This document shows, piece after piece, positions 1-62,897 of a stretch of DNA of 62,897 nucleotides. Positions within the stretch are counted from its first letter, which is position 1; each line of letters starts with the position of its first letter. The position numbers and the translations under genes are program-made. The notes beneath the pieces are model-generated. The model was not told where the DNA came from, made no database searches, and saw only the letters and a program-made list of their open reading frames with translations. This stretch comes from Candidatus Moraniibacteriota bacterium (GTDB lineage Bacteria > Patescibacteriota > Minisyncoccia > Moranbacterales > GCA-2747515): contig JAUVJK010000001.1 in the NCBI GenBank assembly GCA_030592425.1, positions 1-62,897 of the forward strand, read 5' to 3'.

Positions 1-150
1 TACTACACAAATAAGACTCCTCTCGAGCTCTTCTTTCCAAATGCCACACCAAAAGACATAAAAAGTGCTATTTCAGCAGCAGGATTGCCACTCAATGAAG
101 TAAAGAACCATGCCAATACATACTTCACAGGCGATTATCAATTCACCTAA
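1..150 (+). CDS. 3' end of an unidentified CDS (5' part lies outside the window)
   Basis: Frame 1 is open from base 1 to TAA 148-150 (...AAGLPLNEVKNHANTYFTGDYQFT*) and is followed by a terminator hairpin. The 49 aa give no family motif. Confidence 0.4.
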   Translation, partial: YYTNKTPLELFFPNATPKDIKSAISAAGLPLNEVKNHANTYFTGDYQFT

Positions 151-166
151 GGAGGCGTATTTCCCA

Positions 167-201
167 AGAGCAGTGACTACACATAGTCAGTGCTCTTTTT
201 T
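167..201 (+). terminator. Rho-independent terminator
   Basis: 13-bp stem AGAGCAGTGACTA / TAGTCAGTGCTCT (one G:G mismatch), loop CACA, then a T6 run. Confidence 0.6.
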
Positions 202-285
202 ATTTCAAAAAATAAACGACCTCATTAATGATGTCATTAAATAGGTCATTAAAGTTTATTTAAATAGCCTTAGGCACGTAAAATA

Positions 286-696
286 TTACTCCTTTTCCTT
301 CTCTCTCCTTTTTAATCCCCCACGAATAATGTCACATGCTGCCTGAAATTCACGCAGATCTTTTTTTAAACTTTTTTGCACAGCAATACTCTCTTCATTT
401 TTGATCTTGTCTGAGTATAAAAGCTCTTTGTATGTCATAAAGTCTTCGATTGTCTTTCCTGTATTTTCATCCTCTTGCAGCCATTTCTTTCCCTGAAGCA
501 ACCACCGCAATGCATCTGAAAATGCCATACGCTCCTCATCTTCTTCAATAGTATCAGCTGCCCCAACTATCTCACCTCGTGCAGTAACATTCGCATTAAT
601 GATCTTTTTTACCTCATTTAATTCCACCAGACCATGATGATCTGATTCATTCTCCTGTGGCAATAACTCTGCTGATGATGGTACTTCTCTATTCAT
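286..696 (-). CDS. hypothetical acidic protein
   Basis: ORF-track 286..765 trimmed to the internal ATG at 696 (MNREVPSS...) so it no longer overlaps the end of map (708). No recognisable motif. Confidence 0.5.
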   Translation of the reverse strand: MNREVPSSAELLPQENESDHHGLVELNEVKKIINANVTARGEIVGAADTIEEDEERMAFSDALRWLLQGKKWLQEDENTGKTIEDFMTYKELLYSDKIKNEESIAVQKSLKKDLREFQAACDIIRGGLKRREKEKE

Positions 697-707
697 TTTG
701 TATCTCG

Positions 708-1472
708 TTAGACTTGTGTTAAAATTTCCGTCCCTTTTTCTGTGACCAGCATGGTATTTTCCCAATGAGCGCTCAAGCTACCATCACTACTTCGATAGGT
801 CCAGCCATCACTATCAAGCGTCGTCTCGCTCGTACCAAGATTGATCATTGGTTCGATTGCGATCACCATGCCTTTTTTGAATGTAAAATTGTGCATGCCT
901 TTGATAAAGAAGTTTGGGATTTGTGGATCTTCATGCAGCTCATAACCAATTCCATGACCAACTAAATTCTTTACAACACCGCATCCCTCCGTTTCCGCTA
1001 CAGACTGTGCTGCGCGTGCGAAATCTTCCAACGTCGCACCGTCTTTGATCCGTGCAACGCCTTTGTTATAAGATGCACGCGTCACTTCTGTGATCTTCTG
1101 TGCATCAGCACTTACATCTCCTACCATAAAAGTGCGTGCCATATCAGCGTACATTTTTTTGTAAACAAGTCCAATATCAATTTTGACGAGATCTCCTGCA
1201 GAAATAAGTTTGTCTTCCGTTGGAATACCATGAACCACTTCCTCATTCAATGAAAAACAAATCGTACCTGGGAAAGGAGTTGGTCCACCAGCATCATACC
1301 CTTTAAAGGCGGGGACTGAGTGTCGCGCGTAGATCTCTCGTTCTGCAATCTCATCAAGATGTGCCCCACTGACGCCAGCTGCTACTTCACTTTCGAGGAT
1401 CGCAACAACTTCCGCAAGACGTTTCCCTGCCTCACGCATGATCGCGATCTCTTTGTCATTTTTTATATGCAT
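708..1472 (-). CDS. map: methionine aminopeptidase type I
   Basis: 254 aa with metal-ligand motifs DIGLVYKKMYADMARTF, GHGIGYELHEDPQIPN and AIEPMI. Canonical position downstream of secY. Confidence 0.95.
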   Translation of the reverse strand: MHIKNDKEIAIMREAGKRLAEVVAILESEVAAGVSGAHLDEIAEREIYARHSVPAFKGYDAGGPTPFPGTICFSLNEEVVHGIPTEDKLISAGDLVKIDIGLVYKKMYADMARTFMVGDVSADAQKITEVTRASYNKGVARIKDGATLEDFARAAQSVAETEGCGVVKNLVGHGIGYELHEDPQIPNFFIKGMHNFTFKKGMVIAIEPMINLGTSETTLDSDGWTYRSSDGSLSAHWENTMLVTEKGTEILTQV

Positions 1473-1555
1473 GACCTATTATAGTCACACTTGGTCAAAA
1501 AACACAAAAAAACAGCTGTTTGCTGTTTTCCATATTCAAAGTTCTATATTGCCGT

Positions 1556-2839
1556 CTAAAATCCATCATAATCACGCATGACCATCTGTGCTTCTAATTG
1601 CTTTACAATCTCGATCACCACAGAAACCGTGATCAAAATACTTGTCCCACCAATCGTCAGAGCAGTCATACCCGTTACACCTGACACAACAACTGGCATC
1701 ACAGCAATCGTTCCGAGGAAAAGAGCTCCCGCAAGTGTAATACGTGTCACGATGCGACCAAGATACTCTTCTGTTTCGCTACCAGGACGCACACCAGGCA
1801 CATACCCGCCTTGTTTCTGGAGATTCTCTGCGATCTTGTGTGGATCAAAAACAACAGCTGTATAAAAATATGTAAATAATACAACAAGTGAAAAGTAAAC
1901 GATACCGTAGATCCACTGATTTTGGAAAAGATCCGTTAATGTCTGTCCAAATGATGCTAATGATTCATTACTCGCTTGCGCAAGCATACCACCAACCATC
2001 GTTGGAAAGAGAATCAAAGAAACAGCAAAGATGATCGGGATAACACCAGCTTGATTGACCCGCAGTGGCAAGTGTGAAGCTGCTTGTCCGTAGGATTGAT
2101 TACCCCGCATACGCTTTGCATAAGAAATCGGGATGTTACGCTGTCCCTCAGAAACAAACACCACACCGACGATCGTCAGGATACCAACAGCTGCAAAAAG
2201 GATATATTTATAGATATCACGTTCATCAAACGTTGCAGAAGTTTGAGAGATCATCGTTGGCAATGATGCGACGATTCCTGCAAAGATCATGATTGATACA
2301 CCATTACCGATCTTTTTCTCTGTGATCAACTCACCAAGCCACATCAGGAAGATCGTTCCTGCTGTTGCAACAATGATAATCAACACCATATCAAACGATG
2401 AAAGCTGTGTAATAATACCTTGTGATTTGAGTAGTGTGACCATTGCAAATGTTTGCATGATCGCAAGTGGCACCGTCAGCATACGTGTGATCGAGTTGAA
2501 TTTCTGTCGCCCTTGTTCTCCTTCTTCTTTATGAAGTTGTTCCATCCGTGGCACGATCATCGTCAAAAGTTGCATAATGATCGATGCTGTAATATAGGGG
2601 CCGAGTCCAAGAAGGACGATTGAAATATTTGATAAACCACCACCAGAGAACATATTCAAAAGACCAACGAGTTGGTTTTCTGCGAAAAGATCTTTGATCT
2701 GTGCAACATCAATACCTGGTAATGGAATATTTGCAGCAAGACGAAAAACGATCAGAAGCGCAAAGATAAAAAATATCTTATTACGAAGGTCTTTCGTTTT
2801 GAAGATCTGTGTTAATTTCTCAAAAAAGTCTTTGATCAT
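1556..2839 (-). CDS. secY: preprotein translocase subunit SecY
   Basis: 427 aa polytopic membrane protein with GLGPYITASIIMQLL and ISYAKRMRG-type segments. Sits between rplO and map. Confidence 0.97.
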   Translation of the reverse strand: MIKDFFEKLTQIFKTKDLRNKIFFIFALLIVFRLAANIPLPGIDVAQIKDLFAENQLVGLLNMFSGGGLSNISIVLLGLGPYITASIIMQLLTMIVPRMEQLHKEEGEQGRQKFNSITRMLTVPLAIMQTFAMVTLLKSQGIITQLSSFDMVLIIIVATAGTIFLMWLGELITEKKIGNGVSIMIFAGIVASLPTMISQTSATFDERDIYKYILFAAVGILTIVGVVFVSEGQRNIPISYAKRMRGNQSYGQAASHLPLRVNQAGVIPIIFAVSLILFPTMVGGMLAQASNESLASFGQTLTDLFQNQWIYGIVYFSLVVLFTYFYTAVVFDPHKIAENLQKQGGYVPGVRPGSETEEYLGRIVTRITLAGALFLGTIAVMPVVVSGVTGMTALTIGGTSILITVSVVIEIVKQLEAQMVMRDYDGF

Positions 2840-2904
2840 AATAGTAGTGCATGGATCATACTGTCAATTACCCCAGTATAGCACATTTTAATGCATGCGA
2901 GGAT

Positions 2905-3408
2905 TTATCTTTTCTTTGGTACTTCTTTTTCTTTTTTTCCTGACACGTCGCTCGTGAGCGACTGTGCTTCCTGTTTCGCAATCGTTCCACCAGTTTTTTC
3001 AATCACTTTTGCTGCAGCGACACTCACATTGATATCTTTTGCGATCATCATTTTCTTTGTTAGTGTACCACTCGCAACGATCTTTGCTCCATTGCGTAGT
3101 TCATTCTGGCGAATATGACCTTTCTTTGCCAATGTTACAATAGAAACTTCAGAACCAGCGTCAAAGAGCTGTTCAAGGTCTGATAGTCGTACAACAACGA
3201 GCTTTGCATGTGGTGATTTAAATCCACGTAATTTTTTCATACGATGGATCAGTGATGAGCGACCACCTTCAAAGAGCGGATCAACATTTCCACCACTGCG
3301 TGATTTTTGTCCCTTCATACCACGACCAGAGTATGTACCACGCTTTCCGCCACGACCAACGCGCTTGCGTGTTCTTTTACCTTCTACTTGTAGTTGATGA
3401 ATCTGCAT
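2905..3408 (-). CDS. rplO: 50S ribosomal protein L15
   Basis: Gly/Arg-rich N-terminus RVGRGGKRGTYSGRGMKGQKSRSGG. Follows rpsE after only 39 nt. Has a short K/E-rich C-terminal tail. Confidence 0.95.
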   Translation of the reverse strand: MQIHQLQVEGKRTRKRVGRGGKRGTYSGRGMKGQKSRSGGNVDPLFEGGRSSLIHRMKKLRGFKSPHAKLVVVRLSDLEQLFDAGSEVSIVTLAKKGHIRQNELRNGAKIVASGTLTKKMMIAKDINVSVAAAKVIEKTGGTIAKQEAQSLTSDVSGKKEKEVPKKR

Positions 3409-3447
3409 ATCTCGTCTAAATAGTTGAATTACAATATAATAATGTTC

Positions 3448-4080
3448 TTATTTTTTCGTTGTTTTCGTCGTCTTTTTAGTAGCCTTCTTTGGTGCAACCT
3501 TCACTTCCTTTGTTGGAGTAGTCTTTTTAGGAGCGACTTTCGATTCTTTTTGTGTTGTAGCCGGTTTTTCACTTACTGCCTTAGGTGTTTTTACTTTTAC
3601 TTGACTCAATTCACTCAAAGCAACGATCGTAGCTCGCGCTACATTGATCTTACTCGATGTACCAAGTGATTTTGATACAACATCACGGACACCTGCAAGA
3701 TCAAGAACAGAACGGACAGAGCCACCAGCAATGATCCCACTACCTTCTGGAGCTGGCTTCAAGAGGATGATCGCACTACCATGTTTCATCCTCACATCAT
3801 GTGGGATCGTACTACCATCCATCGGTACAGTGATCATGTGTTTCTTTGCATCATCTGATGCTTTCTGGATCGCTTGTTGTACATCTGTTCCTTTCGAAAT
3901 ACCCACACCGACTTTCCCTTTATGATTACCAAGAACAACCGTCGCGCGAAAGCGAAATCGGCGACCACCTTTTACCACACGCGTCACACGTGCAAGGTCG
4001 ATAAGTTTATTATCAAACTCAGACTTTTCGCGTCGTCTTCGTCGTCCGCCGCGCTTATTTTTTTTCTTCTGATCTGCCAT
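3448..4080 (-). CDS. rpsE: 30S ribosomal protein S5 with Lys/Thr-rich C-terminal tail
   Basis: VTRVVKGGRRFRFRATVVLGNHKGKVGVGISKG and GSGIIAGGSVRSVLDLAGV. About 50 aa of low-complexity tail (KKTTPTKEVKVAPKKATKKTTKTTKK). Confidence 0.95.
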   Translation of the reverse strand: MADQKKKNKRGGRRRRREKSEFDNKLIDLARVTRVVKGGRRFRFRATVVLGNHKGKVGVGISKGTDVQQAIQKASDDAKKHMITVPMDGSTIPHDVRMKHGSAIILLKPAPEGSGIIAGGSVRSVLDLAGVRDVVSKSLGTSSKINVARATIVALSELSQVKVKTPKAVSEKPATTQKESKVAPKKTTPTKEVKVAPKKATKKTTKTTKK

Positions 4081-4109
4081 AGAAAATTAGTTAGTATGTC
4101 GAAATAAAA

Positions 4110-4457
4110 TTATAATTTAATACCACCATCACGCATTGCATCTGCAAGCGCTTTGACCTTGCCATGATATTTGTAACCATTGCGGTCAAAAACAACTTCC
4201 GTGATCTTCTTGGCAGTACATTCTTTTGCGATATGAGATCCAAGTTTCCCAGCACCATCAATAGTATTTTTTGCCTTTGCATCTACAAGAGATCCACTCG
4301 CAAGCGTCGTTCCTTTTGCATCATCAATAACTTGTACACTGACATTGAGGTGAGAACGAAAAACACTGACACGTGGTCGCGTAGCTGTTCCTGTAATTTT
4401 AGCACGAACACGTCCTGCACGTCGCTTTCTATTCAGATTTTTCTTATTCTCGGCCAT
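4110..4457 (-). CDS. rplR: 50S ribosomal protein L18
   Basis: RKRRAGRVRAKITGTATRPRVSVFRS... and operon position. Confidence 0.95.
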   Translation of the reverse strand: MAENKKNLNRKRRAGRVRAKITGTATRPRVSVFRSHLNVSVQVIDDAKGTTLASGSLVDAKAKNTIDGAGKLGSHIAKECTAKKITEVVFDRNGYKYHGKVKALADAMRDGGIKL

Positions 4458-4486
4458 AGTCGTACACTTTATTAATCATTATTATT

Positions 4487-5026
4487 CTACGCAGCTGCAG
4501 CTTTCTTTCCCTCCTTACGCCGCACAATCTCATCGCTATATTTAAATCCCTTGCCTTTATATGGTTCCACTGGCTTCAGCGCACGAATTTCTGCAGCAAA
4601 TTGTCCTACTGCTTGCTTATCAACGCCAGTTACTGTCAATAACATTTTATCAATTTCCACTGTTAATCCCTCTGGGATATCGACAAGCACAGGATGTGAA
4701 AAACCAAGTGCTAGATCGATCTGTTTTCCCTTCAATGCCATGCGATAACCGACGCCATTGAGCTCCAATTTCTTTTCAAATCCTTGCGATACACCATGTA
4801 CCATATTCTCGATCAATCGTTTTGTCGTTCCCCACATCGCACGAGATGTCTTGGAATTATTGTTATTTTTCACAGTAATTGCTCCATCTGCGACAGACGC
4901 ACTTACAGCATTATGGAGTTCCATGGAGATTTCACCTTTTGACCCCTTAACTTTCACAACATTCCCCGTAACATCAACAGTGACGCCATCTGGGATCGTG
5001 ATCGGTTTTATGCCAATTCTACTCAT
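4487..5026 (-). CDS. rplF: 50S ribosomal protein L6
   Basis: MSRIGIKPITIPDGVTVDV..., ...PEPYKGKGFKY; operon position. Confidence 0.96.
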   Translation of the reverse strand: MSRIGIKPITIPDGVTVDVTGNVVKVKGSKGEISMELHNAVSASVADGAITVKNNNNSKTSRAMWGTTKRLIENMVHGVSQGFEKKLELNGVGYRMALKGKQIDLALGFSHPVLVDIPEGLTVEIDKMLLTVTGVDKQAVGQFAAEIRALKPVEPYKGKGFKYSDEIVRRKEGKKAAAA

Positions 5027-5065
5027 ACATTTATGTAACTTTAGAAAATCTGAAATTTATATAAT

Positions 5066-5476
5066 TTACCACACTTCACAAATCACTTCACCACCAAGAC
5101 CTTTTTTCTTTGCGTCCTTACCACTCATAACGCCTTGTGATGTTGAGATCACTGCAATACCATACCCATTACGCACCTTGCGAATCATGTCATTTTTGAT
5201 GTAAACACGTTGTCCTGGCGTTGATACACGATGAATCTCTTTGATTGCTGGATCTTTTTTCGAAAGCGAGATCTGATCATATTTCAATACGATCTGAACG
5301 TTTTTGCGACCAACATGTTCTTCATCATCAATAACGTCAACTTTCTCTACTAAATTCTCACTTTCCAAAACCTTTGCAATAGCAATTTTTAGTCGCGATG
5401 CAGGAATCAACACAACAGCATGATTAGCCATCTGTGCGTTTCGGATACGTGTTAACATGTCACTGATTGGATCCAT
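5066..5476 (-). CDS. rpsH: 30S ribosomal protein S8
   Basis: DPISDMLTRIRNAQMANH...; operon position. Confidence 0.96.
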   Translation of the reverse strand: MDPISDMLTRIRNAQMANHAVVLIPASRLKIAIAKVLESENLVEKVDVIDDEEHVGRKNVQIVLKYDQISLSKKDPAIKEIHRVSTPGQRVYIKNDMIRKVRNGYGIAVISTSQGVMSGKDAKKKGLGGEVICEVW

Positions 5477-5532
5477 AAATACTTTACTTAATACGAATAA
5501 CCTGTAAATTTGATCTTCTTCAACTTAATACT

Positions 5533-5718
5533 CTACCAACTACTTTTCCGCACACCAGGGATCTCTCCCTTACTTGCCAGTTCTCGAAAACAAATACGAC
5601 AGATACCAAACTTGCGAAGGAATGAGCGTGTTTTACCACACTTCCAACAGCGTCGCACTTCACGTGTCGAGTACTTTGGTTTCTTCTGAGATCTGGCTAT
5701 TACTGATGTTTTTGCCAT
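5533..5718 (-). CDS. rpsN: 30S ribosomal protein S14, zinc-binding type Z
   Basis: 61 aa with CWKCG...CRIC zinc ribbon, located between rplE and rpsH. Confidence 0.95.
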
Positions 5719-5756
5719 AATACGTTTTTCTTAAATGGAAAAATAGTTAATCTTTT

Positions 5757-6314
5757 TTAGTGGTCTTCTTTCTGAATGGGAAATCCCAATGCGCGAAATA
5801 ACGCCTCTCCGGATTTCTCATTATCTGCACTAGACACGATCGTGATCTGGAACCCATAGATCTTTCGTGCGTTCTCTGCTGAAATTTCTGGAAAAATTGT
5901 ATGTTCTTTAATACCAATATTCAAATTACCATTGTGATCAATTGCTTTCATTGGAATACCTTGGAAATCACGTGTACGTGGGAGTGCTTCATTGACCATA
6001 CGATCTATGAAATGCATCATACGTGTTCCACGGAGTGTCACTTTCATACCAATCTCCTGTCCTTCACGAATCTTGAAACTTGCAATCGATCGTTTTGCTG
6101 TCGTCATTACTGGCATCTGTCCTGTAATATCGATTAATGCTTGTTTCAATTCTTTGATCGCCTCTTTCTCTTTGAGAAGTGGTCCAATACCGACATTCAC
6201 AACGATCTTATTGATACGTGGTGCCATTAATGCATTATCAAGTTTCAACTGTTTTTGCAATTCCGGCACAACAGTTTTCTGATATTTTTCTCGAGTTGTA
6301 ATAATTTTACTCAT
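5757..6314 (-). CDS. rplE: 50S ribosomal protein L5
   Basis: KIVVNVGIG..., KRSIASFKIREGQEIGMKVTLRG; operon position. Confidence 0.96.
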   Translation of the reverse strand: MSKIITTREKYQKTVVPELQKQLKLDNALMAPRINKIVVNVGIGPLLKEKEAIKELKQALIDITGQMPVMTTAKRSIASFKIREGQEIGMKVTLRGTRMMHFIDRMVNEALPRTRDFQGIPMKAIDHNGNLNIGIKEHTIFPEISAENARKIYGFQITIVSSADNEKSGEALFRALGFPIQKEDH

Positions 6315-6340
6315 GTCTTTAAATAAATGCGCTACTTAAA

Positions 6341-6649
6341 CTAAATTGCTTTACCACTTTTCTTTGATACACGGACTTTTTTTTCTCCTTCAAATGTAAA
6401 TCCAACCCGTGTTGGCTTATCTGTATGTGGACACACGAGCATGACATTTGATGCATCAATTGATGCTTCCTTGTGAATTCGCTCCCCTTTTTCACCAGAT
6501 TTGCGTGGCTTACGGTGACGGATCACAACATTCACTTTCTCCACAACAATTCGTCCAGTGCTTGGGATCACATCCAAAACAGTCCCGCGTTTACCGCTGT
6601 CCTTTCCAGCTCTTACTTCCACTTTGTCTCCTTTTTTGATCTTCAACAT
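6341..6649 (-). CDS. rplX: 50S ribosomal protein L24
   Basis: KOW motif KIKKGDKVEVRAGKDSGKRGTVLDV. ORF-track 6341..6772 trimmed to ATG 6647-6649 because the extension runs across the end of rplN. Confidence 0.93.
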   Translation of the reverse strand: MLKIKKGDKVEVRAGKDSGKRGTVLDVIPSTGRIVVEKVNVVIRHRKPRKSGEKGERIHKEASIDASNVMLVCPHTDKPTRVGFTFEGEKKVRVSKKSGKAI

Positions 6650-6659
6650 AATATTCTTA

Positions 6660-7031
6660 TTATAATACTTCTGGTGCCATCGAAACGATCTTTGTGTATC
6701 CTTGATCACGCATTTCACGCGCAATTGGGCCAAAGATACGTGTTCCTTTTGGCTCTTTATTCTCGGGGTCAATGATCACAGCTGCATTTTCATCAAATCG
6801 TATATAAGAACCGTCTTTCCGTCGAATTGCTTTCTTTGTTCGTACAACAACAGCCTTGACAACATCACCTGACTTGATCGCACTTCGTGGCTCTGCTGAT
6901 TTCACAGAAGCAACAAAGATATCGCCAACAGAGGCATACCGCCGCTTACTTCCACCAAGTACTTTAAAACACTCGATGACTTTTGCGCCACTATTATCTG
7001 CCACTTTCAATTTTGTCTCTGCTTGAATCAT
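6660..7031 (-). CDS. rplN: 50S ribosomal protein L14
   Basis: [17 protein letters not shown]... 123 aa. Confidence 0.97.
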
Positions 7032-7040
7032 AGTATATTT

Positions 7041-7283
7041 TTAAACTGTCCGATAAGATTTATCCTTACTCATTGGCTTACACATCACAAATGCTACTTT
7101 ATCTCCCACTTTATATTCATTGTTCTCATCATGTACTTTGTATTTTTTCGTTGCTTTATAGCGTTTATGATATTTTGGGTGCTCTTTATATGCTTCCACA
7201 GCAACAACAACAGTCTTGTCCATCGCATCTGAAACGACGACACCGTGTAAGTTTCCACCTTTTTTACTTTCTACATTTGTCAT
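7041..7283 (-). CDS. rpsQ: 30S ribosomal protein S17
   Basis: GVVVSDAMDKTVVVAVE...YKVHDENNEYKVGDKV. Confidence 0.95.
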   Translation of the reverse strand: MTNVESKKGGNLHGVVVSDAMDKTVVVAVEAYKEHPKYHKRYKATKKYKVHDENNEYKVGDKVAFVMCKPMSKDKSYRTV

Positions 7284-7309
7284 ATGTTTATCGCTGCTAA
7301 AAAATTCAA

Positions 7310-7537
7310 TTACTTATTGGACTGCGCCATTTCTTTTTCTTTGAGAATTGTCATGATCTGTGCTATTGAAGTACGTGCTTCACGATATTCCTTCAAAGAC
7401 TTCTCCTGTTTCACTGTCACATCAACATATGTTGATTGTGCAACAACGCGACTCTTCGCAAGGAGTTCTTCCAGTTCTTTTATTGACTTTTCTCTAAGTT
7501 CATTAACTTTCATAATTGCTCTCTTATTTTTTGACAA
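7310..7537 (-). CDS. rpmC: 50S ribosomal protein L29
   Basis: [18 protein letters not shown]... The start could instead be the ATG at 7513; the 7537 start overlaps the rplP stop by 14 nt. Confidence 0.9.
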
Positions 7538-7931
7538 ACTTCGTTGCTACTCCAAACTTGTGTCCTGCGAGTCGAAACGCCTCACGCGCATCTTCTTCTG
7601 AAATGCCATCCATTTCCATCATTACTGTCCCCATTTTTACCTTTGCGACAAAATGATCAACAGCACCTTTACCTTTACCCATCGGTGTTTCATCACCTTT
7701 CTTGGTCATTGAATGGTCAGGGAAAATACGAATCCAAATCTTACCACCACGCTGCACATATCGCGTTACTGCGCGACGCGCAGCTTCGATCTGACGTGCT
7801 GTGATGAGACCTGAGCTTGTCGCCTTCAGTCCATAACTTCCAAAGTTCACGTTCGTTCCACGTGTCGCAGTACCCTTTGGCAAACCGCCGCGGTGTACTT
7901 TTCTATGTTTTACTTTTCGTGGCATTAACAT
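7524..7931 (-). CDS. rplP: 50S ribosomal protein L16
   Basis: [15 protein letters not shown]..., ...RQIEAARRA.. Confidence 0.97.
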
Positions 7932-7968
7932 AATCGTCTTTCGTTATTTCCAAATACTTTATACTTAC

Positions 7969-8622
7969 CTAGCTTCGTTCAACATTAAACACCTCACCTT
8001 TGTAGATCCACACCTTTACACCAATCGCTCCATAGGTTGTCCGTGCAACATCTCGTGCAAAGTCAATATCAGCACGCAATGTATGCAATGGAATCGTCCC
8101 TCGTGATAGCCATTCGGCTCGTGACATTTCCGCTCCGTTCAATCGACCAGACACTTGGATCTTTACACCTTTAATATTGCGATTCTTTTCTACCTGATCA
8201 AGCATTGATTTCAATACACGTCGGAATGGCATACGTTTCTCAAGATTTTCTGCAACTTGCTGTGCAACCAATGCTGCGCTTTCTTCAAATTGTTTGATCT
8301 CCTTAATTTCCAATTTCAAATCAACTTTCTTTCCTGCAAAATAATTCTTTTTGATAAATACACTCATATCTTCGATCCCTGAGCCACCACGTCCAATCAA
8401 TACACCTGGACGAGATGTTTTTACGATCAGAAGCACCTTCTGTGCACTACGCTCGATTTCAACATCAGCAATAGATGCGTTGCGCCATTTTTTCATAATT
8501 GCACGTCGAATCTCAACATCCTGTCGTAGCAATTTAGCAAAATCTTTATCAGCGTACCAGCGTGATCGCCAGTCCGTTGTGATTCCGATACGTATTCCTT
8601 TTGGATTGATCTTTTGTCCCAT
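7969..8622 (-). CDS. rpsC: 30S ribosomal protein S3
   Basis: MGQKINPKGIRIGI..., KH-domain segment GVLIGRGGSGIE. Confidence 0.97.
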   Translation of the reverse strand: MGQKINPKGIRIGITTDWRSRWYADKDFAKLLRQDVEIRRAIMKKWRNASIADVEIERSAQKVLLIVKTSRPGVLIGRGGSGIEDMSVFIKKNYFAGKKVDLKLEIKEIKQFEESAALVAQQVAENLEKRMPFRRVLKSMLDQVEKNRNIKGVKIQVSGRLNGAEMSRAEWLSRGTIPLHTLRADIDFARDVARTTYGAIGVKVWIYKGEVFNVERS

Positions 8623-8656
8623 GATGTTTCGTTAATTTAATCTGATCTTCAAATGA

Positions 8657-9172
8657 TTATTTATTTTGTGTACGTTTGATTGCTGGCTTCTGTGTCTGTA
8701 CACTATCATTGACTTTCTTTTCTATTGATTTCTCTGGTTTCTTTTGTGCATGCTTTACCATATCTTTCTCTTTCTTCTGCTCAGTTTTCTTTGTCGTTTC
8801 TTTCTTGATGTTTTTCTTCACAACTTTCTTTTGGGAATCTTGTTCAACAACAGAAAGTATTACAACGATCTTTGATGTGCGTTTGAGAATCTGTGCTGCA
8901 CGTCCATATGCTCGCGCTCGAAAACGTTTAAGCGTTGGACCTGCTCCAACTTGGATATCTTTTACAATCAATCGATCACTACTTGTTTTGTGATTGTGAT
9001 CAGCATTCGCAATCGCACTTCGCAAAAGCTTTGCAATAACAGGACCAACGTGTCTGATCTCGTTGTCAGCATAGATCAAAGCATCATCAACCCGCATACC
9101 ACGCATATGATCTGTAACGATGCGTACTTTCTGTGGGGAAACCCGTAAATTGTTGAGTCTTGTCGTAAACAT
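8657..9172 (-). CDS. rplV: 50S ribosomal protein L22 with Lys-rich C-terminal tail
   Basis: VSPQKVRIVTDHMRGMRVDDAL core (about 110 aa) followed by about 60 aa K/E/T-rich tail. Confidence 0.94.
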   Translation of the reverse strand: MFTTRLNNLRVSPQKVRIVTDHMRGMRVDDALIYADNEIRHVGPVIAKLLRSAIANADHNHKTSSDRLIVKDIQVGAGPTLKRFRARAYGRAAQILKRTSKIVVILSVVEQDSQKKVVKKNIKKETTKKTEQKKEKDMVKHAQKKPEKSIEKKVNDSVQTQKPAIKRTQNK

Positions 9173-9214
9173 TGTTTCTATTTATCAGTAATCAAATATA
9201 TCTTAAGTAGATTT

Positions 9215-9532
9215 TTATTCACTCTTCGCTGCATCAATCTCTTTTTGCTTTGCCTCAATTTCCATTTCTTTCTGCATACGTCCACCGTGCCGTGTAAACT
9301 TCCGTGTCAATGAAAATTCTCCGAGGCGATGACCAACCATTTCCTCACTAATGAGAATATTTGTAAAATCCCGACCATTATGAACACCAAACGTAAATCC
9401 GATCATCTCAGGTGTGATCACACTTGCACGTGACCATGTCTTTACAATACCAGCTTCCTTCGGCGTCTTGTTACGAATTTTCTTCATAACACGTTCGTCG
9501 ACATAAGGTCCTTTTTTGAGACTTCTACTCAT
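9215..9532 (-). CDS. rpsS: 30S ribosomal protein S19
   Basis: MSRSLKKGPYVD..., GHRLGEFSLTRKF. Confidence 0.97.
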   Translation of the reverse strand: MSRSLKKGPYVDERVMKKIRNKTPKEAGIVKTWSRASVITPEMIGFTFGVHNGRDFTNILISEEMVGHRLGEFSLTRKFTRHGGRMQKEMEIEAKQKEIDAAKSE

Positions 9533-9634
9533 ATACTATCTTATTAGCTTATTCAGGCTTCAGTTTATCAGGTTTCTCTAGAGTGGTATGATCCATTCTG
9601 CAGAAAACTAATGTCTAAAGCCTAATGCTTTAAA

Positions 9635-10465
9635 TTATTTATTGTGTCGTGACTTTACAACGTATTGGTCACTTTGCTTTCCCTTTCGTCGCGTTCGCAC
9701 ACCAAGAGCTGGTCGTCCCCATGGCGTCTTTGGATATTTCAAACCAATTGGCTGACACCCCTCGCCACCTCCATGTGGATGATCAACTGGGTTCATAGCA
9801 CTACCACGAACAGCTGGTCGTCGTCCCATGTGTCGTGCGCGTCCTGCTTTACCGATTCGTCTTGCATTATGTTCAAACTTACTTACCTGCCCTATTGTCG
9901 CATAACATTCATTGCTAATCAATCTAATTTCCCCAGACATCAATTTCAGATGTGTCATATCATCATCTGTTGACATCACACTTGCACCAGAGCCAGCAGA
10001 ACGTGCTAGTTGTCCACCTTTTCCTGCAAGTAATTCGACATTGCTGACAATTGTCCCTGTTGGAATATTTCCCATCTTTGTACGGTTCCCATCTTCGATT
10101 GGCGCATTTTCAGCACTGACGATCTCTTGATCGACTTTCATTTTTTCCGTTGCAAGAACATAACTTTTAGCACCATCTTTATAGTAGATCAGTGCGATCA
10201 AAGCACTGCGATTTGGATCACGTTCAATCGCGTGGATTCTTCCAGGTACACCAAACTTCTGTTGCTTGAAATCAACTTTGCGGTAACGTCTTTTGTGACC
10301 ACCACCCTTATGTCGCACAGCGATCTTACCATTGCTCCGACCTGCTCGTTTTTTCAATCCAACAATAAGTTTCTTTTCAGGCGCCTTATCGGTCACCTGA
10401 TCTGGTTTGATGATCGACATATTACGTCGAGCAGCGGTATTTCTTTTGTATACTTTAATTGCCAT
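9635..10465 (-). CDS. rplB: 50S ribosomal protein L2
   Basis: GGGHKRRYR, ...DHPHGGGEG... Confidence 0.98.
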   Translation of the reverse strand: MAIKVYKRNTAARRNMSIIKPDQVTDKAPEKKLIVGLKKRAGRSNGKIAVRHKGGGHKRRYRKVDFKQQKFGVPGRIHAIERDPNRSALIALIYYKDGAKSYVLATEKMKVDQEIVSAENAPIEDGNRTKMGNIPTGTIVSNVELLAGKGGQLARSAGSGASVMSTDDDMTHLKLMSGEIRLISNECYATIGQVSKFEHNARRIGKAGRARHMGRRPAVRGSAMNPVDHPHGGGEGCQPIGLKYPKTPWGRPALGVRTRRKGKQSDQYVVKSRHNK

Positions 10466-10473
10466 ATATATCG

Positions 10474-10911
10474 TTATACTCCTTCAAAAAAATCAATTTT
10501 ATCATTTGCACCAATTTTCACCAACGCCTTTTTGTATGCACTCTGGTAACCACGATTCCGACCGATCGTTCGACGACGCACTGGCATATTTATCGTATTC
10601 ACACGCTCTACAGTTACTTCATACAATCCCTCAACAGCTTTCTTGATCTGTGCTTTTGTCGCTTTCTTGTGTACACGAAATGAATACACATGAAGATCAG
10701 TTTGCGCATGCGATTTCTCACTAACGAGTGGTGCAAAAATAACACCATATGCAATGTCTGCATCTTTTCCTATTTTCTTTGCACTCTTCTTTTTGCTTTC
10801 TTTCTTCGTCGTCTTGGTTGTTGACGCTTTTTTTGTCGCATTTGAAGATGATACGATCTGCGCATCTTTTACTTCCTTTTCTTCTTCAGATTTTTTTCCA
10901 AATAATTTCAT
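10474..10911 (-). CDS. rplW: 50S ribosomal protein L23 with Lys/Ser/Thr-rich N-terminal extension
   Basis: Core APLVSEKSHAQ...YSFRVHKKATKAQIKKAVE preceded by about 50 aa low-complexity (KKASTTKTTKKESKKKSAKK). Confidence 0.93.
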   Translation of the reverse strand: MKLFGKKSEEEKEVKDAQIVSSSNATKKASTTKTTKKESKKKSAKKIGKDADIAYGVIFAPLVSEKSHAQTDLHVYSFRVHKKATKAQIKKAVEGLYEVTVERVNTINMPVRRRTIGRNRGYQSAYKKALVKIGANDKIDFFEGV

Positions 10912-10916
10912 ATATT

Positions 10917-11567
10917 TTAAATCGTTTCTGATTTATCTGACTTAGATGCATAGCGTTCTTCGATTCCTGATACAGCTTCTTTACTAAGGAGAATATATTG
11001 TGCATTTGCAATATCAAAAACATTCAATTGTTCTGCTGGGAGACCATTTGTTCGTGGGATATTCTTTAGTGCACGATATGATGGAGTTTCTTCTTGTGAA
11101 AAACCAACAACAACTGTTTTATCAATACCAAGTGCTTCCAACGCATCAGAAAATTTCTTTGTTTTGTTATTTTCGATCACAAGTGACGATACGACAACAA
11201 GTTTCCCCTCTCGCACTTTATCACTCAAAGCGATTGCGAGAGCTTTTTGCTTCTGTTTCCCATTGATCTTCTTGCTAAAATTTCGTGATTTGTCAGGGCC
11301 AAACATCACACCACCACCACGCCAGATCGGATTACGAATAGAGCCTGTACGTGCATTACCTGTCCCTTTTTGCTTCCATGGTTTTTTACCACCACCACGA
11401 CGTTGATCACGTGTTTTTGTATGAGCACTTCCACTGCGACGATTAGCTGATTGCGCAACATAAACCTGATGCACGAGACCATCATTTGCTGGCACACCAA
11501 AGACCGTATCACTCAGTATGATATCGCTCTCTTTTTTTCCTGCTAAATTTTTTACTTCAATTTTCAT
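10917..11567 (-). CDS. rplD: 50S ribosomal protein L4
   Basis: RRGGGKKPWKQKGTGNARTGSIRNPIWRGGGVMFGP. Confidence 0.97.
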   Translation of the reverse strand: MKIEVKNLAGKKESDIILSDTVFGVPANDGLVHQVYVAQSANRRSGSAHTKTRDQRRGGGKKPWKQKGTGNARTGSIRNPIWRGGGVMFGPDKSRNFSKKINGKQKQKALAIALSDKVREGKLVVVSSLVIENNKTKKFSDALEALGIDKTVVVGFSQEETPSYRALKNIPRTNGLPAEQLNVFDIANAQYILLSKEAVSGIEERYASKSDKSETI

Positions 11568-11595
11568 ATCCTTCCCTTATGAGAGTAAATAATAT

Positions 11596-12153
11596 TTATT
11601 GTGTGTGTACTTCAACAATGCGACCAGTAACGCCTGGAACAGCTCCTTTGAGTGCAATAATATTTTTTTCTATATCAATCTGCACGACAGTAATATTTTT
11701 TGTTGTAATACGATCTGATCCCATTCGTCCTGCCATGCGCTTTCCTTTGATCACATGTTGCGGATATGCGGAGCCAATTGATCCTGGTGAACGCAATGCA
11801 TGTCGGTGTCCATGTGTCGCTGGTCCACCTGCAAAGCCATGTCGCTTCACCACACCTTGAAAGCCTTTTCCTTTTGACACACCACTAACAGAAACTTTTT
11901 CACCAGACTCAAAGATATCAACGGTTACCTCATCTCCAACTTTCAATGTACTTTCTGTTTCACGAAATTCTTTGCGATGTTTCTTTTTTGCCGTCTTTGG
12001 CACCTCAAGACAAACAGCTTCATACTGATCAATATCCTTTGTACGGATACCACAGACAGTATTATCTGCGCAATCTATCAATGTGACATTCTGTGCACCA
12101 TCATCATTATAGATCGTTGTCATGCCGAGTTTTTTTCCGAGAATGTATTTCAT
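11596..12153 (-). CDS. rplC: 50S ribosomal protein L3
   Basis: MKYILGKKLGMTTIY..., KGKGFQGVVKRHGFAGGPATHG. ORF-track start 12180 trimmed to ATG 12151-12153. Confidence 0.95.
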   Translation of the reverse strand: MKYILGKKLGMTTIYNDDGAQNVTLIDCADNTVCGIRTKDIDQYEAVCLEVPKTAKKKHRKEFRETESTLKVGDEVTVDIFESGEKVSVSGVSKGKGFQGVVKRHGFAGGPATHGHRHALRSPGSIGSAYPQHVIKGKRMAGRMGSDRITTKNITVVQIDIEKNIIALKGAVPGVTGRIVEVHTQ

Positions 12154-12398
12154 AATTCTGTGCAATAAAAAATGGCTCACGAGAGCCGTAGGCCTTCTTC
12201 AATAAAAAGAAGGTGATCGGCCGCTCAGTATCCCTTCAGTTACAACTGAAAATAGGACTTTAACGGATCATTCTAGAACCTTCAGATTTTGAGCAATTCA
12301 AGGAGTGTATAAATTCTGATATAAGATGTACACGGATGTACATCGAATGAAGAATTTTCTACACGACGATGAAGTGTGCAAAATCTGGAGGTTCTGGT
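12154..12398 (-). promoter_or_regulatory. 245-nt structured intercistronic RNA between rpsJ and rplC, ending in a terminator-like hairpin
   Basis: 17-bp long-range helix 12275-12291 / 12379-12395 (1 mismatch). Hairpins at 12325-12344 (8 bp), 12235-12250 (6 bp) and 12193-12213 (7 bp). GC-rich hairpin GGCTC-N4-GAGCC at 12174-12187 is followed on the minus strand by ATTTTTTATT, 13 nt before the rplC ATG. Confidence 0.4.
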
Positions 12399-12722
12399 CT
12401 ACATTTTAATTTCAATATCAACTCCAGCGGGAAGATCAAGATTTGTGAGATCATTGATCGTTTTCGGAGATGGATTCATGATGTCAATAAGGCGCTTATG
12501 CGTTCGCATTTCAAACTGTTCACGTGCCGTTTTATTGACAAATGTCGAACGGTTAACAGTCACTTTCTTGATTGCTGTTGGGAGCGGGACAGGTCCAGTA
12601 ATCTCTGCGCCAGTGCGCTGAGCCGTTTCTACAATTAGTTTTGCTGACTGGTCAATTACCTTATTGTCATAGGACTTGATCTTGATACGGATCCTTGTCG
12701 CTACTTCCTCTTTTTTAGCCAT
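12399..12722 (-). CDS. rpsJ: 30S ribosomal protein S10
   Basis: [52 protein letters not shown]-track start 12782 trimmed to ATG 12720-12722 (typical S10 length). Confidence 0.93.
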
Positions 12723-12894
12723 CGCTATCTTTCTTTTATTATAAATTGACTGTATTCTTGTCATGTCGTTCACGAGTGACATGATTTACTTGCTCTATAT
12801 TATCTACAAAAAATAATATTCTTAATATTATTTCTGAAAGATATTGTACAAGCAATAATGTGCTTCGCTTTCGAAGCACACAATGCTTTTACAA

Positions 12895-14085
12895 TTATTT
12901 GACGATCTTTGTTGCAACACCAGCACCTACAGTACGTCCACCTTCACGAATAGCGAAGCGCATACCTTCTTCCATTGCTACTGGCACAACCAATTTTACG
13001 CTCAAAGTTACTGTATCTCCAGGCATGACCATCTCTGTTCCTTCTGGAAGTGTCACATCACCAGTCACATCCGTTGTACGAATATAGAATTGTGGCTTAT
13101 AACCTTTAAAGAATGGTGTATGTCGTCCACCCTCTTCTTTTGTCAAAATGTATACTTCGCCTTCAAATTCTGTATGTGGAGTAATTGATCCTGGTTTTGC
13201 AAGTACCTGTCCACGCTCCACATCTTCTTTCTTTGTTCCACGAAGAAGAATTCCTGCGTTATCACCAGCTTCACCACGATCAAGTTGTTTATTGAACATT
13301 TCTACACCTGTAACCGTTGTTGTCTGTGTGTCACGAATACCAACGATCTCAACTTCCTCATTAATATTGACAACACCTCGCTCAATGCGTCCTGTAACAA
13401 CAGTACCCCGTCCTTCAATTGAGAAAATATCCTCAATCGGCATCAAATATGGCTTTTCCGTATCACGTTCTGGTGTAGGGATCTTTTCATCAAGTGCCTC
13501 GATGAGATCGAGGATTGGTTTTGCATCAGCATCATCAACAGATGTTGTTTCAAGTGCTTTAATTGCGCTACCTTGGATCACTGCAGCATTATCTCCATCA
13601 AATTCATATTTTGTAAGAAGTTCACGTACCTCAGCTTCGACGAGCTCGATCAATTCTGTATCATCAACCATATCAACCTTATTGATGAAGACAACAATCT
13701 CAGGAACTCCAACTTGACGCGCAAGCAAAATATGCTCACGTGTCTGTGGCATTGGTCCGTCTGTTGCAGAAACAACGAGAATCGCACCATCCATCTGCGC
13801 TGCACCAGTGATCATGTTCTTGATATAATCAGCATGTCCTGGACAGTCTACGTGCGCGTAATGACGCGTCTCTGAATTGTACTCACAGTGAGCAGTTGCA
13901 ATTGTGATACCTCGTTCTTTTTCCTCTGGAGCGTTATCAATCTCATCAACGTTACGCTTTTCTGCTAATCCTTTCAAAGAAAGAACGTGTAGAATTGCAG
14001 CTGTCAATGTTGTTTTACCATGATCAACGTGACCAATGGTTCCAACGTTTACATGCGATTTACTACGATCAAATACCTCAGCCAT
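12895..14085 (-). CDS. tuf: elongation factor Tu
   Basis: 396 aa with [28 protein letters not shown]. Confidence 0.99.
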
Positions 14086-14261
14086 ATTTTTGATTTATTA
14101 CGTTCACGTGCGGATATATATCAAAAGATTCCGCCGCGACTACGCGAATTAATTATAGTTATTATTATCTTTTTACGAATAGGCACAGTGTACCCTATTT
14201 CTTTTTTCTTGGCAAGAGTTGACGCCACATAAAACTGTGGATATCTTTTCCAAGTTCATCA

Positions 14262-14290
14262 ACTGTAACAATCAATCAAATTCTTGTCAA
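14262..14290 (-). promoter_or_regulatory. candidate sigma-70-type promoter upstream of tuf
   Basis: Minus strand reads TTGACA (14290-14285), 17 nt, TACAGT (14267-14262). Sequence match only. Confidence 0.4.
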
Positions 14291-14334
14291 GTATTAACGT
14301 GCAGGAGCAGTCTATTCAAAATATATATTCCTCC

Positions 14335-15132
14335 TTATTCCTCTTCAAACGCTATTTCAAGCTCTTCTCTTTTAGGTATATCAGTCATAATCGCTTTTAA
14401 TACTCGCACTAATTCCATAGCCTTCACTTCCTGATTTGGTTCACTGTTATTATCCTCGTGAATATGAATATTTATTTCATCCTCTGGCATATCCCCAGAT
14501 GTCAGTGTCAACATGCCACTGCGATTCTCTTGTACGATCGACTTTAATACCTGCGCCTCTCTTCCCGATATATCTAATGTATCAATAAATGATTCATATT
14601 CTTGTGGCATTCTTTCTAATCGCTCCTTTGCTTCTGCCATTTCGGCAAATTTATTTATTGGTAACTTCTTTTCTTCCATTTCATACATTTTTGCAAGAAG
14701 CACTTGCTCCTTTTCAGAAAGAGTTCCTTCATTTACACCAATTAGCTTTAGATAAGCCGTTTTCATTTCTTGTGAAGTGTAATCACCACTCAAAATGAAT
14801 GTCTCTGTAAATTCATTGATCATTTCATCATCAAGTGACAGGTCGGAAGTATTCATTTCCGACGCTTTCTCAGATGAGATCGAAAGTGTGATCATCGTCG
14901 CAAATCTACTAACAGGAAACTTTTGACTCTCCATCTCTCGCATTTTTGATAAAATCTTTTCCTCTTTTTCAGACAACTCATTAGCTTCTTCATGATCATT
15001 CTCAAAAAGAGCAAGATAAGCTCGCGTCACATCGTGCTGAGTACAATTTTCTCGATCCAAAAACAGTGAAAAATCTTCCTGCATCTGATCATCAACAGAT
15101 TTCACGCCTGGTATTTGTTCGTATCCATTCAT
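14335..15132 (-). CDS. hypothetical acidic protein with an internal tandem domain duplication
   Basis: 265 aa, very Glu/Asp-rich. aa 21-80 and 108-165 align (TRAYLALF...LSEKEEKILSKMREMESQKFPVSRFATM vs KTAYLKLI...LSEKEQVLLAKMYEMEEKKLPINKFAEM). No known motif. Confidence 0.7.
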   Translation of the reverse strand: MNGYEQIPGVKSVDDQMQEDFSLFLDRENCTQHDVTRAYLALFENDHEEANELSEKEEKILSKMREMESQKFPVSRFATMITLSISSEKASEMNTSDLSLDDEMINEFTETFILSGDYTSQEMKTAYLKLIGVNEGTLSEKEQVLLAKMYEMEEKKLPINKFAEMAEAKERLERMPQEYESFIDTLDISGREAQVLKSIVQENRSGMLTLTSGDMPEDEINIHIHEDNNSEPNQEVKAMELVRVLKAIMTDIPKREELEIAFEEE

Positions 15133-15244
15133 ATATTTCTCATTATTGTAATTATTGCCTGTATTTATTGTAACTCTTTTTCTTTATTTTTTCCACAAAA
15201 AAGATCCTCTTCCATTTCTAAAAGAGGATCACAATATAATTTTT

Positions 15245-15787
15245 CTATAAATCCTTTGTAATACCAAGTATATGAATCACGCGTCGTCCTTTTTTTGTTA
15301 ATACGGGTAACCAGTAGTATTTCATACTGCCCTTTACAGAATTTTCTATACACCCTCTTGGATACAAAGAACTATTCATCTGCTTTATGATCATATGATC
15401 CTGTGAAGAACTAAGAATCTCTTCAGATATTGTTTTGTGAATACTTTCTCTCACAGAACGTTGATCTTCACTAGATAATGAATCCCATACGACTTCAAAT
15501 TCTCCAGCATATTCAATATCCGCATTATAGATACGACTTTCTCCAGGTAATCCACTCTGAGAAATGAATAAATTTTCATTACTCTTGTAGGTGAATATTT
15601 TCAATGCTTGTTGTATAGTAATATCTTTTCCTTGCAAGACCACACTAATCAACTTTGTGATATTTTTATCTCGCACCCTTCTTTGAACTTCAATAAGACA
15701 TTGACGTAACAGATCATTTTCTATTTGTACACCTTGATATGCATCGTCATTAAGACTTGTCTGCATTTTCTTTACAGATTTTGACAT
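15245..15787 (-). CDS. hypothetical protein
   Basis: ORF-track 15245..15799 begins at a GTG. The ATG at 15785-15787 is preceded by GAGGTGGAG (SD-like). No known motif. Confidence 0.65.
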   Translation of the reverse strand: MSKSVKKMQTSLNDDAYQGVQIENDLLRQCLIEVQRRVRDKNITKLISVVLQGKDITIQQALKIFTYKSNENLFISQSGLPGESRIYNADIEYAGEFEVVWDSLSSEDQRSVRESIHKTISEEILSSSQDHMIIKQMNSSLYPRGCIENSVKGSMKYYWLPVLTKKGRRVIHILGITKDL

Positions 15788-15872
15788 TATCCACTCCACC
15801 TCGTATATAGAGGATCAATACTACATAGATTGAAAAATATTTTGTTAAATAACGATCTCTAAGAAACATTTT

Positions 15873-15901
15873 ACTTTAGTGTATATCAATAAGAATGTCA
15901 A
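15873..15901 (-). promoter_or_regulatory. candidate sigma-70-type promoter for the two hypothetical genes
   Basis: Minus strand reads TTGACA (15901-15896), 17 nt, TAAAGT (15878-15873), downstream of the fusA terminator. Confidence 0.4.
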
Positions 15902-16013
15902 CAAAAGCGCCTTCTTGATACATTCAAACAAAAAAGAGGCTTTAAATCCTTGAATATACATAGTTCTATTGATAAGTAATTACGATCTGTTCACTCCAGT
16001 ATGTTCTTCTTAC

Positions 16014-16048
16014 CATAATAAAACAGCCACATCAAGTGATGTAGCTGT
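16014..16048 (-). terminator. Rho-independent terminator after fusA
   Basis: 11-bp stem 16023-16033 / 16038-16048 (1 mismatch), followed on the minus strand by TTTTATTATGG, 25 nt after the fusA stop. Confidence 0.6.
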
Positions 16049-16072
16049 TTTTATCGGATCGATCAATGGAAT

Positions 16073-18166
16073 CTATTTTTCTTCTCCTGTTCCCATGATC
16101 TCTTGGGCTACGTTATTTGGCACTTCTGCATAATGACTGAATTCCATCACGTAGTTTGCACGTCCTTGTGACATGGAACGCAACTGCGTTGCATAACCAA
16201 ACATTGATGCAAGTGGAATCTCTGCATCAATTTCTTTGAGCTTCGCATTCCCCTCACCACGGTCATTCATTTCTTTCACGACACCACGCTTCGCACTCAC
16301 ATCCCCCACAACGTCACCCATATACTGGTCTGGTGTTGAAACAGCCACCTTCATTATTGGTTCGAGAAGAACTGGCTTTGCGCGTAGAGCTGCTGTCTTG
16401 AAGGCCATTGAACCCGCAACCTTAAATGCTGCTTCTGAGGAATCAACATCATGATACGAACCATCGTACAGTGTGGCTTTCACATCAACCATTGGATAAC
16501 CAGCAAGAATACCGTTATTTACTGCCGCCTCGATGCCTTTCGAAGCTGGTTTGATGAATTCCTGTGGGATCACACCACCTTTGATCTCATCTTCAAATTC
16601 AAAACCTTTACCTGTTTCTAGTGGCTCAACGCGTACCCAACACTGTCCGTACTGTCCACGACCACCAGATTGTTTCACAAATTTTCCTTCGCCTTCTGCC
16701 GTTGCTGTAATTGTTTCTCGATACGATACCTGTGGCTGACCAATATTCGCTTCTACATTGAATTCTCGTTTCATACGATCAACGATAATATCCAAGTGAA
16801 GTTCACCCATACCGGAAATGATCGTCTGTCCTGTTTCTTCATCAGTACGTACACGGAAAGTTGGATCCTCTGCAGCGAGTTTTGCGAGCGCAAGGCCCAT
16901 TTTTTCTTGATCTTCTTTTGTCTTTGGCTCAACAGCAATCGAAATCACTGGTTCTGGAAATTCAATTGATTCAAGGATCACACGATCATCAGGGTCGCAA
17001 AGAGTGTCGCCTGTCTTTGTATTTTTCATTCCAACCAATGCGCCGATTTCTCCAGCATAAAGTTCTTCTACTTCCTCACGGTCATTAGCATGCATACGCA
17101 AGATACGCCCAACACGTTCTTTTTGACCACTTGACGTATTGTAAACATATGAACCTGATTTCAAAGAACCAGAATAAATACGAAAGAAGACAAGTTGCCC
17201 AACAAATGGGTCTGTTGCAACTTTAAAAGCAAGGGATGCAAAAGGAGAGTCGTCAGATGCTTCACGTTTAATCTCTTTCTCTTCATCATCAATATCATGG
17301 CCAATGATCGCTGGAATCTCTGTTGGTGCTGGGAGATAATCCAAAACAGCATCAAGTACTAACTGCACGCCCTTATTCTGCAGTGCTGTTCCTGTAAGTA
17401 CTGGGATCAACTTTGTCGTGAGTACACCCTTACGAATTGCTGCTTTCAATTCTTCTACTGTAATTTCTTCACCACCAAAATATTTTTCCATCAGATCATC
17501 ATCTTGTTCTGCAGCTTTCTCGATCAGTTTTTCACGAGCAGCATCTGCAGCTTCTTTGAGCTCTGCTGGGATCTCACTTTCAATCACTTCCTCTCCCATT
17601 TCTCCTTCAAAAGTAATTTTTTTCATGATCACAAGATCGATCACACCTTCAAAGTCACTTCGCTCACCAACAGCCATTTGCACAGGAATCGCATGTGGCG
17701 TCAATCGATCATGAATTGATTGTACGGCACGATCAAAGTCTGCACCTTCCTTATCAATCTTATTAATAAAACAAATACGTGGCACATTATATTTATCAGC
17801 CTGACGCCATACTGTTTCACTTTGTGGTTCTACACCCTCTTTACCATCAAAAACAACAACGCCACCATCGAGGACACGCATTGAACGTTCTACTTCAACC
17901 GTAAAATCAACGTGTCCTGGTGTGTCAATAATATTAATCTGGTAATCTTTCCAAAAACAAGTTGTTGCAGCTGACGTAATCGTAATACCTCGCTCTTGTT
18001 CTTGCTCCATCCAATCCATCGTTGCCTCTCCTTCATGCACCTCACCAATTTTATGGGAAACACCTGTATAATAAAGAACACGCTCTGTTGTCGTTGTTTT
18101 TCCTGCGTCGATGTGCGCAATGATCCCGATGTTACGTAGTTTATCGATCGAATGTTCTCGTGCCAT
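16073..18166 (-). CDS. fusA: elongation factor G
   Basis: 697 aa with [26 protein letters not shown]. Confidence 0.99.
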
Positions 18167-18227
18167 ATTCTTTAGTGATTATATTAATAATTTTGTAATA
18201 CTCTATCTATATGATAATAGCGGTCTT

Positions 18228-19091
18228 TTAGTCTGCTGGCAAGACCGTACCAGGCAAAACCTTTTCCTCATCGATCTTTGACGCCTCAGGAGCAATTATC
18301 CTATCTTGCTTTTTCTTCCAATGAAGGAGATTCATAAAGAAGAGGATCATAAAGATCAATGTTGTAAAAAATGGGATACCAACACCAAAGATCACTAGAA
18401 CGCCCTCGAGAATCAGTGGGACAAAATAGAGATTTAGTACGACGAAATAATATGTAGAAAATTTTTCTTTCATACCAAAGAACATTGCGATTAACATCAA
18501 AATAAGTGCCCACCATAGCGCACTCAGTAAACGAAACACGAGGAGATTCAATATCATTACAAGAAAAATACCGATTGCCCCACCAATCATGATCATACTC
18601 CGTGAACGTTCGATCAGCCCCATTAATTGCTCTTTTGAGTACGTAAGATCTTTTGCCTCTGCAAAGGAGAACTCTCGCGAACGGATCCTGTCTTCTTTTT
18701 GATAAATACCCTCCTTTGTCACAAGTACAGCAGATGTATAAGCATTAAGACTCTCTGGTGAATACGTCGCACCTTCGGTATCAATGATCAAAACATTTCC
18801 ATCACCTTCAACGACATATGGTTGCTCGATGCCTTCAATCAAGAGAGTGCCATCAACAAGAGCTAGATGTGCACCATCAGGAATATTCTGGTTGATCCCG
18901 TCAATCACATCTGGAAATGCACTGTGTACAAAATATGTTATCGACAGTGTCCAGATCGTCGCAACAATAAGACCCGTTACAATCCAAAAAAGCCATGTTA
19001 TCTGATGGCTCTTCTTCTCACTTTCGACAAAAAGAAAAAGGAAATCTGGTTTCCAAACACTCTTTGCTCGTTGGATAATATTGGTCATCAT
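18228..19091 (-). CDS. polytopic membrane protein, DUF1189-like (tentative)
   Basis: 287 aa. N-terminal TM helix, then an extracytoplasmic segment IPDGAHLALVDGTLLIEGIEQPYVVEGDGNVLIIDTEG, then about 5 TM helices. This layout recalls the YvdJ/DUF1189 family; the family call is from memory and was not searched. Confidence 0.75.
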   Translation of the reverse strand: MMTNIIQRAKSVWKPDFLFLFVESEKKSHQITWLFWIVTGLIVATIWTLSITYFVHSAFPDVIDGINQNIPDGAHLALVDGTLLIEGIEQPYVVEGDGNVLIIDTEGATYSPESLNAYTSAVLVTKEGIYQKEDRIRSREFSFAEAKDLTYSKEQLMGLIERSRSMIMIGGAIGIFLVMILNLLVFRLLSALWWALILMLIAMFFGMKEKFSTYYFVVLNLYFVPLILEGVLVIFGVGIPFFTTLIFMILFFMNLLHWKKKQDRIIAPEASKIDEEKVLPGTVLPAD

Positions 19092-19104
19092 AAAGTTCTA
19101 CAGC

Positions 19105-19575
19105 CTAGCCAAAGTGTGCGAAGGCTTTATTTGCTTCTGCCATGCGATGTGTCTCTTCACGCTTTTTCATTGCGACGCCTTCTTTTTTCTCTGCAGCTGC
19201 AATAAATTCATCAGCAAGTAATTCTGCCATGTTCTTTCCTTTCTGTTTGCGACAACCTTCAATGATCCATGTCATCGCAAGCGTTTGTCGCCGGTCACCA
19301 ATCACAGGGACTGGTACTTGGTAGTTTGCACCACCAACACGACGTGATTTGAGTGCAACAGCTGGCGCAATATTTTTGATGGCTTGTTCAAAAACATTCA
19401 ATCCACCTTTTTTTGTACGTTCATGGATAATATCAAATGATCGATAAACGATCTGCTCTGCAGTTGAACGTTTTCCATCAAGCATCAAATGTCCCACAAA
19501 ACGACCTACAAGCATATTTCCATATTTGAGATCCTCTTTCCATTGTTTCTTGAATGTTCGTTTTCTTCGTGGCAT
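19105..19575 (-). CDS. rpsG: 30S ribosomal protein S7
   Basis: MPRRKR..., ...ALKSRRVGGANYQVPVPV.. Confidence 0.98.
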   Translation of the reverse strand: MPRRKRTFKKQWKEDLKYGNMLVGRFVGHLMLDGKRSTAEQIVYRSFDIIHERTKKGGLNVFEQAIKNIAPAVALKSRRVGGANYQVPVPVIGDRRQTLAMTWIIEGCRKQKGKNMAELLADEFIAAAEKKEGVAMKKREETHRMAEANKAFAHFG

Positions 19576-19618
19576 AGTAAAGTGTTGTAATTGTTGTAAA
19601 TGTTATAGATGTTTCCAG

Positions 19619-20044
19619 TCACTTAGTCCTTTTTTTCTTATCGCGTCGTGTACCGTATTTACTGCGTCCCTGTTGTCGTCCTTCAACACCAGCACAGTCA
19701 AGAACTCCTCGCACAACGTGATAACGTACACCTGGCAAATCCTTCACACGACCACCACGAATCACAACGATCGAGTGTTCTTGCAAGTTATGTCCTTCAC
19801 CACCAATGTAGGCTGTTACTTCCTGTCCATTTGTCAATTTTACACGTGCAATCTTTCGGAGAGCAGAATTCGGCTTTTTTGGTGTTGTTGTCGATACTTT
19901 AATACACACACCACGTTTAAATGGTCCTTGTGATTTTACAGGTTTATTTTTCAATGTATTGAAAACTTGTGACAACGCTGGAGATTTATTTTTTTTCCCC
20001 TGTTTTGCGCGCGGTCGCTTGATCAACTGGTTTATTGTAGGCAC
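19619..20044 (-). CDS. rpsL: 30S ribosomal protein S12
   Basis: [12 protein letters not shown]..., ...[19 protein letters not shown].. Confidence 0.98.
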
Positions 20045-20125
20045 AGTAATTGTAGCGTACTGCGAAATGCAGCATATCGCCTAATAAAGATAATAAAAAA
20101 TTACTGGAAAACTCCAGTACGGTCT

Positions 20126-20154
20126 ATACTATAGAATCAACGAAGTTTTGTCAA
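20126..20154 (-). promoter_or_regulatory. candidate sigma-70-type promoter of the rpsL operon
   Basis: Minus strand reads TTGACA (20154-20149), 17 nt, TAGTAT (20131-20126). A 7-bp hairpin TACTGGA-AAAC-TCCAGTA (20102-20119) would sit at the very 5' end of the leader. Confidence 0.45.
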
Positions 20155-20236
20155 CAGTACTATGACCAATTAGTCTGGATCTTAGTCATCATCCAAATTT
20201 CATCATAAAAAATTGAAAAAGTAGTTAGCTAGTATC

Positions 20237-20269
20237 AAAGAAAAAGGAGGCATTCTATTAAACACCCCC
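20237..20269 (-). terminator. Rho-independent terminator after the 59-aa ORF
   Basis: Minus-strand stem AGGGGGT / GCCTCCT (two G:U pairs, so it forms only on the minus-strand RNA) followed by TTTTTCTTT. Confidence 0.5.
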
Positions 20270-20290
20270 TGGATTCATTAACGACTATCG

Positions 20291-20470
20291 TTATCGATGC
20301 TGTACTTCTCGATCTTTAGAATTGTATTGTTTTGGCAGAGGAACTATTCCTAGCATTTGAGCTTGGGTCAATAACATGCCTTGTTCTACCGCTTTACGCG
20401 TTCTCTCTGCGATGCCAAGTTCATTACTACGACCTTTTTCCAGATCAACATTGTTAGCTTGCTTCGCCAT
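20291..20470 (-). CDS. small hypothetical protein (59 aa, below the ORF-track cutoff)
   Basis: Hand-translated: MAKQANNVDLEKGRSNELGIAERTRKAVEQGMLLTQAQMLGIVPLPKQYNSKDREVQHR*. GAGGAG lies 8 nt upstream of the ATG and the ORF has its own terminator. Confidence 0.55.
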   Translation of the reverse strand: MAKQANNVDLEKGRSNELGIAERTRKAVEQGMLLTQAQMLGIVPLPKQYNSKDREVQHR

Positions 20471-20541
20471 TTTCGATTCTCCTCATTGATTGATTGAGAC
20501 TAAAAATGTACATAGAGCATAGATCAAAAGAACTCTTTTGT

Positions 20542-21258
20542 CTACAGCATCATTTGAAAAAAGAAATTCCAAACATAATTCAACGCTTCACTCAAAAACT
20601 CTGAAACGAAAGTAATGCCGATCATCGGCAATAAGAACAGAATACCAATGAGGATAAAAAGTCCCCATTGCTCAAACCTCATTTGAATCTCATCAGGAAT
20701 ATTGAATATCGTGAAAAGCAACTTCGATCCATCAAGTGGCGGAATTGGGAAAAGATTAAAGATCCCAAGAAGTACATTCCAAAAGATTGCCATCGCACAA
20801 AAAAGAAAAACAATTGATGCAAACGATCCAGATACATCCGCAGCGAGAGTTTCCCAATTACCACCAATAAGTTCATTGAGAATTTGCATTTTTTCTACAC
20901 CAAGAAGCGGCATCATTTTCCCAGAAATTGCAAATAGGAAAGCAAGAAGAAAGTTCATTCCTGGTCCTGCAAGGGCTACAAGAACGGGTCCCCATTTTTT
21001 ATAACGCAAGTTGTATGGATTGAATGGCACTGGCTTTGCCCATCCAAAAGCAAATCCTGCCGTCATGTACATCACGATTGGCACAGCGATCGAACCAATT
21101 GGGTCAACATGCGTTTTTGGATTTAATGTTAACCTCCCTGCAAGCTTCGCTGTATGATCACCAAGTTTTAGCGCGATCAAGCCATGTGAGATCTCATGCA
21201 AAATAATTGAATACAACAGGAGGAGAAAATAAAAGATCAAAAGAATAGCAACTTCCAT
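20542..21258 (-). CDS. site-2 protease family (peptidase M50) membrane metalloprotease
   Basis: HEISHG (HExxH) in a TM helix plus FNLFPIPPLDGSKLL motif; 238 aa polytopic. Confidence 0.88.
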   Translation of the reverse strand: MEVAILLIFYFLLLLYSIILHEISHGLIALKLGDHTAKLAGRLTLNPKTHVDPIGSIAVPIVMYMTAGFAFGWAKPVPFNPYNLRYKKWGPVLVALAGPGMNFLLAFLFAISGKMMPLLGVEKMQILNELIGGNWETLAADVSGSFASIVFLFCAMAIFWNVLLGIFNLFPIPPLDGSKLLFTIFNIPDEIQMRFEQWGLFILIGILFLLPMIGITFVSEFLSEALNYVWNFFFQMML

Positions 21259-21391
21259 AATATATATTAAGTCAGATTATTGTTTTCTAAGTATACTCAC
21301 GAGTGCCAAATCACGCAATTTTTTAAGAAAATAAAAAATCGATGATCATGAAGAATATATTATTCTTCTATGTTCACCGATAGTATTCATC

Positions 21392-22108
21392 CTACACGCC
21401 GTATTGATTCTGATATTCTTTGATCGAATCACGAGCATGTCTAGCAGTAACTGGCCAACCATTGTTATGATGACTGATGATGATTTCTGGATCAAATCCT
21501 TCAAGATAATTCATTAGTTCACCGAGAGTGATGACCGACACAACTTTAACGTTCAAGTTTTTTTCAAGTTCCTGTGCTGCCGAGTAGACAGAATCAGCGC
21601 CACGTTCCTGACGATCAAAAGCTGTCACTATGCCGGCAAGCGTGCCACCATTCGTCTCGATCAATTTTGCAGCATCATACTTCGTTGCGCCAGTTGTAGC
21701 AACATCATCAAGCATTAAAACTTTACCTTCGATCGGTGCACCGACGATAGAACCACCCTCACCATGACCTTTTACTTCCTTACGATCAAATGACCACGGC
21801 GTATCCCTCCCCGTCTCCACATCATATGCATCGGCAACAGAAACAACCAAAGGAATACCCTTGTATGCCGGACCGAACATCCCATCAAATGTTATGCGAT
21901 GTGCCAAAATGGTCTGTGCGTAAGCGTGCGCCAATTTCTTTGTTGCCTTTCCCGTACAAAACTTACCGCTATTGAAGAAATACGGACTGTCACGTCCTGA
22001 TTTCAGTGTAAATGTTCCGAATTGCAGAGCTTCACAGTCAATACAAAATTGAATGAACTCCTGCAATCGTGTTTTTCTCATCGATACAGTTCCTTCTTGA
22101 TTTTTCAT
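21392..22108 (-). CDS. pyrE: orotate phosphoribosyltransferase
   Basis: FTLKSGRDSPYFFNSG and PRPP-binding VLMLDDVATTGATK. ORF-track GTG start 22177 trimmed to ATG 22106-22108. Confidence 0.88.
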   Translation of the reverse strand: MKNQEGTVSMRKTRLQEFIQFCIDCEALQFGTFTLKSGRDSPYFFNSGKFCTGKATKKLAHAYAQTILAHRITFDGMFGPAYKGIPLVVSVADAYDVETGRDTPWSFDRKEVKGHGEGGSIVGAPIEGKVLMLDDVATTGATKYDAAKLIETNGGTLAGIVTAFDRQERGADSVYSAAQELEKNLNVKVVSVITLGELMNYLEGFDPEIIISHHNNGWPVTARHARDSIKEYQNQYGV

Positions 22109-22191
22109 ATCTTCACCTTTTTCTAAAAAAATGATGAAACTAGCTATACCAGCTCCACATAGGATCAAAAGATTCACTTTACTGATAACTA

Positions 22192-22920
22192 TCAGTCAAG
22201 TACAGATGCAATTTCATCCAAAGTTCGTTCTACAGCCATTCTTGGATTGTCAGCTTGTGTAATCGGGCGTCCGATAACGAGCCTTTTTGCACCGGCTGCA
22301 ATCGCATCTGCTGGCGTAGTTACGCGTGACTGATCATCACCTTCAACAACTGTCCAACTTGGGCGTATACCTGGCGTATTACAGTCAAGATAAATATCTG
22401 GCATATCTGCAATGATTCCGAGTTCTTTCGGGGACAGAATAAGACCATCAACATTACCGTCTTGTGCAATCTTTGCAAACCGCGCGACTCCCTCTGCCGG
22501 AGTGCAACCAAATATCTCTAAACATTCCTCTTCATCAAGAGAGGTCAAAACAGTGACTGCTAATACTTCAGTCAGCGGCAATACATTACTCAGTGCCCGC
22601 AGACCACGAGTACCAGCATTAGCCATAGCTGTTACAATTGCAGGCTGGTCTTCTGTTAGAAAAAGACCATCGATCTCCATTGTCGCAGGGATATCCACCA
22701 ATTTATAGTCAGCAAAGACTTTGAGACCTCTTTCATTAATCTCTCTGATAAGCCCCATTCCCAATGCTCGCAAAGCAGAATTCATTTTGAAAATAACACC
22801 TGTTCCCTCCAGTTGATCAGCTAGCGCCATAATCTTCTTATGCACACCTTTACGACCGCTACTATCTGGAGCAAAATCAGCGGCAATAATTAGTCGTTCT
22901 GATATTGGTATATCCGACAT
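22192..22920 (-). CDS. pyrF: orotidine-5'-phosphate decarboxylase
   Basis: ERLIIAADF, FADYKLVDIPAT (DxKxxDI), VIGRPIT. Trimmed to ATG 22918-22920, which is preceded by AGAGGA. Confidence 0.88.
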   Translation of the reverse strand: MSDIPISERLIIAADFAPDSSGRKGVHKKIMALADQLEGTGVIFKMNSALRALGMGLIREINERGLKVFADYKLVDIPATMEIDGLFLTEDQPAIVTAMANAGTRGLRALSNVLPLTEVLAVTVLTSLDEEECLEIFGCTPAEGVARFAKIAQDGNVDGLILSPKELGIIADMPDIYLDCNTPGIRPSWTVVEGDDQSRVTTPADAIAAGAKRLVIGRPITQADNPRMAVERTLDEIASVLD

Positions 22921-23086
22921 TTTTACATTCCTCTTCTTGAGGTTAAACAAAAAAGGCTGAATTTTTAAAGAACAATTCTTCCTCACGTGATGCGTAGACT
23001 AGCAAAATGGCTTTGATACGTCAATTTATTTTGTTCATATGCAAACATATCTGAAACTTCTTTCTATCGTAACGAAATGCACAATC

Positions 23087-23125
23087 AAAAAAAGAAATAG
23101 GTATTTAAATACCTATTTCTTTTTT
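23087..23125. terminator. bidirectional terminator-like perfect palindrome
   Basis: AAAGAAATAGGTATTT/AAATACCTATTTCTTT flanked by an A-run and a T-run, downstream of the mutY-like gene. Confidence 0.6.
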
Positions 23126-23211
23126 AGATCAAATAATTGATTCCTCATTATTACTTCTCCAGCCATTATCCTTTTCTTCTGTAGAGGCAAACGGTTATTA
23201 AAAATGTCATC

Positions 23212-24102
23212 CTACTTCAGTTGCCACAAATTATTTTTATGTATAATCATACCTTCCTTCTGTAATTGCAAAAGAATATCGGTAAGCCATCTTTTATCCT
23301 TTTGTCCATCCCAATCCTTTTTAATTTTATTTCCTATTATATTCGTATCAGCCTTTTTTGAACGCAAAATCTCAACGATCCGCCCGCGATAGATCCGTCG
23401 CGGAATATGTTTTCCTTGCTCACTACGTCCTGGCTCTTTCTTTTTTGGTCGCACATAGTCATTTGGATCTGGAAAAGCTAAACATTGACTTTTAAACGGA
23501 CATTGCAAACATTGTGGATTCCTCTTGGTACAAATAAGAGATGCGAAATCCATCAGAGCACTGTGAAAATCACGTGCACGTCCATGTGGCAAAAATGTCA
23601 ATACTATCTTCTCTGCTTTTTTCTCACTCCATTGTCTTTTACCATGCCACCGCCTGATCACACGGTCAATATTGACGTCACGCGCCATCAGGTCAAAATT
23701 ACACCCAAAGACAAGAATTGCATTTCGCGTATAAGGTCCGATACCTGGCATTGTCTGGAGGATCTCTGGATCACGTGGTACGCGTCCATTGTGATCTTTG
23801 ACAATGATCTTTGCCATTTTGTGGAGATTGAGCGCACGACGGTTATAACCCAATCCTTGCCACTGCTGCAAGACAGAGGACTGACGTGCTCGCGATAACT
23901 TTTTCCACGAAGGAAAACGTTTCAAAAAAGCAGTATATTTCTCAATAACCTTCGGCACATTTGTCTGCTGCAACATGATCTCTGACACGGTGATATGGTA
24001 CAGATCATCCGTGTGACGCCATGGCAGATCATGACGACCATATTTCTCATACCATACAAAAAGTTCCTTCTGAAATTTTTTCATTTGTTCACTTTTTATC
24101 AT
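23212..24102 (-). CDS. mutY: MutY/Nth-family adenine DNA glycosylase (HhH-GPD, Fe-S), no NUDIX-like C-domain evident
   Basis: WYEKYGRHDLPWR, SEIMLQQTNV, GLGYNRRA, MPGIGPYTRNAI, and Fe-S loop C-X6-C-X2-C-X5-C (CTKRNPQCLQCPFKSQC). Trimmed to ATG 24100-24102. Confidence 0.85.
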   Translation of the reverse strand: MIKSEQMKKFQKELFVWYEKYGRHDLPWRHTDDLYHITVSEIMLQQTNVPKVIEKYTAFLKRFPSWKKLSRARQSSVLQQWQGLGYNRRALNLHKMAKIIVKDHNGRVPRDPEILQTMPGIGPYTRNAILVFGCNFDLMARDVNIDRVIRRWHGKRQWSEKKAEKIVLTFLPHGRARDFHSALMDFASLICTKRNPQCLQCPFKSQCLAFPDPNDYVRPKKKEPGRSEQGKHIPRRIYRGRIVEILRSKKADTNIIGNKIKKDWDGQKDKRWLTDILLQLQKEGMIIHKNNLWQLK

Positions 24103-24178
24103 ATTGTTATCGTAACAAATAATACAGAGGAAAGAAAAAAGCCTGAATGTTTCCAGGCTTATGCGACTGTGCAAACAC

Positions 24179-24412
24179 TCAGCCTATTATGTTTTCCTCA
24201 TCCCAAGCGTCATTATATATGCCTGTATGCTCTTTTTGTGCTTGTGCATTTCGTGCAATACGTGCAACACGCTCCGCCTCCTGGACATCCGAGCAAGCTA
24301 CGATCTCAACAATAATAGGCACGCAACCGTCGGGACAATGAAGATTTCCATCTGAATCAAGTATTTTTTCTCTGTTGCATATCGCGCAACTATATCCAAT
24401 GCCAGTAGCCAT
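24179..24412 (-). CDS. small Cys-rich hypothetical protein (putative zinc ribbon)
   Basis: MATGIGYSCAICNREKILDSDGNLHCPDGC... (CxxC...CxxxC). ATG 24410-24412 is preceded by GGAGGA at 7 nt; the ORF-track start 24451 lacks an RBS. Confidence 0.6.
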   Translation of the reverse strand: MATGIGYSCAICNREKILDSDGNLHCPDGCVPIIVEIVACSDVQEAERVARIARNAQAQKEHTGIYNDAWDEENIIG

Positions 24413-24525
24413 TATTAATCCTCCGCAAAAAAATTGTTTGTGTTGGGTCATTTCTTAAAAGAACCACTTCTAAAAAATACTCCTAGATTATTATGATGTC
24501 AATCATTTCATTCATGATCGATTAG

Positions 24526-25026
24526 CTATTCATCATCAATGAATACCTTTGTCATATTTAAATTTTTCACCATCTCATATTCCCTCTGACATCCAGAAGA
24601 CTGTTGCCAACGGTTTGCAAAAATGATCACATCAACTTTTCCTGATGTGAGAAGTGGTGCAAAAAATTTCTCAAATTTTTCATTAATATTTTGTTCTTTG
24701 AGATTTTTCAGATTTGAATTATGAAAGGGAATTTGATTAAAAACAAAATAACCCTCTTTTTCATACTGATCAATAATCATTTGCAATTCCTTTAATTGTT
24801 CCTCCATCGATCGATCTGTCGTCGGAGACATTGGGTGCGAGACAAAAAGAACTTCTTTATCTTCCCTATTATCATATATAAACTGAAGTGCGATTTCTAA
24901 CGCTTCGTCATATGTTTCTACGAAGGCCAATTGATCTTTAAGATCTTCATGATCTATTTGCCTCTTGTTCTTTTTTTGTATATTCAATTGATCAGTAGAA
25001 AATTGATCTTGTATTCGTGGTTCCAT
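24526..25026 (-). CDS. hypothetical protein, possibly nucleoside 2-deoxyribosyltransferase-like fold
   Basis: 166 aa. VLFVSHPMSP...GYFVFN...DVIIFANRWQQSSGCQREYEMV resembles the W..S.G...E motif of DUF4406/NDT-like proteins. Weak, memory-based call. Confidence 0.5.
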   Translation of the reverse strand: MEPRIQDQFSTDQLNIQKKNKRQIDHEDLKDQLAFVETYDEALEIALQFIYDNREDKEVLFVSHPMSPTTDRSMEEQLKELQMIIDQYEKEGYFVFNQIPFHNSNLKNLKEQNINEKFEKFFAPLLTSGKVDVIIFANRWQQSSGCQREYEMVKNLNMTKVFIDDE

Positions 25027-25183
25027 TTGATTATTATTTTTCGGATAAATACAGATGCTTTTTAGAATCTAACCGAACACTTTTATACAATAATACATTA
25101 ATTGTATAAAAGATCAGTGCAAGAATAATTGAAATAATAGCAATAACATACATTTATTATATATAGCTATTTATGATTTATCC

Positions 25184-25678
25184 CTATTCTTTCTCCTGCC
25201 ACAAACCGACATGACCAGCAAAGGCCTGCTTTTGAACTGCACGAAATGTATCCACATGCGCAACATCTGGTGGAATCGTTATGAATTGTGCATACCCTTC
25301 TGCGATCATGACTTCATTGATCCATTGATCTCCGATATAAACATGTCGCAAGAGACGGTCATATTTATCTGTTTCAGAGACGTCCTTCACAAGGGTAACG
25401 TTTTTCCCTTCTACAAGTTCTTTCATCCGCTGAGTCGCTTCATCAAAATACCATTTCCCTTTTTCTGGCGTATCAATACCAAGAAGTCGCACTCGCCGCC
25501 CATCATCAAGGACAAATGTATCTCCATCAATTACACGCACAACATGAACCGTAGTAATTACATCAACAGTTGATATAGTATCCGATGTGCTTTGTAACAA
25601 TACTTCTGCATACCACAAAAGAATTAAGCCCAAAAGAGCGACAATAACACCAATGATCAACTGTTTTTTATTTTTCAT
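25184..25678 (-). CDS. membrane-anchored/secreted thermonuclease (SNase family)
   Basis: N-terminal TM/signal helix, then VIDGDTFVLDDGRRVRLLGIDTPE...DRLLRHVY...INEVMIAEGYA. Trimmed to ATG 25676-25678. Confidence 0.88.
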   Translation of the reverse strand: MKNKKQLIIGVIVALLGLILLWYAEVLLQSTSDTISTVDVITTVHVVRVIDGDTFVLDDGRRVRLLGIDTPEKGKWYFDEATQRMKELVEGKNVTLVKDVSETDKYDRLLRHVYIGDQWINEVMIAEGYAQFITIPPDVAHVDTFRAVQKQAFAGHVGLWQEKE

Positions 25679-25808
25679 GAAGAATAAAAAATTTATTTTC
25701 AATAATATTCTCTTATTATTACAAAATTTCACCAAAAGAAAAAGCCGTATCCACACTGTGGTGCAAATACGACATAAAACTTTGTTATGATCTTGATAGA
25801 ATGTATTT

Positions 25809-26243
25809 CTAATCGTAGCAAACAATGATGCATTTATCATCTAGTCCAAGAGTCGCGTCGTGAACGCTTTTCATTTCAGATGTAAGTCCCGACATACTAC
25901 TGTTTCCTCGATATCTTTGTTGTGTACCAAATAAAGACGAATTTTCCTCTTCCACAAGACGTCGATGAACTTCATCCTTATCCGAATAGTTCTCAGGCAT
26001 AGGAATGCCACTGATATCATCAACGCCGAAACAGTCCTTCAAATGACCACTAAGGTTTTTGTACACGCCACGCTCCCTGATCTGAGTCTCTAAATCTTTC
26101 TTCTTATTCTTAAAGCGCTTCTCACACTCTGCATTATCCGTTCGCAAAGCACGTTTTAATTGATAAATTACATTATTATACGCCACGATCACACTTCCAT
26201 GACGAAAAATACTATTGTCATTCTGATAATTCAATGAATCCAC
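25809..26243 (-). CDS. hypothetical protein
   Basis: 144-aa ORF with a GTG start preceded by AGGGGA; no recognisable motif. Confidence 0.5.
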   Translation of the reverse strand: MDSLNYQNDNSIFRHGSVIVAYNNVIYQLKRALRTDNAECEKRFKNKKKDLETQIRERGVYKNLSGHLKDCFGVDDISGIPMPENYSDKDEVHRRLVEEENSSLFGTQQRYRGNSSMSGLTSEMKSVHDATLGLDDKCIIVCYD

Positions 26244-26354
26244 AACAATTTCCCCTACTATTAAGCTACAAGAATATACTATTGCAAGAAGTTCCTTGCT
26301 AAAAAAATTATACTCCCGTCTTTTATAATATGCAAGATGAATTGACTTATATAA

Positions 26355-26387
26355 TAAAAAAACAGGCTTTTATCATGCCTATTTTTT
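26355..26387 (-). terminator. weak terminator-like hairpin after ndk
   Basis: Stem ACAGGC/GCCTAT (1 mismatch) flanked by A7 and T6 runs, 20 nt after the ndk stop. Confidence 0.4.
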
Positions 26388-26405
26388 CATCGTAAGTAAA
26401 GTCTT

Positions 26406-27032
26406 TTACTCCAAAATGCCATCCATATTCACATCGTAGAGAATTTGTTCTTGAATGTGTCGATACTCAATAATATCATCTTCATCAAACCAGATTGCAA
26501 TCTCTTTCTTTGCCTCTTCTGGATCACCAGATGCATGAATCAAATTTCGGATCGAACGATTATCTGCATCTGCCAACTGGTAAGAATCCAATGTGAAATC
26601 ACCACGAATTGTGCCAACATCTGTTCCAAGAGGCTCTGTTCCACCAGTAATTTTACGTACCAATGGAATTGCATGACTTCCCTCCCAGATCATCGCGAGA
26701 ACTGGCCCAGCTGACATATACTTTGCATTTGCTTCAAGGATTGCAACGCCATTATCGCGGTATGTCTTATAGGGTGATTTCTCACCTTTCTTTTCATATG
26801 CCGCAGCTGCTTTTTCACCAACCGTCTCAAGCCATTCCTCCCCGCCAACCATGTAATGCTCTGTCGCTCGCTCTGGTGTTGGAAGTACCATTTTCATCGC
26901 AACAAGTTTCAAACCAACACGCTCATAACGGCTAATGATCTCACCCATCAACGATCGCTGAATACCATCAGGCTTAATGATAACAAGCGTACGTTCATTT
27001 TGCATTTTTTGTGCCATAGTTTTATGTGTCAT
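26406..27032 (-). CDS. ndk: nucleoside diphosphate kinase (long form with internal insertions)
   Basis: RTLVIIKPDGIQRSLMGEIISRYERVGLKLVAMKM, TIRGDF, NLIHASG (active-site His). 208 aa versus about 140-150 in typical NDKs. Confidence 0.9.
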   Translation of the reverse strand: MTHKTMAQKMQNERTLVIIKPDGIQRSLMGEIISRYERVGLKLVAMKMVLPTPERATEHYMVGGEEWLETVGEKAAAAYEKKGEKSPYKTYRDNGVAILEANAKYMSAGPVLAMIWEGSHAIPLVRKITGGTEPLGTDVGTIRGDFTLDSYQLADADNRSIRNLIHASGDPEEAKKEIAIWFDEDDIIEYRHIQEQILYDVNMDGILE

Positions 27033-27054
27033 TTATTAAAATGTAATCACAGGC

Positions 27055-27082
27055 ATTATAACAAATGAGCACGAGAAAACAA
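27055..27082 (-). promoter_or_regulatory. candidate ndk promoter
   Basis: Minus strand reads TTGTTT (27082-27077), 16 nt, perfect TATAAT (27060-27055), 22 nt upstream of the ATG at 27032. Confidence 0.45.
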
Positions 27083-27187
27083 GACCCGTCACTCATGAGT
27101 GACAGGTCAAGTCACGTCGCTCGCGAGAAACGTCACTCGCGAGTGACGTATCGAGCGATGTAACAAGACCTATCACTTGCAAGTAAG
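27078..27187. repeat. cluster of three related palindromes (GTCACT-N4-AGTGAC type) with a 25-nt direct repeat
   Basis: P1 GTCACTCATGAGTGAC at 27088-27103. P2 CGTCACTCGCGAGTGACG at 27131-27148. P3 ACTTGCAAGT at 27175-27184 within TATCACTTGCAAGTAAG. AACAAGACC-NN-TCACT occurs at both 27078-27093 and 27062-27077+100 (that is, 27162-27177). Confidence 0.8.
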
Positions 27188-27248
27188 AGATCATATTTTA
27201 TGGCACGATCATTTATAAATGCTATATATCACAAATAACGTAAAAGAT

Positions 27249-27836
27249 TCACAGAACAAGAGGAAAAAGATGTGGTGTAATGAACGCTTCCACAAGAGCA
27301 GCGATAACGAGCAGTGGCGCAATAATATAGACAAAGGCACGCAGCGCCAATCGAATATGCGGGCGTAATGATTCTTTAAAACGTGTCCGACGATACATAC
27401 GAAAACCAAGTAAAAAGCCATAGGAACTCGCGAGAAGAAAACCCGTCAACTCAATAATGCCATGCGGAACAAGAAGGATCAGAACCTCCGCCAAAGGCGT
27501 TCCCGTTGCAACAAGATGAGCACTGAGAAGACCGAGAACATTCCCATTGATCAATAGATACATAAATGGTGGAATGCCAAAAAGAAGTCCACCAATAAGC
27601 GCCACAAATGATTTGAGAACATTATTCACCATGATCACAAGCATCAATTGCCATGATGAGAGATCCATAAAGAATTCTGCAAATTGTCCCAAGTCATCAA
27701 GTACCTCTGTTGTTGCTTCTGAATTCGTTAGAGCCGTATAGATTCCGAAAAAAAGAGCGCTCAAAAAAATAATAATCGTCGGAAGGAGAAATCGAAAAGT
27801 TGGCTGTAGTGGCTGAAAATATTTTTTTATATCCAT
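27249..27836 (-). CDS. SpoIIM/DUF95-family membrane protein
   Basis: 195 aa polytopic; VPHGIIELTGF motif typical of stage II sporulation protein M-like proteins. Confidence 0.8.
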   Translation of the reverse strand: MDIKKYFQPLQPTFRFLLPTIIIFLSALFFGIYTALTNSEATTEVLDDLGQFAEFFMDLSSWQLMLVIMVNNVLKSFVALIGGLLFGIPPFMYLLINGNVLGLLSAHLVATGTPLAEVLILLVPHGIIELTGFLLASSYGFLLGFRMYRRTRFKESLRPHIRLALRAFVYIIAPLLVIAALVEAFITPHLFPLVL

Positions 27837-27848
27837 ACCAAAATTTTA

Positions 27849-28724
27849 TTAATTCATACGATCGACTTCTATTGTACACGACGCTTTTGATTCTGAACAA
27901 ATATACTGGATTGTTCCCATTTCATCAGTGCGCAGGATCTTCACATCAGCTGTAGAAAAACGATCCAGAACTTCTTGTACCGGATGACCATAACGATTAT
28001 CTTTACCCGCAGAGATCACGGTATCACGTGGCATAATACGCGAAAGAAATTTGTCACTCGTTGATGACTTGGAGCCGTGATGACTCGCTTTGAGAACGGT
28101 AATCTCGTCTGTCAGTGGCAGGAGATCTTCTTGATCTCGTGGCAGATCACCCCCAAGGAAAAATTGTTCATCACCAACGCGAAAAATACCACTCACACTC
28201 ATCGCATTCCAATCATTAGAAGAATCTGTGTCAACATGATCAAAAGGATAGACAATAGAAAATTCTGCCCCCGAGGGAAATGTGATCGTATGACCATAAT
28301 ACGCTTCGATCACATCAATATTATTGCGATCAATCATGTCACTAAGTGCTACAAAAGTTTTACTATCTTTTTGTGCATTTGTCATCATGATTTGTTCCAC
28401 GTTATATTGTGTAATAACATCGACAAGACCATTAATATGATCTTCATCAGGATGTGTCGCAATCACTGTTTCGATTGTGCGATCCCAAAAGGGCATGTAT
28501 GCACCAAGTCGTTCAAGAAGTAATGTGCCATTGGGCCCACCATCGATCAATATTTGATTACTACCTTCACTGATGAGTATTGCATCACCTTGTCCAATAT
28601 CAAAAAATGTCACGCGCGTATCTTCTGCACGACGCGCAAGCACGATCATACCTGCACAGATCAATGTAAATGCAAAGAAAATTGCAAACATCGTATAAAT
28701 AGTCTTACGGTAACGCGGTGACAT
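27849..28724 (-). CDS. comEC: ComEC/Rec2 C-terminal metallo-beta-lactamase domain protein (separate ORF)
   Basis: TM helix, then FFDIGQGDAILI, ATHPDEDHINGL, KASHHGSKSS, NRYGHP. The ATG lies inside the last 20 nt of the upstream comEC ORF. Confidence 0.9.
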   Translation of the reverse strand: MSPRYRKTIYTMFAIFFAFTLICAGMIVLARRAEDTRVTFFDIGQGDAILISEGSNQILIDGGPNGTLLLERLGAYMPFWDRTIETVIATHPDEDHINGLVDVITQYNVEQIMMTNAQKDSKTFVALSDMIDRNNIDVIEAYYGHTITFPSGAEFSIVYPFDHVDTDSSNDWNAMSVSGIFRVGDEQFFLGGDLPRDQEDLLPLTDEITVLKASHHGSKSSTSDKFLSRIMPRDTVISAGKDNRYGHPVQEVLDRFSTADVKILRTDEMGTIQYICSESKASCTIEVDRMN

Positions 28725-30180
28725 AACGTTTTCTCAAATAAATTAAGATCGCAATGAGAAGGATATAATATAGTATAACAGAGAAAATCGACAATGCCTC
28801 GATCTGCCGATAACTCCATTCTTGCTGTGCAAAGAAAGAAATGATTGCAACTTCATAAGACAACAACGTATGTGCAAACCATCCAGCAACCATCGCCAAC
28901 GGCACGAAGATTGACCCTACTACAGCAGCAATAAAAACAAATAACATCGTGATTGGAATGATCGGTAAAATAAGGACGTTGACCAAGAGTGAAATGAAGG
29001 AAATGATATGAAAATTATAGATAATGATCGGCACAACAAAGATCTGGGCACATAACGTCAGAAAGAGGATTTCTGTAATACCAAGTGCTCGTACCCGCTT
29101 TACAAAAAAATGATCAAATAAAGGAAAAAGAAGGATAATCCCAAGCGTCGCTAGAAATGATAATTGAAATCCAATATCATAACGTAGCAATAAAGGGTTA
29201 AATAAAAGCATACTAGCACCAGCGATCACGATCGCATTTTGAGCCTCCCCCATCCGCCCACTTCGCAAGGCAAAAAGAAGTAGCATGCCCATAATTGCAG
29301 CGCGTACACCTGATGAAGGAAAACCAATCATTGCAACAAAGAGAAAAATTCCTGCAAGCGATAGCCACAAAGCCTGTCGACGCCAGAGACCAAGTGCAAT
29401 ACCGACGATGATCAAATACTGCGCAATGATCGTTACATTATAGCCGCTTACTGCAACAATATGAGTCATTCCTGTAAGAGAAAAAGCATTTTGCAATTCT
29501 TCACTCAAACGGTCATCACCACCAAAAAGAAGTCCATTAGCCAACGCTGCTTGTGGTGCAACAATCACACTGTTTACATTTGTCTCCATTGTCTGACGAA
29601 GTGCAATAACACGTCCATAAAGCGACTCCTCATGTGCAATGAAGTTGATCGTCGTATCTGCACATTGATAATTAATACTACTCTTAGCCAGATACATACG
29701 ATAATCAAAACCATTATCTCTATTTTGCGGCGTTTCCAATATGCATGAAAGTGCAATACGGTCACCATAGGCAATATTTTCGTAGCGATCGACACGCACA
29801 AGAGCCCGCTGGTCATCATCAATCTCGACAATGATATTTTGATAACGTTCTTTGATAACAGGTTCTTTAACAATGATCGTTTCACGTTCAAAATGTTGTC
29901 CTGCAAATACCGTATGATCCGTCCTTTGTAATGCATGATCCATTTGTACAGCACCAAAAATAGTACAAATGATAAACAAAACAATCACACGCGATAGTGG
30001 TATACGCCACAATGCGAATAATACGATCAGAACCATGATCACAAGAATGCTGGAGAAAAAGAAAAGATCTCCAATAAGATAAGACCGACTAAAAACACCA
30101 GCTATAATGCCACATGCCCCGAAAAGAAAAAAGACCGATGGATGGACCAATCGCTCTTTTTTATGCAATATGCCATTCAT
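28705..30180 (-). CDS. comEC: ComEC/Rec2 N-terminal + competence (membrane channel) domain protein
   Basis: 491 aa polytopic; LTGMTHIVAVSGYNVTII competence-domain signature. Confidence 0.9.
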   Translation of the reverse strand: MNGILHKKERLVHPSVFFLFGACGIIAGVFSRSYLIGDLFFFSSILVIMVLIVLFALWRIPLSRVIVLFIICTIFGAVQMDHALQRTDHTVFAGQHFERETIIVKEPVIKERYQNIIVEIDDDQRALVRVDRYENIAYGDRIALSCILETPQNRDNGFDYRMYLAKSSINYQCADTTINFIAHEESLYGRVIALRQTMETNVNSVIVAPQAALANGLLFGGDDRLSEELQNAFSLTGMTHIVAVSGYNVTIIAQYLIIVGIALGLWRRQALWLSLAGIFLFVAMIGFPSSGVRAAIMGMLLLFALRSGRMGEAQNAIVIAGASMLLFNPLLLRYDIGFQLSFLATLGIILLFPLFDHFFVKRVRALGITEILFLTLCAQIFVVPIIIYNFHIISFISLLVNVLILPIIPITMLFVFIAAVVGSIFVPLAMVAGWFAHTLLSYEVAIISFFAQQEWSYRQIEALSIFSVILYYILLIAILIYLRKRYVTALP

Positions 30181-30398
30181 AGCTTGATATCAATGATTTT
30201 TGTACGTGTATGTATATTTCGCACAATCGTGATCAAACTCTTTGGACTATGAAAATATTCACTAAGAATCTTGATTAATTCTTTATTTTCTCCACCATCC
30301 ACAGGAGATACAGAAAGACGCACTTGATATTTATTTTTCTCGATCTCTTCAATAACATTTCTTTTTGCGTGTAACATGACTTTCACTGTAATACGCAT
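30177..30398 (-). CDS. DUF167/YggU-family protein
   Basis: 73 aa; PVDGGENKELIKILSEYFHSPKSLITIVRNIHTRTKIIDI matches the YggU pattern (..G.AN..L...L......i.iv.G..sr.K.i.i). Confidence 0.75.
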   Translation of the reverse strand: MRITVKVMLHAKRNVIEEIEKNKYQVRLSVSPVDGGENKELIKILSEYFHSPKSLITIVRNIHTRTKIIDIKL

Positions 30399-30407
30399 AA
30401 AGACTCC

Positions 30408-30854
30408 TTATTTTAGCTGTTTGAGCATCTTCTCGAAGCTTTCAACACTTCCAAATCCCTTATAAACACTTGCAAAACGAATAAAGGCAACCTCATCTGT
30501 ATCCCTCAATTTATCCATGATCATCTTTCCAATTTTTTTACTCTCGATCTTTCGTTTTTCACTTGCTTGAAGATCATATTCAATTTCATTGAGGATCTTC
30601 TGGATCTTTTCTTCGTTAACAGGACGTTTTTCAAGCGCTTTACGCAATCCAACTTCGATCTTGCGACGATCATAATCTTCTTTCTCGCCGCTCCTCTTCA
30701 CAACGGTAAAACGAACAATCTCAATTTCTTCATAGGTCGTAAAGCGTTCCTCACATTTGGAACACTGTCGTCGTCGACGCACTGACTTCCCGCCCTTGGT
30801 GACACGTGAATCAATGACCTGTGTTTGTTTGTAGCTACAAAGTGGACAATACAT
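30408..30854 (-). CDS. nrdR: transcriptional repressor NrdR
   Basis: MYCPLCSYKQTQVIDSR...CSKCEERFTTYE zinc ribbon followed by an ATP-cone. Confidence 0.95.
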   Translation of the reverse strand: MYCPLCSYKQTQVIDSRVTKGGKSVRRRRQCSKCEERFTTYEEIEIVRFTVVKRSGEKEDYDRRKIEVGLRKALEKRPVNEEKIQKILNEIEYDLQASEKRKIESKKIGKMIMDKLRDTDEVAFIRFASVYKGFGSVESFEKMLKQLK

Positions 30855-30895
30855 AATATTCTTTATTTAATATCTCTATCGTACCATTTTCTATT

Positions 30896-30930
30896 AAAAA
30901 GAAAAACCAGCATACCATTTGGTAAGCTGG
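30896..30930 (-). terminator. Rho-independent terminator
   Basis: 10-bp stem CCAGCATACC/GGTAAGCTGG (1 mismatch), followed on the minus strand by TTTTTCTTTTT. Confidence 0.6.
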
Positions 30931-30952
30931 ATACAGTGTTTTTTTGAATAAT

Positions 30953-31585
30953 TCAATCCCAATGAGCAACAGTACAAATTTGTCGTTTTTCAAAGGGAAG
31001 GTATCTCTGCTGCGGATGTCGGACTTGAAGAAATGGATCCTTACGTGCATATTGAATACGCAGTTCAAGATAAGGACTAATTTTCTGTAGACGCTCCACA
31101 AGGTGAAAAACCTCCATTGGCGCACTATAATTCATGAGTAAATAATCACTTCCCATGACAGATTCCCATGGCGTCTCATGCCACGACACAAATACACTGT
31201 ACTCTGATGCCCAATAAAAAGACAATAAGTAGGCCAAAGTACCAAGCGCAATACAAAACGATAGAAATCCGATCCCAAGATCTTCAATCGGCATTAGCCA
31301 TACGATCACATTACTCATGAACGCAAACAAAGAGATTGCCCAGATAATCAATATACCAACCGTCACTCTACGAACTATTGTGCTATGACGCGAAAGTATT
31401 TTACCGATCATTGCAATGAATGGATAAACATCTCTCTCAACAAGGGCATCTTTATGCATCGAAATCTCATATTTTGATAGCATTGAAATACCACATTGAA
31501 CCAAGTATTTTTGCAATGAGATCATTCGATGTGCTTCAGGATGTCCAGAAAGAAAAAATGTAAAAGGTACTGTAGGCGTTGTCAT
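30953..31585 (-). CDS. hypothetical 2-TM membrane protein (paralogue family A)
   Basis: 210 aa; RBS AGGGGGA. Shares GHPE.., W..tpWeSV and LELRIQY motifs with 31733..32344. Confidence 0.7.
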   Translation of the reverse strand: MTTPTVPFTFFLSGHPEAHRMISLQKYLVQCGISMLSKYEISMHKDALVERDVYPFIAMIGKILSRHSTIVRRVTVGILIIWAISLFAFMSNVIVWLMPIEDLGIGFLSFCIALGTLAYLLSFYWASEYSVFVSWHETPWESVMGSDYLLMNYSAPMEVFHLVERLQKISPYLELRIQYARKDPFLQVRHPQQRYLPFEKRQICTVAHWD

Positions 31586-31680
31586 TTTTCAATCCCCCTA
31601 TGGATATACTGGTAATTTACCAGCGATCTCTACTGTAGCGTAGCGCTGTGTATTTTGCAATTTCATTACTATACTCTGTA

Positions 31681-31715
31681 AAGAAAAAACCAGTCACCTA
31701 TTTCAGATTACTGGT
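31681..31715 (-). terminator. terminator-like hairpin
   Basis: ACCAGT-N15-ACTGGT, followed on the minus strand by TTTTTTCTT, 18 nt after the stop of 31733..32344. Confidence 0.4.
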
Positions 31716-31732
31716 CAAATTGTGTTTTCTAT

Positions 31733-32344
31733 CTAATGCCAAAATTGAGCGAAATATGTTTTATATGTTCGTGAATCATAGATATTAAGAAATGCACCCG
31801 ATCTATTTACACCATCCTCGAGAGTATATTGAATACGCACCCTCAGCTCGCTATTTACTTCAGAAAGCTTCTCTAAGTATAATGAAATACTCTGCGGTAT
31901 CGATTCATCATCTCGCGCCTTCATTTTTTTCCAATCATCAATTGAGATCCATTTTGTATAGTACCATTTTCGAATAAGGCCTATGCCTTTTAGATAATCA
32001 CGAAACCCAGCAATGATCACAGTAAGTACGAATAATACTAGACAGATCACTCCAAATGAGGTCACATTATCAAAGCTTGGCGTTGACCACCATTGTCTTA
32101 GATGATATATAGTAAAACCAAAAGCAAACAGAGTGAGAACCAAAAATGATAAGTAGACATACATAAAAGAATAGGCATAACGCACATGAAAATATTTCAG
32201 CCATAAAAAATATCTACTCTTTGTAGGAGTTGTCAGAAGATTGATGTACTGACACACCTTTTCACGGGATAGAAAAGAAAGATGTTTCCCTTTAAGGCAC
32301 TTTGTAAGTGAATCTGGATGTCGATTCCTAAAAGAACAACTCAT
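31733..32344 (-). CDS. hypothetical 2-TM membrane protein (paralogue family A)
   Basis: Trimmed to ATG 32342-32344, preceded by AAAGGAGAA. C-terminal LRVRIQY and ..FAQFWH parallel LELRIQY and ..TVAHWD of the neighbouring gene. Confidence 0.7.
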   Translation of the reverse strand: MSCSFRNRHPDSLTKCLKGKHLSFLSREKVCQYINLLTTPTKSRYFLWLKYFHVRYAYSFMYVYLSFLVLTLFAFGFTIYHLRQWWSTPSFDNVTSFGVICLVLFVLTVIIAGFRDYLKGIGLIRKWYYTKWISIDDWKKMKARDDESIPQSISLYLEKLSEVNSELRVRIQYTLEDGVNRSGAFLNIYDSRTYKTYFAQFWH

Positions 32345-32460
32345 TATCGTTTCTCCTTTCACTAAATTTGAATACAACAGAAATAATCAGTAGCACCACC
32401 GTACAGTACAAAATTCTATTTGTCAATGCAATAAACATCTTCTATCTTCTTTATACGATC

Positions 32461-32485
32461 AAAAAACCCTATACAAATTGCATAG
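32461..32485 (-). terminator. terminator-like hairpin after ftsZ
   Basis: CTATACA-AAT-TGCATAG (1 mismatch), followed on the minus strand by GGTTTTTT. Confidence 0.45.
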
Positions 32486-32520
32486 AGTTCTGAAAAATTT
32501 TTATAAAATATTTCGTCCCT

Positions 32521-33762
32521 TTATTTCTTTGTCATTTTACGACGGATAAATGCGGGAACATCCAATTCATCTTCTTCCAATTTCATTTTTCCAACGTCTT
32601 TTGATTGTGGACGTGGCGGCACTTTTTCTTCAATGATCATTGTACTAGGCTCCATTTGTTTTCGTGGAAAAGTCGCAGGTTCAAGTGGATCTGTTTCAAC
32701 AGGTTGCGGTGCTACAGGCTGCACTTCTGGCTTTTTTTCAGCAACGTCATTTGTACGATCAAGAGCAGTTCGTGTCAAAAGTTCTTCTGTTGTCTCTTGA
32801 ATACTTTCTGCATCAAATCCAGTTGCAACAACAGTGATCTGAATCTCTCCCTTACGGATCTGATCATCAACAACAGCACCAAAGATCACCTTCGCATTTG
32901 GATCAATTGACTCTGTAATAATCGTTGCTGCATCGTTGATCTCCATCATCGTAACATCTGTACTACCAGAAACATTAAAGAGAACACCTAGCGCACCATC
33001 AATTGAGATCTCCAAAAGTGGACTATTAATAGCGGCTTTCGCAGCTTCTGCTGCACGATCTTCACCAGATGACACACCAATTCCCATCAATGCTGATCCA
33101 GAATTTTTCATGATCGCACGTACATCGGCAAAGTCAACATTAACAATACCAGGTTTCGTGATCAGATCAGAGATCCCCTGTACACCCTGCCTAAGTACAT
33201 CATCAACAATACGGAAAGAATTCATCAAAGTTGTCTTACGATCAATAATCGAAAGAAGTTTATCATTTGGGATCGTGATCAATGTATCTACACGCTCCTG
33301 CAATGCAAGGAGACCTTCCTCAGCGATACTGCGACGTTGCATCCCCTCAAATGTAAATGGCTTCGTTACAACACCAACAGTCAATGCACCAAGTTCACGC
33401 GCTGCTTCTGCAACGATTGGCGCAGCGCCCGTTCCCGTTCCACCACCAAGTCCACAAGTTACAAAAACCATGTCAGACCCTTTTAATACCTCCGTGATCT
33501 CTTCACGATTTTCTTCTGCTGCTTGTCGTCCAACTTCGGGATTCATTCCTGCACCAAGACCTTTTGTTAAATTTTTTCCAATATGTACTTTTTCTGATGC
33601 AGCTGATTGATGAAGTGCTTGTGAATCCGTATTGATCGCAACAAATTCGACACCACGCACTTTTTGGTCGATCATGCGTGTAATTGCATTATTTCCTGAG
33701 CCTCCAACACCAACAACTTTAATACGTGCGAATGTTTCAATTTCTGGTTTCACTTCAGCCAT
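32521..33762 (-). CDS. ftsZ: cell division protein FtsZ
   Basis: [21 protein letters not shown] tubulin signature; 413 aa. Confidence 0.99.
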
Positions 33763-33921
33763 AAGATTGCTATGTTTTATGAGTCACACATTACTTAGAA
33801 AGATATTCTTTTGCAGTGATATTTTGTGCGAAACTCGTAATATTTTTTATTCAATGGTTATACTATTACGGTAGTGAACTGTAACATGACATTTATCATT
33901 TCGTCAAGTATCACATATCTT

Positions 33922-35172
33922 TTATGGTAAAAATTTCTCAAACCACGCACGCATTCTACGCACCATACCACCAGCGCCATCAACAGCGCCACCGATGATC
34001 CCTGACCCAAATCCATCAACTGTTTCTTGCTCCACACCCCAAAGCACAAGACCAACGACTGTTGCATATTCTGGACGATCAACATGATCCATAACACCAG
34101 TAATTTCTTGTGGTACACCAATTTGTGCTGGTAAGCCAAGTGCACGTTTTGCATATGGAACAATACCAGGTAATTCCGCACCACCACCTGTAATAACAGC
34201 CCCAGCTGGCAATAAACCATCTTTTCCGACAGAATGCAATTCTTTTTGTACTAATTCAAAAATTTCTCCTAATCGTGCTTCAATAATCTCAATAATATGT
34301 CGGTGTAAAACGGTTCCTTCTTCAGAAGAGTCAACTTGTGCCACATCGCTCTCATCACCTGCGCCAATGCCATCAAATGTCGCGCTACCATATTCGATTT
34401 TCACTTTTTCTGCAATATCAATCGTTGTACGTAAGCCAATTGCGACATCACTTGTAATATAGCCTGATCCAACAGGAAGCACTGCTGTATGTACAAGATT
34501 ACCTTCCTCAAAAACAGCAAGAGATGTTGTTGAGGCACCAATATCGATCATAACGACACCAAGCTCTTTTTGTTTTTTATCAAGAACAGAAGTTGCTGTA
34601 GCAAGTGGAGAAAGGATCATTTCATCAGCATCGAGTTGTGCCTTTTGCAAAACAGCAGAAATATTCTTTATATGGATTGATGGAACTTCCACAACAAGGG
34701 CATCAACTTCAAGTCGTACACCATTCATGCCGACAGGATCCTTAATGTCATTTTGATTATCGAGATTGTAAGTATTTGGAATGATATGAATCACCTCTTT
34801 GTTCGCAGGAACCGTAACAGCTTGAGCTGCAGCGATCACGCGGTCCACATCATCATCCGTCACCTCACCATCAGCACGACCGATCGCAACAACACCTTTT
34901 GATTCTTGTACACTGACATCTGCGCCACCAATACTCACATACACACTTTTTACCTGTATGCCAGACATTTCTTCTGCTTTATGAAGAGATTCATCGATTG
35001 CTTCAGCGACATCACTCACATCGGTAATTGCCCCACGTCGCAAACCACTCGATGAAACATCACCAACACCAATAATACGCACAGAATGTTCTTCTGGAAC
35101 AATTTCACCGATTACTGTACGCACTGCATGCGCACCAATGTCGATGCCAGTTACGTAATGTTGTTTAGCCAT
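33922..35172 (-). CDS. ftsA: cell division protein FtsA
   Basis: Actin-like ATPase motifs GIDIGAHAVR, IDIGASTTS, ITGGGAELPG; upstream of ftsZ. Confidence 0.96.
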   Translation of the reverse strand: MAKQHYVTGIDIGAHAVRTVIGEIVPEEHSVRIIGVGDVSSSGLRRGAITDVSDVAEAIDESLHKAEEMSGIQVKSVYVSIGGADVSVQESKGVVAIGRADGEVTDDDVDRVIAAAQAVTVPANKEVIHIIPNTYNLDNQNDIKDPVGMNGVRLEVDALVVEVPSIHIKNISAVLQKAQLDADEMILSPLATATSVLDKKQKELGVVMIDIGASTTSLAVFEEGNLVHTAVLPVGSGYITSDVAIGLRTTIDIAEKVKIEYGSATFDGIGAGDESDVAQVDSSEEGTVLHRHIIEIIEARLGEIFELVQKELHSVGKDGLLPAGAVITGGGAELPGIVPYAKRALGLPAQIGVPQEITGVMDHVDRPEYATVVGLVLWGVEQETVDGFGSGIIGGAVDGAGGMVRRMRAWFEKFLP

Positions 35173-35548
35173 AAATTATTAATTTTATAAATTCAATGAG
35201 ATACGGTAAAAGGACGATCAGACCAATTGTTGCGGCTCCCATTGTAGAGAGAAGAACCGCTGATGCCATCAAATCTTTGATTACGCGCGCATATGGATGA
35301 ATACGTGGTTTTAGTATATCAACAATACGTTCTGTCGCCGTATTTACTAATTCCATTGCGAGGACCCATATGATCATGACAACAAGGATAACGACATGCC
35401 ATCCGTTAACACTTAATATGAACATCAGCACAACAACGAGAATTCCGATAAATACTTCTATGCGAAAATTTCGTTCGTGTCGAAATGCATAACGGACACC
35501 ACGCAATGCTGCTTTCATACTTTTGCGGAAACTATTCATAGATCGCAT
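35165..35548 (-). CDS. dgkA: diacylglycerol/undecaprenol kinase (DgkA family)
   Basis: RHERNFRIE..., MELVNTATERIVD motif, 3 TM helices. Confidence 0.88.
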   Translation of the reverse strand: MRSMNSFRKSMKAALRGVRYAFRHERNFRIEVFIGILVVVLMFILSVNGWHVVILVVMIIWVLAMELVNTATERIVDILKPRIHPYARVIKDLMASAVLLSTMGAATIGLIVLLPYLIEFIKLIIYG

Positions 35549-36002
35549 ACTTTATGATCATGTTCTTACTAACACTATCTTGTAGAGTGAACATTTCCTC
35601 CCCATGTTCATAGCCCATCAAATGTAAGATGCCATGAGATACAATAAAAGAAAGTTCATGAAGGAAATGAACATTACCAATTATAGCAGACTCTTTAATA
35701 AAGTCATAACAGACGATCAATTCTCCAAGGAAAATATCTTTTCCTTCATGCTCTTTTACTGCACCACGTCGATCAAATTCGCCAATCGAAAGAATATCTG
35801 TCACGACATCTTTATGGCGCAATGATTTATTTAACTTTTGTATTGCATCTTTGTCAATAACAGAAAAACTCACTGTGATTTGTGTTGCAGGATCGAGATC
35901 TGGTTGTGCAAGAGAAATTGTTTGCATAATAACATCAGCAAGAAGCACCTCGTGATCGTCGAGGTGCTTCGTGTGGTTTTCATACTCCAGTTCAATGGAC
36001 AT
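35532..36002 (-). CDS. ybeY: rRNA maturation endoribonuclease YbeY
   Basis: SHGILHLMGYEH zinc motif. Confidence 0.92.
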   Translation of the reverse strand: MSIELEYENHTKHLDDHEVLLADVIMQTISLAQPDLDPATQITVSFSVIDKDAIQKLNKSLRHKDVVTDILSIGEFDRRGAVKEHEGKDIFLGELIVCYDFIKESAIIGNVHFLHELSFIVSHGILHLMGYEHGEEMFTLQDSVSKNMIIKYAIYE

Positions 36003-36008
36003 AATATT

Positions 36009-36461
36009 CTATGAAAGTATTTCTAAAACAATTCGTCGAACATCATTACCATCAGCATTGCCGCTCAGCTCTTTCATTGACATTCCCATTATTTTCCCCA
36101 TATCAGATTGCGATGATGCACCACTATCCGCGATTGCTTTCTCAACAATGATGCGTATTTCTTCATCACTTGCCTCTGCCGGCAGATACGTAGCAAGAAT
36201 CTCAATCTCTTGATTTTCCTTTTGTGCAAGATCATCTCGTCCACCATCAGTAAATTGTGCTGCACTATCCTTACGTTGCTTTACAAGACGCTTGATGACA
36301 ACAATACTTTCTTCATCTGTAAATTCAGTAATAGCTTTCTTTTGCTCGATCGCCTCATTTTTCATCACACTTTCACACATGCGTAAAACATCACGGCGCA
36401 AGTGATCACCATTTTTCATTGCAACGATAAGATCCACGTGAATTTGTTCATGCAATTTCAT
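36009..36461 (-). CDS. yqeY: GatB/YqeY domain protein
   Basis: MKLHEQIHVDLIVAMKNGDHLRRDVLRM..., 150 aa. Confidence 0.85.
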   Translation of the reverse strand: MKLHEQIHVDLIVAMKNGDHLRRDVLRMCESVMKNEAIEQKKAITEFTDEESIVVIKRLVKQRKDSAAQFTDGGRDDLAQKENQEIEILATYLPAEASDEEIRIIVEKAIADSGASSQSDMGKIMGMSMKELSGNADGNDVRRIVLEILS

Positions 36462-36487
36462 ACTTTTTGTCTAGAAATAATTTACTT

Positions 36488-36751
36488 TTATTGTTGCCCT
36501 TGCTTGATCTTCTTCTTTAATTCGCGAAGTGTTTCATCATCAAAACGGCCCATTTTCTTAAGCTTACCAATTTCTTTACGAATCTTGTTTTTATATAAAG
36601 CTTCATCGCGACGCTCTATTTTACTCTTATCGCCTTTACGAAAACGACTACGACGCACCTCCATTAGTGTTCCGCTTTGTTGCACGCGACGCGTAAAACG
36701 TTTGATCAGATTCTCTGATGTTTCGCGATCTTTTTTCTGTACTTGTATCAT
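36488..36751 (-). CDS. rpsU: 30S ribosomal protein S21
   Basis: ENLIKRFTRRVQQSGTLMEVRRSRF.KGDKSK; RBS AAAGGAGG. Confidence 0.92.
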   Translation of the reverse strand: MIQVQKKDRETSENLIKRFTRRVQQSGTLMEVRRSRFRKGDKSKIERRDEALYKNKIRKEIGKLKKMGRFDDETLRELKKKIKQGQQ

Positions 36752-36865
36752 AATGTAGCCTCCTTTCTAAAAATATGTCCGAATTACATTATACGTGTAC
36801 CACGGACTAAAAAATGATCATTATGCTTTTCTGAAATAGCAAGAATACTCATTTTTCAGTTTGTA

Positions 36866-37216
36866 CTACACAGGATGGATATTTTCTGTCAGTGGTGCGC
36901 CACCAATGAGATGGAGATGTATATGTTGCACCTCTTGTCCACCATCATCGCCTGTACGGATGAGTAGTTTATAACCACTCTGCGCAATATCTTGTTCTTG
37001 TGCAAGTTTCTTCGCAACAACGATCAGTGCGCCCATCACATCTCCCTGCGAATCCGTGACATCATTCAAGGATGCAATATGCTCCTTTGGAATTACAAGA
37101 ATATGCACTGGTGCCAAAGGATGTGTATCCGTAAATGCGATTACAAGATCATCCTTATATAAGATCTCCGCAGAGATATCACCATTGATAATTTTACAAA
37201 AAAGACAATCCTTCAT
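36866..37216 (-). CDS. HIT-family (histidine triad) nucleotide hydrolase
   Basis: CLFCKII..., HIHLHLIGG histidine triad. Confidence 0.92.
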   Translation of the reverse strand: MKDCLFCKIINGDISAEILYKDDLVIAFTDTHPLAPVHILVIPKEHIASLNDVTDSQGDVMGALIVVAKKLAQEQDIAQSGYKLLIRTGDDGGQEVQHIHLHLIGGAPLTENIHPV

Positions 37217-37221
37217 AACTT

Positions 37222-38730
37222 CTATTTACGACGTGAGACCTTCACTGTTGCATTTAACCCCCTCTTTATAAGTTTGATAACCTTCTCTACAGCAATTGTC
37301 TCTTGTGTTCCGTTCATCATGTTCTTTACGATTACTGTACCATCCAATGCCTCCTTTTGTCCAATGATAAGCGTAATATCAACACCTAGCTTGTTTGCGT
37401 GACGCATCTGAGCCTTCAAAGCACCCCGACCAAAGCTCTCTGCAACAAGAATGCCATTTTTTTCCAATTCAGAAAAAAGGCAAAGACTTTTTTTCTTTCC
37501 TAGGTCACCAAGTTGTGCCAAATAAACACGTGGCTTTGGTGGCGTATATTCACGTGCTTTTACACGTTTCATCTCGATCACGAGACGATCCAAACCAATC
37601 CCAAAACCAATTGCTGGCGTTCGTTCGCCACCCAATGTCTCGATTAAGCCATCATAACGACCACCACCACCGAGAGAATGCCTTTTGCTTCCTTCTTCAC
37701 CAGACCAGATCTCAAAGACTGTGCGCGTATAATAATCAAAGCCTCGTACAAGTCGCGGGTTAATTACATATGGCAAATCCAATTCATCTAAATATTCTAA
37801 AAGATTTTTGAAATGTGTCCGTGATTCAGTATCAAGGTGATCAATCGATTGTGGCGCGCTTCCAGAGACTTGTGCACATTTATCTTCTTTACAATCCAAA
37901 ATACGCATTGGATTTGTTGTTAGTCGTGTACGACACGTCTGACACAATTTTCTTTTTTTCGATGTTAAATATGCTGTCAAAAGATTGACATATTCTTTGC
38001 GACATTCTGGTGTTCCAATGGAATTCACTTGAAACTGAATTTTTTTGAGACCAAGACCTGTAACAATACGATACGCTAGTTGAATGATCTGCGCATCAAG
38101 AATCGGGTCCTCTTCACCAAGAATGTCAAAATTCGCTTGCCAGTGCTCGCGATAACGACCTTCTTGCGGTCGATCGTAACGATAGAGCTGCCCTGTTGTA
38201 AAAAGTTTGATTGGCTTCGGCAATACATTCATACCATGTTGAATATATGCACGACCAACACTTGCTGTAAATTCTGGACGCAATGCAACATTATCATGAC
38301 CTTTCGTTTTGAATGTGTACATTTCCTTATCAACAATATCTGTCCCCTTCCCAATTGGACGCTCAAAAAGGTTCTGAAATTCAACAACTGGTGTGTCAAT
38401 CCGTTGAAAACCATATTCATTCTGTGCACGATCAAGAATACGACGAATCTGCTGCCAGTATGATTGTTCCCCTGGTAAAATGTCTCGCATTCCTCGCACC
38501 GTCTGTAAGATGAGCTCTTGTTCCATCTTTACTTCCTTTGGCGTTTCATTCTTTTTTTCAGCAGTAACCACATTCTTTTGTTGTAGCTTCTGCGCAGATT
38601 TTTTCTTTGTAGACTTTTTTACAATTTTCTTTTTATTTATTTTTTTTACAGGCTTTTTCTTCTTCGTCACAACTTTCTTTTTTGTAGCTCTCTTTGTAGC
38701 CACTTTCTTCCGTGATGTTTTCTTTACCAT
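37222..38730 (-). CDS. hisS: histidyl-tRNA synthetase with 68-aa Lys-rich N-terminal extension
   Basis: VRGMRDILPGE, ALRPEFTAS, YRYDRPQEGRYREHWQ, GGGGRYDGL. An alternative start at M69 (38526) would remove the extension. Confidence 0.92.
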   Translation of the reverse strand: MVKKTSRKKVATKRATKKKVVTKKKKPVKKINKKKIVKKSTKKKSAQKLQQKNVVTAEKKNETPKEVKMEQELILQTVRGMRDILPGEQSYWQQIRRILDRAQNEYGFQRIDTPVVEFQNLFERPIGKGTDIVDKEMYTFKTKGHDNVALRPEFTASVGRAYIQHGMNVLPKPIKLFTTGQLYRYDRPQEGRYREHWQANFDILGEEDPILDAQIIQLAYRIVTGLGLKKIQFQVNSIGTPECRKEYVNLLTAYLTSKKRKLCQTCRTRLTTNPMRILDCKEDKCAQVSGSAPQSIDHLDTESRTHFKNLLEYLDELDLPYVINPRLVRGFDYYTRTVFEIWSGEEGSKRHSLGGGGRYDGLIETLGGERTPAIGFGIGLDRLVIEMKRVKAREYTPPKPRVYLAQLGDLGKKKSLCLFSELEKNGILVAESFGRGALKAQMRHANKLGVDITLIIGQKEALDGTVIVKNMMNGTQETIAVEKVIKLIKRGLNATVKVSRRK

Positions 38731-38771
38731 AGCAATGATCTTAAAAAATAAAAATGTCTGTCATGATTAAC

Positions 38772-39548
38772 TTAGTAGAGTTGTATTTTTGTTACTGGCC
38801 ACGCACGAACAGCAACAGTACCAATAACCTTATCTTTATGTAATGGGCCCCATGAACGAGAATCGTTACTCGCACCTCGATTATCACCCAAGACATAATA
38901 TTCATCATTTTCCAATGTTACTGTGGGACAGGATTCATTGCCACCACAAAATGTTCGTCGCTCTGGTGGCAAATAAACTGACTCATCCATATAAGATCCT
39001 TCTGGTTGATCTTCGTTACTTACCTTCACCTTTCCATCTTCAATTGTTACAGATTCGCCAGGAAGCCCAATCACACGTTTAATATAAAATTCCTTTGAAT
39101 TTCCCGGGGCACGAAAAACAACCGCTGTCCCTCGCTCGATCTCTTTCCATGGCTCCGTTACAAAAAAGGGTTTTTCTGATGGCCCAATTACTGTCCTTTT
39201 ATAACCAGCCTCATTAACGATCAAATACTGTGCATTCTCAAAATTTGGCAACATGCTATTACCCTGGACAAAAAATGGTTGAAAAATAAAAAGACGAATT
39301 GGCACAATAATAATAAGTGCTAATGCAAAGATCTTCACAATTTCCACAATAAAATTCTTGACCGTTGCCTCACCCTCATTGTCAGAATTCGCTTTTGTTG
39401 TTTGTGATTTATTTTCTGAAGAGACCGAACCATCGACATTTAGGAATGATGAATTTGGTTCGTTCTTTTTTTTCTTTCCCGAACGCTCCGCTTGGATTCG
39501 CTTTGCTACATCTTCATCAGATTTGTTGAAAAATGGATTTTTTACCAT
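38772..39548 (-). CDS. lepB: signal peptidase I
   Basis: VQGNSMLPNF (Ser), YIKRVIGLPGE (Lys), GDNRGASNDSR. Confidence 0.93.
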   Translation of the reverse strand: MVKNPFFNKSDEDVAKRIQAERSGKKKKNEPNSSFLNVDGSVSSENKSQTTKANSDNEGEATVKNFIVEIVKIFALALIIIVPIRLFIFQPFFVQGNSMLPNFENAQYLIVNEAGYKRTVIGPSEKPFFVTEPWKEIERGTAVVFRAPGNSKEFYIKRVIGLPGESVTIEDGKVKVSNEDQPEGSYMDESVYLPPERRTFCGGNESCPTVTLENDEYYVLGDNRGASNDSRSWGPLHKDKVIGTVAVRAWPVTKIQLY

Positions 39549-39662
39549 GAATACGGTATTTATTTAAGTAAACATAGGCATTATAGCACGAAAATACCCA
39601 CTATGCAAGACCTCTTAACGAATATTTCTTAAAGCCTTCATATCCTCTTTACTCACACAATA

Positions 39663-39671
39663 TGGTACAAT
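39663..39671 (+). promoter_or_regulatory. candidate extended -10 promoter element for the LCP gene
   Basis: TGGTACAAT lies 23 nt upstream of the ATG at 39694; no good -35. Confidence 0.3.
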
Positions 39672-39693
39672 ACTCTCATAAAAGCAAAAGACT

Positions 39694-41289
39694 ATGGATA
39701 TCAAACGACCACACAATAAAAAGAAGGCTACAACGGGTAAGTATAACTTACGCCAGCCGAAACAGACAATCTCCCACGCCTATGAAGAGTCTATCAATAC
39801 ACCAGCAGTTGTACCGATTAAGGAGATCAAGCAACACAAAAGTATCTGGAGCTATCTTAAAAAGATACTCTTTTATTGTTTCATCCTCCTCCTTGTTACA
39901 CTTATCAGTGTCCTTCTCTATTTTACGTGGAAAACATTTTCCACACATTATCGAACAACACATGACGAAACGATTCTTCCAGCCGAACAAGATCGCCCAT
40001 TCGATGTTCCCTTTGAAGAATTTGCAATTGAATCCTCCACACTTGAAGAATACGATCGCATCAACATTCTTCTTCTCGGAAAAGCAAGCGAAGATTATCC
40101 TGGTACAGATCTGACAGATACAATCATGATCGCAAGTATCGACACTGTTGAAAAGAAAATTGCACTCTTTTCCCTACCACGAGATCTCTACGTCAATATT
40201 CCTAATACTGACTACTACACACGCATCAACTCTGTTTATCAATATGGCCTCTCAAATGAAAAAGGTGTTGAGCCACTCAAAGAAACAATTGAGGATATTA
40301 CTGGTCAAAAAATTCATTTCTATATCATCGCAGATTTTAATGGCTTCATTGATATTGTTGATTCTCTGAGTGGTATCAATGTCGATGTGCTCCGCGATGT
40401 TAAAGACACACGCTACCCTGGACCAAATCGGAGCTATCAAACATTCGAAATTGAAAAAGGCCTCCAAATTATGAGTGGAGAAACAGCTCTGAAATATGTA
40501 CGTTACCGCCATGGAGATCCAGAAGGTGATTTCGGACGCGCAAAACGCCAGCAGCAGGTACTTCAAGCATTGAAAAATCGTGCATTCTCTCTCAAAACGA
40601 TCTTCAATCCCTTTGCAATGAACGCACTTCTCACGTCCCTTGGTGATCATATCCGTACAGATATTTCAGCAACAGATATGACACACTTTGTAGCACTTAT
40701 CAAAAAACTTGATACACAAAATATTACAACTGTTGTCATCGATGCATGGAAGCCAGATAGTCTTCTACGTGTGATGCATGTGCAACATGGACCAATTCGC
40801 GCATTTGGGCTTATGCCGCGTACAGGCTCTTATACAGAAATTCGTGACCTCGCAGAAAATGTTTTTGACGTCGACAAGATCAAAAAACGGAGAGAAAAAG
40901 TTATCGCAGAAGATGCGAAAATTATTATTATCAATCAAAGTGATGTACCAGCACTAACAGCACGCACGCAGAAACTTCTTACAAAAGATCTCGGACTCAC
41001 AAACGTATCAGTCGCAACATCAGAGTTGTTAGGTATCGAAAATGAGACATTGATAATTGACTATAGCGATGGCAAAAAAGTATTTACAGCCGATGAAATC
41101 ATGCGCCAATTAGAAACAAAGCGTGAAGATCATAACGTCTATGCTGACAGCATTGAAAAAGAAGCGGATATTATTATCGTCATCGGAAGTGATCTCGAAG
41201 AGCAAATTCTCTATGAAGAAGCAACTGTCGATGATCTTAATGGAGCATCTGGCAATCAGCAGTATTTAGAAGTGATCAAAAAAAAATAA
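39694..41289 (+). CDS. LytR-CpsA-Psr (LCP) family cell-envelope phosphotransferase
   Basis: TM anchor, INILLLGKAS...TDTIMIASID...FSLPRDLYV, RYRHGDPEGDFGRAKRQQQVLQAL; C-terminal LytR_C-like region. Confidence 0.9.
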   Translation: MDIKRPHNKKKATTGKYNLRQPKQTISHAYEESINTPAVVPIKEIKQHKSIWSYLKKILFYCFILLLVTLISVLLYFTWKTFSTHYRTTHDETILPAEQDRPFDVPFEEFAIESSTLEEYDRINILLLGKASEDYPGTDLTDTIMIASIDTVEKKIALFSLPRDLYVNIPNTDYYTRINSVYQYGLSNEKGVEPLKETIEDITGQKIHFYIIADFNGFIDIVDSLSGINVDVLRDVKDTRYPGPNRSYQTFEIEKGLQIMSGETALKYVRYRHGDPEGDFGRAKRQQQVLQALKNRAFSLKTIFNPFAMNALLTSLGDHIRTDISATDMTHFVALIKKLDTQNITTVVIDAWKPDSLLRVMHVQHGPIRAFGLMPRTGSYTEIRDLAENVFDVDKIKKRREKVIAEDAKIIIINQSDVPALTARTQKLLTKDLGLTNVSVATSELLGIENETLIIDYSDGKKVFTADEIMRQLETKREDHNVYADSIEKEADIIIVIGSDLEEQILYEEATVDDLNGASGNQQYLEVIKKK

Positions 41290-41351
41290 CAACAGGCAAT
41301 TACTAATAGACTATTTTACGCCATTTCATTTTATGATTTAATAATAACTCT

Positions 41352-41888
41352 ATGAAAATCTACATCGGACTCGGAAATCCAGGCACACAATATATCTACA
41401 CACGACACAACGCAGGATTTCTTGCCGTTGATCATTTACGTAAACAGTATGATCTCTCTCCCTTTCGCTATGACAAAAAATACAATGCAGAAGTTACCGA
41501 AGGTATGATCAATAATGAAAAAGTACTTCTTATAAAACCACAAACATTTATGAATAGTTCAGGTACTTGCGTTCGTGCACTGATGGATTATTATAAATTA
41601 TCACCAGAAGATCTTATCGTTCTCCATGATGAGCTTGATCTCCCCTTTGGCACGATCAAAATCTCCGATGATTCTCGTGCAGCTGGTCATAATGGCGTTC
41701 AAAATATCATTGACCACCTCGAAACACAAACTTTCCGACGCATCCGTATCGGCGTCGATGCTCGAGATGAGATAATGCGTAAAAACATCAGTGGTCGCGA
41801 TTACGTTCTCCAGAAATTCTCTGTTAAAGAATTAGAAGATCTCCCACCTCTTTTTGAAAAGATCATAGAAAATACAAAAAAACTGTAG
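41352..41888 (+). CDS. pth: peptidyl-tRNA hydrolase
   Basis: IGLGNPGTQYIYTRHNAGF, ...HDELDLPFG..., GHNG. Confidence 0.96.
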   Translation: MKIYIGLGNPGTQYIYTRHNAGFLAVDHLRKQYDLSPFRYDKKYNAEVTEGMINNEKVLLIKPQTFMNSSGTCVRALMDYYKLSPEDLIVLHDELDLPFGTIKISDDSRAAGHNGVQNIIDHLETQTFRRIRIGVDARDEIMRKNISGRDYVLQKFSVKELEDLPPLFEKIIENTKKL

Positions 41889-41945
41889 CTATAAACAACT
41901 TCAAAAATATTTTCCCCTTAATTTCGAACTTTACATTCCTTCTAC

Positions 41946-41988
41946 ATAGAAGCCTCTATAGGGGCTACTATAGAGGCTTCTATTTTTT
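41946..41988 (+). terminator. very strong Rho-independent terminator abutting the dprA start codon
   Basis: Perfect 16-bp stem ATAGAAGCCTCTATAG / CTATAGAGGCTTCTAT, loop GGGCTA, T6, then immediately ATG (41989). Confidence 0.8.
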
Positions 41989-43086
41989 ATGCACGATCAC
42001 GCTTATCTTAATGCACTTAATCTTATCCCTGGTGTTGGTCCACAAAAATTACGCTTGATGATCACACATTGCACCACAGCAGAAATAGCTTGGCACGCAT
42101 CTCACAGCGATCTCGTGGAATCAGGATTATCTGATGCCCTTGCACAAACAGTTGTGCGAGAGCAATCCGCAATTGACGTTGTACGAGAATGGGAAAAATT
42201 AGAAAAAGAAAAAATGACACTTCTGACAATCACTGATCCAGATTTTCCAAAACTTCTCAAGAAAATTCCCAATCCACCATTTCTTCTTTATGTGCGAGGT
42301 AACAAAAAAGTATTACAAACACCTACCATTGCAATCGTTGGAGCGCGTAAATTTAGCACATACGGAAAACAAGCGTGTTACAAACTTGCCTTTGACCTCG
42401 CACAAGCTGGTATTACTGTTATTAGCGGCCTTGCTCTTGGCATTGATGCGATTGCTCACAGAAGTGCACTCGATGCGCACGGCGCGACGATTGGTGTACT
42501 TGGTGGCAGTATCGACGATCTGTCGATCACACCACGGAGCAATGTTGTGATTGCACGTGAGATCATCGATCACAGTGGTGCACTACTGAGTGAATACCCT
42601 GTGCCAACACAGCCGAGTAAAGGTACCTTCCCTGCTCGCAATCGCATCATGGCCGGTATGGCCTGTGCGACGCTCGTGATCGAAGCTGCTGAGCATTCTG
42701 GCACGCTCATCACAGCTAATCTTGCAACAAAGTTTGAACGAAAACTTTTTGCCGTGCCTGGTTCGATCTTTGCGCAACAATCTTATGGTACGCATAAGTT
42801 GATTGCCAGTGGTAATGCACAGATCGTCCAAAATGCACAACAGATCATTGACGATCTCGACCTCGCCAAAAATAATCAACCTGCACAAGAACGTACGATC
42901 ACAGCTGATTCTCCAGCAGAACAAGAGGTTCTTAATCTTCTCATGAAGAATACCGAAGGAATCTCCATTGACAGAATTATCAGAATCACTACACTAGATG
43001 CAACGGATGCAAGTAGCACACTGATTCTGATGGAGATGAAAGGTATGATCAAAAATATCGGTGGTCAAAAATATATCCTCCTGTAA
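41989..43086 (+). CDS. dprA: DNA processing protein DprA (Smf)
   Basis: IAIVGARKFSTYG, ISGLALGIDAIAHRSAL, AVPGSI; conserved dprA-topA synteny. Confidence 0.93.
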   Translation: MHDHAYLNALNLIPGVGPQKLRLMITHCTTAEIAWHASHSDLVESGLSDALAQTVVREQSAIDVVREWEKLEKEKMTLLTITDPDFPKLLKKIPNPPFLLYVRGNKKVLQTPTIAIVGARKFSTYGKQACYKLAFDLAQAGITVISGLALGIDAIAHRSALDAHGATIGVLGGSIDDLSITPRSNVVIAREIIDHSGALLSEYPVPTQPSKGTFPARNRIMAGMACATLVIEAAEHSGTLITANLATKFERKLFAVPGSIFAQQSYGTHKLIASGNAQIVQNAQQIIDDLDLAKNNQPAQERTITADSPAEQEVLNLLMKNTEGISIDRIIRITTLDATDASSTLILMEMKGMIKNIGGQKYILL

Positions 43087-43118
43087 AAAATAAAAAGATT
43101 ATTAATTATCACAATACT

Positions 43119-45326
43119 ATGAAGCTTCTCATTGTTGAGTCCCCAACCAAGACAACGACGATCAAAAAATATATTACGGACGGCAAGAACTACACGATCA
43201 AGGCGAGCGTGGGACATATTCGCGATCTTCCAAAATCAAACAAAGATGCTATCAACATCGAAAAAGATTTCAAGCCACACTACGTCATCTCTGAGGACAA
43301 ACAAGAAATCGTCGATGACCTCATCAAAAGCGCCAAGAAAGCATCCGAGATTCTCCTCGCGATGGACCCCGACCGTGAAGGAGAGGCAATCGCGTGGCAC
43401 GTTGCTGCTATCCTTGCTGATGCTGGTGTGCCGCGAAAAAAAATGAAGCGCATCGTTTTCCATGAGATCACAAAAGATGCAATCAACGAAGCACTTAAAC
43501 ATCCTCATCAGATCGACCAAAACCTTCGCCGCGCGCAAGAAGCGCGTCGCGTTCTTGATCGCCTTGTTGGTTATGATCTTTCTGGCATTATTTGGAAAAA
43601 AGTCCGTTACGGATTGAGTGCTGGTCGCGTGCAATCTCCCGCGCTACGAATCCTTGTTGAACGTGAAAAAGAGATCAAATCATTTGTCCCAGAACGTTAT
43701 TGGGCGCTCACAGCTAATGTCCTCACGCAAAAAAAAGATACTCTCACACTGGCGTGCAGAGAAGAACCTCGGGAAGAAAAAGAGATGAAACGTATCGTTA
43801 CAATGGGCAAAAAACACCCCTGGACGATCATTGATGCAAAAGAATCCACACAAAAACGAACACCTCGCCCACCTTTTACAACATCAACGCTCCAACAAAC
43901 AGCAAGCTCTCGATTTGGCTTCACGCCATCACGCACCATGCGAGCCGCACAGGGTCTCTACCAAGCTGGTAAGATCACCTACATGCGTACAGACTCAACC
44001 TTTCTCTCCAAAGAAGCGATGGTTGCGATCAAGAAATTCGTTACCGCAGAATATACAGCGAAACTCTACGAGTCACGCACATTTAAAACCAAAAGTAAAA
44101 ATGCGCAAGAGGCCCATGAGGCAATCCGCCCGTCACACGTCAAAACAGAAGTCGCAGGAAAATCAGCTGATCAGAAAAAACTCTATTTACTCATCCATGC
44201 ACGCACCATTGCCAGCCAAATGAAAGATGCACAATTGAAGAAAACAAGAGTGGCTGCTAATATCATTGGCGCAACAATTCCTGACTTTACTGTCGTTGGT
44301 TCGCGTGTCATATCTCCAGGATGGTTTCTCGCTGACCCTGCAGCAAAAAGTGAAGATACAAAAGTACCAGCTGTCACCAAAGGTGATCCTCTCAAACTTG
44401 TAAAGCTCGACACACAAGAAAAAGAAACACTCCCACTACCCCGCTACTCCGAAGCAGGACTTGTCAAAGAATTGGAAAAACGTGGCATTGGTCGGCCAAG
44501 TACATATGCATCAACGATCAAAACAATCCAAGATCGTGGCTATGTTGACAAAGAGGCGCGTGCACTCATCCCAACAGATACCGGTGAGGTCGTAAGCGAT
44601 TTCCTCAGTGAGCATTTTGCACAATACATCAGTGATGGCTTTACAGCAGAAATGGAAAACGAACTCGATGAGATTGCTCGTGGTGAACGTGAATATGCAA
44701 AAACACTCAAAGACTTTTATGAACCCTTTTCCAAAGATGTAAAAAGCAAAGAAAAGCTTGAAAAGGCAACTGATCTCGGTGATGCTGATCCAAAAATGAA
44801 GTGCCCAACATGTAAAGGTAAGATGATCATCAAACTCAGTAAAAATGGGAAGTTCCTGAGTTGTAAGAATTTTCCTGACTGTCAGGGCGCCCGTACTATG
44901 GAAGGTAAAGAACTCGAAGGACCAAAAGAAACCGGTGAGGCGTGTCCTGACTGCAAAGATGGCAAACTCGTTGAACGAGATGGTAAATTTGGACGTTTCA
45001 TCTCCTGTAGCAATTACCCAAAATGTAAATATATCAAAGAAGATCCAAAAGAGATTGCAAAGAAAAAAACAGGTGTGAAATGTCCCGCCTGCAACAAGGG
45101 TGAGATGATGGAACGCAATGGTCGCTTTGGTGTTTTCTATAGCTGTACAGAATATCCAGATTGCAAAAACGCAATCAAAGCAAAACCAACTGGTAAAAAA
45201 TGTAATTATAAAGTCGGCGCAAAAAAATGCGGCGCACTCATGATGCAAGGGACGAAAACCATCCCAGAAAGGTGTAGCGACAAAACATGTCCGAATCATC
45301 GTCCTGATAAGTTAGAAAAGAAGTAA
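43119..45326 (+). CDS. topA: DNA topoisomerase I
   Basis: Toprim MKLLIVESPTK, catalytic ITYMRTDS, four C-terminal CxxC...CxxC zinc ribbons. Confidence 0.98.
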   Translation: MKLLIVESPTKTTTIKKYITDGKNYTIKASVGHIRDLPKSNKDAINIEKDFKPHYVISEDKQEIVDDLIKSAKKASEILLAMDPDREGEAIAWHVAAILADAGVPRKKMKRIVFHEITKDAINEALKHPHQIDQNLRRAQEARRVLDRLVGYDLSGIIWKKVRYGLSAGRVQSPALRILVEREKEIKSFVPERYWALTANVLTQKKDTLTLACREEPREEKEMKRIVTMGKKHPWTIIDAKESTQKRTPRPPFTTSTLQQTASSRFGFTPSRTMRAAQGLYQAGKITYMRTDSTFLSKEAMVAIKKFVTAEYTAKLYESRTFKTKSKNAQEAHEAIRPSHVKTEVAGKSADQKKLYLLIHARTIASQMKDAQLKKTRVAANIIGATIPDFTVVGSRVISPGWFLADPAAKSEDTKVPAVTKGDPLKLVKLDTQEKETLPLPRYSEAGLVKELEKRGIGRPSTYASTIKTIQDRGYVDKEARALIPTDTGEVVSDFLSEHFAQYISDGFTAEMENELDEIARGEREYAKTLKDFYEPFSKDVKSKEKLEKATDLGDADPKMKCPTCKGKMIIKLSKNGKFLSCKNFPDCQGARTMEGKELEGPKETGEACPDCKDGKLVERDGKFGRFISCSNYPKCKYIKEDPKEIAKKKTGVKCPACNKGEMMERNGRFGVFYSCTEYPDCKNAIKAKPTGKKCNYKVGAKKCGALMMQGTKTIPERCSDKTCPNHRPDKLEKK

Positions 45327-45349
45327 ACCAGTCAGCCTTTGGCTGGGAA

Positions 45350-45430
45350 GGGACTAAAACGATTCCGGAGCGATGCTCAAATAAAACCTGTCCGAATCAT
45401 CGTCCTGATAAGTTAGAAAAGAAGAAATAA
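45350..45430 (+). repeat. out-of-frame second copy of the last 25 codons of topA
   Basis: Encodes GTKTIPERCSNKTCPNHRPDKLEKKK*, versus GTKTIPERCSDKTCPNHRPDKLEKK* at 45249-45326. The 3' 36 nt are identical; the 5' part differs almost only synonymously. Confidence 0.9.
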
Positions 45431-45466
45431 AAAAACTGTTATCTGACATGTTATGTCTTACAACAG
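45428..45466 (-). terminator. terminator for 45502..46029
   Basis: Two-part stem CTGTT..GACAT-GTT-ATGTC..AACAG, followed on the minus strand by TTTTTTTATTT. Confidence 0.5.
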
Positions 45467-45501
45467 CTTCGTCTAATGAAAGATTCTTATTTCGACTTTA
45501 A

Positions 45502-46029
45502 TTAGATTCGATACCACCCTTTTTCATCGCCACGCAGACGGAATAACAACCACGTTTTGATCTTTTTTGTACCACGATAGATCTTTGGTGAGATCACTGT
45601 GACATCGTGGGGGTCTAAACCATTCTCTCTTAGTTTTTTACGCAACTCCCACTCGGCATTCGATGTATCACAGGATGTTCCATAATAGTCTGAGAGACCC
45701 TTTTTAAATGCGACGCCAGGATAGACAGCATACTTAAGGAACCAGCCTAAAAAGAAAATAATAATAATGCTGGAGAATAGGATCAATGCGACAAAAGAAT
45801 GCATTAAAAGAGTCCAAATACCCCAAAAAGACAATATTATGAGGAGAAAAATTGCACAACCATAGATCATAGAGATTACATCCTCAAACTCTCCTGTATG
45901 ACGATAAATGAATTGACCAAAGACCGTCTTATGAGACATTTCGGATGCAATTGTAAGACACTCCTCTTCAGAGTACGGACCGACCGCATTCTCTGATAAA
46001 AAGCGTTGCAGTTCTACATTATTTGGCAT
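45502..46029 (-). CDS. hypothetical 2-TM membrane protein (family B)
   Basis: 175 aa: soluble N-domain, TM hairpin, C-domain with ..C..(E)LRKK..NGLDPHDVTVISP. Confidence 0.65.
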   Translation of the reverse strand: MPNNVELQRFLSENAVGPYSEEECLTIASEMSHKTVFGQFIYRHTGEFEDVISMIYGCAIFLLIILSFWGIWTLLMHSFVALILFSSIIIIFFLGWFLKYAVYPGVAFKKGLSDYYGTSCDTSNAEWELRKKLRENGLDPHDVTVISPKIYRGTKKIKTWLLFRLRGDEKGWYRI

Positions 46030-46519
46030 GTTACGAGCCTCTCTTCGTTATAGTAATGAAAATGATATTCTTCATTTCATGCTTTCGCACAAATGCCTGT
46101 GATGGAAAGAACAAATATCTACCTGATCGTTATTAACATCAAAGAACAGTACAGAGATCGTATAACACGTCCATCGTCTTGTCAAAACAAATGCCCTTCT
46201 TTAAAGATTTAGAGTAAAGAAAAAACGCACTCATTAGAATTATTAACGACGACGTTGTGTGCATTTATTTTTTTGCGAGATCATTGATAACGCATTCACG
46301 ATACCATAAATGACTATCTTCTGTGATCTGGACAAGAATCCCATACAATCCTCCACTACAAGGTATATTGAAATGTGGGCACGCGATGAGATAATCATCG
46401 CCAAAGCACAAACCTTGGTCCGCCTTCTCCTTTTTGTTAAAAAACAATTCATCAAACTAAACATTTGCAAGATATCATAATCATAAATTACAAACAAACA
46501 TTTCTGACTGAAATACTAC

Positions 46520-46559
46520 AAAAAAACGAGTCACGAATACCAATGGGTATAAGTGACTC
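46520..46559 (-). terminator. Rho-independent terminator
   Basis: GAGTCAC...GTGACTC with nested ATACC/GGTAT, followed on the minus strand by GTTTTTTT. Confidence 0.55.
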
Positions 46560-46592
46560 AAATTATCTTATTTGCATAGTTTGATTATTACT

Positions 46593-47213
46593 CTATGTGG
46601 TTGTTTTTATTGGAGTTGAACCAAACTCAAAATATGGTCTCTCATGCCTTTCTAACCCTCGTTTCTTCTGATCTTTAAAACTCACAAGAGCAACCCTTGT
46701 GCAAGACCACTGACCAGCTTTATCCTTTACAGGTCTTCGTGGGAAGACGATCTCAAAATCACACGGATCTAGCCCGCATAAAATAAAAGCTGTCTCGATC
46801 TTACGCTTTTGAACAAAGCAGTCTGGACAATCCCCCCAGCTACTGTTCCAGATATCGAAATGGCGCGCGGCGAACCGTTCTGGAAGATAAGCAATAAAAA
46901 CACCTGCTCCCAGAGCTATCGACACCAAAGAAGCTGCACCAAATCCGATGAACGCAAAAAAGATGCTAAAAGCTCCACATAGCATAGCAAAATTCCACAT
47001 CTTATCTTCCCAGTTGGCCAATATTCTGTCATCGAGGAAAAAACGGCGAAGAGTTGATGCTGATATACGAGAAAATAATGAATTTCCACTATACAATCTA
47101 TCACTCACAGTTTTGCGAATATCATGATAAGAATACACGACACCGACATTAAAAATTCTTCCTAGATATTCTGCTGCCTGATCGGGTGTTGCGCAACAAT
47201 TATTATGTGACAT
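46593..47213 (-). CDS. hypothetical 2-TM membrane protein (family B)
   Basis: Trimmed to ATG 47211-47213 (RBS AGAGGT). Same architecture as 45502..46029, with ..CPDC..QKRK..CGLDPCDFEIVFP. Confidence 0.65.
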   Translation of the reverse strand: MSHNNCCATPDQAAEYLGRIFNVGVVYSYHDIRKTVSDRLYSGNSLFSRISASTLRRFFLDDRILANWEDKMWNFAMLCGAFSIFFAFIGFGAASLVSIALGAGVFIAYLPERFAARHFDIWNSSWGDCPDCFVQKRKIETAFILCGLDPCDFEIVFPRRPVKDKAGQWSCTRVALVSFKDQKKRGLERHERPYFEFGSTPIKTTT

Positions 47214-47384
47214 AACTATATTACCTCTTGTTGTGAAAAAACTACTATTTGTCCTAAAGACAAGATACACATTAGCATCGAATTTTACAAAAGTCAATAG
47301 AATTTTTCACCATCTCATTCCATAAAATACTCTTCCCTCACACTCAACAGTGCGCTATAGTATGGATAGATAAAGAAATATTCT

Positions 47385-48884
47385 ATGGAACAGAAAGAGC
47401 TAACAATTGATGACATCCTTGCAAGTTTTAAGGTGCAACCAAGTAGTGAGGGCAAACGCCTTGTACAACGCGCTTTTGCATTTGCTAATACCGCGCATGA
47501 CGGACAAAAAAGAGCTAGTGGTATACCATATATTCAGCATTGTCTTGCAACAGCGCAGATCCTTGCAGAAATGGGTATGGATGCACGGACTGTGTCCGCT
47601 GGTCTCATGCATGATGTCCCGGAGGACACACCAGAAACACTTACAACGATCAGTAAAGAGTTCGGTGAGGATATTGCACAAATGATCGATGGGATCACAA
47701 AATTGGGCAAAATAAAGCTTCGTCATTCACAAGAGGATTACATGCTAGAGAATTGGCGACGCATGTTCTTGGCAATGGCCTCTGATATCCGCACGGTCAT
47801 TATCAAACTTGCCGACCGACTGCATAATCTCCGCACACTTGAACATCTCCCGCCAGATAAGCAACAACGCATCGCTCATGAAACAATGGAGATCTACATT
47901 CCAATTGCCAATCGTCTTGGTATTGGTGAGATCTATGGACAAATGGGAGATCTCTGTTTCAAATATCTCGACCCAAAAAATTACGAATATACGAGACAAG
48001 TTGGCGAAAAAAGATACAAAGAAGCAGAGAAATATATTGAGCGAGCGATCAAAACAATTACTAATGGTCTCAAGGAAGAAGGGATTAAAGTCATTGATAT
48101 TCATGGGCGTGCAAAATTTCTTTATAGTTTATTTATCAAACTCAAAAAACATGATATGGAGATCTCACGCGTTTATGATCTTGCAGCAATTCGTATTATT
48201 GTTCCAGAGATTGTTGATTGCTATGAAGCACTTGGGATTATTCACAAACGCTATCGCCCAATGGTTGGACGGATCAAAGACTATATCTCTCTCCCAAAGC
48301 CTAATGGTTATCAATCGCTACATACAACGATCTTTGGTCCAGAAGGACGCGTTCTAGAAGTACAAATCCGCACACAAAAAATGCATGATGAAGCAGAGTT
48401 CGGCATCGCAGCGCATTGGCTCTACGAAGAAAATAAAAAGACGTGGAAAGATTATTTTTCCCGTAAAAAACCAGAGCCACAGCAATCCGCCGAAATTGCT
48501 TGGGTCAAACAACTACAGGAATGGCAAAATGATGTTGGTAATGATTCTCAGGAATTTATGGAGGGTCTCAAAATCGATTTTCTAAAAAATCACATTTTTG
48601 CATTCACACCAAAAGGTGATGTGATCGAGCTTCCAGAAGAAGCAACGCCTATCGATTTTGCTTATGCAATTCACTCAGAGATTGGGGATAAAACAACAGG
48701 AGCCAAAGTAAATGCGAAAATGGTCGCCCTAGATTATACCATTAGAAATGGTGACATGATCGAGATTCTAATCGACAAAAATCGCCAAACGCCAAATCAA
48801 AGTTGGCTGACATTTGCCAAAACTCGCTCTGCCCGCTCTCATATTCGTCAAACTCTTAAAAAGAAAAGTGAGACAAGACAATAA
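47385..48884 (+). CDS. rel: RelA/SpoT homologue (HD hydrolase + synthetase + TGS; short C-terminus)
   Basis: HD domain GLMHDVPEDT, synthetase AAIRIIV...NGYQSLHTTI, TGS VFTPKGDVIELPEEATPIDFAYAIHSEIG; 499 aa. Confidence 0.93.
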   Translation: MEQKELTIDDILASFKVQPSSEGKRLVQRAFAFANTAHDGQKRASGIPYIQHCLATAQILAEMGMDARTVSAGLMHDVPEDTPETLTTISKEFGEDIAQMIDGITKLGKIKLRHSQEDYMLENWRRMFLAMASDIRTVIIKLADRLHNLRTLEHLPPDKQQRIAHETMEIYIPIANRLGIGEIYGQMGDLCFKYLDPKNYEYTRQVGEKRYKEAEKYIERAIKTITNGLKEEGIKVIDIHGRAKFLYSLFIKLKKHDMEISRVYDLAAIRIIVPEIVDCYEALGIIHKRYRPMVGRIKDYISLPKPNGYQSLHTTIFGPEGRVLEVQIRTQKMHDEAEFGIAAHWLYEENKKTWKDYFSRKKPEPQQSAEIAWVKQLQEWQNDVGNDSQEFMEGLKIDFLKNHIFAFTPKGDVIELPEEATPIDFAYAIHSEIGDKTTGAKVNAKMVALDYTIRNGDMIEILIDKNRQTPNQSWLTFAKTRSARSHIRQTLKKKSETRQ

Positions 48885-48900
48885 TATTCTTCACAATTTT

Positions 48901-48936
48901 AAAGATACCCTTCGAGGTATCTTTTTTGTTTTTTCT
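48901..48936 (+). terminator. Rho-independent terminator after rel
   Basis: 9-bp stem AAAGATACC / GGTATCTTT, loop CTTCGA, then a T-run. Confidence 0.7.
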
Positions 48937-48953
48937 CTTGATGTGATTACTAC

Positions 48954-49967
48954 CTATGCACCATTTCTTGACAATCGATCTGTGAGACGCGCCAATTCAT
49001 CTTCTGTATAGTAATCAATGGTCACGCTGCCACCATCCCCCTTATGTGCTACATGAACTTTCGTACCAAGGCTTTCTGTTAATTTTTCTTCAAGAATCTT
49101 TATCTGCGGATCTTTCGATGCGCGTGTATATGTTCTTACAGAAACACTTTTTGTTTTCTCTTCTGCTTGTCGCACAGTCAAGTGTTGCGCAATAATCAAT
49201 TGAAAGAGAGCTCGCTGTTTCTCAGAATTCGAAAGGGCTAATATCGCTTTTGCATGGCCTTCTGTAATTTCTCCTTTACTGAGAGCGCGTTGCACATCAA
49301 TAGGTAATTTAAGCAGACGCATGCGATTGGCAACAGCGCTACGACTCTTCCCCGTCTTTACTGCAATATCTTCCTGTGAAAGTTCAAATTCCTCTGCAAG
49401 TTTATTGTAACCTCGCGCTTCTTCAATCACATCAAGATCATGTCGTTGAATATTCTCAATAAGAGCTAATTCCAATTTTTTTTGTTCATCAATATCTTCT
49501 GAACGCACCGTTACCGGGACAACTGTAAAACCTGCACGCTTCGATGCTTGTAAACGACGCTCACCAGCGATCAATTCATAGCATTGCGATCCTTTTTTGA
49601 TCACGATCAAAGGCTGAATCACACCATGTTCCTTAATCGATGCTGTCAGCTCTTCCAATTTTTGTTCATCAAAATTCGTACGTGGCTGCTGTGAATTTTT
49701 TACAATCAAATCAATATCAATTTCCAAACTTCCAGAGGTTGTAATTTCATTCTGCGCCTGTACATTTGACATGCCTGCAGCACGTACATTTTCCTCCTGC
49801 TGCTGATCAATATTTTGTTCTTTGCGCTCTACATAAGGAACACTTTTATCCTGCTGAGGAGATTCCTTTGCAATATTTTTCTGCGAAGAAGACGTTGTTT
49901 GTTGCACATTATTTTTTTGTGGGATCAAAGAGGAAAGGCCTCGTCCTAATCCATGTTGCTGTACCAT
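48954..49967 (-). CDS. parB: chromosome partitioning protein ParB/Spo0J
   Basis: GLGRGLSSLIP, IQPLIV...YELIAGERRLQASKRAG, HTH segment. Confidence 0.95.
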   Translation of the reverse strand: MVQQHGLGRGLSSLIPQKNNVQQTTSSSQKNIAKESPQQDKSVPYVERKEQNIDQQQEENVRAAGMSNVQAQNEITTSGSLEIDIDLIVKNSQQPRTNFDEQKLEELTASIKEHGVIQPLIVIKKGSQCYELIAGERRLQASKRAGFTVVPVTVRSEDIDEQKKLELALIENIQRHDLDVIEEARGYNKLAEEFELSQEDIAVKTGKSRSAVANRMRLLKLPIDVQRALSKGEITEGHAKAILALSNSEKQRALFQLIIAQHLTVRQAEEKTKSVSVRTYTRASKDPQIKILEEKLTESLGTKVHVAHKGDGGSVTIDYYTEDELARLTDRLSRNGA

Positions 49968-50021
49968 ATATCGAAATTTATATTATTTGTTGTTCATCAC
50001 AAATCGCACACCTACACATTG

Positions 50022-50813
50022 TTACACTGTAAATTTTTCACCAGAATTTTCCTCCTCCAATTCCATAACCTCGCGTGCAAGATTTTTATAAGCACGCGCG
50101 CCCTTCGAAAATGCATCAAACTGAGAAATCGGTTTCCCAAAACTTGGCGCCTCTGCCAACCGTACTGTACGAGGAATGATTGTATCGAATACTTTTCCCG
50201 GAAAATGATCCTTCATTTCTCGTACAACCTGACGTGCTAACCGATTCCTCTTATCATACAATGTCACCACAGCACCCATAATAGAAAGTTCTGGTTGCAA
50301 ATTATTTTTTACAAGATCAATTGTTTCCAAAAGCTGCCCCAAACCTTCAAGTGCATAGTATTCTGCTTGCACAGGAATAATAACTTCATCTGATGCGACA
50401 AGACCATTGATCGTCAATAATCCAAGACTTGGTGGCGCATCAATAATAATATAGTCATAATCCATCCGTACTTGTCGAAGAACATCATATAAACGAAATT
50501 CTCGATTTTCTACATTGATTAATTCTACATTTGCGCCAGCGAGTGCTGGTGTTGCTGGTAAGACATCATGTCCAAATGTTGTCGTTTTAATGATCGCACT
50601 ACGTGGATCCTCACCAGTAATCATCTTTTCATAGAGTCCATGTGTAATGGAGCGCACATCAATACCCAAACCACTTGAAGCATTGCCTTGAGGATCAAGA
50701 TCTACAAGTAGCACAAATTTTCCTGCGGCTGCAAGATATGTCGCTAAGTTTACAGATGTCGTCGTTTTGCCGACGCCACCCTTTTGATTGATTAATGATA
50801 TAATGTTTGCCAT
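50022..50813 (-). CDS. parA: chromosome partitioning ATPase ParA/Soj
   Basis: MANIISLINQKGGVGKTT deviant Walker A. ORF-track GTG start 50840 trimmed to ATG 50811-50813. Confidence 0.95.
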   Translation of the reverse strand: MANIISLINQKGGVGKTTTSVNLATYLAAAGKFVLLVDLDPQGNASSGLGIDVRSITHGLYEKMITGEDPRSAIIKTTTFGHDVLPATPALAGANVELINVENREFRLYDVLRQVRMDYDYIIIDAPPSLGLLTINGLVASDEVIIPVQAEYYALEGLGQLLETIDLVKNNLQPELSIMGAVVTLYDKRNRLARQVVREMKDHFPGKVFDTIIPRTVRLAEAPSFGKPISQFDAFSKGARAYKNLAREVMELEEENSGEKFTV

Positions 50814-50978
50814 ATACAAGATTATACCACAGATTGACACTAATAGAAGTGCAGTGTAATCTAGACATTATAACTTCATGCTATTCAAGATGACAGAATC
50901 TGCCTCATCGGCAGACAGGGTAGTATATTTATCCAGTACTGACGTGTAGCGTTACACAAAAAACAAACAGCAACATCA

Positions 50979-51060
50979 GCCGAAGTGGTGGAATTGGTAT
51001 ACACGCACGACTCAAAATCGTGTGCTTCACAGCATGAGGGTTCGAGTCCCTCCTTCGGCA
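50979..51060 (+). tRNA. tRNA-Leu (anticodon CAA)
   Basis: Acceptor GCCGAAG/CTTCGGC plus discriminator A. Anticodon stem CACGA/TCGTG with loop CTCAAAA (CAA at 51013-51015). Long variable arm. T-arm GAGGG-TTCGAGT-CCCTC. CCA is not encoded. Confidence 0.93.
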
Positions 51061-51488
51061 CACTAGACGATGGACTTTTATCTCCCGAAATGTAGTGGAG
51101 GGAGACAAAATCCAGTTGTAACAATACAATGAGAGTTCAATTCTCTCTCCGGGCACAATCTGTTCGCTAGGCATACGCTTGGCGAGTCATTAATCACAAT
51201 TACGATCATTGATATTCTTAGTATAATGGCACTTATATCTACCAAAAATATCTAGAAAGCATCTCACATCAAAACTGTTTATATCGCGTTGAATAGCGTT
51301 ATCGAAGCAAAAAATGATATCCCTGTCATTGAACAGTCACCTTGTAATCCGAATGTAACTAATATCATATAGAAAGTAATACTTTTGAAGTGTATGCGAG
51401 AAATACAGGCAAAGGTAGACTATATTTACTCGCACCCTATTCGCGTGTACAAAAAATCTCACAGTAACATATCTGTACCATAATATGC

Positions 51489-52322
51489 CTATTGTTTTCT
51501 TTTATTTAAAGCAAGAACATTTTCCAAAAGACAAGCAATTGTCACTGGTCCAACACCCCCTGGCACTAGGGAAAGATACGACGCTTTTTCAGTTACTGAC
51601 GTCACGTCAACGTCACCCACTGTTTTATTATTTTGTGTACTAATGCCACCATCAATAATGATGGCATTCTTTTTTATATAAGAACCTGTAACTGTTCCTG
51701 GGACACCACATGCTGTAATAATAATATCTGAAGCAAGAATTTGCGCTTGCTGACATTTACGTTGTTGATAGATAATAATATGTGACATAATATTATATCG
51801 ATCACATGCTGCTGCGAGAACAGAGCCAAACTTCTGAGAATTGACAATTAACGATGCTGTCTTTCCTGTAAGGTCCATTGCTGCACTTTCAAGCAATATC
51901 ATAAGAGCATGAGGGAAAACTGGCCACATCTCTTCCTCATGATCAATAAATGCCACAATATTATCCTCATGGAAGCCATCTACATCCTTACGTGGATCAA
52001 TTGCTCCAATGATCATATCTGTATCAAGTTCTTCTGGCAAAGGCAATTGTACGATTATACCATCTGTACCTAAATCATTGTTCAGAAAATCGATACATGC
52101 AAGAATCTCTTCTTGTTCGGCATTTTTTGCAAAAAGATACTTTCGCAATTCAATGCCGATTTCCTTTGCCGTTTCCTCCTTCAGTTTTACATAGAGACGT
52201 GATGCTTTATCATCACCAACAAGGATCACAGCAAGCGTTGGCTCAACGTTATTATCCTGAATATTTTTCTTCAGTAGTAGGAGTTTTTTTGCTGCAATTT
52301 TTTTCCCATCGAGAATTTCCAT
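51489..52322 (-). CDS. folD: bifunctional methylene-THF dehydrogenase/methenyl-THF cyclohydrolase
   Basis: ILDGKKIA, VGDDKASRLYVKLK, DGIIVQLPLP, DPRKDVDGFH, PGGVGPVT. TTG start 52337 trimmed to ATG 52320-52322. Confidence 0.94.
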   Translation of the reverse strand: MEILDGKKIAAKKLLLLKKNIQDNNVEPTLAVILVGDDKASRLYVKLKEETAKEIGIELRKYLFAKNAEQEEILACIDFLNNDLGTDGIIVQLPLPEELDTDMIIGAIDPRKDVDGFHEDNIVAFIDHEEEMWPVFPHALMILLESAAMDLTGKTASLIVNSQKFGSVLAAACDRYNIMSHIIIYQQRKCQQAQILASDIIITACGVPGTVTGSYIKKNAIIIDGGISTQNNKTVGDVDVTSVTEKASYLSLVPGGVGPVTIACLLENVLALNKRKQ

Positions 52323-52326
52323 AGAT

Positions 52327-53118
52327 CTAATAAACAAAATAAATGATCACTCCAGCCAAGAAAACACTATACCACACAAAAATACTAAATGGAATATTTT
52401 GAATGAATTGTAAGAAATATTTAATTGTCAAATATGCAGTAATAAATGACACCACAGCACCAATGATAAATGTCATCGTAAGACCATATTCAACGACATC
52501 TGGCACTTTAAGAATACTCGCACCCAAGATCACAGGAATTGCCATCAAAAAAGAAAATCGCGTTGATGCATCGCGTGAAAATCCCAACATACGACCAGCA
52601 GCAATTGTCATCCCGCTACGTGACACACCAGGGATGACTGCAATCGCTTGCAATAAGCCAAAGATGATCGTATCTTTTTGAGAGATTTCCTTCATTGGTC
52701 GGTCCTTCTTTGCAAAACGATCTGTCAAATAAAAGAAGAGACTCCCCGCAACCAAGAGAATAACAATAATCATTGGTACACGCAACATTGTTTCAATAAT
52801 ATCTTCGAAAAAGAATCCGACGATTACAGCTGGTATCGTCGCAATCACAAGCAACAACAATGACTGTTGTGGTAATTGAGAGTCCTCTACGACCCCACCA
52901 AAGACACTCTGAAAAATATACAGAAGATCTTTACGAAAATAGATTACAACAGCCAAAAGCGTTCCTAAATGTAATGCAGCAGAAAAAGCGAGTCCTGGAT
53001 CATCAAAATCAAAAAGAAATGGCATTAATGCAAGGTGACCAGAACTAGAGATTGGTAAAAATTCTGTGAAACCCTGTATTAAACCAAGTAAGACTACTTG
53101 TAAAATTGTTAGTTCCAT
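52327..53118 (-). CDS. uppP: undecaprenyl-diphosphate phosphatase
   Basis: GLIQGFTEFLPISSSGHL, ...PGVSRSG.. Confidence 0.95.
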   Translation of the reverse strand: MELTILQVVLLGLIQGFTEFLPISSSGHLALMPFLFDFDDPGLAFSAALHLGTLLAVVIYFRKDLLYIFQSVFGGVVEDSQLPQQSLLLLVIATIPAVIVGFFFEDIIETMLRVPMIIVILLVAGSLFFYLTDRFAKKDRPMKEISQKDTIIFGLLQAIAVIPGVSRSGMTIAAGRMLGFSRDASTRFSFLMAIPVILGASILKVPDVVEYGLTMTFIIGAVVSFITAYLTIKYFLQFIQNIPFSIFVWYSVFLAGVIIYFVY

Positions 53119-53189
53119 AAAAAGTCAGAAGTTATCAAATTGAAAGTTATAAAAATATTTATGCACTTAGAGACCTATCATTTTGACTA

Positions 53190-55022
53190 TTATTCCACTG
53201 TAACTGATTTAGCAAGATTACGCGGCTGATCTACATCAAGTCCACGTGCAACGCCAAAATGATAAGCAAAAAGCTGTAATGGCACGACAGTCAAAAGAGG
53301 CATGAGCATTTCCAGTGTTTTCGGGATCTCAATAATATCATTTGCGATCTTCTCCAATTCTTTTGTGCCTTTGGTCGTGATCACAATTACCTTACCACGA
53401 CGCGCGCGAATCTCTTCAATGCCGCTCACTGTCTTCTCATAAACACTATCTTTTGGTGCAATAATAATCGATGGAAGATCTTTATCAATAAGCGCAATTG
53501 GACCGTGTTTCATCTCACCAGCTGCATAACCCTCTGCATGTACATAGGAGATCTCTTTAATCTTGAGAGCTCCTTCCAGAGCAATTGGATAATTATATTT
53601 ACGACCCAAGTAAAAAAGATCATCGTATTTCTTGTATTTCTGTGCAAGCTTTTTTATCTTTTTATCCTGCTTTGCAATTGTATCGATATGACGTGGAATT
53701 CGTTTCATCTCTGTCAAAATACGCTTCCCCATCGTAAAACTCATATCACGCTGGCGCCCCAATAGTACAGTAAGAAGAACTAGGATCGAGAGTTGTGATG
53801 TAAAAGATTTTGTACTAGCGACACTGATTTCAGGACCAGCATGATTATACACACCAGCATCAGTATCTCGTGCGATCGTCGAACCGACAGCATTTACAAT
53901 ACCCAATGTCAAAGCTCCCTTTCTCTTCGCTTCACGAATCGCTGCAAGTGTATCTGCCGTTTCACCGGACTGTGAGATCGCGATCACTGCTGTATGTTTA
54001 TCGATCAAGGGCTTCCTATAACGATATTCTGATGCATATTCTACTTCTGTCGGAATACCCGCATACTCCTCAAGCATATATTCCCCGACGAGTCCTGCAT
54101 TATAGGATGTGCCACAAGAAATAATAATAATGCGCTCGATCTCCCTCAATTCATCTGTCACACTCCGCAACCCTCCCAAGCGCGCAAGACCTTCACCAAT
54201 TTCCATTCGGCCGCGCAAAGCATCAGCAATTGCATGTGGCTGTTCAAAGATCTCTTTAAGCATAAAGTGTGCGTAGCCTTCTTTCTGAGCCTGCTCATCA
54301 TTCCACTCCAATTTTTGTACATTTCTATGTCGTATTTTTTGTGTCAGTGTTTTGACCGTATAACCACTAGCTGTCGCGATCACAACTTCCCCATCCTCCA
54401 AATAGATCACATCTTTCGTATGTTGAATGATCGCTGACGGATCAGATGCAAAAATATATTCCCCATCACCAACACCCAAGACAAGCGGTGAACTATTCCG
54501 TACTGCAATAAGTTTACCTGGTTCATCACTATTAATAATGCCAAGCGCATAAGCACCTTTTAATTGTTTCAAAGTAGCATATACAGCATCCTCAAAGTTC
54601 TTTTTTTTACACTCTTGTTCGATCAAATGTGCAACGACCTCACTATCTGTTTCTGATGTGAAAATATGCTTTTTCTTGATCAGTATATTTTTCAACTCTT
54701 GATAATTTTCAATAATGCCATTGTGCACAAGCGTGATCCTCCCTGCAGAATGGGGGTGTGCATTTGCGACACTTGGCTTTCCATGTGTTGCCCACCGCGT
54801 ATGTGCAATGCCTACTGAGCCATTTAATGCCCGCTTCTGTGATTTCTCTGCAAGTGCAGCGACTTTTCCGACAGCCTTCACAATTGATACTTTCTTTTTT
54901 GTCTGATCATTTACAATTGCAATGCCAGCACTATCATAACCACGATATTCCAGACGTTTTAAGCCTTCGATCAATACATCTTTTGCATTATTCTTTCCAA
55001 TATACCCAACGATGCCACACAT
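53190..55022 (-). CDS. glmS: glutamine--fructose-6-phosphate aminotransferase
   Basis: MCGIVGYIG N-terminal Cys, two SIS domains, C-terminal ..AKSVTVE. Confidence 0.98.
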   Translation of the reverse strand: MCGIVGYIGKNNAKDVLIEGLKRLEYRGYDSAGIAIVNDQTKKKVSIVKAVGKVAALAEKSQKRALNGSVGIAHTRWATHGKPSVANAHPHSAGRITLVHNGIIENYQELKNILIKKKHIFTSETDSEVVAHLIEQECKKKNFEDAVYATLKQLKGAYALGIINSDEPGKLIAVRNSSPLVLGVGDGEYIFASDPSAIIQHTKDVIYLEDGEVVIATASGYTVKTLTQKIRHRNVQKLEWNDEQAQKEGYAHFMLKEIFEQPHAIADALRGRMEIGEGLARLGGLRSVTDELREIERIIIISCGTSYNAGLVGEYMLEEYAGIPTEVEYASEYRYRKPLIDKHTAVIAISQSGETADTLAAIREAKRKGALTLGIVNAVGSTIARDTDAGVYNHAGPEISVASTKSFTSQLSILVLLTVLLGRQRDMSFTMGKRILTEMKRIPRHIDTIAKQDKKIKKLAQKYKKYDDLFYLGRKYNYPIALEGALKIKEISYVHAEGYAAGEMKHGPIALIDKDLPSIIIAPKDSVYEKTVSGIEEIRARRGKVIVITTKGTKELEKIANDIIEIPKTLEMLMPLLTVVPLQLFAYHFGVARGLDVDQPRNLAKSVTVE

Positions 55023-55034
55023 ATATTTTAGGAG

Positions 55035-55673
55035 TTAGGAGAATCTTTTAATTATTTTTTCTACGTCATTCAAACTTTCAGCTGTAAAATCACATGAATC
55101 CATCCTATCATCATGATAGCGCCCTTCTGGCCGCTCGACAAGGATCGTGAGGATACCTGAACAGTTCTCTTTTACATTTGTAATATGTTCTACACGATCA
55201 TCAAGAAAGAAGTAATGCTTACCATTTCCAGCTCCCAATACTTCCTTTATTTTCTCGCCTTTTGAGATCTCTCCAACAATGATCTTTTTGAAATACTCCC
55301 TCAGTCCACTTCCACACACTTTCCCCTCTTGAATTGATGGTGCACCAAATGACACGAGATAGAGCTCGTGATCATCTGCTTGTAGTTTTTTAAGAAAATG
55401 CTCTGCATCAGTAAAAACAAATTGATCTGCGTGATTCAATAATTTTACTACAGCATCATTGATCTTCGCAAGACTGATATTGTGATCTTTTTCCAAAATG
55501 GCACAATGTCGATCGAAGCTATAATTAGCAATACCATCACGCTCACGCGCCTCTTTGTATGTCACCTGAAATAGTTTGTTATCGACACCACACCTATCAA
55601 AAACCTTCTCAAACTCCACGTTAAATTCTCCTGTGTTGAAAAGGACATCATCAAAATCAATAAAAATTTGCAT
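55035..55673 (-). CDS. HAD-superfamily hydrolase
   Basis: MQIFIDFDDVLFNT (DxD motif I); 212 aa. Confidence 0.75.
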   Translation of the reverse strand: MQIFIDFDDVLFNTGEFNVEFEKVFDRCGVDNKLFQVTYKEARERDGIANYSFDRHCAILEKDHNISLAKINDAVVKLLNHADQFVFTDAEHFLKKLQADDHELYLVSFGAPSIQEGKVCGSGLREYFKKIIVGEISKGEKIKEVLGAGNGKHYFFLDDRVEHITNVKENCSGILTILVERPEGRYHDDRMDSCDFTAESLNDVEKIIKRFS

Positions 55674-55675
55674 AA

Positions 55676-56707
55676 TTAATCATCAATAGTAAATACACAA
55701 TCCTGTCCGAATTCTATAATATAGGAAATCGCTTGTGCCAATCGATCACTGTCATGGCGAATAAATGCGCGTGTATGAGCAATTTCATCACCTTTTGCAT
55801 ATCGTGTTATTTTACGCTGCAAAATATCACCTCGCACGATCCTATACGCTGCACGGGCACTCACACTAGGATGCGCATGAACCAATGAATGTGACCCTTC
55901 TTGTTTTTCGTATCTCTGCAAAATTGTTCGTGAAGGATCCTTTGTATTCACAACAACATAGTTAATACGACCCTTTCCGATACGTTTTTCGATTGCGCAT
56001 ACATAATCATCAACAGAAAAATTCTCTGTATGTCCTCGCTTATTTGTCAGTGGCGCAATAAAAATAACACTCGCATTACTTTTTTTGATTGCACGACACA
56101 AACCTGACACGAGAAAATTTGGCATAATACTTCCGAAATGATCACCTGGACCGATCACAATATAATCAGCACGGTGAGCTACATCAACAGCTCGTTGATT
56201 GACGCGAATACGACGCGCAAGCTTAATCTCTCGTACACCAATTTTTTTGATCTGTATATTATCATCAAGCTCTTTCTCTCCAGATAATGTACTTCCATCA
56301 CTTAAAACGATTGATAATCGCATATCACCTTCACTCACCGGCATCACGCAGCCTTTCACATTCAAAATACGCGTCGCTTCACATATACCCTCCGAAAAGC
56401 TTCCTGTAATCTTCTCCAGTGCCGAGATCAAAAGATTACCAAAATTATGCCCCTTTAATTCCCCTTTTTCAAAACGATAGTTCATCAATGCACGCAATGT
56501 GTCCGTTGAGTCAGAGAGAGCTACAAGACACTGTCGTGCATCACCTGGTGGCAAGACACCAAGCTCATCACGCAAAATACCCGTCGATCCACCATCATCT
56601 GCCATTGAGACGATTGCTGAAATATCATAAGAATAGTTCTTGAGCCCTGAAAGCAATGTAAACTGTCCCGTTCCACCACCAATCGTAACAATCTTTCTCT
56701 GTCGCAT
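55676..56707 (-). CDS. yvcK: YvcK/CofD-family gluconeogenesis/cell-shape factor (UPF0052)
   Basis: KIVTIGGGTGQFTLLSGLK, SMADDGGSTGILRDELGVLPPGDARQCL. Trimmed to ATG 56705-56707. Confidence 0.9.
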   Translation of the reverse strand: MRQRKIVTIGGGTGQFTLLSGLKNYSYDISAIVSMADDGGSTGILRDELGVLPPGDARQCLVALSDSTDTLRALMNYRFEKGELKGHNFGNLLISALEKITGSFSEGICEATRILNVKGCVMPVSEGDMRLSIVLSDGSTLSGEKELDDNIQIKKIGVREIKLARRIRVNQRAVDVAHRADYIVIGPGDHFGSIMPNFLVSGLCRAIKKSNASVIFIAPLTNKRGHTENFSVDDYVCAIEKRIGKGRINYVVVNTKDPSRTILQRYEKQEGSHSLVHAHPSVSARAAYRIVRGDILQRKITRYAKGDEIAHTRAFIRHDSDRLAQAISYIIEFGQDCVFTIDD

Positions 56708-56717
56708 ATTATTTTCT

Positions 56718-57404
56718 TTATAATAAATATTTTGCGATCTCTTTTTGAGCACGTTCAAGATCTTCCGGCGTTCCCACAGGAAACCAATGTTCTGTCGTGA
56801 TCACAGAAATTTCATGATGATCTCGCATTGTTACGATCGTCTGTGGTAATCCATATTCACCACTGCCAATCGCTACCAGTGCATAGTCAAAATACTCTGG
56901 CGTCAGCGCGTATGCTGCAGTATTCACAAGTCCTTCTTTACGGTCATGTGGCCGCTCCACAACACCTACAAGGTGACTCTTCTCATCAATATCAACAAGT
57001 CCATACGACTGTGCATTTTGTGTTTCGTAGGCAAGAAGTGCAAGATCATATTGTGTCAATCTTTCAATATCTTTTTTCATATAAAGATCATCCCCCATCA
57101 AAACAAGAAATTTTTCATCACCAATCATTTCTTTTGTAAGCGTAAGCGCACCAGCAGTTCCATTAAATTCTTTTTGCTCGACATAACGAATCCTTCGACC
57201 GCTATAAACATCACCAAAATAATCAATGATCTGTTGTTTGTGATAACCAACGACCAAGATCACTTCTGTCACAACAGATGGGAGCTTCTCTATTGTATAT
57301 GCAAGTTTTGGCTTTCCCTTGATTGGCAGCATCGGTTTTGGACAATCATTCGTTAATTCACCCATACGTGTTCCACGTCCCGCTGCTAATATAATACACT
57401 TCAT
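56718..57404 (-). CDS. sugar-phosphate nucleotidyltransferase (GlmU N-domain/RmlA-like)
   Basis: MKCIILAAGRGTRMGELTNDCPKPMLPIKGKP. Trimmed to ATG 57402-57404. Confidence 0.85.
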   Translation of the reverse strand: MKCIILAAGRGTRMGELTNDCPKPMLPIKGKPKLAYTIEKLPSVVTEVILVVGYHKQQIIDYFGDVYSGRRIRYVEQKEFNGTAGALTLTKEMIGDEKFLVLMGDDLYMKKDIERLTQYDLALLAYETQNAQSYGLVDIDEKSHLVGVVERPHDRKEGLVNTAAYALTPEYFDYALVAIGSGEYGLPQTIVTMRDHHEISVITTEHWFPVGTPEDLERAQKEIAKYLL

Positions 57405-57521
57405 ACCTCTAGAATAAAAAGACTTACACCTCAACGAAAAAATCTCCAAGTGCTTTATTCTAACATCCATTTCACCTTTTTGACAATGCATTCAAAAACG
57501 ACATCTTTACAATAATCCCCC

Positions 57522-58256
57522 TTATTGTACGTATTTTTTGAGTGTAAAGATCCAATTCTCATCCACATCACCCTCTGCTGCGGCAATTTCTTTTTGTCTA
57601 AGCAACCATTGCAAATACCCCTTATCATGTCGCGCCACATCTGCCACAAGTTCATCACGATGCTTTCCAAAATTAAACATCTTGATAAGAACTGGCTCGG
57701 AAGAGATATGGATCATCTTCTGGATCAATTCTTCATGCGTCCCTGTCCCGATCATTTCATTATATAATTTTTCAAAGACTGCAATAAGTACACGCACATC
57801 GCCCAGAGCATTATGAGCAATAACATCATCAATATCCAACCCAAAATAATATCGTAAAAATTGAAGACGGTACGCAGGAATTTCGCTACGCACATCAAAT
57901 ACATGTGCGAGCTTATAGGTATCGATCACCTTATCAACTTTCAACCCTTCACGCTCAAGCATACTGATATCATACGGTGCATTATGTGCAATAAAGATCG
58001 TTTCATCCTGCTCCAGAATTGTTTCCAGATCACAATAATATTCACTCCCAACAAAAACCTCCTTATCTATAAGATGTTTATTGGTAATGTGCGTCACCTC
58101 CATCGCACGTACATTCATTTCTACCTCTGGATGGAACATCTGTTCACTCTCCTGACCATTATACGCATACGCAACCTGCACCAATCGATCTTCTTCTTCC
58201 AACCCAGTCGCCTCGACATCAAGAAAGAGTAGATTCTGTAAATTTTCTTTTTTCAT
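57522..58256 (-). CDS. DEDDh 3'-5' exonuclease (DnaQ/ExoX-like)
   Basis: LFLDVEATGL (Exo I), IAHNAPYDISML (Exo II), AHNALGDV (Exo III). C-terminal FGKHRDELVADV...YLQWLL domain. Confidence 0.88.
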   Translation of the reverse strand: MKKENLQNLLFLDVEATGLEEEDRLVQVAYAYNGQESEQMFHPEVEMNVRAMEVTHITNKHLIDKEVFVGSEYYCDLETILEQDETIFIAHNAPYDISMLEREGLKVDKVIDTYKLAHVFDVRSEIPAYRLQFLRYYFGLDIDDVIAHNALGDVRVLIAVFEKLYNEMIGTGTHEELIQKMIHISSEPVLIKMFNFGKHRDELVADVARHDKGYLQWLLRQKEIAAAEGDVDENWIFTLKKYVQ

Positions 58257-58272
58257 AATTTTTTATTATTTC

Positions 58273-58338
58273 TTGGGTACCTTTTCAGTTTTCCTCTGAT
58301 CAGCCTTCGGCTGGAAAGGTACCTTAAAAGGTACCCAA
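58273..58338 (-). terminator. nested inverted-repeat structure downstream of leuS
   Basis: Outer 13-bp arms TTGGGTACCTTTT (58273-58285) and AAAAGGTACCCAA (58326-58338). Inner hairpin CAGCC-TTC-GGCTG (58301-58313). Three GGTACC cores. Confidence 0.5.
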
Positions 58339-58343
58339 ATAAA

Positions 58344-61340
58344 TTATACAACAATACTTACTAATTTTCCCTGAACGAAGATCACTTTTCGTACTTTTTT
58401 GCCGTCAATAAATTTCTGTACTTTTTTGCTAGCGAGGGCTTTTTCTTTTGCATCATCTTCTGCAATATCAGCTGCGACCATGATCTTATCACGTACTTTT
58501 CCATTTACTTGTACAACAAGCTCAATCTCGTCATCACTGAGATATTTTTCATCATAGACTGGCCAATTCTCTTCGATCAGAAATGATGTATTGCCCATTT
58601 GTTCCCAAAGCTCTTGTGTTATATGTGGCGCAAAGGGACAGAGGATCTTCAGAAAAGCACCAAAGTCTTCTGTAGAAATACTCTTTTGCTTTTCGATATC
58701 ATTGGAGAGGATCATCATTGCAGAAATTGCTGTATTATATTTCATCTCTTCAATATCGTCACCCACTTTATTGATCGTTTTGTGCAGTGTTTTTTTCAAA
58801 GCATTGGGTGTTTCACCACCAACATAGTCTCTGTAGTAGATCTTCCAAATACGTTCGATGAATTTTCGTGACCCAATCATTCCTTCTGTATTCCATGCGA
58901 CACTCGCATCAAAAGGCCCCATAAACATTTCATACGTACGAAACGTGTCAGCACCAAAACGCTCGATCACATCATCCGGATTGATCACATTTCCCCAACG
59001 TTTACTCATCTTTCGTCCATCCTCTGCTATGATCAGTCCAACAGTCTGTAATTTCGCAAAAGGTTCGTCATGTGACACAACACCAATATCAAAAAGGAAT
59101 TTATGCCAAAATCGTGCATAGATCAAGTGCCGCGTCGCATGTTCTTCGCCACCAACATAAAAATCAACAGGTGACCAATACTTTTCTTTCTGAGGATCTA
59201 CAAGAGCGGTGTCATTCTTTGGATCAATATAGCGCAAATAATACCAACTCGATCCTGCCCACTGTGGCATCGTATCTGTTTCACGCCGCGCAGATCCACC
59301 ACACTGTGGACACTCTGTATTAACCCATTCATCAATTCCCGCGAGTGGCGATTCTCCTGTATCCGTCGGCTCATAATGCTCCACATCTGGAAGTACCAAT
59401 GGCAATTCTTCTTCTGGCATTGGTACAACACCACACTTCTCACAATGAATAAGTGGAATTGGCTCGCCCCAATACCGCTGCCGTCCAAATACCCAGTCAC
59501 GCAATCGATAAGATGTCTTTTCTTCAGCGAGGTCCTTTTGTGCAAGCCACTGCGTGATCTTTGATCGTGCTTCCTCTGACGTAAGCCCGTCGAAATCACC
59601 AGAGTTTACAAGAATACCATCTTCTTCATAGCATTCTTCGAAATTTTTCACTTTTTCCCATGCAGCGTCACTCTTCGGACGAATCGAAACTGTAAGGGGA
59701 ATATTATACTTCTTTGCCATCACAAAATCACGCGCATCATGCGCATCAGCGAACACCGCGCCCGTACCATAGTACGCAAGAACAAAATCTGAAATCCACA
59801 CAGGAATCTCCTGTCCAGTCGCTGGATTGATCACTGTCACACTCTTAAGCTCAACACCCGTTTTTTCTTTATCTACAGCGGTACGATCAATCTCTGTCTT
59901 CTTCTGTGCTGCCTGGATATATTCTTCAACCTCAGTTCCATTTGATATTTTTTCTTTTAATATTTCTACAAGCTCATGTTCCGGTGCAAGAATCACAAAC
60001 GCACCAGAAAAGATCGTATCAACACGCGTCGTGAATACTTTTATAGAGATGTCTTGCACGCCTGAAATAAGATCCAATAACGCTGGGATCTCCTGCTTTT
60101 TTAGCGTACTACCAAAGTGACCTCTATCGTTAAATTTTATGAAGTTCGCATCAAGACCGTGTGCATTTGTTTCTCCATGACTAAATGATACCCATTTATC
60201 ATCTGTTGAATGAAGAACGACAAAATCATCACAATGCTTTTTTATCGCTTCAAAATCATAACCGGCATCTGTATAAAATCCATGTGTATTGTCTTTTGTG
60301 TGTTTCTCGTCACATTTTGCATAGTTCGTTGCAACAAGGATTACTTTTTTTACCTTAAAGTTTTCTGGTTGTTTTTCAAGCCATCGCAAAATCGCAACAC
60401 CTCCACGAGAATGCCCTATAAGAATTGTGTCCTCAGTTGGCTTAGTATCATCTAACTGTGACAGCCACTCGTCCATGTGCGGATCATCAGCATGCAATAA
60501 AACTGGTGCAACAAATGGAATTTTTTTCTTTTGCATTTCTGCCGCAAGCCATGGATACCATTTTTGAGAGGGATCAGTATCTTTGCCATGCATCAAGATC
60601 ACTTTTTGTGACGTACTTTTTAATTCTTCATTCTTAATTCTAAATTCTATTTCTGCACCTTCACTTCTGCCGATCCAATTCCTCTGTGATTGCTTGATAT
60701 TTTCTTGCCAATCGAGCCCATCGAGATCTGCAAGCATGCGATCTGCATAGTCAGTGATCTTAATCACCCATTGTGGCATTTTTTTCTTTTCGATTGGTGT
60801 ACCACAACGCTCACAAGCGCCGTCCTCAAGGTCTTCGTTGGCAAGTCCCGTCTTACATGACGGACACCAGTTGATCGGCTCATGCGAACGATAGACAAGA
60901 TCTTTCTTGAACATTTGCAAGAATGTCCACTGCGTCCATTTATAATAGTCAGGATCAGTTGTGGAAAATTCTCGATCCCAATCATAGTTAAGTGAGATCT
61001 TCTCGATCTGAGTCTTGAATGTGGCAATATTCTCTTGTGTCGCAACACGTGGATGAACTTTATTTTTGAGTGCATATTGTTCTGCCGGCAAACCAAAAGC
61101 ATCCCAGCCCATTGGATGAAGCACATTAAAGCCTTTCATTTTCTTGTACCGCGCAATAATATCGGTGGCGATATAGCCCTTAGGATGCCCCACATGCAAT
61201 CCTACGCCAGAAGGATAAGGAAACATATCAAGAATATAGAATTTTTCTTTGTCAGCATCTTCTGTCGTTTTATAGACACCAGAAGTTTCCCATTTTTCCC
61301 GCCATTTTTGCTCAATTTTCTTATGTTCGTAAAGTTCCAT
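58344..61340 (-). CDS. leuS: leucyl-tRNA synthetase carrying an in-frame alpha/beta-hydrolase insertion
   Basis: HVGHP (HIGH), KMSKR (KMSKS), editing-domain motifs TTRVDT and YGTGAVFADAHDARD; 998 aa. Confidence 0.97.
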   Translation of the reverse strand: MELYEHKKIEQKWREKWETSGVYKTTEDADKEKFYILDMFPYPSGVGLHVGHPKGYIATDIIARYKKMKGFNVLHPMGWDAFGLPAEQYALKNKVHPRVATQENIATFKTQIEKISLNYDWDREFSTTDPDYYKWTQWTFLQMFKKDLVYRSHEPINWCPSCKTGLANEDLEDGACERCGTPIEKKKMPQWVIKITDYADRMLADLDGLDWQENIKQSQRNWIGRSEGAEIEFRIKNEELKSTSQKVILMHGKDTDPSQKWYPWLAAEMQKKKIPFVAPVLLHADDPHMDEWLSQLDDTKPTEDTILIGHSRGGVAILRWLEKQPENFKVKKVILVATNYAKCDEKHTKDNTHGFYTDAGYDFEAIKKHCDDFVVLHSTDDKWVSFSHGETNAHGLDANFIKFNDRGHFGSTLKKQEIPALLDLISGVQDISIKVFTTRVDTIFSGAFVILAPEHELVEILKEKISNGTEVEEYIQAAQKKTEIDRTAVDKEKTGVELKSVTVINPATGQEIPVWISDFVLAYYGTGAVFADAHDARDFVMAKKYNIPLTVSIRPKSDAAWEKVKNFEECYEEDGILVNSGDFDGLTSEEARSKITQWLAQKDLAEEKTSYRLRDWVFGRQRYWGEPIPLIHCEKCGVVPMPEEELPLVLPDVEHYEPTDTGESPLAGIDEWVNTECPQCGGSARRETDTMPQWAGSSWYYLRYIDPKNDTALVDPQKEKYWSPVDFYVGGEEHATRHLIYARFWHKFLFDIGVVSHDEPFAKLQTVGLIIAEDGRKMSKRWGNVINPDDVIERFGADTFRTYEMFMGPFDASVAWNTEGMIGSRKFIERIWKIYYRDYVGGETPNALKKTLHKTINKVGDDIEEMKYNTAISAMMILSNDIEKQKSISTEDFGAFLKILCPFAPHITQELWEQMGNTSFLIEENWPVYDEKYLSDDEIELVVQVNGKVRDKIMVAADIAEDDAKEKALASKKVQKFIDGKKVRKVIFVQGKLVSIVV
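60057..60623 (-). other. about 190-aa serine-hydrolase (RBBP9/YdeN-like alpha/beta) domain inserted in LeuRS
   Basis: LeuRS aa ~240-428: KVILMHG, WYPWL, ILIGHSRGG (Ser codon 60408-60410), VILVATNY, VVLHSTDDKWV, NDRGHF. Confidence 0.75.
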
Positions 61341-61549
61341 AATTTATGCTTTTCATGATCTTTTATCTTTCTATACTATCGCAATTCTACCCTTTGGACA
61401 AATTTTTATACCGAGAAATTACATGCAACATCTCATCACAACATGACTATACAAAAAAGAATACCGGTATTAATACCTGTATTCTTTTTTTGTCCAATAT
61501 CCTCAATAAAAGAAGTCTAGTGAGTTTTTGTAGATTCACCTTCTTCTTC

Positions 61550-62897
61550 CTACATTTCCTCTGTTTGCTCTACATTTTCAGCTGCCCTTAATTGTCCATT
61601 TGTTGGCGCGCTGAGATATTCATGGAAAGCAATGAGTCCTAACGTGGCGACAAAGCACCCCACAACCATCACAATTCCTCCTACACGGATCCATTCTTTG
61701 AATGAAATTGAATGACCTGCCTGTTCCGACTTGGACACAACGATCACACCAGCGGATGAACCAATAGGAGTACCATTACCGCCAAGACCTACACCAAAGA
61801 CCAGTGCCCACCACAGGAGATTTACATCTACTCCTTGTGTCTGAAGGTATACAATAACAGGGATCATCGCGACTGTAAATGGGATATTATCGATGATTGC
61901 AGAAAGAACAGCGCTCGCCCACAGAACGATGATCGCTGTCATAAGAATATTATCTGCCGCGCCTGATGTAAGTGTATCAGCAAGAACTTTGAGGACGCCT
62001 GCATGTTCCAAACCACCAACGATCACAAAGAGTGCCGCAAAAAATGCCAACACGGAGAGTTCGAGTTTTTCGAAGATTTTCTGCGGATCTTTGTGTGGTA
62101 CGACCAGAATAAGTGCCATTGCTGCACCAATCAGAGCTACCATCGCCGGCTGGAGATGGATTATGTGATGTATAAAAAATAGCGCGACAACAACTACAAG
62201 TACAAATATGATGATCTTTAGAGTCTGTGGATCCTCGATCGCATCCTTCTCATTCATTTTCATCAGCTCATCTATATGCTGTGGCGATTCCTTGATTTCT
62301 TTACGATAGATAATTCTAAGCGTCAGAAGCGTTGCAAGCCATACAAAGATAATTATCGGCAGAGAATGTGTCAGAAAGTCATTAAAACTAAAGTTCGCCG
62401 CTGATGCGATCATAATGTTTGGTGGATCACCGACCAATGTTGCGATGCCCCCTACATTGGCAAGAATTGCTTCCGCAATCAAAAGCGGAATCACAGAAAT
62501 TTTGATCATACGCGCGATAATGATCGTAATTGGCACAATCAAAATGATCGTCGTAACATTATCGAGAATCATGGAAAGCGCTGATGTCAACGTACCGAGA
62601 GCAACAATTAATAGCCATGGATTACCCTTTGTTTTCTTTGCCGTGAGGATTCCGAGATATTGAAAGGCACCTGTCGTTTCCAGAATTGCAACGACCACCA
62701 TCATTCCCATAAGAAGTCCGATCGTATTGAAATCAATTGCCGCGAGTGCTTCGCTACCAGAGTAAAACCCACTGAAGTGTCCGTACAAGACCATCGTGAT
62801 CGCACCAAAGATAGCAATTACAGTACGATGTATACGCTCAGAAATGATGAGTCCGAACGTAATCACAAAAATGATCGTACTGACGGTAAATTCTATA
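61550..62897 (-). CDS. ArsB/NhaD (CitMHS-type) anion permease, N-terminus beyond the window
   Basis: Polytopic, with GDPPNIMIASAANFSFNDFL. The frame stays open to base 62897; the ORF-track M at 62866 is an internal GTG. Confidence 0.85.
   Translation of the reverse strand, partial: IEFTVSTIIFVITFGLIISERIHRTVIAIFGAITMVLYGHFSGFYSGSEALAAIDFNTIGLLMGMMVVVAILETTGAFQYLGILTAKKTKGNPWLLIVALGTLTSALSMILDNVTTIILIVPITIIIARMIKISVIPLLIAEAILANVGGIATLVGDPPNIMIASAANFSFNDFLTHSLPIIIFVWLATLLTLRIIYRKEIKESPQHIDELMKMNEKDAIEDPQTLKIIIFVLVVVVALFFIHHIIHLQPAMVALIGAAMALILVVPHKDPQKIFEKLELSVLAFFAALFVIVGGLEHAGVLKVLADTLTSGAADNILMTAIIVLWASAVLSAIIDNIPFTVAMIPVIVYLQTQGVDVNLLWWALVFGVGLGGNGTPIGSSAGVIVVSKSEQAGHSISFKEWIRVGGIVMVVGCFVATLGLIAFHEYLSAPTNGQLRAAENVEQTEEM

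Follow-up and report, generated by a model that had tools for sequence, protein, structure and literature searches.

Between the genes for ribosomal proteins S10 and L3, an ultra-small Candidatus Moraniibacteriota bacterium (Patescibacteria) carries a long intergenic spacer, which raises the question of whether the RNA transcribed from this spacer controls the ribosomal protein (r-protein) genes that follow it and, if so, which protein it would sense. The window, i.e., the whole stretch of DNA that was analysed (62,897 nucleotides), belongs to a 907-kb genome assembly of 97 contigs that is 91% complete, and the named sequences closest to its L3 come from MAGs of the Parcubacteria and Patescibacteria groups. 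On the minus strand, rpsJ (S10; 12399-12722; Pfam PF00338, E = 1.6e-35) is followed by a 245-nt spacer (12154-12398), by rplC (L3; 11596-12153; open reading frame and Pfam) as the first gene downstream and, on the same strand, by rplD, rplW, rplB, rpsS, and rplV, on to rplE (5757-6314 in Pfam-based gene calls), rpsN, and rpsH. A sequence-only reading of this DNA had described the spacer as highly structured and free of a credible open reading frame, and had offered a relocated r-protein-responsive attenuator, possibly governed by L4, another cis-regulatory RNA, or a small inserted palindromic element as explanations. As a description of the spacer, this reading was borne out. Open reading frames of at least 30 aa that touch the spacer are only overlaps or noise, and the minus-strand RNA folds at -83 kcal/mol as compared to -52.4 +/- 4.3 kcal/mol for 200 dinucleotide shuffles (z = -7.17). 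The fold contains the 17-bp helix (12379-12395 with 12275-12291) that encloses a perfect 8-bp hairpin (12325-12344), a hairpin at 12235-12250, a hairpin at 12193-12214 and a terminator-like hairpin, GGCTC-TCGT-GAGCC (12174-12187), that is followed by ATTTTTTATT (12164-12173). The spacer on the other side of rpsJ, between tuf and rpsJ, holds a 10-bp palindromic hairpin of its own (GUGUGCUUCG-aaag-CGAAGCACAU; 12858-12881), which can form on both strands and has no proper U-run.

A long rpsJ-rplC spacer was found in all 29 relatives examined, which represent 12 families of the order, with lengths of 141-412 nt; short junctions, which together with scattered copies of the element the sequence-only reading had named as evidence against a regulatory role, were not seen among them. 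A long imperfect hairpin of approximately 124 nt in the window's spacer (12273-12396, minus strand; -43.7 kcal/mol in our folds) is by contrast specific to its lineage: the spacers of relatives, when read directly, carry either other hairpins of unrelated sequence at this place or none. This hairpin, which includes the 17-bp helix, is long and near-palindromic, and together with the unrelated sequences in relatives it could suggest that the spacer, or the stretch 12273-12396 by itself, arose by insertion of a palindromic or mobile repeat that regulates nothing. We consider such an origin very improbable. BLAST found the spacer sequence, long hairpin included, in a single copy in the 907-kb assembly and yielded no real nucleotide-level match to either in 40 relatives, and the base of the hairpin (AGAACCUCC...AGGUUCU) is also present in the post-rpsJ hairpin of a locus from another genus (L031, genome G019), the remainder of which differs, suggesting descent over insertion. 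The hairpin at 12273-12396 is treated here as an accessory, lineage-specific feature outside the conserved switch, with a possible role in processing or stability. Since BLAST returned no real spacer matches, a structure model was needed to search for homologs.

The spacers of all 29 relatives share a common block, which consists of a helix (P1), the letters U(U/A)AAGUC, a hairpin (P2) of very variable length, the letters GAUACU-N-A, and the return strand of P1; downstream of this block follow one or two hairpins and then a hairpin with a U-run. In the window the block forms a 55-nt element (12217-12271, minus strand) in which P1, an internal loop, the P2 hairpin (with 12235-12250 as its tip), a second internal loop, and the P1 return strand (P1') follow one another, and which is matched by a covariance model of the element, R1, with 43.2 bits (E = 4.9e-7), the sole R1 match in the genome. 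Of 151 sampled genomes of the order, 131 have one R1 match each and no more, and some of the genomes that R1 missed (G031, G002, and G016) do carry the element or a variant of it. Wherever flanking genes were checked, the element lies between rpsJ and rplC (54/54 loci). In a class-wide sample (151 genomes), R1 matched nothing outside the window's order except two genomes from a single other family, both of which also have the match between S10 and L3; a phylum-wide sample scanned with R1 added nothing further. The core is thus orthologous and fixed in position across the order, and the dispersed copies and variable site occupancy of a REP- or MITE-like mobile repeat were not seen, so that the inserted palindromic element proposed for this spacer can be rejected for the core. 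A locus of the window's family (L190, genome G006, genus g7) has kept the terminator (GAUGGCUUUGGUAGCCGUUUUUUUG) in its rpsJ-rplC spacer and shows no recognisable S8-like core, which could represent loss or strong divergence of the sensor.

Conservation of the element extends to its base pairing. An alignment of 23 cores made with MAFFT (A1), which was not fitted to the structure and is the basis of the pair counts that are independent of R1, has 89% of cells paired as compared to 33-52% with slid partners, and both partners vary in 9 of 13 pairs. In an alignment of 54 leaders (A2) that was fitted to R1 and is hence biased toward the structure, pairing of the type seen in the S8 binding site of 16S rRNA (A596-U644, G597-C643, U598-A640, and C599-G639, with 641 and 642 bulged; E. 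coli numbering) gave 90% of cells paired (25-47% with slid partners) and changes on both sides at 12 of 15 pairs; these double changes are located in the flanking helices, and the independent A1 count agrees in direction. Covariation thus supports P1 and P2. The 17-bp helix and the inner 8-bp hairpin, which the sequence-only reading had stressed as key features, are not conserved, and the conserved core corresponds to a hairpin to which it gave only passing mention. A scan of 11000-14500 against Rfam 15 at E <= 10, a check that had been proposed to reveal known r-protein leaders, matched no such family and returned only chance microRNA and snoRNA look-alikes.

The letters that are held constant in the internal loop point to a specific protein. 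In the window, the 5' core is AAAGUC (12256-12261, minus strand), where E. coli 16S positions A595, A596, G597, U598, and C599 correspond to 12260, 12259, 12258, 12257, and 12256, respectively, and the 3' core is GAUACU (12227-12232, minus strand), where G639, A640, U641, A642, C643, and U644 correspond to 12232, 12231, 12230, 12229, 12228, and 12227. The AAGUC and GAUACU of the leader are identical to E. coli 16S 595-599 and 639-644, within helix 21, where GUUAAGUC begins at 592 and GAUACUGG at 639. Among the 54 aligned leaders, A595, A596, G597, and U598 as well as A640, A642, C643, and U644 are invariant, C599 and G639 are each kept in 53, and at position 641, 51 leaders have U and three have A. 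The core of the S8 site has been defined by the triples (G597-C643)U641, where an isosteric base may replace U641, and A595(A596-U644) and by the invariant A642 (PMC4176348). The leader has the letters for both: G597-C643 with a base at 641 and A642 are present in the sequence, the triple itself not being visible from letters, and A595, A596, and U644 are A, A, and U in 54/54 aligned leaders. As in helix 21, these conserved letters form an asymmetric internal loop that interrupts a helix and has helices on both sides.

One lineage (L041 and L087) carries UAUCGUCC...GGAUACGUAG, in which C596-G644 replaces A596-U644 and is accompanied by U595; judged by its letters, this is a compensatory change, in a core that is otherwise invariant, at a pair predicted by the S8 model. 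Two genomes (G002 and G016) have U595 together with A596-U644. A C596-G644 pair is also known in nature, as Thermus helix 21 has the variant G595(C596-G644), and the same S8 element is present in spc mRNA (PMC4176348). The gene for the proposed effector, rpsH (S8; 5066-5476, minus strand; Pfam PF00410, E = 3e-44), lies approximately 6.7 kb downstream of the element, and the encoded protein, which can be aligned over its length to S8 chains of solved structure, has kept the S-T-S, RVY, and GGE motifs, which contact RNA in solved complexes (PMC4176348).

At the level of the whole element, the match to helix 21 is weak by score. A comparison of R1 with the E. coli rrn operon gave a full-length alignment to 16S 585-653, i.e., to helix 21, with only 6.6 bits (E = 4.6); this score is low because of the long helix 21 insert, and the assignment to helix 21 is based on the core letters together with the architecture. 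The E. coli rrn operon contains AAGTC...GATACT once, at 16S 595-644. Chance matches to the bare pattern AAGTC-N(4-34)-GATACT are not rare, with 0.73 expected per 63 kb. A second match to this pattern in the window (37828-37871, minus strand), which is unsupported by R1, is probably noise at the approximately 0.7 matches expected by chance. Among the named genomes that the L3 search returned (L089-L166), long rpsJ-rplC spacers (100-520 nt) are also common, namely in Flavobacteriia, Chitinophagaceae, and a number of Saccharibacteria MAGs; a crude regular expression found no S8-like core in the long spacers of named Saccharibacteria, Bacteroidota, and other bacteria, and other elements probably sit in these spacers.

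Helix 21 of the order itself was read from the 16S rRNA genes of 14 relatives (L168-L183); the 16S rRNA gene of the window's genome is unassembled. With UUAGUC...GAAACGG, as compared to UUAAGUC...GAUACUGG in E. coli, it has one A fewer, has lost U644, and has A at 641; when the letters are compared, the leader is closer to the canonical bacterial S8 site than the cells' own rRNA site is. R1 did not recover helix 21 in the 16S loci of 15 relatives because, as the direct reading indicates, helix 21 is non-canonical in these organisms.

Resemblances to other rRNA sites were also considered and set aside. R1 gave no match on the genome's own 23S rRNA (L051, G000:C77:24442-27528), which speaks against mimicry of the L3 or L4 sites on that molecule. 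Resemblances to E. coli 23S 1005-1026 (CCCUAAAUCUAUACUCAGUGGG in the own sequence) and to 23S at 427 (UAAAUACU; UAAAUAUU in the own 23S) were weak, found by eye, and post hoc; both were met before the match to the S8 site and show that such resemblances can arise post hoc. The own 23S rRNA is 3087 nt long as compared to the 2925 positions of the model, and two additional stretches stand out when it is aligned pairwise to its E. coli counterpart: one of approximately 61 nt close to E. coli position 293, and one that is rich in A+U and lies around own positions 2460-2560. The sequence GUUAAAGUCC resembles the reverse complement of boxA, and a boxA/NusE reading was dropped as it would require the wrong strand. 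Mimicry of 16S helix 36 (GGGUUAAGUCCC) was dropped because UUAAGU forms a hairpin loop there.

Because the invariant letters match the S8 site of helix 21, and nothing of this kind is known for L4, S8 rather than L4 is the likely effector. The alternative that this is an r-protein attenuator with an effector other than S8, such as L4 or, as the product of the first downstream gene, L3, and that the resemblance to helix 21 arose by coincidence or from a common RNA fold, appears unlikely to us. It would fit the position of the element directly before rplC-rplD, the control of the E. coli S10 operon through attenuation by L4 (PMC3616713), and a candidate archaeal L4 leader located before rplC (PMC7247131), as well as the weak score against helix 21 and the mismatch, at three positions, between the leader core and helix 21 of the order itself. 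It would not explain, however, why all 11 core letters coincide with those of the S8 site, with strand order and helix-loop-helix context shared as well, or why the variant of the core carries the C596-G644 pair of a natural S8 site, and R1 detected no resemblance in the genome's own 23S rRNA.

The preferred effector, S8, would act through the 3' part of the spacer, where an intrinsic-terminator-like hairpin, GGCUC-ucgu-GAGCC, is followed by AUUUUUUAUU (together 12164-12187, minus strand; consensus scan), and the run stops 10 nt short of the rplC ATG. In relatives, a script called a hairpin that directly adjoins a T-run, with a few mis-calls, in 48 of 52 distinct leaders, often with the form ...CUGGCU-loop-AGCCAG-UUUUUUAUUUG; a G+C-rich hairpin with a U-run, as is typical of attenuators, is thus found upstream of the putatively regulated gene. 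Between the element and the terminator lies P3 (ACCUUCUU-uuuauu-GAAGAAGG; 12193-12214, minus strand), which the folds place inside a proposed antiterminator. The 5' strand of this antiterminator, GAGCGGCC (12219-12226, minus strand), includes the 3' strand of P1 (AGCGG, 12221-12225), and its 3' strand, GGCC-uacg-GCUC (12183-12194, minus strand), overlaps the 5' arm of the terminator; both strands were identified by duplex prediction and in folds, the 5' strand in the fold of a truncated transcript. At -13.1 kcal/mol, this duplex is equalled by 3% of shuffles and 0.4% of windows of the locus. A window transcript that is cut before the 3' arm of the terminator folds into the antiterminator with P1 open.

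Relatives have kept this pairing by covarying it. In 47 distinct leaders, the duplex between P1' and the terminator arm is equalled by few shuffles and few locus windows (median 2% for each), and it occurs in versions that differ by lineage, including AGCUAGAU/AUCUGGCU, GAGCGACC/GGUCaGCUU, UAGCCAG/CUGGCUA, and UAGCC/GGCUA. The letters that pair with the 5' arm of the terminator lie at and just past the P1 3' strand, so that an alternative pairing which sequesters the terminator arm competes with the sensor helix, the overlap with P1' being small in many lineages (just 2-4 nt in most). The window and genus g4 accordingly show a clearer mutual exclusion of P1 and the antiterminator than most lineages do. 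In model terms, the layout of P1, antiterminator, and terminator is the usual anatomy of an attenuator in which a ligand that locks P1 would favour the terminator. For full-length window RNA, the minimum-energy fold is P1 with P3 and the terminator (-35.3 vs -26.1 kcal/mol); as the terminator state is already the minimum-energy state in this RNA, regulation would have to be kinetic.

The same folds could be read in terms of a constitutive structured junction with no switch, in which, for example, a partial terminator fixes the ratio of tuf-rpsJ to downstream expression, the hairpins serve processing or stability, and the S8-like site stores S8 or seeds assembly. That the terminator is the minimum-energy fold of the window RNA even when no protein is present would agree with such a junction, as would the slight overlap of P1' and the antiterminator in many lineages, the long stable hairpins of unrelated sequence that follow rpsJ in many relatives, and promoter-like sites upstream of or inside some relatives' leaders that suggest a boundary between transcription units. 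A plain terminator, however, does not need a pairing between P1' and the terminator arm that is kept through covarying versions, and the strict invariance of an adjacent loop that resembles a protein-binding site is typical of autoregulatory leaders; overall, we regard a constitutive junction as rather unlikely.

The promoter-like sites are of two kinds. In L022-L036, L188, and L189 (relatives from the window's family), a conserved site of the form TTGACA-N17-TA(T/C)(A/T)(A/C)T is located between the S8-like site and the terminator, within hairpins, and transcripts that start from it would skip the S8-like site yet meet the terminator; genus g4 (L033, L035, L037, and L043) instead has TTGCAx-N17-TAAAAT/TATACT upstream of the motif. 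The window has neither type of site, and no sigma-70-like promoter was found on the minus strand of its spacer. A promoter-like site inside the leaders of relatives is unexplained by a simple attenuator model.

Taken as a whole, the conserved covarying motif, the conserved terminator, and the covarying antiterminator pairing argue for the r-protein attenuator or cis-regulatory RNA that the sequence-only reading had suggested, though not for a relocated E. coli S10 leader. We consider it reasonably probable that the spacer acts as a transcription attenuator for autoregulation, with a sensor modelled on the S8 site of 16S helix 21, such that free S8 would lock P1 and thereby favour the terminator; we infer S8 binding and regulated termination, while the conserved element, the identity of its core, and the terminator and antiterminator pairing rest on sequence analysis. 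By default, during transcription of the tuf-rpsJ unit, the antiterminator (12219-12226 with 12183-12194) would form and polymerase would continue into rplC and the roughly 20 r-protein genes after it, including rpsH. S8 in excess of free 16S rRNA would bind P1, the loop, and P2 and would hold the P1 3' strand; with this strand held, the antiterminator could not form, and the terminator (12174-12187 with its U-run) would stop transcription before rplC. Titration of S8 by 16S rRNA would restore read-through by the polymerase. With a copy of the S8 site wired to a terminator, the leader would probably constitute an undescribed feedback switch for the main r-protein cluster.

The element shares features with several known systems. 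The E. coli S8 operator on spc mRNA, located at the rplE start (Cerretti 1988 and Merianos 2004, as cited in PMC4176348 and PMC3616713), overlaps the rplE start, represses translation, and is restricted to Gammaproteobacteria (PMC3616713). Like the leader, this operator copies the S8 site of helix 21 into mRNA, and both combine an internal-loop core that is conserved with a distal stem that varies. In both cases, the S8 gene lies further downstream within the cluster that is controlled, and the logic is that of negative feedback through competition of rRNA and mRNA for the r-protein. The two differ in location, the operator overlapping the rplE start codon and the leader element lying before rplC, 13 genes upstream of rpsH, and in output, which is translational repression with coupling and retroregulation for the operator and would be an intrinsic terminator with an antiterminator for the leader. 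They also differ in strand order, as the leader has AAGUC first, like 16S rRNA, whereas the operator has its A-A strand at +80/+81 and its U at +11 (PMC4176348), and in lineage, with the leader found in Patescibacteria and the E. coli-type operator, set apart here by its published description, being narrowly gammaproteobacterial. In the window, neither overlap with the rplE start nor a layout for translational repression was seen, as the sole R1 match lies before rplC and its putative output is a terminator. With 16S helix 21 itself (E. coli nt 588-651, the primary S8 site), the leader shares the core letters, the hairpin composed of helix, asymmetric loop, and helix, and the strand order; it differs in having a short and variable P2 (7-50 nt) in place of the conserved helix 21 extension and an extra A or U before A595.

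With regard to output, a parallel is the gammaproteobacterial S10 leader, in which an r-protein-binding hairpin is likewise followed by a terminator that throttles rplC-rplD and the genes downstream. The E. coli S10 leader, however, is located upstream of rpsJ, depends on L4 and NusA, comprises hairpins HA-HG, and has no antiterminator described, whereas the element follows rpsJ; an upstream position and hairpins HD and HE were not found here, and no similarity was detected with Rfam. A candidate archaeal L4 r-leader (Archaeoglobi; Eckert and Weinberg 2020, PMC7247131) also lies directly upstream of rplC-rplD-rplW-rplB but has a different motif, and its ligand was assigned by precedent only and rated uncertain by the authors (PMC7247131). 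By analogy with these systems, the element would be like the S8 operator in its recognition and like the S10 leader in its output, and is a member of neither family. A survey that reported 20 new r-leaders included none for S8 and none in the Patescibacteria phylum (PMC7247131), and no published description of a pre-rplC element of this kind was found in the literature.

According to a 2024 review, it is not known how the spc genes are regulated in organisms other than E. coli and Vibrio, and phylogenetic work on S8 autoregulation has seen no progress (PMC10931766). Against this background, we see an even balance for and against a broader proposal, namely that, in one Patescibacteria order of the Parcubacteria type, S8 governs the whole fused S10-spc cluster by attenuation from a single site before rplC, with the leader keeping a canonical S8 site while the cells' own helix 21 has lost one A and U644, such that the operator may preserve the ancestral site or have an affinity for S8 no lower than that of the rRNA. 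If true, S8 autoregulation by attenuation before rplC would be a mode undescribed in any organism and an independent evolutionary solution, in which the same protein-RNA recognition is used in another place and termination replaces translational repression, in a phylum whose genomes are reduced and which lacks a cultured model. The element would be a candidate for a new RNA family in the annotation of Patescibacteria genomes and, as an RNA of approximately 55 nt with a clear mutational map, is suited to experiments with purified S8; it would also offer a natural case for asking whether an mRNA mimic follows changes in the rRNA site that it copies.

Follow-up and report, generated by a model that had tools for sequence, protein, structure and literature searches.

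A repeated topA 3'-end under coding-type constraint in a Candidatus Moraniibacteriota genome and its possible expression by programmed -1 frameshifting

Introduction

In a contig of a Candidatus Moraniibacteriota bacterium (JAUVJK010000001.1, assembly GCA_030592425.1) the last codons of topA, the gene of DNA topoisomerase I, appear again shortly after the stop codon, in another reading frame and largely recoded. This raises the question of whether the second copy is a fragment left behind by recombination or a coding sequence that is still translated and, in the latter case, how the ribosomes could reach it. We analysed the locus in its window, that is, the whole stretch of 62,897 bps at positions 1 to 62,897 of the contig, and compared it with related genomes. 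A sequence-only reading of the same DNA had pointed out the repeat and had proposed three alternatives: programmed -1 frameshifting or transcriptional slippage, an att-like scar of an integrative element, and a tandem duplication with partial gene conversion.

Results and discussion

Organisation of the topA 3'-end

The repeat of the topA tail is real, and on recheck all the coordinates and counts that had been given for the two copies were confirmed. The features of the region are listed below in positions of the window; L001 and L002 are independent assemblies, 99.9% identical to the present one, and L083 is the closest different lineage.

43119..45326, forward strand: topA; zero-frame product of 735 aa with Toprim, Topoisom_bac and three Zn_ribbon_Top1 matches
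45249..45326, forward strand: copy 1, the final 25 topA codons plus TAA, encoding GTKTIPERCSDKTCPNHRPDKLEKK and the stop
45288..45323, forward strand: 36-nt block in copy 1, identical to 45389-45424
45308..45310, forward strand: TAA in the -1 frame
45317..45320, forward strand: candidate slip site A_AAG, identical in L083, L001 and L002
45320..45349, forward strand: linker EVNQSAFGWE, read in the -1 frame; the L083 counterpart is EVNQSASGWE
45324..45326, forward strand: topA zero-frame stop codon TAA
45327..45349, forward strand: spacer between the copies, 23 nt, with 2 substitutions relative to L083
45328..45346, forward strand: hairpin CCAGUCA-GCCUU-UGGCUGG, 7-bp stem, predicted minimum energy -10 kcal/mol
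45350..45430, forward strand: copy 2, in the -1 frame, encoding GTKTIPERCSNKTCPNHRPDKLEKKK and the stop
45389..45424, forward strand: 36-nt block in copy 2, identical to 45288-45323
45436..45466, reverse strand: hairpin followed by U7, intrinsic terminator of a convergent 175-aa ORF (45502-46029, reverse strand)

Copy 1 comprises the second half of the last zinc ribbon and the tail, a motif that is highly conserved across related Paceibacteria TopA proteins. The offset between the copies is 101 nt, which puts copy 2 in the -1 frame, as had been claimed. Codon comparison over codons 1-13 also agreed with the earlier count: 10 codons differ (14 nt differences), nine of them synonymously, and the remaining change is D to N. 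We found no second match to the 36-mer in shuffled sequence and no third copy of the topA tail within the window. Furthermore, we looked for tail copies downstream of all other window ORFs of 100 aa or more and found none, so tail repeats are not a general habit of this genome. No known RNA family was found in 44800-46000, the sole match being a sub-threshold one to CRISPR-DR32 (E = 0.8), and tRNA-Leu is the single tRNA gene of the window.

Regarding expression, the copy-2 frame is open at 45311-45430 and also at the matching positions of L083. The earlier observation that this frame is open from 45311 and has no ATG was correct, and GTG and TTG are absent before copy 2 as well. Since Shine-Dalgarno (SD) sequences are, in addition, mostly absent from the genes of the window, independent initiation of copy 2 is unlikely. 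The TAA at 45308-45310 closes the -1 frame upstream, and therefore any shift into the copy-2 frame must fall within 45311-45326. The hairpin at 45328-45346 has no U tract and is thus not an intrinsic terminator; actually, none was found between the two copies. The first terminator-like structure after topA (45436-45466) is reached only past the end of copy 2, and the topA transcript should therefore include copy 2. Of the two Cys pairs of a zinc ribbon the extension holds just the second, and an AlphaFold model of the extended tail, run without alignment, was uninformative (pLDDT 39).

Comparison with other assemblies and lineages

An assembly artefact, which the sequence-only reading had wished to see excluded, can be discarded: L001 and L002 have the same arrangement of copy 1, spacer and copy 2, which makes three agreeing independent assemblies of the strain, and the layout is the same in the diverged L083. 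TopA of this lineage is 93% identical to the one studied here, and it also has a copy 1, a 23-nt spacer and a copy 2. The two topA genes show pS = 0.60, dS = 1.23 and dN = 0.039. This synonymous divergence is saturated, so neutral DNA is expected to be scrambled between both lineages.

Nevertheless, the spacer plus copy 2 (98 nt) differ from L083 at just 15 positions. Read in the copy-2 frame, these amount to 13 synonymous codon changes, one non-synonymous change and no stops, whereas each of the remaining two frames gives 1 synonymous and 12 non-synonymous changes. Copy 2 alone has 13 nt differences, all of them silent (11 at third positions and two synonymous first-position changes, in Arg and Leu codons), plus one whole-codon indel, which is the sole indel. 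When 13 substitutions were placed at random in copy 2, none of 100,000 trials was fully silent (P < 1e-5). The decay of the second copy in relatives, which had been named as an argument against selection, is thus contradicted by L083, where copy 2 is intact and has only silent substitutions. According to blastn, homology to L083 stops at the stop codon of copy 2; the 100 nt 3' of it have 29% identity, and the dprA-topA spacer differs by a 30-nt indel. The final 18 nt of topA and the 23-nt spacer contain 2 changes in 41 nt, the spacer being 91% conserved; one of its two changes extends the hairpin stem and the other is silent when read in the -1 frame. GAA>GAG and GGG>GGA, both synonymous, precede any codon at which internal initiation or landing could first occur, which suggests that the end of the linker itself is translated. 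Judging from this substitution pattern, which shows coding-type constraint, copy 2 appears to be kept as protein-coding sequence; the arrangement was found in only two diverged lineages, and therefore the selection signal comes from one pairwise comparison.

Further relatives above 75% identity were not found by protein searches with the full length, the C-terminal 119 aa including the extension and the C-terminal 400 aa, nor by genome and metagenome scans, and none of the homologues retrieved was a TopA with an in-frame double tail. The search for single-copy relatives that had been suggested gave a positive answer: seven relatives at 72-75% identity lack copy 2, and their topA is followed by just 47-85 nt. 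As these sister lineages do without it, copy 2 is not essential to this type of TopA. Beyond topA the DNA varies from lineage to lineage, each having another convergent gene there. One genome, L102, has an independent second copy with silent-only differences at the edge of a high-GC island, cut off from topA by a terminator and stops; thus, synonymous-only differences between copies can arise without a frameshift route. The sequence-only reading had argued that copy 2 is either selected as coding sequence or derived from a diverged homologue. Its inference was sound, but, as L102 illustrates, selection and foreign origin cannot be told apart from a recoded repeat when just one genome is considered, whereas one orthologue comparison can separate them.

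Gene conversion between the copies

The block of identity between the copies is located at different ends in the two lineages: here it covers the 3' 36 nt and in L083 the 5' 48 nt, with 2 differences. This opposite location indicates gene-conversion tracts and not an att core, and the 36-nt block is read as a recent tract of this kind. The identity of 36 nt that had been described holds in the present assembly and becomes 35/36 in L001 and L002, where copy 1 has A and not G at the equivalent of 45311. Gene conversion clearly acts at the topA repeat and blurs the selection test; of the earlier proposal of a tandem duplication with partial gene conversion, the conversion component is supported by the identity blocks at opposite ends.

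In the unconverted tracts, too, the differences are almost entirely silent. Here, the 5' 39 nt of copy 2 have 14 differences from copy 1 with 1 amino-acid change (P <= 1e-5), and in L083 the 3' 27 nt of copy 2 have 9 differences from its own copy 1 with 0 amino-acid changes (P <= 1e-5). A neutral duplication would show lineage-specific identity tracts, which are present, together with non-synonymous changes, stops and indels in the unconverted tracts, which are not. The duplication would have arisen once, in the common ancestor of the present lineage and L083, and both copies would have been held to the same peptide since then. Short conversion tracts would have passed occasionally between them: here the 3' 36 nt of copy 2 would have been taken from copy 1, and in L083 the 5' 48 nt of copy 1 probably from copy 2, which would have put Asn into its TopA.

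A putative programmed -1 frameshift

We consider it fairly probable that copy 2 is a translated and selected extension of topA that is reached by programmed -1 ribosomal frameshifting. Most ribosomes would terminate at the TAA of 45324-45326 and produce the 735-aa TopA, while some of them would slip back one base when the tRNA-Lys on AAG (45318-45320) re-pairs with AAA (45317-45319), aided by the hairpin at 45328-45346 that starts 7 nt downstream. The shifted ribosomes would read EVNQSAFGWE and then the second conserved tail (GTKTIPERCSNKTCPNHRPDKLEKKK), giving a two-tailed isoform of 770 aa. What the sequences show is the anatomy of the locus, how it is conserved, the coding-type constraint on copy 2 and that slip site and hairpin are present at this spacing, whereas the occurrence of shifting, its precise codon and efficiency, and any function of the two-tailed enzyme are inferred. 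A slip at A_AAG predicts the junction ...LEKEVNQSAFGWEGTK and the tryptic junction peptides EVNQSAFGWEGTK and EVNQSASGWEGTK.

Several signals are consistent with this mechanism. Slippery sequences for programmed -1 frameshifting are expected to be at least Z_ZZN, in the zero frame and conserved, and such a sequence, A_AAG, lies inside the sole permissible 16-nt interval; here the zero-frame Lys codon is AAG (45318-45320), and re-pairing is possible on AAA (45317-45319). As a minimal -1 shift site, A_AAG is well established (PMC5009743). A stimulatory structure should lie about 5-9 nt downstream, and the hairpin begins 7 nt past A_AAG; likewise, the -1 ORF is open and coding-constrained. The P-site GAA cannot re-pair, so A_AAG is not part of a canonical X_XXY_YYZ heptamer. 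A single tRNA-Lys(UUU) that reads both AAA and AAG would make A_AAG shift-prone. In Lys-rich tails chance alone readily produces the motif, which is present in L106 too. Long ORFs of the window contain 148 in-frame A_AAG sites, and a structure of -10 kcal/mol or lower that starts 4-9 nt downstream follows 0.7% of them, so the combination is rare.

Regarding the hairpin, in L083 it has 8 bp and -11.9 kcal/mol, a single substitution inside it adding a G-C pair; the stem is short, and compared with shuffles of the same 32 nt its energy is not significant (z = -1.1 to -1.5). The inverted repeat that had been reported is present, although the 5-bp CAGCC/GGCTG is merely an alternative register of the 7-bp CCAGUCA/UGGCUGG stem, and the minimum-energy stem begins 7 nt after A_AAG and not 12 nt as had been stated. 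The comparison with L083 supports ribosomal frameshifting at A_AAG, which was one half of the first alternative of the sequence-only reading; transcriptional slippage, the other half, is unlikely, since no run of A at the slip site exceeds 4. We also rejected an H-type pseudoknot formed by the loop CCUU and a downstream AAGG: by inspection, its connecting loop would have to span the 7-bp stem with 1 nt, and the two substitutions of the spacer would not compensate each other in it.

Alternative explanations

The coding constraint on copy 2 does not identify the route of translation, and routes other than a slip at A_AAG are conceivable, although on the whole we find them rather improbable: a P-site slip at G_AAG with UAA in the A site, a hop like that of gene 60, or initiation at AUU. 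In the shifty-stop case the P-site tRNA-Lys would slip -1 at G_AAG, which predicts ...LEKKVNQ... and the peptide KVNQSAFGWEGTK. The stop directly after the second AAG and the hairpin that begins 1 nt past the stop fit such alternative routes, but in the shifty-stop case re-pairing on GAA requires a first-position G-U pair. A hop from AAG (45321-45323) over the stop and the hairpin to AAA (45356-45358) predicts ...LEKKTIPER..., and the landing AAA is conserved, with a purine-rich stretch before it in both lineages. However, bypassing is extremely rare, and, judging from the silent changes GAA>GAG and GGG>GGA, the codons that carry them ahead of the landing site seem to be read. That the peptidyl-tRNA-Lys leaves AAG-UAA (45321-45326), skips the 32-nt gap containing the hairpin and lands on AAA 45356-45358 thus seems to us very unlikely in itself, even if the layout (AAG, UAA, hairpin 1 nt past the stop, AAA) is conserved in L083; the take-off and landing codons are not identical. 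If true, this would extend hops of the gene-60 type for the first time to a chromosomal gene of a bacterium, again one for a topoisomerase. Finally, an independent start at AUU (45362), behind the purine-rich GGGAAGGG, predicts a free peptide of 21-22 aa, but AUU starts are rare and SD sequences are mostly absent here.

Copy 2 could also be untranslated, namely a piece of the topA 3'-end left by a duplication or an illegitimate join of incoming DNA and since then repeatedly overwritten by copy 1 through gene conversion, or by the topA ends of other strains, so that its differences are silent even though it is not translated. We regard this as unlikely. In its favour, tracts of conversion can be seen in both lineages (here 36 identical nt, in L083 48 nt differing at 2 positions), strains that are 99.9% identical differ by one base at 45311, the region after topA is variable, each lineage having its own convergent gene there, and the independent silent-only copy of L102 lies beyond a terminator and stops. 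In addition, the L083 copy 2 resembles the topA end of L166 (7 differences in 66 nt) just as much as it resembles its own copy 1; when a foreign donor of copy 2 was sought by a nearest-neighbour test, synonymous sites proved saturated among all relatives. What weighs against a relic is that the unconverted tracts have reached the saturated synonymous level (14/39 and 9/27 nt) with just 1 and 0 amino-acid changes, when neutrality for that long predicts roughly at least 20 changes, most of them altering the peptide, plus indels. Rescuing it needs two separate recent imports, each replacing part of copy 1, or else recombination anchored on about 40-70 nt at about 85% identity, and it leaves unexplained a 91% conserved 23-nt spacer while the DNA just past copy 2 is random. 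We find the remaining explanation, an att-like scar, hardly credible: an element targeting the topA 3'-end would have brought a replacement end, as e14 did at icd/icdC, with the 36-nt identity as the crossover core. Recoded duplicate gene ends are indeed the hallmark of such integrations, there is an inverted repeat in the spacer, and the DNA after topA is variable among relatives. Nevertheless, the copies are just 23 nt apart and flank no element, there is no integrase, recombinase or phage gene across 17 kb downstream (the genes from 47385 onward are all housekeeping, and the two ORFs adjoining copy 2 match no family), a third copy is absent from the window, the supposed core shifts from 3' here to 5' in L083, and the supposedly displaced copy has not decayed. 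Viral contigs scanned for the junction and for the topA tail fragment carry neither, and on all these grounds we abandoned the scar that the sequence-only reading had suggested. We also rejected a diversity-generating retroelement: the differences span all four bases, are almost all silent and are not adenine-specific, and no reverse transcriptase was found among the genes of the window.

Comparison with known systems

In the e14 system of E. coli K-12, icd extends into the prophage and the icdC fragment lies at its other end (PMC13626634). The likeness to topA consists of a duplicate of a gene 3'-end with mainly synonymous differences and of recombination between the copies, giving chimeric ends. 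In contrast, in e14 a 15-kb prophage lies between the two copies, of which the outer is a pseudogene, whereas here they are 23 nt apart, without an element, and the outer copy is conserved as coding.

Programmed -1 frameshifting at topA would have its closest parallels in two other groups. In the cdd gene of B. subtilis, a -1 shift at A_CGA_AAG near the stop is reported to add a C-terminal extension to cytidine deaminase (Mejlhede et al. 1999, via PMC5009743). Both cases would share a single-tRNA slip at A_AAG a few codons before the zero-frame stop and a housekeeping enzyme with a short C-terminal extension. Nevertheless, the cdd event has been described as incidental (PMC5009743), whereas topA has a -1 ORF constrained across lineages, a hairpin 7 nt downstream and a copy of its own tail as the extension. 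With dnaX and the IS3 family, for instance IS1222, which uses an A_AAG shift site (PMC5009743), the similarity would be a slip site with a Lys codon, a stem-loop at the canonical spacing and two products per gene. Their slip sites differ, being the heptamer A_AAA_AAG, or G_CGA_AAG in IS1222, and dnaX has in addition an upstream SD-like stimulator, which is not expected to matter at topA because this genome is mostly devoid of SD sequences. Furthermore, the dnaX shift truncates the protein, whereas the shift in topA would extend it.

T4 gene 60 (PMC5009743), the model for bypassing, is also a topoisomerase gene with a stop after the potential take-off codon, a hairpin and a downstream codon for the matching amino acid. 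The gap is 50 nt there and 32 nt here, and the codons are identical there and AAG/AAA here. Moreover, there is no sign of a nascent-peptide signal here, and the 3'-end of the gap is apparently translated, as the substitution pattern suggests.

Implications of a possible frameshift in topA

In the full-text literature we found no report of programmed frameshifting in topA, nor of frameshifting in the Candidate Phyla Radiation; if real, the frameshift would apparently be the first case of recoding described for topA in bacteria. The design would be unusual too, in that the extension duplicates, out of frame, the most conserved C-terminal motif of the protein itself, and this out-of-frame copy exchanges sequence with the in-frame one. 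The locus may represent a housekeeping topoisomerase of Patescibacteria with a trans-frame copy of its own conserved tail, kept in step by two-way conversion, in which case the frameshift rate would set the ratio of one-tailed to two-tailed enzyme. A real frameshift would also hint at a function for the GTKTIPERCSxKTCPNHRPDKL tail of Paceibacteria TopA. In genomes of the genus, the arrangement could be looked for with the sequence tag AAGTAAACCAGTCAGCCTYTGGCTGGGA.

The repeated 3' end of topA

The features of the topA 3' region are the following:

43119-45326, + strand: topA, downstream of pth and dprA
45249-45326, + strand: copy 1, the last 25 topA codons and the stop codon
45317-45320, + strand: candidate slip site A_AAG, inside the sole interval where the frame can shift
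45328-45346, + strand: hairpin CCAGUCA/UGGCUGG, predicted at -10 kcal/mol, beginning 7 nt past A_AAG
45350-45430, + strand: copy 2, the repeat of copy 1 past a 23-nt spacer
45436-45466, - strand: first terminator-like structure past topA, the terminator of the convergent gene (z = -4.6)

The offset between the copies is 101 nt, and therefore copy 2 lies in the -1 frame. Over the last 36 nt of their shared codons the copies are identical, and none of the shuffles gave a second match. Ten of the first 13 codons differ, nine of them synonymously and one by a D>N change. The -1 frame has a TAA at 45308-45310 and then stays open between 45311 and the next TAA, at 45428-45430, with no start codon (ATG, GTG or TTG) in the copy-2 frame.

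The sequence-only reading had already described this recoded -1 repeat, and its coordinates and codon counts hold. The same structure was found in two Logan assemblies from other sequencing runs (L001 and L002), 99.9% identical to the window, which excludes an assembly artefact. The sole copy-1 difference among these assemblies is at 45311 (L001:3127, L002:3364), where both have A and the window has G, and the repeat block is 35/36 identical in both vs 36 nt identical in the window. This hints at a continuing exchange between the copies, and the difference could stem from gene conversion of a single base or from polishing across the repeats.

The window belongs to an uncultured Patescibacteria (Paceibacteria/Nomurabacteria-like) genome, and MAGs of this kind are the closest species-level matches to its TopA, at around 61% identity. 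Two ORFs without assigned function are convergent with topA, and those adjoining copy 2 are 45502-46029 (-, 175 aa) and 46593-47297 (-, 234 aa). Neither had a match in Pfam, NCBIfam or PHROGs, nor a homologue beside topA in the diverged relative L083.

Coding constraint on copy 2

L083 (Logan SRR30503349), whose TopA is 93% identical to that of the window, has the same layout: copy 1 is followed, across a 23-nt spacer ACCAGTCAGCCTCTGGCTGGGAG, by a -1-frame copy 2, and both copies encode GTKTIPERCSNKTCPNHRPDKLEKK. Over topA we obtained pS = 0.60, dS = 1.23 and dN = 0.039. The two lineages are thus old relative to synonymous change, and therefore similarity has been lost in unconstrained DNA: the 100 nt 3' of copy 2 are 29% identical, the blastn homology stops exactly at the stop codon of copy 2, and the dprA-topA spacer carries a 30-nt indel.

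The spacer and copy 2 (98 nt) hold 15 substitutions. Read in the copy-2 frame, they change 13 codons synonymously and one non-synonymously (F/S, within the linker) and create no stops, vs 1 synonymous and 12 non-synonymous changes in each of the remaining two frames. The sole length difference is one whole Lys codon. When 13 substitutions were placed at random in copy 2, a fully silent outcome occurred in 0 of 100,000 placements. Exhaustive protein and contig searches turned up no lineage with the repeat beyond these two, and therefore the constraint is that of one pairwise comparison.

How copy 2 could be read

No terminator lies between the copies, and since the first terminator-like structure is beyond copy 2, this copy should be on the topA mRNA. 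AT-rich leaders with few Shine-Dalgarno-like sequences precede 22 long ORFs of the window, pointing to SD-independent initiation in the source organism. Independent initiation of copy 2 is unlikely because of these leaders and the missing in-frame start.

A frame change into copy 2 is possible solely within 45311-45326. A review (PMC5009743) gives a Z_ZZN tetranucleotide as the smallest sequence for a -1 shift and names A_AAG as a much-studied case, at work in IS1222 and in Bacillus cdd, where it yields an extended enzyme. In L083 the sole substitution within the hairpin adds a G-C pair, giving 8 bp and -11.9 kcal/mol. From the last 18 nt of topA through the 23-nt spacer, 2 of 41 nt have changed between the window and L083, vs synonymous sites that are 60% different, as would be expected for an overlap of two frames together with an RNA structure. 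A structure as stable at the same spacing follows 0.7% of the 148 in-frame A_AAG sites in the window's long ORFs. The hairpin is short and by itself not significant against shuffles, and the slip site is no canonical heptamer; a Lys-rich tail could contain such a site by chance. The predicted product has 770 aa and ends in ...PDKLEKEVNQSAFGWEGTKTIPERCSNKTCPNHRPDKLEKKK; its extension holds just the second Cys pair of a zinc ribbon, and an AlphaFold model of it, made without an alignment, gave no usable structure.

Among the proposed explanations, ribosomal frameshifting is the best supported, by the silent changes of copy 2 against L083 and by A_AAG with its hairpin, and we regard a functional -1 frameshift at topA as somewhat probable. 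Its mode would be that of A_AAG-type programmed -1 frameshifting in bacteria, three testable defining features of which are found here, with the product predicted. The closest parallel is B. subtilis cdd, where ribosomes change frame just a few codons ahead of the stop and thereby extend a housekeeping enzyme. The likeness to e14 icd/icdC is limited to the recoded duplicate gene end, and the defining features of that family are absent. T4 gene 60 bypassing is formally alike (a stop after a Lys codon, a hairpin and a Lys codon downstream), but the stretch that would be skipped carries silent changes, which suggest that it is translated. The topA case is a new candidate of a known recoding type, and its unusual trait is a trans-frame extension that copies the conserved tail of the same protein.

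Origin and history of the copies

All of the 120 best TopA homologues keep the tail motif LMMEGTKTIPERCSxKxCPNHxPxKL, as do around 45 related loci, and no TopA protein retrieved has it twice in frame. The comparison with related genomes, suggested earlier, gave the two-copy L083 and relatives at 72-75% identity with just 47-85 nt from topA to the next gene, a gap holding an ordinary terminator wherever sequence was read. The convergent gene differs in each of the window, L083, L164, L166, L167, L171, L172 and L173 (topA-bearing loci), and across lineages includes unknown ORFs, Memo and Band_7. Thus the topA 3' end borders a variable genomic spot, and the duplication is a clade-specific novelty there.

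The identity block is at the 3' side in the window (36 nt) and at the 5' side in L083 (48 nt with 2 differences). Blocks at opposite ends disfavour an att core at a fixed position, so the proposed att-like scar is left unsupported, and favour conversion tracts, so that of the proposed tandem duplication with gene conversion it is the conversion part that stands. Outside the blocks, the 5' 39 nt of the window's copy 2 have 14 differences from their own copy 1 with one amino-acid change, and the 3' 27 nt of L083's copy 2 have nine with none. The unconverted tracts have therefore been apart from copy 1 for about the time of synonymous saturation, with the peptide kept. A simple history fits these distances: an old duplication would have been followed by selection on both copies, with a conversion tract from copy 1 to copy 2 in the window lineage and another from copy 2 to copy 1 in L083. 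The latter would explain the Asn of L083 TopA at a position that is Asp in the wider family.

Silently recoded tail copies can also arise with no need of translation, as the independent case L102 (JGI Ga0247841_10003354, L102:2938-3400) shows. Its second tail copy, KTIPDRCSDKNCPNHNPHKL, is 226 nt past the topA stop, beyond a terminator and stops; the copies differ at around 10 positions, all silent, and each has its own terminator. Its spacer partially matches DNA 3' of topA in the locus L009, and the GC content rises from around 0.38 to 0.55-0.59 directly past copy 2, a step suggestive of a foreign island border. Recombination with foreign topA ends can thus give rise to a copy of this kind, and is probably also the source of copy 2 in the window; the claim of selection rests on its evolution after that origin. 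Copy 2 could also be a neutral relic, kept peptide-like through recombination or conversion, which is possible but unparsimonious and we consider it unlikely. Under neutrality, at least about 20 changes would be expected, for the most part non-synonymous, and indels as well. A relic would need either that foreign DNA recently replaced a part of copy 1, independently in each lineage, or that recombination had a few dozen bases of around 85% identity as its anchor.

Other observations

In another topA locus (L106:5166-5699) a 172-aa ORF that encodes four zinc ribbons of the Top1 type begins 2 nt past the topA stop in the -1 frame, which is open from an A_AAG two codons upstream of that stop. Simple translational coupling may be the reason, or this may be an alternative addition of C-terminal ribbons to TopA.

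The leucyl-tRNA synthetase of the window (58344-61340, -, 998 aa) carries a serine-hydrolase domain insert (PF06821, E = 6e-15) spanning residues 248-419, with the catalytic core on one side and the editing domain on the other.

Follow-up and report, generated by a model that had tools for sequence, protein, structure and literature searches.

Few proteins are as conserved as the aminoacyl-tRNA synthetases, and the architecture of bacterial leucyl-tRNA synthetase (LeuRS) is considered settled. The known editing modules (CP1, the INS domain of ProRS, B3/4 of PheRS, YbaK/ProXp, AlaX and DTD) are hydrolytic domains located in or beside a synthetase. To our knowledge, none of them has an alpha/beta-hydrolase fold or a Ser-Asp-His triad, and we know of no alpha/beta-hydrolase that acts as an aminoacyl-tRNA deacylase. 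CP1, too, is a hydrolytic insertion; what the LeuRS literature calls the "CP1 hairpin" is the ZN1 region, not the guest-bearing loop described below (PMC4138327). A class Ia synthetase with an extra small-enzyme domain has been catalogued as NF040702 ("ileS_w_GNAT", an IleRS with an N-acetyltransferase), which concerns another synthetase and another guest family than the LeuRS presented here.

The known members of the RBBP9/YdeN family (PF06821; PDB 2QS9, 7OEX and 1UXO) are free-standing proteins of about 185 amino acids, and we know of no substrate for the bacterial ones. In valacyclovir, an amino acid is esterified to a nucleoside analogue. The aminopeptidase RBBP9 removes the N-terminal aminoacyl group of substrates whose alpha-amine is free, by way of an aminoacyl-enzyme (PMC8866121), and it is named as a valacyclovir-activating enzyme in a paper cited in PMC7730578.

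The window, i.e. the whole stretch of 62,897 nucleotides that was analysed, is from an ultra-small bacterium (Patescibacteria) in which the essential leucine-charging enzyme carries a guest in a surface loop. The leuS ORF is one frame of 998 codons without a stop or frameshift, and its product scores 1003.2 bits with the NCBIfam model TIGR00396 (leuS_bact; cutoff 548.4) in two stretches flanking the insert. The structures of the T. thermophilus and E. coli LeuRS match it with E values of 1e-223 to 1e-196, and it is collinear throughout with the minimal bacterial LeuRS (T. thermophilus 1H3N/2BYT, E. coli 4AQ7, M. mobile 3ZIU), with which it shares the HIGH, KMSKS, ZN1, ZN2 and CP1 editing motifs and the C-terminal domain. 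As in the Mycoplasma mobile LeuRS (PMC3643597), a short peptide (here EDGR) replaces the leucine-specific domain. HVGH (aa 49-52, nt 61185-61196), KMSKR (aa 777-781, nt 58998-59012) and the editing motif GTGAVFADAHDARD (aa 525-538, nt 59727-59768), all on the minus strand, are intact, as are both Zn knuckles, and PF13603 matches aa 430-599 over profile positions 20-184. The host is a complete LeuRS, and host and guest form one polypeptide. The initial annotation, which had read the frame as an uninterrupted bacterial LeuRS, was correct in this, and all the motifs it quoted are present; only GRSEGAEIEF, at aa 224-233, had been given one residue off (225-233). The features are as follows.

58344 to 61340, minus strand: leuS ORF, 998 aa, bacterial-type leucyl-tRNA synthetase with nested hydrolase (ORF list, TIGR00396, structure matches)
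60618 to 60671, minus strand: first strand and loop of the CP1-entry beta-hairpin, GRSEGAEIEF-RIKNEELK, aa 224-241; the guest comes directly after IKNEELK (AF2 strand 225-235)
60606 to 60617, minus strand: N-terminal linker STSQ, aa 242-245 (pLDDT, poor conservation)
60063 to 60605, minus strand: guest domain, aa 246-426, RBBP9/YdeN-family serine hydrolase of the alpha lineage (PF06821, AF2, Foldseek)
60408 to 60410, minus strand: codon of Ser311, predicted nucleophile in the GHSRGG elbow, aligned with RBBP9 Ser75
60198 to 60200, minus strand: codon of Asp381, predicted catalytic acid in HSTDD, aligned with RBBP9 Asp138
60117 to 60119, minus strand: codon of His408, predicted catalytic histidine in RGHF, aligned with RBBP9 His165
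60045 to 60062, minus strand: C-terminal linker GVQDIS, aa 427-432 (low pLDDT; poorly conserved relative to P0121)
59505 to 60044, minus strand: rest of the CP1 editing domain, aa 433-612 (PF13603, 179.7 bits; TTRVDT and GTGAVFADAHDARD intact)

Compared with minimal LeuRS, the protein has an insertion of 191 residues (aa 242-432, nt 60045-60617). It lies in the loop of the first CP1 beta-hairpin, the counterpart of T. thermophilus residues ~235-241. The earlier estimate of about 190 extra residues is borne out, whereas the boundaries given with it, 60057-60623 (aa 240-428), were shifted. The distance from WIGRS to TTRxDT is 215 residues in the window LeuRS versus 24 in insert-free relatives, which read ...IEFGIKNEELK-IEVFTTRPDT at the insertion site, and the T. 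thermophilus enzyme aligns with aa 1-240 and 429-998 and has nothing opposite the insert. Both junctions are in frame. By sequence, the guest ends six residues upstream of Thr437 in the T-rich motif TTRVDT (nt 60015-60032, minus strand; within IKVFTTRVDT, aa 433-442), in line with the position that had been proposed. A full-length AF2 model of the window LeuRS (built from alignment A5; pLDDT 85) retains the hairpin strands 225-235 and 432-437; its pLDDT falls below 50 at aa 239-243 and averages 59 and 65 at aa 411-420 and 421-430, respectively. The linker stretches aa 235-244 and 428-432 together share 40% identity with P0121, a 998-aa LeuRS of the same architecture, versus 85-89% elsewhere.

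The identification of the guest as an alpha/beta hydrolase of the RBBP9/YdeN type, also made in the initial annotation, is supported by sequence, fold and triad. Firstly, PF06821 (Ser_hydrolase) matches aa 248-419 over profile positions 2-164 of 172, scoring 55.9 bits when the whole protein is searched and 60.5 bits with the insert alone (cutoff 22), and the motifs KVILMHG (aa 246-252), GHSRGG (309-314), HSTDDKW (377-383) and DRGHF (405-409) are present. Secondly, the AF2 model of the guest (pLDDT 93, pTM 0.89) has YdeN (1uxo; E 1e-14, TM 0.80/0.87) as its best Foldseek match and also matches the RBBP9 structures 7oex and 2qs9 (TM 0.74-0.83); the hydrolase fold accounts for essentially the whole insert, and its fold matches in the PDB are esterases, lipases and peptidases. 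Thirdly, the complete triad that had been claimed is found: Ser311, Asp381 and His408 are invariant in alignments A1 and A2 (45 and 65 sequences), and the triad aligns in all alpha-lineage copies and in 39 of the 45 PF06821 domains that are nested or fused. The residue after the nucleophile is Ser76 in RBBP9 and an invariant arginine (GHSRGG) in the alpha lineage. Relative to P0121, dN/dS is 0.07 for the guest and 0.05 for both the backbone and CP1, values that indicate purifying selection on guest and host alike. The insert is thus an autonomous domain of the RBBP9/YdeN serine-hydrolase family with an intact triad, and it is apparently active.

Like inteins and the palindromic elements of Rickettsia, the insert lies in frame at a fixed site of an essential protein, is patchily distributed and changes in content. 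Unlike inteins, it contains no Hint, intein or homing-endonuclease domain, since no such family is among the Pfam matches of the protein or the insert, which agrees with the earlier remark that an intein signature is lacking; the guest is kept in the protein as a conserved enzyme, and its sequence by itself speaks neither for nor against splicing or excision. The insert gave no Pfam match to any of the families of known editing modules, and no Pfam or NCBIfam match to YbaK/ProX, AlaX, DTD or Pth; any editing role of the guest is putative.

We found no description of a hydrolase or other guest nested in a Patescibacteria LeuRS in the literature searched. The initial annotation, which knew of no precedent, was right in this respect; however, the case is not a one-off, because dozens of public LeuRS clusters contain such inserts. 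The LeuRS-hydrolase architecture occurs in two complete genomes, and NCBI, JGI, ENA and Logan together contribute dozens of clusters that have it. The nearest relatives of the window LeuRS are from Moraniibacteriota, in keeping with the Patescibacteria affiliation assumed in the initial annotation. Three hot spots around CP1 (sites A, B and C) hold guests in 65 of the 121 related Patescibacteria LeuRS, so that relatives have other guests at the site of the window insert and at two further ones. These guests comprise at least five hydrolase lineages as well as NUDIX, Ham1, PD-(D/E)XK, ASCH and nucleotidyltransferase domains. The PF06821 hydrolases, of at least five lineages, occupy two sites flanking CP1; lineages beta and gamma are found at both site A and site C, and all alpha copies seen in LeuRS are at site A. 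The window insert is one state of a recurrent association of LeuRS with hydrolases in Patescibacteria and DPANN-labelled MAGs, in which LeuRS has the widespread habit of hosting exchangeable small hydrolases around the proofreading domain. The window reveals a lineage in which LeuRS routinely bears an extra, predicted catalytic domain beside the proofreading domain, with close relatives bearing others.

The guests are exchanged over short distances. Syntenic leuS genes with backbones 83-89% identical have different guests in the same loop: at the same position, an alpha hydrolase is found in the window and in L053, a PD-(D/E)XK nuclease-fold domain in L054 and L055, and a delta hydrolase in P0124. 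Relatives at 74% backbone identity carry no guest, which indicates that LeuRS does not need one. PheRS-beta had been considered as a second hot host and was dropped, as only 2 of its 120 relatives contain a guest.

The alpha lineage itself is mostly free-standing, and the window guest is 64-66% identical to free-standing Patescibacteria hydrolases of about 185 residues. Among GTDB species representatives, 11 of the 13 nested alpha copies are in LeuRS; rarer hosts are PheRS-beta, where the guest adjoins the B3/4 editing domain, Fmt, UvrB, an ATP-dependent DNA ligase and a GT4 glycosyltransferase, and fusions to NUDIX or Ham1 also occur. Two of these rarer hosts, PheRS-beta and Fmt, likewise handle aminoacyl-tRNA. 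Parsimony gives nine changes between LeuRS-nested and other states (8-12 across 200 bootstraps), so that the lineage changed between them at least eight times. The guest in DNA ligase is sister to a LeuRS-nested one in 200/200 bootstraps, and the guest in GT4 to another LeuRS-nested one in 188/200; a sister relationship of the nested L032 with the free-standing L022 was recovered in 0/200. In 5 of 36 loci (L022, L035, L049, L051 and L042), the free-standing alpha gene and leuS share a strand and are no more than 4 kb apart; both gene orders occur, and stop and start overlap in L022. The other 31 are not near leuS. LeuRS and NUDIX are the commonest families among 120 neighbouring ORFs. A tblastn search of the window found no second hydrolase or NUDIX copy.

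These observations raise the question of what the guest does. We slightly favour, with a probability of about 45%, that it is a putative LeuRS-coupled accessory hydrolase of aminoacyl esters. With RBBP9-type chemistry, its serine nucleophile would attack substrates that have a free alpha-amine, at their aminoacyl carbonyl. The guest would act beside CP1 on aminoacyl esters, either the 3' end of a mis-acylated or unwanted aminoacyl-tRNA or an aminoacyl-nucleotide by-product, and would supplement CP1 editing without replacing it. The LeuRS-specific recurrence, the adjacency of free-standing genes to leuS and the chemistry of RBBP9 argue for such a role. On the other hand, the same hydrolase lineage resides in UvrB, DNA ligase and a glycosyltransferase, most free-standing copies (31/36) are away from leuS, and LeuRS of 74% identity do without a guest. 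The linkers show little conservation and low model confidence, and a conserved host-guest interface did not emerge. Moreover, PD-(D/E)XK, Ham1, ASCH, NUDIX and nucleotidyltransferase domains, which are unrelated, occupy the same LeuRS loops, so permissiveness of the sites alone could explain the nesting. If aminoacyl esters do prove to be its substrates, the hydrolase would be the first quality-control site of the esterase type (Ser-Asp-His) in a synthetase, and the bacterial RBBP9/YdeN family would gain a function.

A serious contender is that the guest is a passenger that does the same job as the free-standing proteins of ~185 aa, unrelated to tRNALeu. A permissive, solvent-exposed LeuRS loop would then serve as a carrier that offers co-expression and gene economy in a reduced genome, and the preference for LeuRS would reflect nothing more than the tolerance of its CP1-flanking loops to insertions. 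The use of the three LeuRS sites by unrelated guest families, the nesting of the alpha lineage in UvrB, DNA ligase and GT4 and its fusion to NUDIX or Ham1, and the turnover or lack of guests among LeuRS backbones of 74-89% identity are all consistent with this, as are the poorly conserved linkers of low pLDDT. In addition, nested and free alpha copies have identical invariant residues, and in two complete genomes the LeuRS-nested copy is the only alpha copy found by a pattern scan, which fits a nested copy that meets the normal need of the cell for the enzyme. However, a passenger leaves unexplained why free-standing copies are within 4 kb of leuS in 5/36 loci in both orders, why at least five hydrolase lineages have come to occupy two LeuRS sites flanking CP1, and why guests are hosted by 65/121 LeuRS versus 2/120 PheRS-beta.

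It is improbable, in our estimation, that the loops around CP1 in Patescibacteria/DPANN LeuRS are a platform for cassettes, with small-enzyme segments (serine hydrolases, NUDIX, Ham1, a PD-(D/E)XK domain and others) inserted, swapped and moved in frame by a targeted DNA-level process that prefers site A of leuS. Such domain-level traffic would link leuS with its neighbours and, now and then, with further essential genes, and would involve neither inteins nor introns. The window hydrolase would be one such cassette, and the pattern would owe more to the mobility of cassettes and to allelic exchange than to selection on the function of LeuRS. The eight or more transitions of the alpha lineage with all its LeuRS copies at site A, the ligase- and GT4-nested guests that are sisters of LeuRS-nested ones, and the syntenic leuS orthologues with an alpha, PD-(D/E)XK or delta guest at one position could be read in this way. 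So could the comparison of Q with P0122 and P0123, in which the guest is more similar than the neighbouring CP1 domain, and a perfect GC-rich hairpin, ATTCCCGC-N4-GCGGGAAT, encoded in frame at the guest junction of L006. Yet this hairpin was looked for and not found in the window, the odd-looking linkers of L004 and L012 contained no palindromes, and neither a recombinase or transposase nor terminal repeats or a target duplication were found alongside the cassette. In sliding-window comparisons of the backbone (Q versus P0126 and P0124), identity did not break at site A as recombination there would predict. The junctions differ in position and the linkers in length from lineage to lineage, and the guests are under strong purifying selection as enzymes. 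Finally, the divergences are old (dS >1), so ordinary rare rearrangements and selection could suffice. If the guest is a passenger or a mobile cassette, its nesting would show how ultra-reduced genomes package or move enzymes inside essential genes, and would mark LeuRS loops that tolerate insertions of ~200-400 residues.

The initial annotation had also considered a replacement deacylase for tRNA-Leu, i.e. that CP1 editing was lost and that the serine hydrolase took over proofreading. The position beside CP1, the P-to-V change in the T-rich motif (TTRVDT) and the shortened GTGAVFADAHDARD motif are compatible with this. However, variants of the TTRVDT and ...FADAHDxRD type are also found in insert-free relatives, the threonine and aspartate of the editing motifs are kept in all LeuRS classes, and CP1 has a dN/dS of 0.05. 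The CP1 motifs are present in all of the 121 LeuRS bar one insert-free sequence, whose GTG motif was missed by the pattern. Since guest-bearing and guest-free hosts alike have intact editing motifs, we consider a replacement of editing by the guest very unlikely.

A chimeric assembly or a sequencing artefact that placed a hydrolase gene within leuS, which the slightly lower GC content across the insert (0.35-0.39 vs 0.41-0.45 in the flanks) might have suggested and which the initial annotation had named as a concern, is effectively refuted, because P0121, 88% identical, carries the same insert in the same gene order on an independent ENA contig, the junctions are in frame, the architecture recurs in two complete genomes and dozens of clusters from four sources (NCBI, JGI, ENA and Logan), and dN/dS is 0.07.

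The findings also bear on annotation. The insert matched no NCBIfam family, and none of the NCBIfam models represents a hydrolase-bearing LeuRS. LeuRS genes with nested guests are presently named inconsistently: some are a "leucine--tRNA ligase" or an "alpha/beta fold hydrolase", as at NCBI, and others a "class I tRNA ligase family protein" or a "hypothetical protein".

The leuS gene of the window encodes a bacterial leucine--tRNA ligase, since the NCBIfam model TIGR00396 matches its product with 1003 bits against a cutoff of 548; the match is split in two, leaving a middle stretch unmatched. According to Pfam, the protein comprises the class I catalytic core, the PF13603 editing domain, the anticodon-binding domain and a PF06821 (Ser_hydrolase) domain. 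The LeuRS of T. thermophilus aligns with residues 1-240 and 429-998, and the insert has no counterpart in it. The initial annotation had reported a serine hydrolase grafted in-frame into LeuRS, with about 190 extra residues, and this is borne out: the span from WIGRS to TTRxDT measures 215 residues here versus 24 in insert-free LeuRS of Patescibacteria (~795 aa), and all the motifs it quoted are found, essentially at the positions stated. The coordinates it gave, 60057-60623, correspond to residues 240-428. We place the insert at residues 242-432, because this is where the window hairpin ('...IEFRIKNEELK|STSQ-KVILMHG...LLDLIS-GVQDIS|IKVFTTRVDT') departs from the insert-free hairpin ('...IEFGIKNEELK-IEVFTTRPDT').

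Features of the leuS gene in the window
58344..61340, minus strand: leuS, uninterrupted ORF of 998 aa (ORF call)
60045-60617, minus strand: inserted segment, aa 242-432 (comparison with the insert-free hairpin)
aa 248-419: PF06821 Ser_hydrolase (Pfam)
aa 430-599: PF13603 LeuRS editing domain, profile positions 20-184 (Pfam)

By score, triad and fold, the inserted domain, or guest, belongs to PF06821, which agrees with its earlier description as a complete RBBP9/YdeN-type alpha/beta hydrolase; that it is catalytically active is predicted from the sequence and the model. PF06821 matches the whole protein with 55.9 bits and the excised insert with 60.5 (cutoff 22), and the solved structures nearest in sequence are human RBBP9 and B. 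subtilis YdeN. In the alignment, Ser311, Asp381 and His408 lie opposite Ser75, Asp138 and His165 of RBBP9. The AlphaFold2 model of the insert (pLDDT 93, pTM 0.89; 65-sequence alignment) has its best PDB fold matches in YdeN (1uxo, TM 0.80/0.87) and RBBP9 (7oex/2qs9, TM 0.74-0.83), with other esterases and peptidases trailing distantly. Free-standing Patescibacteria hydrolases of ~180-195 aa share 64-66% identity with the insert across ~90% of its length; the guest is thus essentially an entire small enzyme, running from residue 2 to the last helix, set in a hairpin loop by linkers of 4 and 6 residues. Its C-terminal end lies six residues ahead of Thr437 in the T-rich editing motif. As the initial annotation had stated, no intein signature is present in the protein or the insert (Pfam, NCBIfam), and the insert matched none of the known trans-editing families in Pfam, NCBIfam or the PDB fold search. 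Some of the hydrolases resembling the insert are NUDIX fusions of 309-319 aa. Hydrolase, NUDIX and Ham1 domains are also fused to one another as free-standing proteins, namely hydrolase-NUDIX (protein clusters P0010, P0025, P0038 and others, 309-319 aa) and Ham1-hydrolase (P0241, 413 aa), which hints that the three form a functional set.

The insertion is not a one-off: among the window protein and the 120 best-scoring LeuRS clusters, 65 of 121 have insertions of 40 aa or longer in at least one of three sites, these counts being samples.

Guest sites in LeuRS
Site A: the hairpin loop used in the window protein (T. thermophilus ~235-241)
Site B: a loop within CP1, the editing domain
Site C: immediately following the first CxxC of the ZN2 knuckle ('HCExCK|...|VPVPEEELP')
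Occupancy (window protein and best 120 clusters): A only 24, A+B 6, B only 29, C only 3, A+B+C 1, B+C 2, none 56

The PF06821 hydrolases at site A come from at least five lineages, with a mutual identity of only 25-35%; the same site also has tandem double hydrolases, a complete PD-(D/E)XK domain (PF13366, 110 bits), Ham1-like domains, and ASCH plus hydrolase. The guests of site B are mostly NUDIX domains, with one nucleotidyltransferase, and those of site C are hydrolases or NUDIX domains. Two lineages occur at both A and C: beta (site A in P0122/P0192, site C in P0176) and gamma (site A in P0187 and relatives, site C in P0196/P0230/P0233).

Even the nearest relatives of the window protein, which carries a guest of the alpha lineage, have differing guests at the same position.

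Site A in relatives, by backbone identity to the window protein
P0121, 89%: alpha hydrolase
P0126, 87%: PD-(D/E)XK
P0124, 83%: delta hydrolase, 29% identical to alpha
P0127 and P0128, 75%: epsilon hydrolase
P0131-P0133, 74%: none
P0123 and P0125, 74%: tandem hydrolases

The P0126 leuS, found on four contigs, is syntenic with that of the window (ATP synthase, CBS, transporter, small ORF, leuS), and at the exact loop of window 60045-60617 it carries the complete PD-(D/E)XK domain (contigs L054, 4001-6958, and L055, 2971-5928). Therefore, the guest has been replaced within an orthologous gene.

Some further features of these loci were observed. In P0125, the linker at the C-terminal junction of the site-A guest (L006, 4542-4561) encodes 'S(R/C)LRGNDN', a peptide also present in P0127 and P0128. 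In L006 the junction is encoded by a GC-rich in-frame hairpin with perfect pairing, ATTCCCGC-cttc-GCGGGAAT. L031 (7055-7107) has two copies of this palindrome and the window has none; a small palindromic repeat element may have entered the junction in-frame. Relatives (L053, 3373-4071; L054, 3286-4000) have an ORF of 115-116 aa, without a Pfam match, between the CitMHS/ArsB gene and leuS; the spacer between transporter gene and leuS in the window (61341-61549) is only ~210 nt and lacks this ORF.

The alpha lineage is also found outside LeuRS. With one genome per GTDB species, a pattern-seeded profile scan yielded 52 alpha loci (the counts are again samples): 33 free-standing, 3-4 fused to NUDIX, 11 inside LeuRS (site A in every case), one inside an ATP-dependent DNA ligase and one inside a GT4 glycosyltransferase. 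Among representatives of 50%-identity clusters, further copies were nested in UvrB, in Met-tRNA formyltransferase (Fmt) and in PheRS-beta, where the guest separates the B3/4 editing domain from B5, and one copy was fused to Ham1. PheRS-beta rarely serves as a host: of its 120 closest relatives, only 2 carry the guest. All alpha copies have the triad aligned, as do 39 of the 45 PF06821 domains that are nested or fused; exceptions include P0178, with Ile in place of Ser, and the leading domain of the P0125 tandem, with Tyr in place of His. Placing the 15 LeuRS-nested copies on a neighbour-joining tree (151 alpha domains) takes 9 state changes (8-12 over 200 bootstraps). The window guest groups with those of P0121, P0122 and P0123 (181/200 bootstraps), the DNA-ligase guest forms a sister pair with a LeuRS guest (200/200), and the GT4 guest with another one (188/200). 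A free-standing alpha gene lies at most 4 kb from leuS, on the same strand, in five of 36 loci (L022, L035, L049, L051 and L042), and in L022 the stop and start of the two genes overlap by 4 nt. By chance ~0.3 leuS neighbours would be expected in 36 loci, a rough estimate that takes roughly 8-9 genes per 8-kb stretch and a ~1000-gene genome, the loci being phylogenetically non-independent. The top Pfam families among the 120 neighbouring ORFs (111 families in total) are LeuRS (4), NUDIX (4) and another Ser_hydrolase (3).

MAGs labelled as DPANN archaea have alpha hydrolases too (L039, 2519-4852; L043, 3-3389). One of these, the copy nested in the DNA ligase, is nearly identical (distance 0.17) to a LeuRS-nested copy of a 'Pacearchaeota' MAG. 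This suggests either CPR-DPANN exchange or mis-binning; the labels ('Micavibrio', 'Gammaproteobacteria', 'Woesearchaeota' etc.) are as recorded and may be unreliable. Two free-standing alpha loci adjoin tRNA-intron endonuclease genes. P0256 and P0257, in which the hydrolase is nested in Fmt, have Trp at a family-invariant Gly (HSRWWVA, LHWKD), suggesting that these genomes read UGA as Gly (code 25, Gracilibacteria/Absconditabacteria) and were translated with UGA as Trp. The alpha locus L047 bears an Absconditabacterales label.

What might such a guest do? In valacyclovir, a nucleoside analogue is esterified with an amino acid. A paper cited in PMC7730578 names RBBP9 as a valacyclovir-activating enzyme. 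For RBBP9 to cleave off an N-terminal aminoacyl residue, the alpha-amine must be free, and an aminoacyl-enzyme is formed (PMC8866121). We tentatively propose, with a probability of about 0.45, that the guest works beside LeuRS as an accessory aminoacyl-ester hydrolase. It would act on a mis-acylated 3' end of tRNA or on an aminoacyl-nucleotide by-product, and its activity would supplement CP1 editing. We slightly favour this reading because of the LeuRS-specific recurrence, the two sites flanking CP1, the adjacency to leuS, and the PheRS-beta and Fmt cases. On the other hand, unrelated guests occupy the same LeuRS sites, and UvrB, DNA ligase and GT4 also host this lineage, as would be expected of a passenger enzyme in a permissive loop; this main alternative is a reasonable, if doubtful, possibility. 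The many state transitions, the hops from host to host and the guest swaps at a syntenic locus would suit a mobile in-frame cassette, but neither a mobility gene nor a DNA signature was found, and we consider it unlikely. Replacement of a dead CP1 by the guest is disfavoured as very improbable; the CP1 motifs (TTRxDT; GTGA...HDxRD) are kept in all classes, guest-bearing or not, the sole exception being an insert-free sequence whose GTG motif was missed by the search pattern.

The guest qualifies as a PF06821 member and the host as a bacterial LeuRS. The window LeuRS is a synthetase with a nested accessory catalytic domain, and IleRS with a GNAT domain (NCBIfam NF040702) is a precedent for an added enzyme domain in class Ia. 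NCBIfam has no model for the hydrolase-bearing LeuRS type, and no description of a LeuRS with a nested hydrolase was found in the searched literature, which covers only a minority of subscription-journal papers, so one may exist elsewhere; as far as this literature goes, the LeuRS hot spots and the guest turnover are unreported.

An assembly chimera is effectively excluded, and the chance of such an artefact is negligible, since the nested-hydrolase architecture recurs in an independent syntenic contig, in two complete genomes (CP175956.1, OY970382.1) and in many NCBI, JGI, ENA and Logan clusters. The independent contig is that of P0121, a protein of 998 aa from an ENA assembly, 88% identical to the window protein and of identical architecture, with a CitMHS/ArsB transporter upstream of leuS in both.

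Codon comparison of the window protein with P0121 (dS ~1.3, near saturation)
Guest: dN/dS 0.07, aa identity 85%
LeuRS backbone: dN/dS 0.05, aa identity 89%
CP1: dN/dS 0.05, aa identity 84%
Linker stretches (aa 235-244 and 428-432): dN/dS not computable, aa identity 40%

The full-length AlphaFold2 model (pLDDT 85.3, pTM 0.73) keeps the hairpin strands 225-235 and 432-437 with the guest folded between them, and residues 239-243 have a pLDDT <50. In this protein LeuRS is complete and its CP1 site intact, with Asp538 of CP1 equivalent to E. coli D345. The nested hydrolase is likewise complete, under selection and in possession of the triad, and its linkers are short, poorly conserved and modelled with low confidence.

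The guest and CP1 diverge equally between the window protein and P0121. The window guest (60063-60605) is 63-80% identical per 30-aa block to that of P0122 and 50-80% to that of P0123, whereas the adjacent CP1 (59505-60044) is only 36-66% identical to theirs, which reflects either lateral guest exchange between leuS alleles or faster CP1 evolution there.

The window LeuRS lacks the leucine-specific domain: residues 580-637 of T. thermophilus are unmatched, and only 'AEDGR' precedes KMSKR (window 58998-59030, aa ~771-781), a short peptide resembling the GKDG tetrapeptide of Mycoplasma mobile LeuRS (PMC3643597). No T-box or other Rfam family scores above threshold anywhere in the window, and its only tRNA gene is a tRNA-Leu (anticodon CAA; 50979-51061, plus strand), ~7 kb from leuS. 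The histidyl-tRNA synthetase ORF (37222-38730, minus strand; 502 aa) has a Pfam match from residue 80 only, and it may have an N-terminal extension or a first-start call that is too long.
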